Of a stretch of 37,781 nucleotides of DNA, positions 1 to 37,781 are shown one piece after another; the first letter of the stretch is position 1; each line of letters opens with the position of its first letter. Under the pieces are notes generated by a model, which was not told where the DNA came from, ran no database searches, and saw only the letters and a list, made by a program, of their open reading frames with translations. Source of the DNA: Desulfitobacteriaceae bacterium (GTDB lineage: Bacteria; Bacillota; Desulfitobacteriia; Desulfitobacteriales; Desulfitobacteriaceae); assembly GCA_035561335.1 (NCBI GenBank), contig DATMXV010000303.1, forward strand, positions 1-37,781, given 5' to 3'. A program made the translations under genes and the position numbers.

Positions 1-1
1 G

Positions 2-94
2 GTTATATATGAAGATGAAAACGGAAATAAAACAAATATTCCGATCTTGGGTATAACGCCAACTACAAATAAATTAACTGGTACGGGCAAGTAA
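2..94 (+). CDS. 3' end of an unidentified CDS entering from the left edge (...ILGITPTTNKLTGTGK*)
   Basis: The frame is open from the window edge to TAA at 92-94. It is too short to assign a family. Confidence 0.25.
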   Translation, partial: VIYEDENGNKTNIPILGITPTTNKLTGTGK

Positions 95-113
95 TATTGA
101 TTCAATATTTAAG

Positions 114-159
114 AAGAGCGTTAAATGAAAGTTACCATATACTTTCATTTAACGCTCTT
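114..159. repeat. Perfect 19-bp inverted repeat with an 8-nt loop; hairpin or possible terminator without a U-tract
   Basis: AAGAGCGTTAAATGAAAGT (114-132) is the exact reverse complement of 141-159. A second palindrome, AATATTGA-T-TCAATATT, lies at 93-109. No T-run follows on either strand. Confidence 0.7.
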
Positions 160-161
160 AA

Positions 162-1189
162 TTCATAGAATACACCGGCTGGGTAGATATAACAACCGCT
201 GCGACACCCATATATGCTGGTCCATGCACAAGCTATGCTTCAATCGGCAGCGTTGCTGCTAATGAAGGGGTTACTGTATTTTCAGGTTCAGAAAATTCAT
301 TCTACCAGATCGAGTATACAACTGCAGCAGGCCCCAAACGCGGATTTATTACCGACAGTTACTTGAATAATTATAGTTTGGGCGGGCTGGCTATTGTTAA
401 CGGAACGGTAAAAAATGTCCATTATACCGATGCCCTATCAGGTCAATACGGAGCAGTTGGTGCAGGAGAATATGTTGTTATCTTAGAGAAAAATGACAGC
501 ACCCAAAAATGTTATATAGAATATAACACCTCATCCGCGAGGAAACGGGGCTATACGAATACTGATAATTATATTTTCAAAAATATGCAAAACGTTGGAA
601 CCATTCCGAGTGTTGGCCAAGATTTTTGTCAGGCCGAGACGACAGATATATCCGTCTATGCTGGTCCCAGCGATCAATATGACAGGGTCGGAGGTATAAG
701 TCAATATGAACCTGTGACAAGAATACGGGCAAACGTACAAGGTTATTCCTTTATACAATTTACCGGATTAGGCAATACCAAACGCGGTTACGTTCTTCCT
801 GGTGATTTGGAGCCTTATGAAGTTGTCATTCCCGATTTCACCTATCCAAATGTAACCAAGGACGTATACGCCTATAGTGGACAGAATCGGCCTTTGGAAT
901 ATTATCAAATTGGTACCGGAAACAAACACCTGATCCTTAACTTTGCTATTCATGGTTTTGAAGATCAATACGACCATGACGGAGATTTTATCCTAGCCGT
1001 AAATGTAACTATTACTTATTTTTAACTGGTGGTTCATATTATCACGGTGAAGGTCTTACAACCCGCATACCGATCGCAGGAGATGCTCAAGGGAAAAAAG
1101 AAGAAGTGTTTTTTTACGGAGCCTGGAGATCACCTGCCGATTATGTAAAAGAGGTTGATCGAATACTATCCTCTAAAGTTTCAAAATAA
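162..1189 (+). pseudogene. Degraded cell-wall peptidase gene: three SH3b-like repeats plus a fragmentary M14/AstE-like peptidase module
   Basis: The frame opens at 162 directly after a stop. It has no ATG, GTG or TTG before 363, although SH3b-like sequence (IYAGP...FYQIEYTTAAGPKRGFI) already starts near 200. The peptidase-like start (GTGNKHLILNFAIHGFED) stops at 1025. A protein-like C-terminal piece (GGSYYHGEGL...DYVKEVDRILSSKVSK*) continues in another frame from 1025 to 1189. Confidence 0.55.
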
Positions 1190-1190
1190 T

Positions 1191-1227
1191 AAAAAAGATG
1201 ACTTCTGTTAAAAGAGTCATCTTTTTT
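1191..1227. terminator. Bidirectional rho-independent terminator
   Basis: The stem is AAAAGATGACT / AGTCATCTTTT, with an A-run on the left and a T-run on the right. It sits between the convergent pseudogene (+) and the 1217-1411 ORF (-). Confidence 0.7.
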
Positions 1228-1411
1228 CAATGCGCCCGGTGTGGGTCATATCCTGGAGTTCCCAGTACCCTGGAATGGAATTGAGGTCATACTTTTTTAC
1301 TTCTTCTGCAATTTTTAAAATTATCTCTTGCCGTAAGTCTTCCCTTTCATTAGCAACAGTTTGAAAAAGGGATTTATTTATTTTTCCTTTGAAAAAACAA
1401 ATAATCTTCAT
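1217..1411 (-). CDS. Small hypothetical protein (64 aa), possibly a remnant resembling sigma-70 region 2
   Basis: The ORF is in the supplied track. EDLRQEIILKIAEEVKKYD loosely resembles the sigma-factor region 2 pattern. The RBS is poor and the ORF is isolated next to a pseudogene. Confidence 0.3.
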   Translation of the reverse strand: MKIICFFKGKINKSLFQTVANEREDLRQEIILKIAEEVKKYDLNSIPGYWELQDMTHTGRIEKR

Positions 1412-1532
1412 TAATGCTTCATCACTTCCTAACTGTGCTTTTCACGGCGGTGGTTATTAATAATGTCAAGGTTATGCTGCGAAAACGTATAATTAAGTAC
1501 CCAAATCCCCAATCATTTATCAGACCTTTCTT

Positions 1533-1561
1533 TTGCGTAAAACCGGAGAGGGCCTTATAAT
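1533..1561 (+). promoter_or_regulatory. SigA-type promoter upstream of priA
   Basis: TTGCGT (1533-1538), a 17-nt spacer, then TATAAT (1556-1561). Confidence 0.5.
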
Positions 1562-1605
1562 ATTATAATACATATATTTATGAATAACAGGTGGGAGGCG
1601 TCATC

Positions 1606-3921
1606 GTGTTATATGCTGAGGTTCTTGTGGATGTAACAAACCGGCGTCTGGATCAAAGTTATCATTATTTATTACCGGCAGGCATAAATTGCAGGGTTGG
1701 GATGAGAGTTCTTATACCCTTGCAGTACCGCTTGGTCCAGGGCTTAATAATAAATATTACTGATGAGCTTCCGCCGGAATTGACTGCTGAAAAATTACGC
1801 TCAATCATTAAGACCATAGGGAAAGAAATAACTGTTCCGGAAGATTTAATTTTATTGGCCCGCTGGCTGGCTGAGACCACAATTTGTCCGCTGGCGCAAA
1901 GTTTGCATACTGTCTGGCCGTTGTTAAAAGGAAAAGTTGAAGAGTGGGTTGTTCCCTTGTTTACATCTTCGGATGAAGATTTTAAAACCCTTAAGTTGTT
2001 GGACCAGGAAACATTTAAAGCCCTGGCGGTGCTGCAACGTTCCCGGCGAAAGGCTTTACCTCTGGCAATTTACTTAAAGCGGGCCCAATTGTCAAAATCT
2101 GTTCTGGAACAACTGGAAAAGCAGGGCTGGTTGAAAAGGGAATTCCGTTTTGCCTCCCACTGGAATCCGGCGGAGGTTTCAAAGTCCGGCGCCCCGGCGG
2201 CAGTGGAGGCCTTTGCCGCCGGATTCAATATAGAATCAGATATAGAGCCGGAAGGCCGTCAGGTATTGACCAGGCAATTAACCCCGGAACAGGAGTCTGC
2301 GGTTGCCGGAATAGTTGCCGCCCTGCAAGATGCTTCTGAACAAAAAACTTCAAAGACCCTATTGCTGCATGGGGTTACAGGAAGCGGAAAAACAGAGGTA
2401 TATTTACGGGTAATCAACAAATTGCTGGCCGACGGCGGGGATGTAATCCTGCTGGTACCGGAGATTTCGCTTACTCCTCAAATTGCGGATTATTTTCAGG
2501 CCCAGTTTGATTCCCGGGTCGCCGTCCTGCATTCCGGCTTAAAAGCCTCTGAAAAGGCCAGGGTTTGGGAAGATATTATTGCCGGGAAAAAACGTCTTGT
2601 CATCGGGGCCCGTTCGGCGGTCTTTGCTCCTTTAGCGAATTTAAAGCTGATTATCCTGGATGAGGAGCATGACAATGCTTATAAACAAAGCGAAAATCCT
2701 AAATATCATACCCGGGATGTCGCCAGAAAACGGATGGAACAGCGCAATGGTGTTGTTTTGCTGGCCAGTGCCACTCCCTCCCTGGAGGCCTATGCGGCAG
2801 CTCAAACCGGTAAAGTAAAGCTGATTACTATAAAGAAGCGGGTTGCCGGCAGTAGCCTGCCTGCGGTGGAAATCATCGATATGCGGCAGGAGTTAATGCA
2901 AGGCAACAGAAGTATATTCTCTTTTAGTTTACAAGCTAAACTAAAGGAGAGGGTATTAAAAGGTGAACAGAGCATGCTTTTTCTCAACCGCCGCGGGTAT
3001 TCTACTTTTGTTGTTTGCCGGGAGTGCGGTTACAGCACACGCTGTCCCAATTGTGATGTTTCCTTAACCTTTCATAGTGTCGGCAATAAAATGTGCTGTC
3101 ATTATTGTAATCATGAAGAGGAACCACCGCATCGCTGTCCCCAGTGCGGCAGCCGTTATATCCGTTTTTTCGGTCAGGGGACCCAACGTGTGGAAGAAGA
3201 CCTGCAAAGCCTGCTTCCGGATATCAGGATAATCCGACTCGACTGGGATACTACCCGCTCTCAGGAAGCCCATCGTATGATCCTGGAAAGTTTTAAAAGG
3301 CAGGAAGCCCAGGTCCTGGTAGGAACCCAGATGATGGCCAAAGGCCTGGATTTTCCCAATGTGACATTGGTAGGGGTCATAGCTGCTGATCAGGCTTTAA
3401 ATATGCCTGATTTCCGGGCCCGGGAAAGGACATTTCAGTTATTGGCCCAGGTATCCGGCCGGGCGGGCCGCAGTAACAAAGCGGGTGAAGTTGTTATTCA
3501 AACTTATTCTCCGACAGATTGGGCGATTGCCAGGGCGGCGGCCCATGATTATCCCGGATTTTTCTGGGAAGAGATTCATTACCGGCAAAAATTAAATTAC
3601 CCTCCTTTTACCCATGTAATCAGGGTATTACTGTTACATGAAGTTGAGGAAAGGGTGATTAAAGCGGCGCATGAGTTAGCGGCGTTCCTCCGGCAAAGAA
3701 TGACAAGCCCAGAATATGGGAATACTGGAATCGATATCATGGGCCCTGCACCCGCCATATTTCTCAGATTAAAAAATCAATTTCGCTGGCAAGTAGCGGT
3801 CAAAGCAAAAAGATTGGATATTTTAAGAGCGCTTCTCCACTCAGGGGTCAAACAATTCTCTGATTCTCCAGCCAGTAACGGGATCAGTCTTAATATAGAG
3901 GTTGATCCGCTGTCCAATTGA
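1606..3921 (+). CDS. priA: Primosomal replication-restart helicase PriA
   Basis: Contains Walker A GSGKTEVY, a DEEH box and paired Cys4 zinc fingers (CRECGY..CPNCD; CHYCN..CPQCG). The RBS GGGAGG at 1593-1598 favours GTG 1606 over the track start at 1591. Confidence 0.95.
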   Translation: MLYAEVLVDVTNRRLDQSYHYLLPAGINCRVGMRVLIPLQYRLVQGLIINITDELPPELTAEKLRSIIKTIGKEITVPEDLILLARWLAETTICPLAQSLHTVWPLLKGKVEEWVVPLFTSSDEDFKTLKLLDQETFKALAVLQRSRRKALPLAIYLKRAQLSKSVLEQLEKQGWLKREFRFASHWNPAEVSKSGAPAAVEAFAAGFNIESDIEPEGRQVLTRQLTPEQESAVAGIVAALQDASEQKTSKTLLLHGVTGSGKTEVYLRVINKLLADGGDVILLVPEISLTPQIADYFQAQFDSRVAVLHSGLKASEKARVWEDIIAGKKRLVIGARSAVFAPLANLKLIILDEEHDNAYKQSENPKYHTRDVARKRMEQRNGVVLLASATPSLEAYAAAQTGKVKLITIKKRVAGSSLPAVEIIDMRQELMQGNRSIFSFSLQAKLKERVLKGEQSMLFLNRRGYSTFVVCRECGYSTRCPNCDVSLTFHSVGNKMCCHYCNHEEEPPHRCPQCGSRYIRFFGQGTQRVEEDLQSLLPDIRIIRLDWDTTRSQEAHRMILESFKRQEAQVLVGTQMMAKGLDFPNVTLVGVIAADQALNMPDFRARERTFQLLAQVSGRAGRSNKAGEVVIQTYSPTDWAIARAAAHDYPGFFWEEIHYRQKLNYPPFTHVIRVLLLHEVEERVIKAAHELAAFLRQRMTSPEYGNTGIDIMGPAPAIFLRLKNQFRWQVAVKAKRLDILRALLHSGVKQFSDSPASNGISLNIEVDPLSN

Positions 3922-4011
3922 AAATATAATGTTAAAATAATTGTAATAACAAAATAATCTATAATTAAGGGATAAGCTAATAATCAGGTCTATGAGAGGA
4001 AGAAAAAGAAA

Positions 4012-4464
4012 ATGGCAGTGTATCAAATAGTTAAAATAGGTTCCCCTGTCTTAAGGGAAAAGGCCAGTGAAGTAAAACAAATCTCACCTACGATTGAGAA
4101 ATTATTAAATAATCTGGCGGATACTTTGTATGCCGCAGAAGGCCTGGGCTTGGCGGCGCCTCAAATAGGCGTTTCTAAACGGGTGGTGGTGATTGATATC
4201 GGGGATGGTCTGTTGGAATTAATTAATCCCGTAATTTTAGAAAAACATGGTAACAAGGTAGCTTCTGAAGGATGTCTGAGTATCCCGGGAACTACCGGGG
4301 AAGTTGCCAGGGCTACCAAGGTTAGGGTCCAGGCTTTGAACCGGCAGGGAGAAATGCTGGATATTGAAGGTGAAGGATTATTGGCGCGTGCTTTGCAGCA
4401 TGAAATTGACCATTTGGACGGGGTTTTATTTGTGGACATTGCCAGTAAAACCCGTGCCCAATGA
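4012..4464 (+). CDS. def: Peptide deformylase
   Basis: Contains the GLAAPQIG, EGCLS and HEIDH motifs. Confidence 0.95.
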   Translation: MAVYQIVKIGSPVLREKASEVKQISPTIEKLLNNLADTLYAAEGLGLAAPQIGVSKRVVVIDIGDGLLELINPVILEKHGNKVASEGCLSIPGTTGEVARATKVRVQALNRQGEMLDIEGEGLLARALQHEIDHLDGVLFVDIASKTRAQ

Positions 4465-4519
4465 TCTTTCTGAATAAATCAAGCGGGTAAAAGGAAAAAA
4501 GCTGTTAGGAGGGGGAAAA

Positions 4520-5491
4520 ATGCGGATTGTTTTTATGGGAACTCCGGATTTTTCAGTTCCTTCATTAAAAAAACTGTTTGATGAAGGATATGAGATTCCG
4601 GCGGTATTTACTCAGCCGGACCGGCCTGCCGGCCGGGGAAAGCAGCCAAAACAAAGTCCTGTTAAAGTTGCGGCCCAAGAACTTGGCTTGACTGTCCGGC
4701 AGCCTGAGAAGATAAACACACCGGAAATTATCGGGTTATTAAAAAGCTTACAGCCGGATCTGATAGTAGTTGTTGCCTATGGGAAGAAGCTTCCCGGCGA
4801 GATCTTACGGATCCCGGAGAAGGGCTGCCTGAATGTCCATGCTTCTTTACTTCCGGCCTATCGGGGGGCGGCCCCTATTCATTGGGCAATAATAAACGGG
4901 GAAACTCAAACCGGTGTGACAACAATGCTTATGGATGAGGGTCTGGATACCGGTGATATTTTGCTCAAGAAAACTTATCCGATTTCCCGGGATGCGACAA
5001 CCGGGGAAGTGCATGACGCCCTGGCTGAAATAGGAGGAGAACTGCTTATCCAAACTCTTGAAGCCTGGGGCCGGGGCGAGTTGAAAGCTGTTGCGCAAGC
5101 AGGGGAAAGCAGTTATGCCCCGCTTTTGAAAAGGGAGCATGAATGGCTTGACTGGTCACGTAACGCTGCTGCGCTTCATAACCAGATCCGGGGTTTAAAT
5201 CCTTGGCCTGGTGCTGTTACAATGTATAAAGGCGAAAATTTAAAGGTTTGGCAAAGCTCGCTCGGATCCCAATCTTTAGCCGGGGACAAGATAAGTCCGG
5301 AAGATTTGCCGGAAAGTTCTGTCCGGGAGTTTGGCAAAGTCCTGCAAATAGTTGAAGAGGGAATTATTGTCGGAACGGGCAAAGGGGAAATCCTGCTGAA
5401 ACAAGTCCAGCCGGCAGGTAAGCGCATAATGCCGGCCCGTGACTTCTTCTTGGGAAGACATGGACAAATTGGGGAAATCCTCGGCGCCTGA
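4520..5491 (+). CDS. fmt: Methionyl-tRNA formyltransferase
   Basis: The N-terminus MRIVFMGTPDFSVPSL and the HASLLPAYRGAAPI motif match the family. The def-fmt pairing is conserved. Confidence 0.95.
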   Translation: MRIVFMGTPDFSVPSLKKLFDEGYEIPAVFTQPDRPAGRGKQPKQSPVKVAAQELGLTVRQPEKINTPEIIGLLKSLQPDLIVVVAYGKKLPGEILRIPEKGCLNVHASLLPAYRGAAPIHWAIINGETQTGVTTMLMDEGLDTGDILLKKTYPISRDATTGEVHDALAEIGGELLIQTLEAWGRGELKAVAQAGESSYAPLLKREHEWLDWSRNAAALHNQIRGLNPWPGAVTMYKGENLKVWQSSLGSQSLAGDKISPEDLPESSVREFGKVLQIVEEGIIVGTGKGEILLKQVQPAGKRIMPARDFFLGRHGQIGEILGA

Positions 5492-5515
5492 GCGAACATA
5501 GGGGAGGGAGAAATT

Positions 5516-6214
5516 ATGTACTTTGGTTTTGGCTGGGACCGAACAATGATTCTGTTGATCCCGGCAATCCTGTTATCGATATATTCCCAGATCAAGATTT
5601 CTGCGGCCTTCCGGCGCTATTCCCGGGTCCCTTCCCGTAAGGGCCTGAACGGGGCCCATATTGCCCGGATGATCCTGCAAAGCCAAGGGCTCTATGATGT
5701 CCGGATCGAACCTGTACGGGGCAGGTTATCTGATCATTATGATCCGAGAACAAGGGTTGTGCGTTTGAGTGAGGATATATATTCCGGAACTTCCCTGGCG
5801 GCGGTTGCCGTTGCCGCCCATGAGACCGGACATGCCTTACAGCATGCCGGGGGCTATTTTCCCCTGCAATTGCGTTCTACCTTTGTGCCGGTAGCCAGTT
5901 TCGGCAGCGGTTTGGGGCCGATTTTGATTCTTGTGGGATTCTTTCTGCCGGCTTTTAATTTCTTGCTGCAGCTGGGAATTATAGCTTTTTCCTTTGCCGT
6001 ACTCTTTCAGCTGATAACCTTGCCGGTTGAGTTTAATGCCAGCAGCAGGGCAATGACGCTTTTGCTGGACAGAGGAATGTTGGACAAAGATGAGGCCCAC
6101 GGCGCCCGTTCAATGCTGAATGCCGCAGCCCTGACTTATGTCGCCGCCGCTTTAGCTGCTGTCCTGGAATTGGCTCGGTTTATTCTTATTGCTCAAGGGA
6201 GAAGTGATGACTAA
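5516..6214 (+). CDS. Membrane zinc metallopeptidase (YugP / Zn_peptidase_2-like)
   Basis: Has an N-terminal TM segment, an HETGH zinc motif and C-terminal TM segments. Confidence 0.8.
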   Translation: MYFGFGWDRTMILLIPAILLSIYSQIKISAAFRRYSRVPSRKGLNGAHIARMILQSQGLYDVRIEPVRGRLSDHYDPRTRVVRLSEDIYSGTSLAAVAVAAHETGHALQHAGGYFPLQLRSTFVPVASFGSGLGPILILVGFFLPAFNFLLQLGIIAFSFAVLFQLITLPVEFNASSRAMTLLLDRGMLDKDEAHGARSMLNAAALTYVAAALAAVLELARFILIAQGRSDD

Positions 6215-7568
6215 GGAAAATGCCCGCTGGCAGGCGGCGCAGATCTTGCTGCGCGTTTACCGGCAAGGATCCTATGCCAATCTTGTCCTGCAAAATTCTT
6301 TACAGCATACCGGGGACCCCCGGGACCGCCAATTAATTACAATACTGGTCAACGGTGTGCTTAAAAACCGGGAAACCCTGGATTTTGCCCTGCGCTTGCA
6401 TTTGCGGAAGCCGTTATCAGCTTTGCCGGTCCCGGTGCGGGAGATTTTAAGGGTCACGGCCTACCAGATTCTCTGCCTTGACAGGATCCCGGCTGCTGTG
6501 GCGATAAATGAAGGGGTGGAACTGACCAAAAAAGAGGATTTTAAATTCGCGGGATTGGTGAACGGTGTTTTACGCCAGGTAATGCTTCGGGGCTGGGACC
6601 TGCCTTGGCCGGATAAAGAAAAGCAGCCTGTCCGCTATCTGACTGTACGTTATTCCCATCCTGAGTGGATGGTGAGGCGCTGGTGGAAGCGCTGGGGCTT
6701 CAGCGAAACGGAAAAACTTTGCCGTTTAAACAATGAGCCGTCCCCAACCTGGATTCGTACCAATACCCTGAAGATTTCCCGGGAAGAACTGTGCAGAATC
6801 CTCCAGGCTGAAGGAGTGAAAGCGGAGCTGGGGGCCAGGGCGCCAGAAAGTTTGCTGATTCAGGAATTCGGGGCCCTGGAACGGCTGGAGAGTTATCAGG
6901 CCGGCTATTTTACGGTTCAGGACGAGAGCTCGCAGCTGGCTGCCCATGTCCTGCAGCCGGTTCCAGGGCAAACTGTTCTGGATGCCTGCAGTGCGCCGGG
7001 GGGCAAGGCGACGCATATCGCCCAGTTAATGGGTAACAGGGGTGAAATCCTGGCTTTTGATATCTATCCCCACAAGCTGGAGTTGGTAAGGCAACTGGCT
7101 GAACGTTTGGGTATAGGAATTATCCGCCCGGTTTTGGGAGATGCCCGTGAATTGTCCGGAGTAAAACCCCGGTCAAGGCAGAAGGTATTAGTGGACGCGC
7201 CTTGTTCGGGTTTAGGAATCATCAGGCGAAAAGCGGATTTGCGTTGGCAGAAGAAGGAGACTGATATTCAGGCCCTGGCAAAACTTCAGCTTCAGATTCT
7301 GGAGCAGGCGGCAAAGTGTGTGGCGGTGGGCGGCGAATTATTATACTCGACTTGTACGATTGAACCGGAGGAAAACTTTGAGGTGGCTAAAACTTTTAGG
7401 CTTAATCACCCGGAGTTTGAAGTCTTAAATATTGCGGAGACTATACCTTTCATGCAGCTTGAAGAACAGGATATTAAGCCTGCCCGGAAAGGGATGCTGC
7501 AACTGCTTACCCAAAGGCACGGATCTGATGGGTTTTTTCTGGCAAAATTCCGTTGCCGGAAAGTTTAG
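6207..7568 (+). CDS. rsmB: 16S rRNA (cytosine-C5) methyltransferase RsmB
   Basis: Has a NusB-like N-terminus plus DACSAPGGKT and PCSGLG motifs. ATG 6207 follows the RBS AAGGGAGAAG and overlaps the upstream stop. The track start at 6189 is probably too early. Confidence 0.9.
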   Translation: MTKENARWQAAQILLRVYRQGSYANLVLQNSLQHTGDPRDRQLITILVNGVLKNRETLDFALRLHLRKPLSALPVPVREILRVTAYQILCLDRIPAAVAINEGVELTKKEDFKFAGLVNGVLRQVMLRGWDLPWPDKEKQPVRYLTVRYSHPEWMVRRWWKRWGFSETEKLCRLNNEPSPTWIRTNTLKISREELCRILQAEGVKAELGARAPESLLIQEFGALERLESYQAGYFTVQDESSQLAAHVLQPVPGQTVLDACSAPGGKATHIAQLMGNRGEILAFDIYPHKLELVRQLAERLGIGIIRPVLGDARELSGVKPRSRQKVLVDAPCSGLGIIRRKADLRWQKKETDIQALAKLQLQILEQAAKCVAVGGELLYSTCTIEPEENFEVAKTFRLNHPEFEVLNIAETIPFMQLEEQDIKPARKGMLQLLTQRHGSDGFFLAKFRCRKV

Positions 7569-7592
7569 CTGGAATGAATTGGGTGAATACTA

Positions 7593-8675
7593 ATGGAAAG
7601 ATTGGAATTGCGCGGGCGCCTGGAGCAAGAGCTTGCTGAAGTATGTCAGGAACTTGGCCTGAAACGTTTCCGCTCCCAACAACTGTTTCGCTGGGTACAG
7701 CAAACTGCTGTCCGGGCTTGGGAGGAAATGCATAATATTCCGGAGTCTGAACGCCAACAATTGCAGACGCGGCTGCAATTGTCTCCTTTGGAATTATTAA
7801 ATGAGCAGCATGCCCAGGATGGGACACGTAAATACTTGTTTGGTTTAGGGGACGGCGAAAGTGTAGAATGCGTTCTGATGAATTATGAACGGGACTTTGC
7901 CCGTGACCGGCTTACAGTTTGTGTTTCTACCCAGGTTGGCTGTGCGGTCGGCTGTGTTTTTTGCGCCACCGGCTTGGGAGGTTTCCGCAGGAATTTAAGT
8001 GTGGGAGAGATAGTTGGTCAGGTTTTGGAAATCAGCCGCTTGCTTGCCCGGGAAGATCCTTTGCTGAGAGTTACCAATGTTGTTTTTATGGGTATGGGAG
8101 AGCCTTTATTTAATTATGAAGCGGTGCTTAAAAGCCTGGAAATCCTGAATCAGGAGACAGGCCGGAATATCGGCATGCGCCGGATGACAATTTCGACAAG
8201 CGGGGTAGCGCCCAAAATCAGACAATTAGGGCGGGATAATCCTCAAGTAGGCTTGGCGGTTTCCCTTCATTCTGCCCTGGATAGTGTGAGGGATATTTTG
8301 GTGCCCATTAATCGTCGCTATCCTTTAAGAGAACTAATGGATGCCTGCAGCGAATACATTAAATTAACGAACAGGCGCATTACCTTTGAGGTAGCTTTAG
8401 CAGACGGAAATGACAGCCGGGAAAGCGCTGAAGCCCTGGGAAAGCTATTACATGGTTATTTAGCGCATATAAATCTTATACCGGTAAATCCGGTAGCCGG
8501 GACGAAAATGGCCAGGCCAAAAACAGAAAAAATATTTCAGTTTGCCGGGATTTTGGAAAGTTACGCTCTGTCTGTTTCCATTCGGGAGGAACGGGGCACG
8601 GATATCAATGCGGCCTGTGGTCAGCTTCGTGGTCAATGGAAGGTGGATAAGAATGAGTCTTTTAGCTCGCTTTGA
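7593..8675 (+). CDS. rlmN: Radical SAM 23S rRNA/tRNA A2503 methyltransferase RlmN
   Basis: Contains the CAVGCVFCATG radical-SAM motif, and the length is typical of the family. Confidence 0.92.
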   Translation: MERLELRGRLEQELAEVCQELGLKRFRSQQLFRWVQQTAVRAWEEMHNIPESERQQLQTRLQLSPLELLNEQHAQDGTRKYLFGLGDGESVECVLMNYERDFARDRLTVCVSTQVGCAVGCVFCATGLGGFRRNLSVGEIVGQVLEISRLLAREDPLLRVTNVVFMGMGEPLFNYEAVLKSLEILNQETGRNIGMRRMTISTSGVAPKIRQLGRDNPQVGLAVSLHSALDSVRDILVPINRRYPLRELMDACSEYIKLTNRRITFEVALADGNDSRESAEALGKLLHGYLAHINLIPVNPVAGTKMARPKTEKIFQFAGILESYALSVSIREERGTDINAACGQLRGQWKVDKNESFSSL

Positions 8676-9450
8676 AGAGGTTGCCGAACTTCTTTTTACG
8701 GGACCGTTTAAAAGAAAAGTAACCCGTCTTCAGCCGGTGGAAATTGCTAAAGAACTTGTGAAAGAGATGTTACGTCATAAACAGGTTAGTATTTCCCAGG
8801 TTTATGTACCTAATATTTACAGGGTGTACCTTCATCCCAAAGACTGGGGTCCTTTGGCAAGTTTTGGCGAGACGTTTTTGATAGAATTATCCAAGCATTT
8901 ATATGTGGAGGGAGAGCGTAATGGCTACACTTTCTTAAGCAAACCGCTGATTGAACTGCATGCCGATGAAACAGTTAAACAGCACGAAATGTTAATTGAA
9001 GTTGATTTTGATGATTCAATAAATGTTGACTGGGGAGAGATGGAGGATGATCCCCAGGAAGATAATCTTCCGGAAAAAGAATTATGGCGTGACCACACAA
9101 CTATTTTCCAGGACCAGGTCATGACAAACTCAGCGGAAGATAGTTTGCCTAGCAGGAATTTACAATGTATTCTCGAAATTATTCAAGGACCGGATATGGG
9201 GAAAATGATTCTTCTTGATGAAGAGAGCCTTTATATTGGACGCCATGCCCAGTGCGGACTGGTAATTAATGATCCTGAAGTATCCCGCCGGCATATTAAA
9301 ATGACCCAAAGTAAAGAAGGCTGGCTGATCGATGACCTGGGAAGTACCAATGGAACGCTTGTTAATGGTCAAAGGATTTCCCGGCAATTGGTTCTGCCGG
9401 GTGACCGGATCCAAATCGGACAAAGTATTCTGGCGCTTAAACGGGTGTAG
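8653..9450 (+). CDS. FhaA-like protein: DUF3662 N-terminal domain plus C-terminal FHA domain
   Basis: ATG 8653 follows the RBS AAGGTGGA. The N-terminus MSLLARFEE...QPVEIAKEL is DUF3662-like. The C-terminus GRHAQCGLVINDPEVSRRH...GSTNGTLVNG is FHA. The track ORF from 8542 overlaps rlmN and is probably an over-extension. Confidence 0.8.
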   Translation: MSLLARFEEVAELLFTGPFKRKVTRLQPVEIAKELVKEMLRHKQVSISQVYVPNIYRVYLHPKDWGPLASFGETFLIELSKHLYVEGERNGYTFLSKPLIELHADETVKQHEMLIEVDFDDSINVDWGEMEDDPQEDNLPEKELWRDHTTIFQDQVMTNSAEDSLPSRNLQCILEIIQGPDMGKMILLDEESLYIGRHAQCGLVINDPEVSRRHIKMTQSKEGWLIDDLGSTNGTLVNGQRISRQLVLPGDRIQIGQSILALKRV

Positions 9451-9459
9451 GGGGTACTT

Positions 9460-9903
9460 ATGCAGATCCTTTTGGTTATTGGGAGATTTATATTTTTAGG
9501 CTTGATTTATCTCTTGCTTTTTCGTTTATTAACAGCCCTTTTGGCTGATTTAAGAAGCAGGGGGATAATGGTCCGGCCAGGTCAGGAGTATGGCCGCCTG
9601 GAAGTTCTCACAGGAGCAGACCTGTTGCCCAGGGGACGGGTTTTCCGGATTGACGGCAAAGGACTGCGGATTGGTCGCGGCAAAAATAATGATATTGTAT
9701 TGCCGGATCATTTTGCTTCGATAGAACACGCCTTATTTAAGCAGTCTAAAGGAGTAACCATGCTTGAAGATCGGGGAAGTACCAACGGGACTTGGGTGAA
9801 CGGGGAACGGATCCATTCTCCCGTCCAGCTTGTAGCAGGCGACTATATAAAAATCGGAAGTATTACCTTTCAATACTCGAGGTGGGAAAATGAGAGTTCT
9901 TAG
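9460..9903 (+). CDS. Membrane-anchored FHA-domain protein (FhaB/FipA-like)
   Basis: Has an N-terminal TM helix and then FHA signatures (GRGKNNDIVL...SIEHA...GSTNGTWVNG). Confidence 0.8.
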   Translation: MQILLVIGRFIFLGLIYLLLFRLLTALLADLRSRGIMVRPGQEYGRLEVLTGADLLPRGRVFRIDGKGLRIGRGKNNDIVLPDHFASIEHALFKQSKGVTMLEDRGSTNGTWVNGERIHSPVQLVAGDYIKIGSITFQYSRWENESS

Positions 9904-10609
9904 TTTCAGTGAAACCGGACAAGTACGCAAAAACAATGAGGATGCTTTTCTCGTCCTGTCAGGATGCGGATTGTTTGCTGTAGCTGATGGTATGGGGGGC
10001 CACAAAGCCGGTGAGATTGCCTCCGCTACTGCCATCAGAGAAATAGAAAAACTAGCCGTTGAACTCCAGGAAATTGCCAATGATAAGCTGGAACCCTGGT
10101 TAAAAGAAGCCATTGCCCAGGCGAATAATGTAATTTACGAAACAGCGGTACTGTATCCGGAAAACCAGGGTATGGGAACAACCCTGACTATGCTGGTGCT
10201 GAGACAGACCCGGGGCTTTGTCGCTCATATTGGCGACAGCAGGGCTTATCTATGGCGGGATGGAGGATTGCTCAGGTTAACGGATGACCATTCCCTGGCG
10301 GAAGAATTAGTGCGTATGGGCCAGATTACTGTTGAGGAAGCAGAAAAACACCCTCAAAAGCATGTCTTGATGAGGGCTTTGGGGACTTCCAGGAATATTG
10401 AGATAGATTACCGGACATGTGATTTACGGCCTGGTGATGTTTTTCTGCTTTGTACTGATGGGCTTTCCAACCTCGTAAGTGATGAAGAACTTGCCGAAAA
10501 ATTCAGGCGGCCGGAATCCTGGGAAGACCGTTTTGAAAGGTTAAAGGTACTTGTCCTGGAACGGGGGGCCCCAGATAATTTTACAGCTTTATGCTGTATA
10601 ATGGAGTAA
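9890..10609 (+). CDS. prpC: PP2C-family Ser/Thr protein phosphatase
   Basis: Contains the EDAF, ADGMGGH, GTT and DGL PP2C motifs. It overlaps the upstream gene by 14 nt. Confidence 0.9.
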   Translation: MRVLSFSETGQVRKNNEDAFLVLSGCGLFAVADGMGGHKAGEIASATAIREIEKLAVELQEIANDKLEPWLKEAIAQANNVIYETAVLYPENQGMGTTLTMLVLRQTRGFVAHIGDSRAYLWRDGGLLRLTDDHSLAEELVRMGQITVEEAEKHPQKHVLMRALGTSRNIEIDYRTCDLRPGDVFLLCTDGLSNLVSDEELAEKFRRPESWEDRFERLKVLVLERGAPDNFTALCCIME

Positions 10610-10610
10610 T

Positions 10611-11897
10611 GTGATGATAAGTCGTTTGCTGACACGGGTTCTGATTATTCCTATCTTATGGACAGGACTTCTTTTAATGAAAGCTGACGGAAAAACAGAC
10701 AAGCAGCTTCTTTGGCAGGCCCTTATTTTTTCAGCGATTTTGCTTATCGGCTGTTTATTGGAGCAATTGTTCCATTATCAGGGTGATCCCTATTTAATAG
10801 CGGTTGTCGAGGTTATCCTTGCCATAGGACTGGTTTTTCTTGTAAGAATTGATCCGGATTTAGCTTTACGTCAGTTTTGGTGGGCAAACCTGGGACTTAT
10901 TGTTTTCTATGGAGTGCTTTTTGGCCTGCGTAATTATCGGCTGCTGGGATCTTTTCGCTATTTATGGGGTCTGCTGGCAGTAGTTCTGCTGTTGGTAACG
11001 TTTTTGTTCGGAGTAACCCGCGGAGGGGCTACCAGTTGGTTTGGCATCGGAGGATTCACTGTTGAACCAGAGGAGTTTGTGAAGCTGGCTTTATTATTAT
11101 TCCTGGCCTCCTACTTGGGGGAACATCAGGAAATTTTACGGGTAGGTACAAGACAATTCGGCAGATTTTCTTTGCCTGACTGGCATACATTAGGACCTTT
11201 TGTGCTGATGGCAGTTTTCATACTTGGCCTTTTGGCAGCTCAGAAAAGCCTGGGGACCGCTTTAGTGTTCTGTTCATTGTTTATTTTATTACTGTATGTA
11301 GTAACTGAAAGGTCCCTTTATCTGGGTTTGTCGCTACCGCTGTTAATCATTACCTTTGTTGCGGGATATTTTCTTTTTGATCATGTACGTTTAAGAGTAA
11401 AGGTATGGTTGGATCCCTGGCAAGACCCTACCGGCGGCGGCTATCAAATTGCCCAGTCTTTGTTTGCGATTGGGGGAGGGAAAATTTTCGGTACCGGATT
11501 TGGTAATGGGATCGGAGCTGCCCAGGTCCCCACTGCGAGTACAGATTTTATTTTCTCGGTTATTGCCGAAGAACTGGGTTTCACAGGAGCAATGGCTTTG
11601 CTCTGCTTTTTCCTGATTTTAGTTATGCGGGCCTTTGTAATAAGTTTTAAAGCCCCGGACAGGTTCGGCCAGATTATTGCTGCCGGAATTGGGATTTTGC
11701 TGGGAACGGAAACAATGATTATTCTTGCCGGAGTAACCAAACTTTTGCCTTTAACCGGGATACCGCTGCCTTGGGTCAGTTATGGGGGAAGCTCGCTTTC
11801 GGTACATTTTTTACTGCTTGGTTTGTTGGCTAATATTTCCCAGTCGGCCGAGGAAAGCGCTCAACGGAAAAAAAGAGGAAGGGAGTATGCTGCATGA
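10611..11897 (+). CDS. FtsW/RodA/SpoVE-family peptidoglycan polymerase (SEDS)
   Basis: Multi-pass membrane protein with SEDS-like conserved stretches (GGGYQIAQS, TDFIFSVIAEELG, PLTGIPLPWVSYGGSS). Confidence 0.88.
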   Translation: MMISRLLTRVLIIPILWTGLLLMKADGKTDKQLLWQALIFSAILLIGCLLEQLFHYQGDPYLIAVVEVILAIGLVFLVRIDPDLALRQFWWANLGLIVFYGVLFGLRNYRLLGSFRYLWGLLAVVLLLVTFLFGVTRGGATSWFGIGGFTVEPEEFVKLALLLFLASYLGEHQEILRVGTRQFGRFSLPDWHTLGPFVLMAVFILGLLAAQKSLGTALVFCSLFILLLYVVTERSLYLGLSLPLLIITFVAGYFLFDHVRLRVKVWLDPWQDPTGGGYQIAQSLFAIGGGKIFGTGFGNGIGAAQVPTASTDFIFSVIAEELGFTGAMALLCFFLILVMRAFVISFKAPDRFGQIIAAGIGILLGTETMIILAGVTKLLPLTGIPLPWVSYGGSSLSVHFLLLGLLANISQSAEESAQRKKRGREYAA

Positions 11898-13306
11898 ACC
11901 GCGGGTTACGTCAAGTGGCTGTGGGTTTTGCCTTGTGTTTCTTCCTGTTAAGTCTGGGTTTGGTTTACTGGCAGGTTATCGAGTCTGATTCTCTTCTGGA
12001 AAATCCTACTAACCGTCGCTTAATCAGGATGGAAGAACGGGTGCTCAGGGGAGGAATTTTTGACCGTAATGGCGAAGTACTAGCACAAACAACAACTAAT
12101 TCCGGGAAAAGGCTTCGTGTCTATCCTAAAGGTGAGATGATGGAACCCTTGCTTGGTTATGCCACGCTAATGCATGGTTCGGCAGGATTGGAAGGGAGTT
12201 TATCCGACTGGCTTTTGGGATTGAAAAATGCGTCTCCCATTCAAATAATTCAACAAGCCCTGGCGCTTCCCCGGCAAGGTGATGATGTTGTCCTTACCAT
12301 TGACGGATCTTTACAACAAGCGGCTTATGAAGGGCTGAAAGGAAAAACAGGTTCTGCGGTTGCTGTTAACCCTAAAACCGGGGAGGTCCTGGCGTTAGTC
12401 AGTCAGCCAAGTTTTAACCCTGAAGACCTTGATAATAATTGGCAGGAAATAGTAGCCAGACCTAACAGCCCGCTTGTCAATCATGCCTTTTCTTTATTTC
12501 CGCCGGGTTCGACAATGAAAGTAGTTACTTCCCTGGCGATAATCCGTTCAGGCTTGAATACAACTGATCTTTATGAGTGTACCGGGTCAACCATAATTAA
12601 CGGGCAGGAAATCAATGATGACAGGGTTCATGGCTGGGTTAATTTTAATACTGCTTTGGCTGACTCTTGTAATACTTATTTTGCTACTTATGCCATGCAG
12701 GCCGGCGATCAAAATTTTTTGGCGGCGACCAGGGCTTTTGGTTTTGGTCAAATAATTCCCTTTGAATTGCCTGTCCCAAAAAGTTCGATTCTTAATCAAG
12801 AGCCAAATCCAAAACAATTGGATACTAATTTTTTATCGGCTAGTGCCTTTGGTCAGGGTCAGGTTCTGACAAGTCCCATGCATATGGCTTTAATTGCTGC
12901 GGGTATTGCGAATAACGGGGTTATCATGACTCCTCACCTTGTGCAAAGAGTTTTGGACTCTGAACAAAACCTTTTATATGTGTTTCCAAACAAGCCGTGG
13001 TTAACTGCTTTATCATCTGAGGAAGCCGCAAAAATTAAAAGCGCCATGATTACGGCTGTTAATTCCGGGACAGCATATCAAAGCGCTTTAGCGGATGTGC
13101 AGGTAGCGGCGAAGACGGGTACGGCTGAACCAGGCACAAATATGGGAACACATGCCTGGTTTATAGCTTTTGCCCCGGCAGAAGACCCGCAAATTGCCGT
13201 TGCCGTTCTTGTGGAGAATGGTGGTATTGGGGGGGGAGTAGCTGCCCCTATTGCCCGGGATTTGATTGACAAAGCTCTTAGTCGGAAAGTAGGAGACAAC
13301 AAATGA
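11894..13306 (+). CDS. Class B penicillin-binding protein (D,D-transpeptidase, PbpA-like)
   Basis: Has an N-terminal anchor and the STMK, SCN and KTGT transpeptidase motifs. Its ATG overlaps the upstream TGA. Confidence 0.9.
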   Translation: MNRGLRQVAVGFALCFFLLSLGLVYWQVIESDSLLENPTNRRLIRMEERVLRGGIFDRNGEVLAQTTTNSGKRLRVYPKGEMMEPLLGYATLMHGSAGLEGSLSDWLLGLKNASPIQIIQQALALPRQGDDVVLTIDGSLQQAAYEGLKGKTGSAVAVNPKTGEVLALVSQPSFNPEDLDNNWQEIVARPNSPLVNHAFSLFPPGSTMKVVTSLAIIRSGLNTTDLYECTGSTIINGQEINDDRVHGWVNFNTALADSCNTYFATYAMQAGDQNFLAATRAFGFGQIIPFELPVPKSSILNQEPNPKQLDTNFLSASAFGQGQVLTSPMHMALIAAGIANNGVIMTPHLVQRVLDSEQNLLYVFPNKPWLTALSSEEAAKIKSAMITAVNSGTAYQSALADVQVAAKTGTAEPGTNMGTHAWFIAFAPAEDPQIAVAVLVENGGIGGGVAAPIARDLIDKALSRKVGDNK

Positions 13307-15222
13307 GCAAAATTTTTGGTGATCGTTATGAGGTTATTGAAAAAATCGGCGCCGGTGGGATGGCCATTGTTTATAAAGCTAAGGATCTTTTACTTAACAG
13401 GGTTGTTACCATTAAAGTACTAAGGGACCAATTTGTAACTGATGACGATTTTATCCGGCGTTTTCGCCGGGAAGCACAGTCTGCTGCCAGCTTGTCTCAT
13501 CCTAATATTGTTTCTATTTATGATGTGGGAAAAGACGGCGATCTGGAATATATTGTCATGGAATATATCGAAGGACGTAATCTCAAGGAGATTATCCGGG
13601 AATTTGCTCCCTTAACTACGGAACAGACCCTCAATTTGGCCAGACAGTTAGGGGAGGCTCTGAGTCACGCTCACGAGCATAATATTATCCATAGGGATAT
13701 CAAACCCCAAAATATTCTGATAACTGAAGACGGCCGGGCTAAAGTTACTGATTTTGGGATAGCCCGGGCAGTTTCTGCGGCAACTGTGACCCATACAGGT
13801 GATATTGTTGGCTCAGTTCATTATTTGTCCCCGGAGCAGGCTAAAGGTATTTTGAGCAATGAACAATCGGATATTTATTCTTTGGGCATAATTATTTATG
13901 AAATGTTAACCGGGAAAGTCCCCTATGACGGAGAGACGCCCATAGCCATAGCCCTGAAGCATTTACAGGAACAGCCTGTACCTCCCGGCAAGCTGAACCC
14001 CCGGATTGAACCGGAGTTAGAGGTTGTAGTGATGAAGGCTATTTCCAAGTCGCCTGAAACCCGTTACGCCAGTGTGAGGGAGCTTCTTGAAGATCTGCAA
14101 AAAGTTCAGGCCGGGGATAAAGTCAACCGGGTGCCGGATCAGAATTCTCCTGATAATGACGCTACTCAAATCCATAAATCCCTGGCGCAGGAGGTTAACG
14201 CCGCAACTGCTTCCCAAGGATTAAACCCTGCGCTTAAAGGAATAAAAACTTGGTCCAAGCGAAAACGGCTGCTGGTTGGGGCCGGGTTAATTTGCCTTCT
14301 TCTTCTCTTGGTCGGTGGTGTTCGGTTTTACAGATATATAACGGTTGCCGAGACCACCGTACCTGATCTGACGGGTCTTAAAATTGATGTAGCTACGGTT
14401 ATGCTTAAAAATAATAAGTTGGATTTAGACCCTGATAAAACAACCTATGAATTTAGCGATAGTATCGATAAAGACTTGATTATACTTCAGGATCCTGACC
14501 CCAATTCGAAGGTAAAAGTTGGCAGTTTGGTTTCGGTTGTTGTAAGTAAAGGACAGGAATTTTTAGAATTCCCTGATCTGACAAAAGATAACATGACTGA
14601 GGAAAATGCGCGTGCTTTGCTCAAACAGCTTGGATTTACCGGAAAGATTACCACTACGGAAGAGTTCAGTCCTACTGTCCCCAAAGGATCGGTTGTTGGG
14701 CAAGATCCTGCTCCTCTGTCTTCATGGACCAGAAACGGAGATATAGAATTAATAATCAGCAAAGGCCCGGAGTATGTCAACATTAATATGCCGAATGTTG
14801 TCGCCAAGGGGTCTGCGGAAGCCAAGACTCTGTTGGAACAAAATAAACTGGTTGTGGTAATGGAAAATGAAAGCTCCAAAGATTATCCCAAAGATGTGGT
14901 AATAAGAACCGATCCCCTTCCCGGTACTTCTGTCAAACAGGGTACTGAAGTGAAAATTTACGTCTCCGAGGGACCGGGACCGGCTGCGAAAATATTGGAA
15001 AAGGATATTATATTTACATTGCTTAAACGCAATGTGCCCAATGACGGAAAGGCGCATAATGTTTCCATAAAAATTAATGATTATCGCGGCTGGAGGGAAG
15101 TATGGCAGAAATCTTATATTTTTGGAGATACTTCAGGGATTGAAGATATCCCCTATTATTCACCGTCTACCTTACAGATTGTTGTCGATGGCAAAGTGGA
15201 ATATGAGCGAAAAATTACTTAA
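13303..15222 (+). CDS. prkC: Ser/Thr protein kinase with extracellular PASTA repeats
   Basis: Has Hanks kinase motifs (GAGGMAIVYKA, HRDIKPQN, DFG), a TM segment near residue 330 and repeated PASTA-like modules. It overlaps the upstream gene through ATGA. Confidence 0.93.
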   Translation: MSKIFGDRYEVIEKIGAGGMAIVYKAKDLLLNRVVTIKVLRDQFVTDDDFIRRFRREAQSAASLSHPNIVSIYDVGKDGDLEYIVMEYIEGRNLKEIIREFAPLTTEQTLNLARQLGEALSHAHEHNIIHRDIKPQNILITEDGRAKVTDFGIARAVSAATVTHTGDIVGSVHYLSPEQAKGILSNEQSDIYSLGIIIYEMLTGKVPYDGETPIAIALKHLQEQPVPPGKLNPRIEPELEVVVMKAISKSPETRYASVRELLEDLQKVQAGDKVNRVPDQNSPDNDATQIHKSLAQEVNAATASQGLNPALKGIKTWSKRKRLLVGAGLICLLLLLVGGVRFYRYITVAETTVPDLTGLKIDVATVMLKNNKLDLDPDKTTYEFSDSIDKDLIILQDPDPNSKVKVGSLVSVVVSKGQEFLEFPDLTKDNMTEENARALLKQLGFTGKITTTEEFSPTVPKGSVVGQDPAPLSSWTRNGDIELIISKGPEYVNINMPNVVAKGSAEAKTLLEQNKLVVVMENESSKDYPKDVVIRTDPLPGTSVKQGTEVKIYVSEGPGPAAKILEKDIIFTLLKRNVPNDGKAHNVSIKINDYRGWREVWQKSYIFGDTSGIEDIPYYSPSTLQIVVDGKVEYERKIT

Positions 15223-15238
15223 TTGAAAAGAGGTAGAA

Positions 15239-16117
15239 ATGATCCAAGGTATCATATTAAAGGGCTATAGCGGCTTTTATTATGTCTTTGCTCAAGACCG
15301 AGTATGGGAGTGTTCCCTGCGCGGTCGCTTTCGTATTCAGGCTCAGGATTTTTTTCCCGGTGACCGGGTTGAAATCCTGCCGGCAGCCGGAGGTAAAGCT
15401 TCAATTGAAAAAGTTGAACCAAGACGTAATATTCTGATCCGCCCTCCGATAGTTAATGTCGACCAGGCTTTGCTGGTATTTGCCCGGACTTCGCCGGATC
15501 CTGATTACAATTTCCTGGACCGGCTGCTTATTCAGGTAAGTGAGGCTGCCGTTAAGCCTGTACTGGTTGTAACCAAGCTTGATTTGCTAAGTGAAGACAT
15601 AGAGAAGAGCGAAGATCTATTTGCTTATTATCAGAAAATCGGTTACGAAGTTTATCGGGTTTCCAATATTAATGGACAAGGAATTGAGGAGGTCAGTGAT
15701 TGTTTAACGGGAAAGATAAGTGTACTTGCCGGGCAATCCGGAGTAGGCAAATCGAGTTTATTAAATGCCCTCTGTCCTGACTTCAAACTCAAGACAGGCA
15801 AGGTCAGCAATAAAATTTTCCGTGGCCGTCATACAACCAGACATGTTGAGCTGATGGTCTGTGCCGGAGGTTTGGTTGCTGATACTCCAGGTTTTTCTTC
15901 GCTGTATTTGCCGAAAATAAAAAAAGAAGATTTGGCGGGTTATTTTCCTGAGTTTGAGTCTTATCAGGGCTGCTGCCGTTTCAGCAGTTGTCTTCATAAT
16001 AAGGAACCCGACTGCGCAGTCAAGGAGGCTGTCAGGACTAAAGAGATTTTAGCGCAAAGATATGAACATTATTTACTTTTTTTACAGGAATTAATTATTA
16101 ACGAGAGGAGATATTAA
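15239..16117 (+). CDS. rsgA: Ribosome small-subunit biogenesis GTPase RsgA
   Basis: Circularly permuted GTPase motifs (TKLDL, GQSGVGKSSLLN) and a C-terminal zinc cluster (CRFSSCLHNKEPDC). Confidence 0.93.
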   Translation: MIQGIILKGYSGFYYVFAQDRVWECSLRGRFRIQAQDFFPGDRVEILPAAGGKASIEKVEPRRNILIRPPIVNVDQALLVFARTSPDPDYNFLDRLLIQVSEAAVKPVLVVTKLDLLSEDIEKSEDLFAYYQKIGYEVYRVSNINGQGIEEVSDCLTGKISVLAGQSGVGKSSLLNALCPDFKLKTGKVSNKIFRGRHTTRHVELMVCAGGLVADTPGFSSLYLPKIKKEDLAGYFPEFESYQGCCRFSSCLHNKEPDCAVKEAVRTKEILAQRYEHYLLFLQELIINERRY

Positions 16118-16118
16118 T

Positions 16119-16790
16119 GTGATCAGGGTGGCGCCCTCTATTTTATCTGCTGATTTTTCCCGGCTTGGGGAAGAAATCAGGACTGTGGAAAAAGCAGGTG
16201 CTGATATACTCCATATAGATGTTATGGATGGTCATTTTGTTCCCAATATTACCTTGGGGCCGGCGTTGGTAAAATCTTTGCGTCCGCATACCGGGATGCA
16301 GTTTGATGTTCATCTGATGATTGAGGAACCGGAACGTTTTATTGAAGAATTTGCCGCGGCCGGAGCAGATCATATTACTGTCCATCTGGAAGCAACCCGG
16401 CATATCCATAGGGTTATTCAACAAATTAAAGCCTTGGGGATTACCGCAGGCGTGGCCCTCAATCCCGCAACTCCCCTGGACGGACTGAAATATATTCTGG
16501 AAGATTTGGATATGGTATTATTAATGACTGTTAATCCCGGTTTTGGAGGGCAAAAGTTTATCCCCAATGTCTTGCCTAAAATTAAAACTTTGCATCGGCA
16601 TTTGGATCAGATGCAATTTTCCTGTCAAATTGAAGTTGATGGCGGGATTCAAATTGGAACTGTTCCGGCAGTTGTTAAAGCAGGTGCGGAAATCCTGGTA
16701 GCCGGGGCGGCTGTTTTTTCCCAAACGGATCCTTCCCGGGCTTTATTGGAACTATCGGCGCTGATAAATAATCTGGATAAGGGCAAATAG
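16119..16790 (+). CDS. rpe: Ribulose-phosphate 3-epimerase
   Basis: Family signatures PSILSADF, HIDVMDGHFVPN and MTVNPGFGGQ are present. The start is GTG. Confidence 0.95.
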   Translation: MIRVAPSILSADFSRLGEEIRTVEKAGADILHIDVMDGHFVPNITLGPALVKSLRPHTGMQFDVHLMIEEPERFIEEFAAAGADHITVHLEATRHIHRVIQQIKALGITAGVALNPATPLDGLKYILEDLDMVLLMTVNPGFGGQKFIPNVLPKIKTLHRHLDQMQFSCQIEVDGGIQIGTVPAVVKAGAEILVAGAAVFSQTDPSRALLELSALINNLDKGK

Positions 16791-16807
16791 TATATATACC
16801 AGGTAGA

Positions 16808-17035
16808 CCCTCACGCCGCTACGCAACACCATCAGAAGGATGAAAATTAAACGTAGGGAGATCCAAGTGCTAAGAGAACCGATTTCGCGAAGGAGCGTAA
16901 GCGAACGAAACGGAGCAGCGTTAAGAAGTGCCACGGGTTTACATTCAGGCTAACCCAGAGGTTTGGCACTTTAGCTGCGTAGTGGAGTGAGCAGCTCCGC
17001 AGCGATGGTGAACGTGCACTTGTATCTCCCGGAGT
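16808..17035 (+). repeat. Unclassified ~230-nt repeat element, copy A (between rpe and thiN)
   Basis: It aligns end to end with 28801-29030, at roughly 90% identity by hand alignment. It is flanked by the direct repeat GGTAGA (16802-16807 and 17036-17041). Confidence 0.9.
16856..17030 (+). ncRNA. Candidate structured RNA core of copy A (class unknown)
   Basis: A closing helix pairs 16856-16870 with 17016-17030. Hairpin 16879-16913 carries a GUAA tetraloop. Hairpin 2 pairs 16926-16932 with 16965-16971. Hairpin 3 pairs 16974-16979 with 16998-17003. The G16979-C16998 pair becomes A-U in copy B. Confidence 0.5.
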
Positions 17036-17114
17036 GGTAGATATTTAATGATGCAAGAATATAATTAATGTAGATTAAGAATATATTTGTCTACGTTTTG
17101 AGGAGCAGGTAAAG

Positions 17115-17759
17115 TTGAAGATTGCGGTGTTGGTTAACGGTACATGGGATAGTGAATGGGGTAAGAAAGAATTAGACAATGTGGGGTTTCTTGTCTGTGC
17201 AGACGGCGGAGGAAATTCGGCCCTGCTTTCCGGCCGGCTGCCTGATGTCTTAATAGGGGATTTAGATTCAATAACACCTGCAAATTTAATAAAATGCATT
17301 CAAGGCGGAACAAAAATTATCCGTTATCCAAAAGAGAAAGATCAGACAGATTTGGAGCTGGCCTTGGATTATACCAGATTTCAGGCGCCGGTAGAGTATT
17401 TGAAAAGTGATATTTGGTTATATGGCGCTACGGGGGGAAGGATAGACCATCTTTTGGGAAATATTGCACTTTTGTTGGCTTATGCCCGGCGGGGCAGAAA
17501 GATTATCCTGAAAGACCCGGAACATATAATATGGATTATTCAGAAACAGGAAATTATTTTTGGTAAAAAAGGCCAGGAGATATCTCTCTTTGCCTTAACA
17601 GAAAAGGCAGTTGTGACAACTGAGGGTTTTTATTATCCCTTGAAGTATGAAAATTTATTTCAGGATTCTACCAGGGGTATAAGTAATATTTTCCTGGATA
17701 CTGAAGGGTATGTGAGGGTTGATGAAGGCTGGGTACTGGCAATAATGCATAATTCATAA
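17115..17759 (+). CDS. thiN: Thiamine pyrophosphokinase
   Basis: Contains the CADGG, GDLDS, KDQTDLELAL and GGRIDH motifs. TTG start with the RBS GAGGAG 9 nt upstream. Confidence 0.88.
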   Translation: MKIAVLVNGTWDSEWGKKELDNVGFLVCADGGGNSALLSGRLPDVLIGDLDSITPANLIKCIQGGTKIIRYPKEKDQTDLELALDYTRFQAPVEYLKSDIWLYGATGGRIDHLLGNIALLLAYARRGRKIILKDPEHIIWIIQKQEIIFGKKGQEISLFALTEKAVVTTEGFYYPLKYENLFQDSTRGISNIFLDTEGYVRVDEGWVLAIMHNS

Positions 17760-17943
17760 TGCACAATGCTTAATTAAGCTAAAGAGAATTTCAATAGTTT
17801 CTATGTGAAGAAAGCGTTTTGAAGGTACTCTTCTACAAAAATGATAAACAACTAATACTGACTATTGGAAGTCAAATACTACTTTGACAGTGGAGTTATT
17901 ATGTATTTTTATTATTGTTTGACGCTTAGAATTACAAATGAAA

Positions 17944-17970
17944 AAAAGCCCGACTGAAGCGGACTCTTTG
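17944..17970 (-). terminator. Probable rho-independent terminator of rpmB
   Basis: On the minus strand a GC-containing hairpin (AGUCCG...CGGGCU) is followed by U7, just downstream of the rpmB stop. Confidence 0.55.
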
Positions 17971-17982
17971 ACTCATAAATGA

Positions 17983-18174
17983 TTAAACAGCGCGTTGAAC
18001 TTTACCGGAACGTAAACATCTGGTGCATACCTTGAGTCTGGTTGGCGCGCCTTTTACAAGGGCGCGGACCCGTTGCAGATTCGGTTTCCAGGTTCTTTTA
18101 GTTCGAATATGAGAATGGCTTACCTGCATTCCGGTACGAACTCCTTTGCCGCATATATCACATACATTAGCCAT
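17983..18174 (-). CDS. rpmB: 50S ribosomal protein L28
   Basis: [34 protein letters not shown]... matches L28. The RBS AAGGAGG precedes ATG at 18174. The track ORF to 18261 is an upstream over-extension. Confidence 0.95.
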
Positions 18175-18332
18175 AGCATTAACCTCCTTGCACAAGAAAT
18201 GACACTTGTTAAGTTTATCAAAAATTTTAAAAGTTGGCAAGTTTATTAGATTGAAAAACAACTAAATACTGAAAAACCCTGATTGTTAAAAGAAAAGTAT
18301 TAAAAAATCAGTACCGAAAGGGGGCATTATTA

Positions 18333-18707
18333 ATGGGTAAGGAAATTAATAACAGCCTGGGGAAAATTAATATTTCGGAAGAAGTTATTGCGACAATAGC
18401 AGGTGGCGCTGCCCTTGAATGTTCCGGTTTGGTTGGTATGGCTTCCCGTAACCTGAAAGACGGGTTTGCTGATTTGCTCCGCCGTGATAATTTGGCGCGG
18501 GGTGTAGAAGTTACTATTCAGGAAAATGAGGTCAGCATCGAACTCTTCGTAATTGTTGGCTATGGCATTAATATTTCTGAAGCGGCAGCAAATATAATGG
18601 ACAGGGTCCGGAATGCCATTGAAAAATATACCGGGTTTACAGTAGATAAAGTGAATGTCAATATCCAGGGCGTACGTGTTTTGGACAAAAATTTGGACAA
18701 GAAATAA
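18333..18707 (+). CDS. Asp23/Gls24-family stress protein (YloU-like)
   Basis: 124 aa with typical Asp23 sequence (GKINISEEVIATIAG...GVEV...VNVNIQGV). It is divergent from rpmB, as in other Firmicutes. Confidence 0.85.
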   Translation: MGKEINNSLGKINISEEVIATIAGGAALECSGLVGMASRNLKDGFADLLRRDNLARGVEVTIQENEVSIELFVIVGYGINISEAAANIMDRVRNAIEKYTGFTVDKVNVNIQGVRVLDKNLDKK

Positions 18708-18753
18708 AAGATTGGCGCACCCCTGCCGGGAGAAAGGATTAGAACTGGTTCTT

Positions 18754-21069
18754 ATGCTTAATAAGCAACAACAAGTTGTATTGAATAATCTTAGACAGGC
18801 GTTCCTGGCGGAAGAAAGAAAAGGTTTTTCCGATACCGGAGGGGGCGGTGGATTTCATAATTTATTATCAGGTATGGTCCCAAGGCTGGAACAGCTCTTC
18901 CCGGGAATTGATTTTCAGCCGATGAGGCAAATTGCCGGAGAATATCAGGCTTGGGGACAAATAAAGAGAGAGCAGGGTTTGGCTGAACTTGCTTTTTTTC
19001 TTGATAAACTGTTTATTTCTCCCGGAATAGACAAACAGGCTGCTTCTCCCAGGCAATCATCTGATACAGGACTGCAATATTTTAAAGGGATTGGTCCATA
19101 TAGGTTAAAACAGTTACAAAAAGCGGGAATTACAACGATTGAGGACCTGTTTATGTACTATCCCCGCCGTTATGAAGAGCGCCGTCCGGTTCGGATAATT
19201 GAACTCAGGGACGGTGAATATGTAACAGTTATCGCCAGGGTAATGGCCGGTCAGGTTTCCAATGGAAGGGTAAAAGTTGTGAAACTTACTCTGGGGCAGG
19301 AAGGCAGTTTAACACAGGCGGTATGGTTTAACCAACCATACATTGTTAAGCAGTATCCGCCGGGAACGTTGGTTAAAGTAACCGGAAAAGTCCGTTTTTT
19401 TCAGCGCTTCCCGGAAATAATGGCTAATGAGATTGAGAAGCTTGCCGCTAAGGAAGGGATAACTGCCCTTCCCCGGGAAATTGTCCCTGTTTATCCGGAA
19501 ACCGGGGATTTATCATCTAAGGTATTGCGCAGTATTATTAAAGGCCTGTTTCAACATACTATTCAGTATTTCCCGGAATTTTTAAATCAGGAAGACCAAA
19601 ATGGCTGGATGGAACGGGCTTTAGCCTACAGGGAGATTCATTTTCCTTCTTCCTGGGAGAATTTGCATAAAGCCCGGGAACGTTTGGTTTGGGAAGAGGT
19701 CCTTTTCCTGCAGTTAAGTGTGGCCCGGATGCGTCTTGGGATCGAACGTCAGGAAAGTCCTCCGCTCTCGGGAGGCGGGGACTTGGTTAAACGCTTCATG
19801 CAAATGTTGCCTTTTGAGCTGACTGCAGCTCAAAGGCGGATTATCCAGGAGATTTTCCGGGATCTCAGGAACAGCAAAGGAATGGCCCGTTTGGTTCAGG
19901 GTGATGTCGGTTCAGGAAAAACCGTTGTTGCTATGGCGGCATTATTGCGTACTGTAGAGTCCGGTTACCAGGGAGCAATGATGGCCCCTACCGAGATTCT
20001 GGCCTGGCAGCATTACCAGTCATTTGTAAAGGTGTTTGAGTCCCTGGGTGTTAAGGCGGCTATTTTACTGGGCAGTCAGAAACGTAGTGAGAGAGAGGCA
20101 AACCAACTTGAAATTGCCAGTGGCCGGGCCCAGGTGATCGTAGGGACCCATGCCTTAATCCAGGAAAAAATCAAGTATAAGGCTTTGGGATTGGCTGTCA
20201 CAGATGAACAGCATCGTTTTGGAGTACGGCAAAGGACAATGCTGCAAAGTAAAGGGGAGAATCCCCATGTCCTGGTACTTAGCGCCACCCCGATCCCCCG
20301 AACGTTGGCGCTTACGATGTATGGGGACCTGCAGCTTTCCCTTTTGAATGAATTACCTGTTGGCCGAAAACCGGTGTTAACCCGGAAACTGTCTGAAAGG
20401 GGACGGCCCCAGCTCGAAAAATTTTTGGAAAAACAAATGGCATCAGGCCGGCAGATTTTTGTCGTTTGTCCTTTGGTAGAAGAATCGGAAGCTTTGGATG
20501 TAATATCTGCGACTAACCATGCAAGCTATTTCCAGGAACGGTACCCTGAGCGGCGGGTGACTTTAATTCACGGGAAGATGAAAGGGAATGATAAAGAAAG
20601 GATTATGCAGGATTTTTTGGCGCATAAGACAGACATTCTTGTGGCTACGACTGTAGTTGAGGTTGGGGTAAACATTCCTAATGCCACAGTTATGGTCGTG
20701 GAGGGCGCCGAACGTTTTGGCCTGGCCCAGATTCATCAGCTTCGGGGACGGGTTGGGCGGGGGAGTGAGCAATCCTATTGTTTTCTGATGACAGAACAGA
20801 ACAGCAAGCGCTTGGATATTCTTTGCGAAACAAATGACGGCTTTAAGATTGCTGAGGAGGATTTACGTTTGCGCGGACCCGGGGAAATTTTGGGTACACG
20901 TCAGCATGGCCTGCCTGAACTGCGCCTGGCGGACCCTTTGCGGGATGCTGAGCTGATTGAAAAGGCTTACCTGATGACTCAGAAAGTTTTGCAAAATCCG
21001 GATAACTACTTAAATTTATTGCAGGAAATTGAATACTTTTATTCAATCCAAAAGATTGGCTTACATTGA
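18754..21069 (+). CDS. recG: ATP-dependent DNA helicase RecG, with a long N-terminal extension
   Basis: Has a wedge/OB region, GDVGSGKT, a DEQHRFG box and the QLRGRVGRG motif. ATG 18754 was chosen because the track start at 18655 overlaps the Asp23 gene. Confidence 0.9.
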   Translation: MLNKQQQVVLNNLRQAFLAEERKGFSDTGGGGGFHNLLSGMVPRLEQLFPGIDFQPMRQIAGEYQAWGQIKREQGLAELAFFLDKLFISPGIDKQAASPRQSSDTGLQYFKGIGPYRLKQLQKAGITTIEDLFMYYPRRYEERRPVRIIELRDGEYVTVIARVMAGQVSNGRVKVVKLTLGQEGSLTQAVWFNQPYIVKQYPPGTLVKVTGKVRFFQRFPEIMANEIEKLAAKEGITALPREIVPVYPETGDLSSKVLRSIIKGLFQHTIQYFPEFLNQEDQNGWMERALAYREIHFPSSWENLHKARERLVWEEVLFLQLSVARMRLGIERQESPPLSGGGDLVKRFMQMLPFELTAAQRRIIQEIFRDLRNSKGMARLVQGDVGSGKTVVAMAALLRTVESGYQGAMMAPTEILAWQHYQSFVKVFESLGVKAAILLGSQKRSEREANQLEIASGRAQVIVGTHALIQEKIKYKALGLAVTDEQHRFGVRQRTMLQSKGENPHVLVLSATPIPRTLALTMYGDLQLSLLNELPVGRKPVLTRKLSERGRPQLEKFLEKQMASGRQIFVVCPLVEESEALDVISATNHASYFQERYPERRVTLIHGKMKGNDKERIMQDFLAHKTDILVATTVVEVGVNIPNATVMVVEGAERFGLAQIHQLRGRVGRGSEQSYCFLMTEQNSKRLDILCETNDGFKIAEEDLRLRGPGEILGTRQHGLPELRLADPLRDAELIEKAYLMTQKVLQNPDNYLNLLQEIEYFYSIQKIGLH

Positions 21070-21224
21070 ATTTTTTTAGCTGTTAAGGAAACTATGGGAT
21101 GATTTGTCGGGTATCTTAAGTAATCTTTAGTAAATAATATTATTTAGATTAAGAGTTGAAAATCAAGCGGTAACGAAGCAGGTTTATCGCTTATAGAGTT
21201 GATAGTATAAGGGAGGTTGGAGTT

Positions 21225-21344
21225 ATGCAGGATAAACCCAATATTCAATTATCTTCGGAAATGGAAAAGTTTAAGTATGAAGTAGCCCAGGAAATAGGTA
21301 TGGCCAATCGCAAACCCAAAAAAGCAAAAGGCAGCCAATATTAA
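21225..21344 (+). CDS. 39-aa protein resembling alpha/beta-type small acid-soluble spore proteins (short form)
   Basis: Not in the ORF track because it is under 60 aa. The RBS AAGGGAGG lies 7-8 nt upstream. MQDKPNIQLSSEMEKFKYEVAQEIGMANRKPKKAKGSQY contains the SASP-like core KYE(V/I)AxE(F/I)G. Confidence 0.55.
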   Translation: MQDKPNIQLSSEMEKFKYEVAQEIGMANRKPKKAKGSQY

Positions 21345-21345
21345 T

Positions 21346-21369
21346 AAAAGAGCGGGCAACCGCTCTTTT
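21346..21369. terminator. Bidirectional terminator shared by the SASP-like ORF and gpr
   Basis: A 10-bp stem AAAAGAGCGG / CCGCTCTTTT with a GCAA loop, with A and T runs built into the arms. Confidence 0.75.
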
Positions 21370-21370
21370 A

Positions 21371-22357
21371 TCACTGCAGATAACGTTCGAAATCTGAGTT
21401 GTCAATCCCCGGATGCAAGCTTATCCCTAATGCTCCGGCAATTATCCTGGCAGTTGTTTTAATCAGACTGTCAATTTCTTTAGGCGTTACCATTAAATTG
21501 CCTTTAAAGGGAGAGAGTGCCTCATCTAATATTTTGGTTGTAAATTGGGAATTTATTTCGTTAGAGAATTCAGTAAATTTTTTGTTAGTGTTTAAATGTT
21601 CAATAAAGATATCCAGGCAATTGCTGGCGATTACCGCAGCATTAACGACCGTAGGGACGCCAATGGCAATAACTTTGCAGCCCATAGTCTCCTGATTGAT
21701 TTTACTCCGTTTGTTTCCTATCCCGGATCCGGGATTAATGCCTGTATCCGCCAACTGGATGCTTGTGCCTATACGATCTAAAGAGCCTGAAGCCAGGGCG
21801 TCTATGGCAATAATAAGATCAGGTTTTACATGTTCGGCGATTCCCCGGATAATTTCTGCAGTTTCGATTCCGGTTATACCTAAAACACCGGGGGCAATGG
21901 CGCTTACCTTGCGTAATTTTCCCCTGAGTTCTGCCGGTGAGTAGTGAAACAGGTGCCGGGTAACCAGGCTTTTATTAATAACTTCTGGTCCAAGGGCATC
22001 CGGAGTTGCATTTCTGTTGCCCAAACCGACTAAAAGAACGCTGGTATTGTTATTCAGGTCCATAAGTTTTTGCAGTTTTTGACTTAGGATTTCCGTAATA
22101 CTTTTATGAACATCGTAGTTATTCTGACGTAAATCCGGAGCATCAATTGTTATGTATTGTCCCCGTGGTTTCCCCATTTCCTGAACTCCCTGTTCAGTTT
22201 CGACAGTAATTGTAGTTACCGTGGCATGTTTAAATCGTTCCTCTTCCAGCCGGACGCCGGGAATTGTCTGGTTTGATTCCTTACTTAATATCTCATGTGC
22301 TTCAACTGCCAAATCTACATAAACATTATAATACCGGAATATTTCTGACTTCTTCAT
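21371..22357 (-). CDS. gpr: Germination protease (spore endopeptidase GPR)
   Basis: Strong family resemblance, including VGLGNRNATPDALGP, APGVLGITGIET, DALA, GINPGSGIGNKR and LMVTPKEIDS. Confidence 0.93.
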   Translation of the reverse strand: MKKSEIFRYYNVYVDLAVEAHEILSKESNQTIPGVRLEEERFKHATVTTITVETEQGVQEMGKPRGQYITIDAPDLRQNNYDVHKSITEILSQKLQKLMDLNNNTSVLLVGLGNRNATPDALGPEVINKSLVTRHLFHYSPAELRGKLRKVSAIAPGVLGITGIETAEIIRGIAEHVKPDLIIAIDALASGSLDRIGTSIQLADTGINPGSGIGNKRSKINQETMGCKVIAIGVPTVVNAAVIASNCLDIFIEHLNTNKKFTEFSNEINSQFTTKILDEALSPFKGNLMVTPKEIDSLIKTTARIIAGALGISLHPGIDNSDFERYLQ

Positions 22358-22602
22358 GAAGGAATCCTCCTTTAGTAAATTTTGCTGACATAGGATTAAA
22401 AAAGGCCACCGGCCTGCTGACCTGTGACCAGAGAGGAGAAAATAAGGAAGAATTGTATGGGGGAAAGGCTAATTTGCCTTTTTGCTAGTATGAACTATTA
22501 GCCGGTTTTTATTCGGGATTCTGATTGCCAACTTTTGATCATATTTGATACCTTGTATGAAAAATTTTGTTAAAATTGGGCTGGTTTTCTCATGTCTTTG
22601 AT

Positions 22603-22611
22603 TGTTATAAT
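22603..22611 (+). promoter_or_regulatory. Extended -10 promoter element (TGtTATAAT) upstream of rsmD
   Basis: TGTTATAAT at 22603-22611 lies about 18 nt before the rsmD start. The -35 element is weak. Confidence 0.35.
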
Positions 22612-22628
22612 ATAAGTGGAGGATTTTG

Positions 22629-23177
22629 ATGCGGATTATAGCCGGAAATATGCGTGGACGAAACCTTAAAACTGGAGAAGGTTTGTTGATCCGTCCGACT
22701 TCTGATAAGATCAGAGGCGCGATCTTTAATGTCCTCAGGAATAAAGTGGTTGAGGCCAAAGTTTTGGATCTTTTTGCGGGAACAGGCAGCCTGGCAATTG
22801 AAGCCCTGTCGCGCGGCGCCAAAGAAGCGGTTCTGGTCGAAGAAAGTCCGGCAGCCTGGAAGATAATCAGGGGAAATCTTGAAAAAGTCGGGGTCCTGGA
22901 CTGCACTACCCTGATACATCAGGATGCTTTACGTTATTTGGCGTCAAATCAAGAGGTATTTGACCTCATTTTTCTTGATCCGCCTTATCGCCAGGGATTA
23001 GTGGCGCGGGTTATGCCCATGCTGGCAAATCCTTGCCGTTTAAGCCCTGCTGGGGTAATTGTGGTTGAGACAGGTAAAGATGAAGGACTTCCTGAGGAAT
23101 TGGGTCCTTTTGAGATACGTAAAGTGAGTAAGTATGGAGATACCAGAGTATGGTATTTGCAAAGAATAGATTTGTAA
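22629..23177 (+). CDS. rsmD: 16S rRNA (guanine966-N2)-methyltransferase RsmD
   Basis: MRIIAGNMRGRNL..., DLFAGTGSLAIEALSRGA and the DPPY motif are present. The RBS GGAGGA lies 6 nt before the ATG. Confidence 0.9.
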   Translation: MRIIAGNMRGRNLKTGEGLLIRPTSDKIRGAIFNVLRNKVVEAKVLDLFAGTGSLAIEALSRGAKEAVLVEESPAAWKIIRGNLEKVGVLDCTTLIHQDALRYLASNQEVFDLIFLDPPYRQGLVARVMPMLANPCRLSPAGVIVVETGKDEGLPEELGPFEIRKVSKYGDTRVWYLQRIDL

Positions 23178-23195
23178 AACAGGGGGAGATGGATT

Positions 23196-23684
23196 TTGGA
23201 TAGTGATGTTTTAGGTTTGCTTGAAGAATTGGAGGAAATTGTTGACCGCGGTGTTAAAATTCCTATGACAGGGAAGGTTTTAGTTGATGATTCGGTAATC
23301 TTTGAGTTGTTGGACCGGATCCGCTCAATCTTGCCTGAGGAAATCCGTAATGCCAAGTGGATTTTAAATGAACGGCAAAGAATTATTGATGAGGCCCAGG
23401 CAGAAGCGCAAAAACTAATGGACCGTGGAAAAAATTATATGGAAAAAATGGCTGAAGACAATGAGATCGTAAAACAGGCCCAGAGTTATGCTGAGGAAGT
23501 TGTTCGTCAGGCTCAAAATTATGCCCGGGAGGTTAAATTTGGGGCTGTGCAGTACGCAGATGAGATGCTGGAAAATATCGAAGTAAAAGTTCACGAAACT
23601 GTGCAGGCAATCCGGCGTAACCGTGAGGAGCTTAAAATAACCGTTAAAGAAAAAACCGCTGAAACTGAGGTGAAGAGTGGGTAA
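23196..23684 (+). CDS. Coiled-coil protein of unknown function
   Basis: 162 aa, charged and helical, with Q/E/A/K-rich heptad-like sequence. TTG start with the RBS GGGGGAG 6 nt upstream. I cannot name the family with confidence. Confidence 0.6.
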   Translation: MDSDVLGLLEELEEIVDRGVKIPMTGKVLVDDSVIFELLDRIRSILPEEIRNAKWILNERQRIIDEAQAEAQKLMDRGKNYMEKMAEDNEIVKQAQSYAEEVVRQAQNYAREVKFGAVQYADEMLENIEVKVHETVQAIRRNREELKITVKEKTAETEVKSG

Positions 23685-23699
23685 TAAACTCACTCTTTT
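23673..23699 (+). terminator. Rho-independent terminator
   Basis: Stem AAGAGTGGG / CTCACTCTT with a 7-nt loop that contains the stop codon, followed by TTTT. Confidence 0.6.
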
Positions 23700-23812
23700 C
23701 TGTTAGGCAGTAAAATAAATCATTATTGCCCACTCACATACTCTGTGTTTGCTATTCACTTGACAATTAAGCTACACGCCAAAACCTCTGGGCTTTGCTG
23801 CATGAATTACCG

Positions 23813-24985
23813 CTATTTGTACTTGGCCCGGAGTCGATATAGAAGAGATAGTACCAGTAAGCATCCGATAGAGCCGGCGAAGATGAGAAAACTCAGCCGC
23901 CAGGTATTTAACCAAAGCTGGGTTGTGGGGATTGGCGGAAGAAACAGGCCGGTGGCGGCCGGGACTTTGCTGACGAACAGAAAAAGCTGGCTTAGTGCCA
24001 GAGCAAGGAAGGCATGGAGAATCCGGGCAAAAACGAAGGGCCCCATCCGAAGGTCAGTTTCTGCGGTAAAACTGGCTATCTGGGCAAAAATTGACAAACC
24101 GCTCCAGCCCATTAGAAATGAAAGAGTCCCGATTTGTTGGGAAAGCGCGGGAAAAGTTTGAATTGCTCCCTGACAGCCAATAGTCATTTCGAAGAGGCCG
24201 TTAATTATGCTTTCGATCCTTTCCACTGCTAGTAAACCGCCTGTTAAAGGGTGGATCAGGACTGCCAGGACCGAAGTAATATGCCAGGTTGTTAATAAAT
24301 GGATTATTACGGAGAAAAAAACCACAAACCCGCCTACTGTTATCACATTTGTGGCACTGTTACGGATAGAATCTCCCAGAATTCTTCCCACTGGACGGCC
24401 GTCAAGGTTTTGAGCATGTTTCATTTCCTGAAATGCTTTTTTCAAACTTGGGGCCGGCGCCGGATGCCGGGAATTTTGGTCTGAATGATAAAAACGGAAC
24501 AGCAGGCCAACTCCCAGATTAGCAAGATAAACTGCGCCGGCTAAAATAATACCTAGTTCAGGCTGGCCTAACATTCCCGAAGCTACCGCCCCAAACATGA
24601 AACCGGGGCTGGGATTATTGGTAAAAGCCAGTAAGCGTTGACCTTCCTCCCGGGTTATTTCAGCCTGATTGCGCAGACGGGCAGTTAAAACTGCTCCCAG
24701 AGGAAATCCCGAAGTATACCCCATAACAATAACAAAGGAAGCTTTACCCGGTAAATGAAACAAAGGACGCATCAGGGGTTCCAGCATAACCCCGAGAAAA
24801 TGAACGAAACCCTGCGCGATCAAAAGTTCCGACAGGATAAAAAAAGGCAGCAAGGCAGGAAGTACATAGCGCCACCAGAGAGTGAGTCCGGCAGTAGCGG
24901 AAGTCAGAACATCTTGGGGATTGGCAAACATTCCTATAGCCAGCAAAGCCAGGGGCAGTATGCGCAGCAGTGCATTCATAAGCAA
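23813..24985 (-). CDS. ylbJ: Sporulation integral membrane protein YlbJ
   Basis: 390-aa polytopic membrane protein with a nucleoside-recognition-like repeat architecture. The N-terminus (LWWRYVLPALLPFFILSELL...GFPLGA) is typical of YlbJ. Confidence 0.85.
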   Translation of the reverse strand: MLMNALLRILPLALLAIGMFANPQDVLTSATAGLTLWWRYVLPALLPFFILSELLIAQGFVHFLGVMLEPLMRPLFHLPGKASFVIVMGYTSGFPLGAVLTARLRNQAEITREEGQRLLAFTNNPSPGFMFGAVASGMLGQPELGIILAGAVYLANLGVGLLFRFYHSDQNSRHPAPAPSLKKAFQEMKHAQNLDGRPVGRILGDSIRNSATNVITVGGFVVFFSVIIHLLTTWHITSVLAVLIHPLTGGLLAVERIESIINGLFEMTIGCQGAIQTFPALSQQIGTLSFLMGWSGLSIFAQIASFTAETDLRMGPFVFARILHAFLALALSQLFLFVSKVPAATGLFLPPIPTTQLWLNTWRLSFLIFAGSIGCLLVLSLLYRLRAKYK

Positions 24986-25030
24986 TTCACCTGTTTTTAA
25001 ATAGCAGTTATTATATAGGGATTCAGAATT

Positions 25031-25161
25031 CAGGAGTCAGAATAATATCGGTATTCTTCCAGAAAACCTTATGTAATTTTAAAAAAAATTCAGAAGTATA
25101 CTTTTTATGCTATACAACAAGTCTTCAAATGTTTTCGCTGGTTCTCTCATTCTGACTCCTG
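25031..25161. repeat. 13-bp perfect inverted repeat (CAGGAGTCAGAAT / ATTCTGACTCCTG) flanking a 105-bp AT-rich spacer
   Basis: The left arm is 25031-25043 and the right arm is 25149-25161. A third partial copy, CTCCTGACTCC, lies at 25171-25181. All are in the divergent ylbJ/yceD intergenic region. Confidence 0.8.
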
Positions 25162-25253
25162 TTTTCTGTCTCCTGACTCCCGAGTAGTTAAAAATAGATA
25201 TCTGGATGGAGTACCTACCTGAATAATATGGTTGATTGAGCAGATTCATTCGC

Positions 25254-25282
25254 TTGACAAAGAAAATAGTGACATCTATAAT
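25254..25282 (+). promoter_or_regulatory. Consensus SigA promoter for yceD-rpmF
   Basis: TTGACA (25254-25259), a 17-nt spacer, then TATAAT (25277-25282). Confidence 0.7.
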
Positions 25283-25308
25283 AATTTATGTGTATTGAGG
25301 TGGTAAAC

Positions 25309-25818
25309 ATGGAAATAGATATATCTCAAATTCGCCGGGACCTGGGATCGACTGTTTTTTTTGATGTAAGCGAAAATATCCCCGGATTCTTGTTTGGGAC
25401 TGATAATGTGGCCTTTAATACACCGTTGCATGTTCAAATAAAGGTGCATAATACCGGAAAGCTTTTACTGGTTCAGGGAACTATTCAGACAAATCTCAAC
25501 GTAACCTGCGGACGCTGTTTGGAAGAGTTTATTTATCCGTTGGAACTGGCATATGAGGATGAATGGATTTTGCGTGAGCTTGCGTCCGAAGATCAAAAAG
25601 AAACCGCTTTCCTTTTTGATAAGGATGAGGTCGAGATTAGGGACCGGATTTTAGAGCAAATTGTCATGGCTTTACCGATGAAATTTATTTGTTCTGCAGA
25701 GTGTTTGGGTCTCTGCCCGGCTTGTGGCGTTAACTTGAATTCAGTCAAGTGCAAATGTCAAAACAAAGAACTTGATCCCCGTTTGGCTGGTTTAGCGAAG
25801 TGGCGCTCGGATGATTAA
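25309..25818 (+). CDS. yceD: DUF177 protein YceD/YlbN
   Basis: ATG 25309 follows the RBS GAGGTGG. The Cys pairs CGRC and CPAC are typical of DUF177. It lies immediately upstream of rpmF, as in many bacteria. Confidence 0.88.
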   Translation: MEIDISQIRRDLGSTVFFDVSENIPGFLFGTDNVAFNTPLHVQIKVHNTGKLLLVQGTIQTNLNVTCGRCLEEFIYPLELAYEDEWILRELASEDQKETAFLFDKDEVEIRDRILEQIVMALPMKFICSAECLGLCPACGVNLNSVKCKCQNKELDPRLAGLAKWRSDD

Positions 25819-25847
25819 TCGTAGAGTTTTTAAAGGGGGTGTAATCT

Positions 25848-26027
25848 ATGGGTGTTGCTCAACATCGACAATCCAAGTCCAGAGTACGTAAGCGTCGGGC
25901 TATGTGGAAATTAACTGCTCCTAACCACATCGAATGCCCCCAATGCCATCAGCCGAAATTACAGCATTTTGTTTGCCCGAATTGTGGATATTATAAGGCT
26001 AAACAAGTGATTGATCTGAGTAAATAG
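25848..26027 (+). CDS. rpmF: 50S ribosomal protein L32
   Basis: Not in the track because it is 59 aa. MGVAQHRQSKSRVRKRRAMW...CPQC...CPNCGYYK is a zinc-ribbon L32. The RBS is AAGGGGG. Confidence 0.93.
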   Translation: MGVAQHRQSKSRVRKRRAMWKLTAPNHIECPQCHQPKLQHFVCPNCGYYKAKQVIDLSK

Positions 26028-26045
26028 TTGTAATTTTGGAAAATT

Positions 26046-26072
26046 GAATCCTTCTCATGAGGATTCTTTTTT
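26046..26072 (+). terminator. Rho-independent terminator after rpmF
   Basis: GAATCCT-TCTCATG-AGGATTC followed by TTTTTT. Confidence 0.75.
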
Positions 26073-26112
26073 ATTTAAGTCAGATAGGTTATATTATATT
26101 TAATCTTTAATC

Positions 26113-26157
26113 TTGAAAAAGGAACTTGATTAGATTATAATTGTCACCAGGTAACAA
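26113..26157 (+). promoter_or_regulatory. fapR promoter with an overlapping FapR-operator-like inverted repeat
   Basis: TTGAAA (26113-26118), a 17-nt spacer, then TATAAT (26136-26141). The palindrome TTGTCACC-A-GGTAACAA (26141-26157) follows immediately. Confidence 0.6.
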
Positions 26158-26181
26158 GAAAGATTTGGAAATTTGGTGATT

Positions 26182-26736
26182 ATGTTGTTTCGTTTACATA
26201 GACAGGAACGCCAAAAAGCCTTAAAGGAAATAATTTTACTTGATCCTTTTTTTACAGATCGGGAATTGGCCGGGCGATTTGGAGTAAGTATTTCAACAAT
26301 AAGGCATGATCGCGGGGTTTTAGGAATTCCTGAATTACGTGAGCGAACAAGAGTATGCGCCCATGAGGCTTACGGAACGTCAAGATCTTTTAGTGAATAC
26401 GAAGTCATTGGCAAGTTAAAGGAATTAGTAATTGGAGGATATGCCTGTTCCGAACTCAATGTTGACGAAACTATGGTACTTCCGCAGACAAAAGTTGCTA
26501 GGAGTCATTATCTGTTTGCCCAGGCTGATTCATTAGCTCTTGCTTTAACAGAAACTGACCCTGCAGGCAGAGGGAGAGTGGACCTTGAATTTATCAGACC
26601 GGTTCAATTAGGTGAATGTGTTGTAGCCAGTGGTCAGGTAATTAATGGTCAAGACAATAAATACCGGGTCAGGATTATTTCTACTGTCCGCCAGGAAGAG
26701 GTCTTACGGGGTGAGTGGGTTTTTATGCACAATTAA
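26182..26736 (+). CDS. fapR: Fatty acid/phospholipid synthesis repressor FapR
   Basis: Has an N-terminal HTH (TDRELAGRFGVSISTIRHDRGVLGIPELRER) and a C-terminal hot-dog domain (ARSHYLFAQADSLA). The start is ambiguous: TTG 26173, GTG 26176 or ATG 26182. Confidence 0.88.
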   Translation: MLFRLHRQERQKALKEIILLDPFFTDRELAGRFGVSISTIRHDRGVLGIPELRERTRVCAHEAYGTSRSFSEYEVIGKLKELVIGGYACSELNVDETMVLPQTKVARSHYLFAQADSLALALTETDPAGRGRVDLEFIRPVQLGECVVASGQVINGQDNKYRVRIISTVRQEEVLRGEWVFMHN

Positions 26737-26775
26737 TTTTCCAATGAAGGATATGGGGAGGAATTTAAAAACATC

Positions 26776-27804
26776 ATGAGAATTGCTATCGATGCAATGG
26801 GGGGAGATTATGCTCCTGCAGAAATTATCAAAGGTACTTTGAAGGCTGCTGCTATGTATCCCCGCCTGGAATTAATCCTTATTGGGAAAATGGAACTTAT
26901 GCAACCTTATTTGTCAGGCATTAAGGTTCCTGAGTCGATTTCTTTTCAAGAGGCTAGTGAAATAATAACTATGAAAGAACTTCCGGCCAATGCAGTCCGC
27001 AAAAAAAAGGATGCCTCAATTGTTGTCGCAACCCGCCTGGTTAAAGAGGGACTGGCTGATGCAGTGGTAAGTGCGGGCAGTACAGGCGCCCAAATGGCGG
27101 CGGCTTTATTAGGTCTGGGCAGGATAAAGGGAATTGAGCGTCCGGCAATAGCTGCTGTCCTGCCTACTTCAGAAGGCGGCAAACTTATTCTGGATGTAGG
27201 GGCTAATTTGGATGCCAAACCGGAGCATTTGGTGCAATATGCTATTATGGGGAGTATCTATGCAGAGAAGATCCTGGGTATACCCCACCCCAGAGTAGGA
27301 CTTCTCAATGTCGGCAGTGAAGAAGGAAAAGGGAATGAACTTACCCAGGCTGCTTATCGTCTCCTGCAAACTGTCCCAATCAACTTTACCGGTAATATTG
27401 AGGGCCGTGATATTCCCTACGGCCGTGCCGATGTTATCGTTTGTGACGGGTTTGCCGGCAATGTTTTGTTGAAAACTGCGGAAGGGATAGCAGGTTTCTT
27501 TATTGAATTAGTCAAAGATAAATTAACTGCCACAAATATGCGGAAACTGGGGGCCTTATTGGTAAAACCTGTACTGAAGGAAATAGTTCAAACAATTGAC
27601 TATGCAGAATATGGCGGGGCGCCCCTGTTGGGTGTAAATGGAATTAGTATTGTTTGTCATGGCAGTTCCGGGGAAAAGGCGATAGTTAATGCTATCCGTG
27701 TCGCCCAGGAGTGTATAACTGTCCAGATTACGGAACGAATAGAAATGGACTTTACAAGCCGGAAAACGGAGCCGGAAGTTAAAAGTCAAGTTTTAGAGGC
27801 CTGA
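26776..27804 (+). CDS. plsX: Phosphate acyltransferase PlsX
   Basis: MRIAIDAMGGDYAP... and the GST and GNVLLK motifs are present. Confidence 0.95.
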   Translation: MRIAIDAMGGDYAPAEIIKGTLKAAAMYPRLELILIGKMELMQPYLSGIKVPESISFQEASEIITMKELPANAVRKKKDASIVVATRLVKEGLADAVVSAGSTGAQMAAALLGLGRIKGIERPAIAAVLPTSEGGKLILDVGANLDAKPEHLVQYAIMGSIYAEKILGIPHPRVGLLNVGSEEGKGNELTQAAYRLLQTVPINFTGNIEGRDIPYGRADVIVCDGFAGNVLLKTAEGIAGFFIELVKDKLTATNMRKLGALLVKPVLKEIVQTIDYAEYGGAPLLGVNGISIVCHGSSGEKAIVNAIRVAQECITVQITERIEMDFTSRKTEPEVKSQVLEA

Positions 27805-27851
27805 GATTTAAATTGTTAAGGGAATTAATTAGGAAAGAGAGGAGTGACTGA

Positions 27852-28799
27852 ATGATTATAACTGAGATTTGCGGGCTCTTAGGGATAAAATATCCAATTA
27901 TTCAAGGGGGAATGGCCTGGGTAGCTACCGCTGAGTTGGCAGCGGCTGTATCTGAAGGCGGAGGTTTGGGAATTATTGCTGCCGGGACGGCCCCTACAAC
28001 TTGGCTAGAGCAGGAAATACATAAACTTAAGCAAATAACCCGGAAGCCCTTTGGGGTTAATATAATGTTGTTGTCCCCGTATGTTGAGGAGATCATGGAC
28101 CTGATTATCAGGGAAAGGGTGCCGGTGATCACAACCGGGGCTGGAAATCCCGGCAAATATGTCCCGAAATTAAAGGAAGTCGGCACGAAGGTGATTCCGG
28201 TTGTGGCCTCAGTTGCCCTGGCCAGGCGTTTGGAAAAAGCCGGGGTCTCGGCCCTGATAGCTGAGGGAATGGAATCAGGAGGGCATGTCGGGGAAATTTG
28301 TACATTACCTCTGGTGCCTCAGGTTGTGGATGCTGTCAGGATCCCGGTGATTGCCGCCGGGGGGATTGCTGACGGGCGTGGCCTTCTGGCTGCTCTTTCT
28401 TTAGGGGCGGCAGGTGTCCAGATGGGGACCCGTTTTATGTGTGCTGCTGAATGTACAATTCCTTTGCCGGTAAAAGAAGCAATTCTCAAGGCTAAGGAAC
28501 GTGATACTGTAGTTACGGGTCAAACAACAGGGCACCCTGTGCGCTGTCTGGAGAATCGTTTTACCCGGGAATTTGCTCGGCTTGAGCATGAAGGGGTTGC
28601 GGCAGCTGAACTGCAGGAACTGGGTACCGGCAGATTGCAGTTAGCAATGGTAGAAGGTGATATTGTCAATGGCTCAGTAATGGCCGGTCAGATTGCCGGG
28701 GCTGTTCAGCGCATTGAGCCGGCAGCTGATATTTTAAGGGATATAATAGAAACGGCGGAAGCGGAATGGCAGAAACTAGGCGCTTATTTCCAGAGATAG
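27852..28799 (+). CDS. fabK: Enoyl-ACP reductase II (FMN-dependent, FabK)
   Basis: Near-colinear resemblance to FabK as I recall it (YPIIQGGMAWVA, FGVNIMLLSP, ITTGAGNPGKY, AEGMESGGHVG, PVIAAGGIADGRG, VQMGTRF, GSVMAGQIAG). Confidence 0.9.
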   Translation: MIITEICGLLGIKYPIIQGGMAWVATAELAAAVSEGGGLGIIAAGTAPTTWLEQEIHKLKQITRKPFGVNIMLLSPYVEEIMDLIIRERVPVITTGAGNPGKYVPKLKEVGTKVIPVVASVALARRLEKAGVSALIAEGMESGGHVGEICTLPLVPQVVDAVRIPVIAAGGIADGRGLLAALSLGAAGVQMGTRFMCAAECTIPLPVKEAILKAKERDTVVTGQTTGHPVRCLENRFTREFARLEHEGVAAAELQELGTGRLQLAMVEGDIVNGSVMAGQIAGAVQRIEPAADILRDIIETAEAEWQKLGAYFQR

Positions 28800-28800
28800 G

Positions 28801-29030
28801 TCCCCATGCCGCTGACACAGCGCCATCAAAAGGATGAAAGTTAAACGGAGGGAGATCCAAGTGCTAAGAGAACCGATTTCGCGGAGGAGCGTAAGCGAAC
28901 GAAACGGAGCAGCGGTTAAGAAGTGCCACTGGTTTACATGCAGACTATCCCAAAGGTTTTGGCACTTTAGCTGCATAGTTGAGTGAGCAGCTCTGCAGCG
29001 ATGGTAAATGTGCACTTGGATTTCCCGGAG
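28801..29030 (+). repeat. Unclassified ~230-nt repeat element, copy B (between fabK and fabD)
   Basis: It aligns end to end with 16808-17035. It is flanked by the direct repeat TAGG (28797-28800, which is the fabK stop codon plus G, and 29031-29034). Confidence 0.9.
28850..29026 (+). ncRNA. Candidate structured RNA core of copy B (class unknown)
   Basis: A closing helix pairs 28850-28864 with 29012-29026: 15 bp including G28854-U29022. Hairpin 28873-28907 has GUAA at 28891-28894. Hairpin 2 pairs 28921-28927 with 28961-28967. Hairpin 3 pairs 28970-28975 with 28994-28999. Confidence 0.5.
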
Positions 29031-29114
29031 TAGGATTCTTATGTAATAATTTATTTTTCAGTAGTAGATGATTAAGTCCCGGGTAATTTATTCTTTAAGA
29101 GAGAGGAATAAGAA

Positions 29115-30053
29115 ATGGGTAAATTGGCATTTGTTTTTCCCGGTCAGGGTTCACAGTTTGTGGGGATGGGAAAGGAACTTTTTGAGACTGCTTGCGGGCA
29201 GGAAGTATATGCTGCAGGGCAAAGTGTTTTAGGAAATGATTTTCTAAAGATTATGGAAACCGGCCCGGAAGAAGAATTGCAGATTACGTATAATACTCAG
29301 CCGGCGATTTTACTTGTCAGTATAGCTGCCTGGTGTCAGCTGCGGGCTGCTGGAATTGAAGCGGATTATCATGCCGGGCATAGTCTGGGGGAGTACTCGG
29401 CCCATGTCGCTGCCGGGAGTATCAGCCTTGAGGAAGCACTCAGAGCGGTCCGCCGGCGGGGGGAACTAATGGAGATGGCTGTTCCGGCGGGCCGGGGAAC
29501 TATGGCGGCAATTCTTGGTTTGGAAGCAGACAAGGTTGAAGAAGCGTGCAGGCTGGCGGAGGATTCCGGTTCCGTGGGGCCGGCAAATTACAACTGCCCC
29601 GGTCAGATTGTGATTTCCGGGGAGACGCCGGCTGTACATAAAGCAATGGAAATGGCTAAAACACTGGGAGCAAAGCGTACTGTTCTTTTGTCTGTCAGCG
29701 GACCTTTTCATTCGGTATTGATGGGAAGTGCCGCCGGGGACTTAAACAAGGCTCTCAATGAGGTGAGTTGGCAGGAACCGCGTTGTCCCGTAATTGCCAA
29801 TGTTGACGCTCTTGAAGTTGTTGATCACCGGCGGACTATAGAAACCCTGGTCCGGCAATTGAGCGGGGCGGTTTTATGGGAACAATCAATCCGTTATTTA
29901 ACGGCAAAAGGTGTTGATACCTTTGTGGAATGCGGTCCGGGTAAGGCCTTGAGCGGTTTAATCAAGAAAATAGCTCCTGATGCTGATTTGCTTCAGGTTG
30001 GAGACTTGGTTTCTCTGGAAAAGTCACTTGCATATTTAAAGGAGAGTAGATAA
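29115..30053 (+). CDS. fabD: Malonyl CoA-ACP transacylase
   Basis: FVFPGQGSQ and the GHSLGEYSA active-site motif are present. Confidence 0.95.
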   Translation: MGKLAFVFPGQGSQFVGMGKELFETACGQEVYAAGQSVLGNDFLKIMETGPEEELQITYNTQPAILLVSIAAWCQLRAAGIEADYHAGHSLGEYSAHVAAGSISLEEALRAVRRRGELMEMAVPAGRGTMAAILGLEADKVEEACRLAEDSGSVGPANYNCPGQIVISGETPAVHKAMEMAKTLGAKRTVLLSVSGPFHSVLMGSAAGDLNKALNEVSWQEPRCPVIANVDALEVVDHRRTIETLVRQLSGAVLWEQSIRYLTAKGVDTFVECGPGKALSGLIKKIAPDADLLQVGDLVSLEKSLAYLKESR

Positions 30054-30054
30054 A

Positions 30055-30798
30055 ATGATGCTTAATGGAAGCGTTGCTGTTGTTACAGGGGCTGCGCGGG
30101 GGATTGGCAGGGCTATTGCCCTGGAATTAGCGGCTGCCGGGGCCAAAGTAGTTGTCAATGATGTCGGTAATCTGGATCAAGCAGAAGAAACGGTTAAGCA
30201 GATTATGGGCGCAGGCTCTGAGGCCATGTTTATTCAGGCTGATGTAACGAATGCGAGTGATGTTGACAGACTTGTCAGTACAACCCTTGAGAAATATGGA
30301 AAAATCGATATTCTTGTGAATAATGCCGGAATTACCAGGGATAATCTGCTCATCCGGATGAAAGAAGAAGATTGGGACAGAGTTTTAAATATTAATCTTA
30401 AAAGTGTTTTTTTATGTACTAAAGCGGTAAGCAGGGGGATGTTAAAACAACGTTCCGGGGCGATTGTTAATATTGCTTCAGTTGTAGGTATTTTCGGAAA
30501 TCCAAGTCAAGCTAATTATGCCGCCTCGAAAGCAGGTATTATTGGATTTACTAAATCAACGGCTAAGGAATTGGCTTCCCGGGGAATTCGGGTTAATGCT
30601 GTAGCTCCGGGGTATATTTCTACCGATATGACGGCAATATTACCTGATGAAATAAAAAAAGAATTTATTAAGGGAATACCTCTTGGACATATGGGTACTG
30701 CAGAAGAAGTCGCAAAGGCAGTTCTTTTCTTGGTTTCTCCGGCGGCATCTTACATAACAGGGCAGATCCTGGCAGTTGATGGAGGCATGGCGATGTAA
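30055..30798 (+). CDS. fabG: 3-oxoacyl-ACP reductase
   Basis: SDR motifs TGAARGIG, NNAG and YAASKAG are present, in the conserved fabD-fabG-acpP order. Confidence 0.95.
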   Translation: MMLNGSVAVVTGAARGIGRAIALELAAAGAKVVVNDVGNLDQAEETVKQIMGAGSEAMFIQADVTNASDVDRLVSTTLEKYGKIDILVNNAGITRDNLLIRMKEEDWDRVLNINLKSVFLCTKAVSRGMLKQRSGAIVNIASVVGIFGNPSQANYAASKAGIIGFTKSTAKELASRGIRVNAVAPGYISTDMTAILPDEIKKEFIKGIPLGHMGTAEEVAKAVLFLVSPAASYITGQILAVDGGMAM

Positions 30799-30843
30799 AT
30801 TTAGTAAATGTAAACTGTTTGCGAGAGGAGGTGAAGTTACAGG

Positions 30844-31071
30844 ATGGAAGTTTTCAAAAAGGTCAAGTCCATCGTCGTTGATCAACTGGGGGTGGATGAA
30901 GGGGATGTAACATTAGAAACAACCTTTGAAGAGTTAAACGCCGATTCATTGGATATTGTCGAACTGATTATGGCTTTAGAAGAGGAATTTGATTTAGATA
31001 TTCCGGACGAGGAAGCAGAGAAAATTCGGACTGTCGGTGATGCAGTCAATTATATTAAAGAGAACAAGTAG
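30844..31071 (+). CDS. acpP: Acyl carrier protein
   Basis: 75 aa, acidic, with the DSLD phosphopantetheine attachment motif. Confidence 0.95.
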
Positions 31072-31088
31072 ATTGCAATTTGCGTAAG

Positions 31089-31118
31089 GTCCCGTAGTGT
31101 TCTGCGGGACTTTCTTTT
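31089..31118 (+). terminator. Rho-independent terminator after acpP
   Basis: Stem GTCCCGTAG / CTGCGGGAC (one G-U pair) with loop TGTT, followed by TTTCTTTT. Confidence 0.7.
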
Positions 31119-31190
31119 AAAAATAATTTGCTCTTGACATTATAAATTGGAAAGAGTTAACATAAATAGAAATAGTCAGGAGGAAAAACA

Positions 31191-32135
31191 GTGAAAATAC
31201 CCGAACTCCAAATTGGGAATTTAGTGGCTAAAATTCCCGTTATTCAAGGTGGGATGGCTGTAAAGGTCTCTATGGCATCCTTAGCGGCTGCTGTCGCGGA
31301 TAGAGGCGGTATTGGACTTATCGCAGGGAGTGGTTTAACTATTGCAGAACTGAGAACTGAGATACGTGAAGCACGGAACCGCACCAAAGGTATCATTGGG
31401 GTCAACATCATGTTTGCAGTTCGCGAATTTGCCCAATTAGTACGAACTGCCCTTGAAGAAAAAATTGATCTTCTAGTTTCGGGAGCCGGATTTTCCAGGG
31501 ATATGTTTTCTTGGGGCAAGGAAGCGGATACACCTGTCGTACCCATTGTTTCAACTGTTAAGCTGGCTAAGCTCTCGGAAAAACTTGGTGCGGCAGCTGT
31601 TATTGTCGAGGGGTGTGAAGCCGGAGGGCATTTAGGTACTGACCGGCCTATGAGAGAGATTTTATCGGAAGTTATTGAGGCAGTAAAGATCCCTGTGATT
31701 GGAGCCGGCGGAGTGATTGACGGTTTTGATGCGGCTGAGGTTTTGAAAATGGGGGCTGCCGGAGTTCAAATGGGAACCCGTTTTGCTTTAAGCGAAGAAT
31801 GTAATGCAGCATCGGCTTTTAAACAGTATTTACTTGATGCCAAGGCAGAGAATACTGTTTTTGTGCAAAGTCCGGTTGGGTTGACTGGACGGGCTATTGT
31901 CAATGATTTTACACGTATGTTGGAAAAAAACGAAAATGTAGGGCCGATATGCTGTATAAATTGTCTGAAAAATTGTAAGGAAAACTATTGCATAATATCA
32001 CGTTTAAATATGGCTCAACAAGGAGATGTGCAAAACGGTTTAATCTTCATAGGAGCCAAGTTTAAGAAGGTGAAGGAGATTCTTTCCGTACATCAGATTT
32101 TCGAAAATATTAAAATGGGAATACTACAGTCTTAA
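31191..32135 (+). CDS. Second NMO/FabK-like FMN oxidoreductase paralog with a Cys-rich insert
   Basis: Contains IQGGMA, GVNIMF, EGCEAGGHLG, PVIGAGGV and VQMGTRF. The extra CCINCLKNCKENYC cluster (nt 31950-31991) is absent from the fabK copy at 27852. GTG start with the RBS AGGAGG. Confidence 0.8.
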   Translation: MKIPELQIGNLVAKIPVIQGGMAVKVSMASLAAAVADRGGIGLIAGSGLTIAELRTEIREARNRTKGIIGVNIMFAVREFAQLVRTALEEKIDLLVSGAGFSRDMFSWGKEADTPVVPIVSTVKLAKLSEKLGAAAVIVEGCEAGGHLGTDRPMREILSEVIEAVKIPVIGAGGVIDGFDAAEVLKMGAAGVQMGTRFALSEECNAASAFKQYLLDAKAENTVFVQSPVGLTGRAIVNDFTRMLEKNENVGPICCINCLKNCKENYCIISRLNMAQQGDVQNGLIFIGAKFKKVKEILSVHQIFENIKMGILQS

Positions 32136-32154
32136 AGGGGAGAATGGTTAATTC

Positions 32155-33396
32155 ATGAGAAAACGTGCAGTTATCACTGGAATGGGAGTAATCTCTCCAG
32201 TCGGAAATGAAATAAATGAATTCTGGAATAATCTTATTGCAGGAAAAGCTGGAATCGCTGCCGTAACCCGCTTTGATGTGAGTGCTTTGCCAACAAAGGC
32301 TGCAGGCGAAGTAAATAATTTTGATCCTGCCGAATGGATTGAGAAAAAAGAAAGCCGCCGGATGGACAGGTTTGTGCAGATGGCGATGGCAGCAGGTAAG
32401 ATGGCGGTCAAGGATGCTGGTCTTGATCTGGAAAAGATCAATAAGGACAGGGCCGGAGTAGTAATGGGCTGTGGAATTGGCGGGGTAATTACTTTTGAGG
32501 AGCAAAAAGAGATTTTAATGACTAAGGGACCTAACCGGGTAAGCCCGTTTTTCATTACAAATCTAATCAGTAATATGGCTGCCGGTTATTTATCTATTGC
32601 TTTTGACTTAAAAGGACCCAGTTTAACTATAGTTACTGCCTGTGCTTCGGCGACAAATGCGATCGGGGAAGCTTTGCGTCTGATTCAGAGAGGGGAAACC
32701 GATCTTGTCCTTTGCGGGGGAACTGAAGCCCCCTTGACGGAATTAGCCTTTGCCGGATTTTGCTCGATAAAAGCAATGTCCACGGAAAAAGAAAATTATT
32801 CTCAGGCTTGTCGTCCCTTTGATAAACGCCGCAGCGGTTTTGTAATGAGTGAAGGGGCCGGAATTCTGGTCCTGGAGTCTTTGGAACATGCCCAAGCCCG
32901 GGGGGCCCATATTTATGCTGAACTTATAGGCTATGGCAGTTCCTCAGATGCTTATCATATTACCATGCCGGCTCCCGGGGGTGTCGGGGCAGTTGCAGCC
33001 ATGCGCAAGGCCCTGGCAGATGCCGGTTTGAATCCGGAAGATGTTTCTTACATTAATGCTCATGGAACAGGAACCGATGCTAATGACGCCCTGGAAACGG
33101 AGGCTATTAAAGCTGTTTTTGGTGATGCTGCCAGGAATGTCCCGATAAGCTCAACCAAATCAATGACCGGTCACCTTATGGGTGCAGCTGGGGCCATAGA
33201 AGCAATTATTTGTACCTTAGCCATTGAGCGGAGCGTAATCCCTCCCACCATTAATTATGAAGAACCGGATCCCGAATGTGATTTGGATTATGTGCCTAAC
33301 ATAGCCCGGGAACAACAAGTAAAAGTAGCTTTATCAAATAACCTTGGTTTTGGGGGACATAATGCCACAATAATTATTCGAAAATTTGCTGACTGA
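32155..33396 (+). CDS. fabF: 3-oxoacyl-ACP synthase II
   Basis: KAS II signatures are present: the active-site region TACAS, the INAHGTGT and SSTKSMTGH histidines, and the GFGGHN tail. Confidence 0.95.
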   Translation: MRKRAVITGMGVISPVGNEINEFWNNLIAGKAGIAAVTRFDVSALPTKAAGEVNNFDPAEWIEKKESRRMDRFVQMAMAAGKMAVKDAGLDLEKINKDRAGVVMGCGIGGVITFEEQKEILMTKGPNRVSPFFITNLISNMAAGYLSIAFDLKGPSLTIVTACASATNAIGEALRLIQRGETDLVLCGGTEAPLTELAFAGFCSIKAMSTEKENYSQACRPFDKRRSGFVMSEGAGILVLESLEHAQARGAHIYAELIGYGSSSDAYHITMPAPGGVGAVAAMRKALADAGLNPEDVSYINAHGTGTDANDALETEAIKAVFGDAARNVPISSTKSMTGHLMGAAGAIEAIICTLAIERSVIPPTINYEEPDPECDLDYVPNIAREQQVKVALSNNLGFGGHNATIIIRKFAD

Positions 33397-33418
33397 AAAA
33401 GGGAGTAAGATATTGACA

Positions 33419-34210
33419 ATGAAACACCGGCGAAGAAGTACTGTCAATTTGCGGATAGAGAATTCAGCGAATAAGGAAAAAGCAGCTTCGGCTTCAGCTC
33501 TGAAAAGAGATGTTGGGGCCCGGCTTGCTCAACGTTTGGAGTTAGGCGGATTGCCTAATAAACTCTTGACTGTGGCCTTGACCCATCCCTCATACTTATT
33601 CGAAAACCCTCAAATAGGACGAGAAAACAATCAGCGTTTGGAGTTTCTGGGAGACGCTATCCTTGATTTTATTGTTGCAGAGTATTTGTATTTAACTTAT
33701 CCGGACCGTCCGGAAGGGGAACTTACCAAGATGCGGGCGGCAGTGGTTAATGAAACAACCTTGGCCCGTAATGCCCAGGAAATAGATTTGGGTTCTGAAC
33801 TCCTGTTAGGACGCGGCGAACAATCTTCCGGGGGAAGGGAAAGACCTTCGATTCTGGCTGATGCCTGGGAAGCAGTTATTGGAGCTGTATATCTGCAATT
33901 TGGGATGGAAGTAGCCAGACGTGTTGTCCTGGGGTTATTAAAGCCTGTGATTGAAGAAGTGGCCAAGGGCAACTATGGCGATTATAAAACAATGCTGCAG
34001 GAAAAGGCTCAGCGTCAGGAAAGTGAAGTTAATTACCGGATTCTCCTGGAAGAGGGGCCTGACCATAGCAAGATCTTTACGGCAGGAGTATTTCTGAACG
34101 GAAAACTGATGGCCAAGGGCAGTGGCCGGACAAAAAAGGAAGCTGAACAACTTGCTGCCAGAGAAGTTCTTATTGAATGGGGGAGGGAGAACGATGGCCA
34201 AGGCCAATGA
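33419..34210 (+). CDS. rnc: Ribonuclease III
   Basis: The NQRLEFLGDA signature and a C-terminal dsRBD (GPDHSKIF...GSGRTKKEAEQLAA) are present. TTG 33413 is an alternative start with better RBS spacing. The track start at 33386 overlaps fabF. Confidence 0.9.
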   Translation: MKHRRRSTVNLRIENSANKEKAASASALKRDVGARLAQRLELGGLPNKLLTVALTHPSYLFENPQIGRENNQRLEFLGDAILDFIVAEYLYLTYPDRPEGELTKMRAAVVNETTLARNAQEIDLGSELLLGRGEQSSGGRERPSILADAWEAVIGAVYLQFGMEVARRVVLGLLKPVIEEVAKGNYGDYKTMLQEKAQRQESEVNYRILLEEGPDHSKIFTAGVFLNGKLMAKGSGRTKKEAEQLAAREVLIEWGRENDGQGQ

Positions 34211-37200
34211 TCTCCCTGTTTATTTAAAGACCATAACTATTCAAGGATTTAAGTCGTTTGCCGACCGTGTCAAGCTGGAATTAGGCCGGGGGTTAAATGT
34301 GATTGTCGGACCTAACGGCAGCGGGAAGAGTAATGTGGCTGATGCGGTACGTTGGGTATTGGGAGAACAGAGTTTAAAAAGCCTGCGGGGAACAAAAATG
34401 GAAGATTTCATTTTCACCGGGACAATAAACCGGCGTTCCGTGGGTATGGCTGAGGTCACTTTGGTTTTTGATAACTCAACGGGGATATTTCCTCTGGAAT
34501 TTCAGGAAGTTACTATTACCCGGAGGATGTACCGTAATGGGGAGGGACAATTTTCTATTAATCGGGCGGCCTGCCGCCTGAAGGATATTCAGGAACTATT
34601 CATGGATACCGGCGCCGGAAAAGAGGGTTTCTCAATAATCGGTCAGGGCCGGGTTGAGGAAATACTGAATTCAAGATCTGAAGAAAGACGCTTTATTATT
34701 GAAGAGGCGGCCGGAATTACTAAATTTCGGACCCGGAAGAGGGAAGCCTTAAAACGCCTGGATAATTCTGAACAAAATCTCTTGCGGGTTGAAGATATTT
34801 TGCAGGAAATTGAAAACCAACTTGGTCCTTTAAAAGACCAGTCTTTAATTGCCGAACAGAATCTTAAACTTGGAGCTGAAAAAAAGCTTTTGGAAATCCA
34901 ATTGCTTGTCCGGGATTTAGCGGAAGTGCAAAAAAAACTGGCTGGAGTGCAAGCAGATTCTGACGAATTAAAAACCGGATTAGTCAAGGCAATGGCTGAG
35001 TTGGCTGAGGCAGAAAGTGAATATGTCCGGAAAAAGCTGAATTTAAACCACTCTGAGCAGAAACTGCAGAAACAACAAACTGAGGTTAATATCTCTAAAC
35101 AAACTCTTAACTCCCTGAGCCATGACCTGAGTATCAGACAGGAGCGTCAGCGCTATCTTAAAGAGACAATTATCAAGTCAGGCCAGGAAATTGCTGACGA
35201 ATCCCGGAGAACTACGGATTTATCCGAGCGGATAAAAGCTCTTGAAGACAGACAAATTATTCTGGAACGGACAATTGAGGCAGCCAGGAATAAGCTGGCT
35301 GAAGATGAGCGGAAGCTGAAGCTTGCTTGCCAAGCCAAGCAAACAGAACTGATGGAGGACCTGAAAGCTGAACTTTTCGAACTGTTTTCCGAAAAAGCCA
35401 ATTGTTCTAATGAAATAAAAAGTATCACGCAAACGCTTAATAATTTAGACTATCAAAGCAGGCAGCTTAAGCAGGAAAGCGATCAGATTAATCAAAGTGT
35501 GGAGACTAACAGAAAACTTCTTGATACCGGGAATAAGGAACTGGTTAATCTTGAAAAACAGGAACAAATCAGACAAATAGAAGAAGCTGAATTTCAGAAG
35601 AAGCTGGAGAAAACGGAAGAACTAATAGAAGAAGATACTCTTAAATTTAATGGCTTATTAAGAAAAACTGATATGCTGAAAGCAAGATCCCAGGCTTTGC
35701 AGGCTTTGGAGGATTCGCTGGAAGGCTATCAGCAAGGTGTCCGGGAAATCATGCAGGCCAAAAAACAGGGTGTTCCTTCCTGTGCAGTGCTTTGCGGTAC
35801 AGTGGCCGGACTGCTTGAAGTTGACGAAAAACTGGAATTGGCAATTGAAGTTTCCTTAGGTGGGGCCCTTCAGAATATTATTGCCAAAACGGCCGCTGAC
35901 GCCAGGCAGGCAATTGCATTTTTAAAAAATAATCATTTAGGCAGGGCAACTTTTTTGCCTCTTGATGTTATTCAGGCCAATGTGCTTAAGTTAAATAAAG
36001 AAATTACTGCGGACCCGGGGTTTATAGGAATAGCCTTGGATTTGGTAAAATATCATCATGATTTTCGGCCGGCTATGGAATTCTTGCTAGGTAAAATCAT
36101 AGTTGTGCAAGACATGTCGACAGCTGCCAGGATTGCAGATTTTACCCGTTATCAAGTCCGCATAGTAACGTTGGAGGGTGATCAGGTTCATCCCGGCGGT
36201 TCCCTGAGCGGGGGGAGTGTAAAACGGAGAAAAGCTAATCTTTTGGGCCGTTCCCGGGAGATTACCGGTTTACGCGGAGAATTGGAACAGCTTGAGTTGG
36301 AACTTCAGGTCCAGCAGGATATTTGCGCAGATCTTAAGGCAGCTAAACAGAATATTATCGGCAGGCTGGAAGACCTTGCCCGGGAAAAAAAGAAATTAAG
36401 CGAAAGGATTACCCTGATAAAGATTAATAATCAAGGTTTGGAGAAACAAAATAAACACTGGGAAGAGGAAGTGAATCTGGCTGTTTTCAGAGATAAAGAG
36501 ATAGTTTCCGAACGGGCTGAACTGGCAGAAAAAGCAAAGCTAATTTCTGCCCGCCTGGAAGTTATTGAACAAAGAACCGGCGGAGTTCAAGCTGACCTCA
36601 AAAAATACGAACAGGAGGCTAAGGAAACTTCCGAAGAAATCCAAGCTCTGAACGAAAAATTAACCGGATCGAAAATCCAGGTTGCCAAATGGGAACAAGA
36701 ATTTGAACAGTCTACCGCTTTGCTGGTTCAGGAAAAAACTAATTACCGGGAAAAAGAACTAATCTTAAACCAGAAAAAAAATGAACTGGATACTTACTGT
36801 TTGGATGATGGTCAGCTTGAGGAGGAAATTGAGGCCCTGAGCAGGAGTTTTGAAGAAAATAAAATAATTCAGGAGAAAGACTCCCTGGCTTTGGCTTTAT
36901 TGTGTCAGGAACGCGAAAGCCTGCTGATTCACTTGAATGACTATGAGCAGGTCATGCAAACCGGAAGATCGGCAATCCAGTCTCTTGAACAAAAAATACA
37001 TTCTGCTGAACTACGCGCTGCCCGCTTGGAAACCGAATGGGAGACAGGCAAGACTCGTTTAACTGAAGAATATTCCTTATCATGGGAAGAAGCCGGTTCC
37101 TATCTGACCAGTTTGGAGCATCAGGATCTTTGGCAAAAGATTCAGGAAATTAAAGAACAACTTGAAGACCTGGGCCCTGTTAATCAGGCCTCCCTTGAAG

Positions 37201-37781
37201 AATATCCTAAAATGCTCCAGAGACGTGATTTTTTATTTTCTCAGCATCAGGACCTTGTTAAGGCCAATCAGTCTCTCAGAGAACTTATTACCGAACTGGA
37301 CAAGACGATGAGTTCCCGGTTTCAAGCAGGATTTAAGGCCGTTAATGAGGCTTTTAAGGATGTCTTCAGGGAATTGTTCGAAGGGGGAAAAGCGGAACTC
37401 AGACTTGTGGAACCGGAGGACCTTTTAAACTCCGGGGTAGAGATCATAGTTCAGCCTCCCTGGAAAAAACCTCAGACATTATCCCTTCTTTCCGGAGGGG
37501 AACGGGCCCTTACTGCCATAGCCTTACTATTTGCCTTATTACGTGTTAAACCGAGTCCGTTTTGTATCCTGGATGAAATTGAGGCTTCTTTAGATGATAT
37601 AAATATTCAACGCTTTGCCAGGTACCTCAGGCGTCTTTGTGATTTAACCCAGTTTGTGGTTATTTCCCATCGTAAAGGAACAATGGAATCAGCAGATATT
37701 CTATATGGGATAACTATGGAAGAATCGGGAGTTTCCAAGCTGCTTTCCGTCCAATTGGATGATTTTGCCGAGGATATGGCC
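34194..37781 (+). CDS. smc: Chromosome segregation protein SMC (3' end beyond the window)
   Basis: Not in the track because there is no stop codon in the window. ATG 34194 follows the RBS GGGAGGGAGA. It has YLKTITIQGFKSFA, GPNGSGKSN, long coiled coils, a hinge, LSGGE and the ILDEIEASLD Walker B. The frame is open to the last base. Confidence 0.95.
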   Translation, partial: MAKANDLPVYLKTITIQGFKSFADRVKLELGRGLNVIVGPNGSGKSNVADAVRWVLGEQSLKSLRGTKMEDFIFTGTINRRSVGMAEVTLVFDNSTGIFPLEFQEVTITRRMYRNGEGQFSINRAACRLKDIQELFMDTGAGKEGFSIIGQGRVEEILNSRSEERRFIIEEAAGITKFRTRKREALKRLDNSEQNLLRVEDILQEIENQLGPLKDQSLIAEQNLKLGAEKKLLEIQLLVRDLAEVQKKLAGVQADSDELKTGLVKAMAELAEAESEYVRKKLNLNHSEQKLQKQQTEVNISKQTLNSLSHDLSIRQERQRYLKETIIKSGQEIADESRRTTDLSERIKALEDRQIILERTIEAARNKLAEDERKLKLACQAKQTELMEDLKAELFELFSEKANCSNEIKSITQTLNNLDYQSRQLKQESDQINQSVETNRKLLDTGNKELVNLEKQEQIRQIEEAEFQKKLEKTEELIEEDTLKFNGLLRKTDMLKARSQALQALEDSLEGYQQGVREIMQAKKQGVPSCAVLCGTVAGLLEVDEKLELAIEVSLGGALQNIIAKTAADARQAIAFLKNNHLGRATFLPLDVIQANVLKLNKEITADPGFIGIALDLVKYHHDFRPAMEFLLGKIIVVQDMSTAARIADFTRYQVRIVTLEGDQVHPGGSLSGGSVKRRKANLLGRSREITGLRGELEQLELELQVQQDICADLKAAKQNIIGRLEDLAREKKKLSERITLIKINNQGLEKQNKHWEEEVNLAVFRDKEIVSERAELAEKAKLISARLEVIEQRTGGVQADLKKYEQEAKETSEEIQALNEKLTGSKIQVAKWEQEFEQSTALLVQEKTNYREKELILNQKKNELDTYCLDDGQLEEEIEALSRSFEENKIIQEKDSLALALLCQERESLLIHLNDYEQVMQTGRSAIQSLEQKIHSAELRAARLETEWETGKTRLTEEYSLSWEEAGSYLTSLEHQDLWQKIQEIKEQLEDLGPVNQASLEEYPKMLQRRDFLFSQHQDLVKANQSLRELITELDKTMSSRFQAGFKAVNEAFKDVFRELFEGGKAELRLVEPEDLLNSGVEIIVQPPWKKPQTLSLLSGGERALTAIALLFALLRVKPSPFCILDEIEASLDDINIQRFARYLRRLCDLTQFVVISHRKGTMESADILYGITMEESGVSKLLSVQLDDFAEDMA

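Follow-up and report, generated by a model that had tools for sequence, protein, structure and literature searches.

MITE-like repeats that are cotranscribed in untranslated regions (UTRs) and operon spacers have precedents (PMC3184786, PMC3446304). The ERIC (~127 bp) and RU elements are imperfect palindromes of 100 to 250 bp, and the repeat described here is of the same kind. It also resembles ERIC in its position, only between genes of a transcription unit and often at a 3′ end, and in its polymorphic insertion among close relatives; a cotranscribed ERIC becomes a long RNA hairpin that can change mRNA decay (PMC3184786). However, our repeat has no sequence similarity to ERIC, and the phylum is not the same. 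In ERIC-type elements, the inverted repeats are terminal and have a TA flank, whereas the palindrome here is internal, behind a 55-nt leader, and no duplication was seen.

The bcr1 to bcr3 repeats of the Bacillus cereus group are also MITE-like (~150 bp), clade specific, and from a Firmicute. In the account of Okstad et al. from 2004, bcr1 is said to have terminal inverted repeats, a TTTAT duplication, and tens to hundreds of copies. Unlike in bcr1, terminal inverted repeats and a duplication are not demonstrable in the present family. Even so, the bcr elements are often in UTRs or intercistronic regions of operons and have a stable predicted RNA structure (PMC3446304), as does the element here.

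REP/REPIN sequences, mobilized by RAYTs, are extragenic palindromes near or overlapping the ends of open reading frames (ORFs). They have a GTAG-type end motif, of which the TAG can serve as the stop codon of a neighbor, and no terminal inverted repeats or duplications (PMC3733652; PMC2817692). The element shares these features, as judged for duplications from two sites. However, REPs are 20 to 40 nt long, have the palindrome immediately after GTAG, usually number more than 100 copies, and are known mostly from Proteobacteria. The unit here measures 240 nt, and its GTAG-like motifs are in direct orientation at each end, separated from the palindrome by 50 nt on the left and 10 nt on the right. 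There is no RAYT at the loci examined.

Palindrome-associated elements and omega RNAs derived from IS200/IS605 are similar in having no inverted termini and no duplication (judged here from two sites), a strand-specific structure near the right end, and the size of a left end plus a structured right end. They differ in that our element has no nearby tnpA or tnpB, has unmatched left and right hairpins, and follows the orientation of the upstream gene rather than one DNA strand. The Correia (Neisseria) and RUP (pneumococcus) MITEs are small non-coding repeats that are cotranscribed, as ours would be. Their hairpin is the target of a double-strand-specific RNase (RNase III). However, they are defined by terminal inverted repeats and TA duplications, and neither was found in the present element.

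A repeated element in two operons

The window, meaning the whole 37,781-nt stretch of DNA that was analyzed (from a Desulfitobacteriaceae bacterium), contains two full copies and a relic of a 240-nt element without a conserved ORF. A first-pass annotation, made from the sequence alone, had aligned positions 16808 to 17035 end to end with 28801 to 29030 at about 22 differences. Realignment confirmed this, with 22 mismatches and 4 gap columns (88.7% identity), and the two copies match in blastn at an E value of 1e-82. Homology and empty sites put the bounds slightly wider, and at this full width the copies are 88 to 89% identical.

16801 to 17040, + strand: copy A, 240-nt element (from alignment with copy B; the same copy is in strains L001 and L002)
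28794 to 29033, + strand: copy B, 240-nt element (from alignment with copy A and comparison of fabK/fabD spacers)
23715 to 23834, − strand: degenerate relic of a diverged subfamily, 3′ half only (nhmmer E = 0.0034 with an A/B profile and 3.5e-16 with the full L025 unit)

The annotation had also stated that nothing else in the window was repeated at this scale. A and B do form the only long repeat, but the half-length relic on the minus strand limits that statement to high identity.

Copy A begins 10 nt past the rpe stop codon (16788 to 16790) and ends 74 nt ahead of thiN (17115). The first bases of copy B, AGATAG, are the last codon and TAG stop of fabK (ORF 27852 to 28799), and fabD starts downstream at 29115. 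The start codons lie 74 to 81 nt downstream of A and B. At all three loci (A, B, and the relic), the element is in the sense orientation directly behind the stop codon of an ORF.

At least three further assemblies of the species, 99.8 to 99.9% identical overall, carry the same two copies. One indel, an extra G at about 28914, occurs only on this contig and not in the other strains. Strain polymorphisms switch between the A state and the B state.

Some other explanations for a diverged pair were tried and rejected. The differences between A and B are not adenine specific, as they would be for the template and variable repeat of a diversity-generating retroelement (DGR). A retron noncoding RNA (ncRNA) was dismissed because no reverse transcriptase gene is nearby. 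A group I intron that restores FabK was also dismissed: U is not the last base of the 5′ exon, no intron family of Rfam was matched, and copy A is intergenic.

Empty sites in relatives and a diverged subfamily

The first-pass annotation had proposed either a family of small RNA genes or a mobile element, and comparison of the rpe-thiN junction in related genomes bears on this choice. Copy A was missing from the rpe/thiN spacer in all seven genomes sampled (L025, L027, L026, L028, L029, L008, and L009). The spacer is 30 nt in L025 and L027, 71 nt in L008, and 114 nt in L009, and in L026, L028, and L029 it is filled by an unrelated MITE with terminal inverted repeats. Similarly, copy B was missing from the fabK/fabD spacer in three of three genomes (L008, L030, and L031). 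That spacer is 30 to 46 nt there, and FabK has 317 to 324 amino acids compared to 315 in our sequence. By this comparison of sites, A and B were inserted within the lineage to which the window's species belongs.

The relic marks a third locus. It contains the central-hairpin loop, the 3′ arm, and the 3′ strand of the closing helix (see below), and it begins directly past the TAG stop of a Gate-domain gene (23813 to 24985, minus strand). Orthologous, fuller copies are behind the same gene in L025, L027, L029, and L031. This subfamily matched A/B in nhmmer searches (E = 1.9e-8; reciprocal search, 1e-6 to 1e-7). It has a wholly different 16-bp closing helix, and its interior is shared with A/B. 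At this locus, L025 has three units in tandem, the L029 copy is internally deleted, the L031 copy has gained 55 nt by insertion, and the window has the half unit. These truncations, the insertion, and the tandem units are the behavior of decaying or rearranging mobile DNA. The presence of the diverged subfamily at a locus common to sister species indicates, at the sequence level, that the family is older than the A and B insertions.

We conclude that A and B are probably copies of a ~240-bp non-autonomous, insertion-polymorphic foldback repeat, from a small uncatalogued family, that is cotranscribed as ERIC and bcr repeats are. Support for the mobile-element option comes from sites that are empty in all relatives sampled, from the different MITE in the same spacer, and from the indel and tandem variation at the shared locus. 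No transposase or partner element was found for it at the loci examined, and it is the presence and absence of copies that suggest mobility.

The same comparison weighs on the idea that the element is a cis-regulatory leader (riboswitch-like or an attenuator) for thiN and fabD. Its position would suit that role, since A and B are 74 to 81 nt upstream of a start codon, on the sense strand, and inside an operon. However, thiN (thiamine pyrophosphokinase) and fabD (malonyl-CoA:ACP transacylase) are unrelated to each other, and their orthologues in all relatives sampled do not have the element. The three loci also have no function in common. At the third locus, the neighbors are convergent and no downstream gene is in the sense orientation. 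There is also no terminator/anti-terminator alternative and no Rfam match. We consider this reading highly improbable and close to refuted.

One further copy came from an exhaustive protein search, among 1.8 billion representatives, with the + strand ORF of the element. The single homologue, P0254, is a 45-amino-acid "hypothetical protein" on a 4.1-kb JGI metagenome contig. It is a frame of the element, with 79% identity to the + ORF, and the 5′-arm stretch of A/B is kept in it at the amino acid level. By this similarity, the contig holds at least one further element copy.

P0254 raises the question of whether the + strand ORF (37 to 50 codons, beginning MK[IV]KRREIQVLREPISRRSVSERNGAA) encodes a small basic peptide. 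A 45-amino-acid ORF called on another contig at that identity would fit. Over the first 35 codons, A and B differ at four places, of which three are silent and one exchanges I for V, and this would fit as well. However, at least three of four synonymous has a chance probability of about 0.06. The stop falls at 37, 47, or 50 codons, the window's copy B is frameshifted, and a Shine-Dalgarno-like AAGGA directly adjoins the ATG. P0254 has an unrelated N terminus and does not have the A/B start codon in frame, and in the diverged subfamily a stop codon interrupts this frame. P0254 is the only homologue among those 1.8 billion representatives. A peptide is scarcely credible.

Other searches for copies were negative. 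A chimeric six-frame protein query of the element had no match, probably because short ORFs were squeezed out by a limit on candidates (the + ORF alone matched P0254), and the window's own spurious ORFs were absent from the protein collection by exact look-up. Covariance model R1 found no extra copies in 294 kb of relatives. An exact-word scan of genome contigs with AGCGTAAGCGAACGAAACGG gave three matches, none of which was the element, and the species representative apparently has no assembled copy. A scan of metagenome contigs with AAGTGCTAAGAGAACCGA gave two chance matches within genes, a null result weakened by the last base of this word, which differs in the P0254 copy (I to F). Plasmid and phage collections (blastn) and exact-word scans of viral contigs also did not yield the element. 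The family is seen so far in a single clade of uncultured Desulfitobacteriaceae, on the evidence of three independent loci and about five independent sequences.

Fold of the core and the arguments for and against an RNA gene

A leader of 55 nt opens the element, and a GC-rich imperfect palindrome of 175 nt comes next.

16801 to 16855, + strand: leader of copy A, which begins AGGTAG and has a C-rich stretch, CCCTCACGCCGC, and a small hairpin, CAUC-AGAAG-GAUG (16830 to 16842)
16856 to 17030, + strand: core of copy A, a 175-nt imperfect palindrome (from self-complementarity, the minimum free energy [MFE] rod, and the RNAalifold consensus)
16856 to 16925, + strand: 5′ arm of the copy A core, with one A/B difference in 70 nt, including a GUAA-capped mini-hairpin (16895 to 16902)
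28850 to 29026, + strand: core of copy B, 177 nt, with a closing helix of 28850 to 28864 and 29012 to 29026

The leader is the least conserved part (11 A/B differences in 55 nt). When aligned with its own reverse complement, the core scored 68, compared to −15 ± 15 for shuffles (z of about 5.6), and the whole core is palindromic, not merely its ends. The plus-strand fold was more stable than shuffles (z = −3.2 and −3.45 for the two copies), as was the minus strand (z = −3.2).

The first-pass annotation had described a 15-position closing helix that encloses three hairpins, one with a GUAA cap. The closing helix is real in both copies (in A, 16856 to 16870 paired with 17016 to 17030), and the capped hairpin was found within the 5′ arm. 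The closing helix and a central hairpin (stem 16926 to 16933 with 16964 to 16971 in A and 28921 to 28928 with 28960 to 28967 in B) are retained across the subfamilies. However, hairpins 1 and 3 are not kept in the diverged relative, which instead retains the pairing of the 5′ arm with the 3′ arm. With RNA parameters, the MFE of the core is a single long rod (−71.2 kcal/mol for A and −69 kcal/mol for B). The three-hairpin junction is 4 to 8 kcal/mol worse, and it is the minimum only with DNA parameters. Across the subfamilies, 94.7% of cells pair in the rod and 12 of 48 pairs are compensated in an ordinary MAFFT alignment, compared to 0 to 2 in slid alignments; none of 500 shuffles matched the observed value. 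According to this modeling, the conserved fold is one long hairpin, and the junction is less well supported.

All seven A/B differences in the 3′ arm are in loops, change G-C to G-U, or repair a mismatch. The first-pass annotation had read G16979/C16998 in A to A28975/U28994 in B as a covarying pair. The change is present, but in the rod C16998 merely goes from G-C to G-U. A resemblance of hairpin 1 to a K-turn was loose and was rejected.

The annotation had also favored a + strand RNA. This is modestly supported with RNA parameters, under which the sense strand is 8.6 to 14 kcal/mol more stable than the antisense strand in five of five sequences, but with DNA parameters the sense strand is not favored.

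Could A and B then be stand-alone genes of a new ncRNA class, encoding a + strand RNA of ~180 to 230 nt that acts in trans? The stable fold, the compensatory changes across subfamilies, and the RNA-specific advantage of the sense strand are in its favor. So is the conservation of the 5′ arm, where one difference in 70 nt has a binomial P of 0.0017 if a uniform rate is assumed. Between species, the flanking genes of the third locus are less conserved than its 3′ half (4/72 for the 3′ half versus 16.6%, P = 0.005; 3/125 versus about 10%, P = 0.001). In addition, no known family was matched. Rfam 15 (4,227 families) gave no match at the gathering score in the whole window, and even at E ≤ 10 there was none around copy A. 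Only chance matches far below gathering (E = 1.9 to 7.5) turned up near copy B and near the copies of L025. However, crude consensus scans found no promoter or terminator inside, or common to, A and B. The orthologous sites in all sister species sampled have no copy, copy B overlaps the end of fabK, and the half-deleted, internally deleted, expanded, and tandem forms at the shared locus destroy the fold. An independent RNA gene has only a slim chance of being correct. On present evidence, this is one more uncharacterized repeat family, a genome parasite of a type common in bacteria and not a new RNA gene. It is also a caution for RNA-motif searches: an intergenic element that is rich in GC, folds well, and covaries can be a foldback repeat.

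The same-strand gene order suggests that the foldback repeat is cotranscribed with its host operon. It may be transcribed only within the operon mRNA, where it would be predicted to form a long sense-strand hairpin between cistrons or in a 3′ UTR. Any host role would, by analogy, be like that of ERIC, REP, or bcr. The hairpin might protect a 3′ end or be processed by a double-strand-specific RNase, and so uncouple the stability of the upstream and downstream cistrons.

The conserved 5′ arm, the conserved 3′ half at the third locus, and the RNA-specific strand asymmetry suggest selection beyond that on a selfish repeat. Gene conversion between copies can mimic such conservation. If a constraint on the sense strand, at the RNA level, holds with many copies, then this would be a tractable mobile element that equips the ends of genes with a complete RNA hairpin, in a lineage of uncultured anaerobes.

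Element ends and routes of movement

The 15-bp inverted repeat that closes the core is not terminal; the element extends beyond it by 55 nt on the left and by 10 nt on the right. The true ends are short direct motifs, AGRTAG at the left (AGGTAG or AGATAG) and GTAG at the right (GGTAG or AGTAG), without inverted repeats. Counting AGRTAG as part of the element gives left flanks of TACC and CCAG; otherwise, both flanks end in TAG. Local alignment of the left and right flanks at these two sites matched only TTATTT (B) and AGWATATAT (A), in AT-rich DNA. A long target duplication at copy B (TTATTTYCAG) failed this test.

These ends are pertinent to a classical MITE, an internally deleted DDE-type insertion sequence (IS) moved by cut and paste, with the 15-bp pair GGGAGATCCAAGTGC / GCACTTGGATCTCCC as the transposase binding sites. 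An inverted repeat does bound the core, and the size, absence of coding capacity, and insertion polymorphism all fit. A true MITE family with terminal inverted repeats even occupies the same spacer in the same genomes. However, homology between A and B and the empty sites make the repeat internal, the palindrome extends through the whole core, and the diverged subfamily shares the interior with an entirely different closing helix. No target duplication passed the local alignment test at the two sites, and the IS elements at the loci examined, which span about 50 kb of the source genome as well as relatives, are dissimilar to the element, including IS fragments in L019 and L030. Non-inverted true ends and the lack of a convincing target duplication argue against classical DDE cut and paste, and we regard this origin as quite unlikely.

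The foldback repeat would most likely move by a single-strand route (HUH/Y1, similar to IS200/IS605 or RAYT) or a site-specific one, in which another part of the genome would supply the enzyme in trans. A narrower version makes it an IS200/IS605- or REP/RAYT-type derivative, moved as single-stranded DNA by a HUH tyrosine transposase, with a core that may be a leftover omega RNA scaffold for a TnpB-like nuclease elsewhere. Its size (the leader plus the ~175-nt structured part) presumably fits a left end plus an omega-RNA-bearing right end, and we counted this in favor. The absence of terminal inverted repeats or a clear duplication at the two sites is also as expected, and the right hairpin has its foot 10 nt short of the end. 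In single-stranded REPs, RAYTs cut at a GTAG tag, which the direct end motifs resemble, and the element end gives the neighboring ORF its TAG stop, as GTAG REPs do (PMC3733652). However, the Pfam labels at the loci of the window and relatives examined include no Y1 transposase, RAYT, or TnpB. The left end has a 4-bp hairpin of unrelated sequence at the two sites, which does not resemble the right one, and DNA parameters do not favor the sense strand. Furthermore, A and B (+) and the third locus (−) are in opposite orientations within 12 kb, which fits the upstream gene better than replication. With two full insertion sites only, we consider this derivation unlikely. An IS110-type bridge RNA was rejected because its loops had no complementarity, by eye, to the flanks or ends and the two targets are dissimilar.

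A bolder proposal, which we also think is unlikely to be right, is that the family is a mobile RNA module. A sense ~175-nt hairpin plus leader would spread to the 3′ ends of genes and be kept by selection at the RNA level. It might act as an mRNA 3′-end stabilizer or double-strand-specific RNase site, or as a guide-RNA-like scaffold for a nuclease or recombinase elsewhere, and be moved as single-stranded DNA by a HUH-type enzyme that cuts the GTAG-like ends. If so, the REP/RAYT or IS200/IS605 guide-RNA world would extend to long hairpins in Desulfitobacteriaceae.

However it moves, the foldback repeat explains the 315- to 325-nt gaps in otherwise tight operons, the shortened C terminus of FabK, and contig breaks in metagenome-assembled genome (MAG) assemblies of the species. 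Its GC content is 50 to 52%, compared to 20 to 32% for native spacers.

The repeat pair and its empty sites

The first-pass annotation had aligned the two copies by hand and counted about 22 differences, including 3 single-nucleotide indels. Global alignment of 16808-17035 with 28801-29030 upheld the repeat, at 88.7% identity, and put the count at 22 mismatches plus 4 gap columns. As had also been noted, there is no other repeat of like length and identity in the window, which is the complete 37.8-kb contig of an uncultured Desulfitobacteriaceae MAG. The limits of homology proved wider than first drawn, at 240 nt for each copy.

Copies of the element
16801-17040, + strand: copy A; rpe stop 10 nt upstream, thiN 74 nt downstream
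28794-29033, + strand: copy B; begins within the last two codons of fabK and supplies its TAG stop; fabD 81 nt downstream

All genes flanking the copies (among them fabK, whose product is in the NMO family) belong to compact operons on the + strand. The GC content of the element is 50-52%, whereas that of the surrounding native spacers is 20-32%. Consensus scans found no promoter or terminator within either copy or common to both.

Orthologous regions were retrieved from other assemblies via the flanking proteins. Same-species assemblies, 99.8-99.9% identical over tens of kilobases, hold both copies in the same places (A in loci L001 and L002; B in L013, L014, and L016). One indel in copy B, the additional G at about 28914, occurs in the window contig alone and is missing from three other same-species assemblies. 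In GCA_032941855.1, two contigs (L002 and L016) start inside the element, within a 70-nt stretch that is near-identical in A and B, as expected where an assembly breaks at a repeat.

Both copies were absent from every other lineage examined. The comparison of rpe-thiN junctions that had been proposed earlier found copy A missing in all sampled relatives outside the species. The spacer without it is 30 nt in L025 and L027 (thiN 90-91% identical) and 71 nt and 114 nt in the 84-85% relatives L008 and L009, respectively. Similarly, the fabK-fabD spacer without copy B is 30, 35, and 46 nt in L008, L030, and L031, respectively. FabK in these three is 317-324 amino acids long and ends ...AYFQGK* or ...AYFQGSD*, and the window FabK ends ...AYFQR*, terminating inside the element. 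Because no sampled lineage outside the window's species has A or B, parsimony makes them gains there; the alternative would be loss in each of seven other lineages.

Another MITE-like family, unrelated to the element and about 175 nt long, has heptad-built terminal inverted repeats (GGATTCAGAATTCAGGAGTCAGAAT / ATTCTGACTCCTGTTTTCTGTCTCCTGACTCC). It lies at 25017-25192 in the window, between the Gate-domain gene and yceD, and in the rpe-thiN spacer of three sister genomes (thiN 89-92% identical), at L026 about 9830-9975, L028 about 9795-9965, and L029 1-65. The insertion points in these three differ, which marks the spacer as a hot spot for insertion. A small hairpin, GTAGA...TCTAC (window 17070-17095), lies shortly before the thiN ribosome-binding site. 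It is kept in the window, L009, L028, and L029 and has a similar substitute in L008; the 30-nt spacers in L025 and L027 lack it.

Anatomy, fold, and a diverged subfamily

Parts of the element
Leader, 55 nt: starts AGGTAG or AGATAG; holds a C-rich stretch
Core, 175-177 nt: imperfect palindrome along its entire length
Tail, 10 nt: ends GGTAG or AGTAG

Aligned with its own reverse complement, the core scored 68 and 62, compared with -15 ± 15 for shuffles. The 15-position closing helix was found as described (16856-16870 with 17016-17030 in A; 28850-28864 with 29012-29026 in B), as were the GUAA-capped mini-hairpin and the paired change from G16979/C16998 to A28975/U28994. Folding was better for the two copies than for shuffles (z = -3.2 and -3.45), and the minus strand likewise beat shuffles (z = -3.2). 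With RNA parameters, the fold of lowest energy was a single long rod (-71.2 and -69.4 kcal/mol), and forcing the third hairpin of the earlier model cost 4-8 kcal/mol. With DNA parameters, that model's four-way junction became the minimum.

Starting from a weak blastn match, we reached a diverged, minus-strand subfamily immediately behind the Gate-domain gene, which converges on a 162-amino-acid open reading frame (ORF) at this third locus. An nhmmer profile of A and B matched a complete unit at 16575-16728 of L025 (E = 1.9e-8); in the window it matched half of one, at 23751-23806 (E = 0.0034). In the reciprocal search, the L025 unit matched A and B over most of their length (E = 1e-6 to 1e-7). 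The third locus is filled in the window species and four sister assemblies, in widely differing states, and in the 84% relative L009 the spacer is just 14 nt.

States of the third locus
L025: three stacked units
L029: unit with an internal deletion; central hairpin lost
L031: unit carrying a 55-nt insertion
Window: 3' half only

The insert of about 55 nt in L031 (1245-1300, minus strand; GGATGTGCCAAGTGCCGAAC...) resembles the 5' arm of A and B, which hints at recombination between subfamilies. Across 294 kb of related loci, a covariance model trained on A, B, and the L025 unit found no additional copies.

The L025 unit also folds as a rod (z = -3.6), with a 16-bp closing helix wholly different in sequence from that of A and B. 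In a standard MAFFT alignment that combined the L025 unit with A and two variants of B, the rod model had 94.7% of cells paired and 12 of 48 pairs compensated (slid controls, 0-2; 0 of 500 shuffles reached the observed value). Helices found only in the rod, running arm to arm, had 6 compensated pairs. Those found only in the junction (hairpins 1 and 3) had 2, with 7 pairs broken in the L025 unit. These counts favor the rod, and thus it is the long hairpin that is conserved. In essence, a single independent diverged sequence underlies all of them, and they fit an RNA hairpin and a single-stranded DNA hairpin alike. The two parts common to both models, the closing helix and central hairpin, are solid; hairpins 1 and 3 of the earlier fold are less well supported.

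RNA, peptide, or mobile repeat

In the window, Rfam 15 gave zero matches at gathering thresholds. There was nothing around copy A at E ≤ 10, and only chance-level matches around copy B and the later-found relatives, in agreement with the earlier failure to place the element in a known RNA class. Plasmid, phage, and viral collections held nothing similar.

Some features hint at constraint at the RNA level. With RNA parameters, the sense strand, that of the upstream gene, was 8.6-14 kcal/mol more stable than the antisense strand in five of five sequences, and it has more G-U pairs. This modestly supports the earlier argument for a + strand RNA; however, the advantage disappeared with DNA parameters. 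The element is sense-oriented behind an ORF stop codon at all three loci. Differences between A and B number 11 in the 55-nt leader, 1 in the 70-nt 5' arm (p = 0.0017), 6 in the 47-nt central hairpin, and 7 in the 58-nt 3' arm, where all seven are in loops, change G-C to G-U, or repair a mismatch. Between species, the 3' half at the third locus is more conserved than the flanking genes (4 of 72 positions differing versus 16.6%, p = 0.005; in a second comparison, 3 of 125 versus about 10%, p = 0.001). These hints fit RNA-level constraint, but they also fit gene conversion. When window copies A and B were compared with L001, L013, and L014, strain differences were about ten-fold denser in the element (of 23 mismatches across 12.6 kb, 4 fell within 246 nt), and several switch one copy between the A and B states. 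This pattern points to gene conversion from one copy to the other or to reads mixed when the MAGs were assembled.

The + strand also holds an ORF of 37 codons in A and 47-50 in B, and three of four changes in its first 35 codons are synonymous, as a small peptide would predict. An exhaustive protein search with the copy B ORF found P0254, a 45-amino-acid "hypothetical protein" on a 4.1-kb JGI contig. Its residues 13-45 are a frame of the element (SRREIQVLREPFSRRSVSERNGAALRSATGLHSE); therefore, at least one further copy of subfamily 1 exists elsewhere. However, the stop position shifts between copies, the reading frame is shifted in window copy B and interrupted by a stop in the diverged subfamily, and P0254 does not have the A/B start codon in its frame. 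Furthermore, the Shine-Dalgarno-like sequence directly touches the ATG, and no protein family was found for the ORF. The small-peptide reading was dropped on these grounds, and we treat the ORF as non-coding.

The 15-bp inverted repeat is internal rather than terminal, and the actual ends are short direct motifs. Flank-to-flank alignment gave no convincing target duplication. These end features argue against a DDE-type MITE. By analogy, the end pattern resembles that of elements that move in single-stranded form (IS200/IS605, REP/RAYT) or through site-specific recombination. RAYTs cut GTAG-tagged REPs at GTAG, and REP ends often give neighboring ORFs a TAG stop (PMC3733652; PMC2817692), as copy B does for fabK. 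However, the element lacks the defining architecture of REPs, and the approximately 400 kb fetched, mostly one region from different genomes, showed no HUH transposase or TnpB. ERIC-type and bcr-type repeats are imperfect palindromes that are specific to a clade and are co-transcribed as part of operon spacers and 3' untranslated regions (PMC3184786; PMC3446304). The element is like them in appearance and location and, to a lesser degree, like REP/RAYT and IS200/IS605 derivatives, but it falls outside all four by sequence and defining end structures. The first-pass annotation had offered a noncoding RNA gene or a mobile element: insertions with empty sites favor the latter, and the lack of an Rfam match, own promoter, or terminator speaks against the former. 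We file the element as a new family of non-autonomous foldback repeat, a kind already known.

In Christensenellaceae MAGs, some contigs have hairpin repeats of 50 nt (TGTCATCTCGACCGGAGTGAGCGTAAGCGAACGAAACGGAGAGATCTAAG; L004 1585-1634 and 1731-1780; L003 7430-7510) that have no Rfam match. They have 23-29 nt in common with the GUAA mini-hairpin region, at 96-100% identity; they were found with a 20-mer, and the similarity exceeds its length. This may reflect a common hairpin module or coincidence. Elsewhere in the window, comparison of positions 1-1500 with L019, L020, and L021 (upstream of priA) revealed a strain-variable segment between metK and priA, which holds DDE transposase fragments and an M14 peptidase, three small ORFs, or nothing, depending on the assembly.
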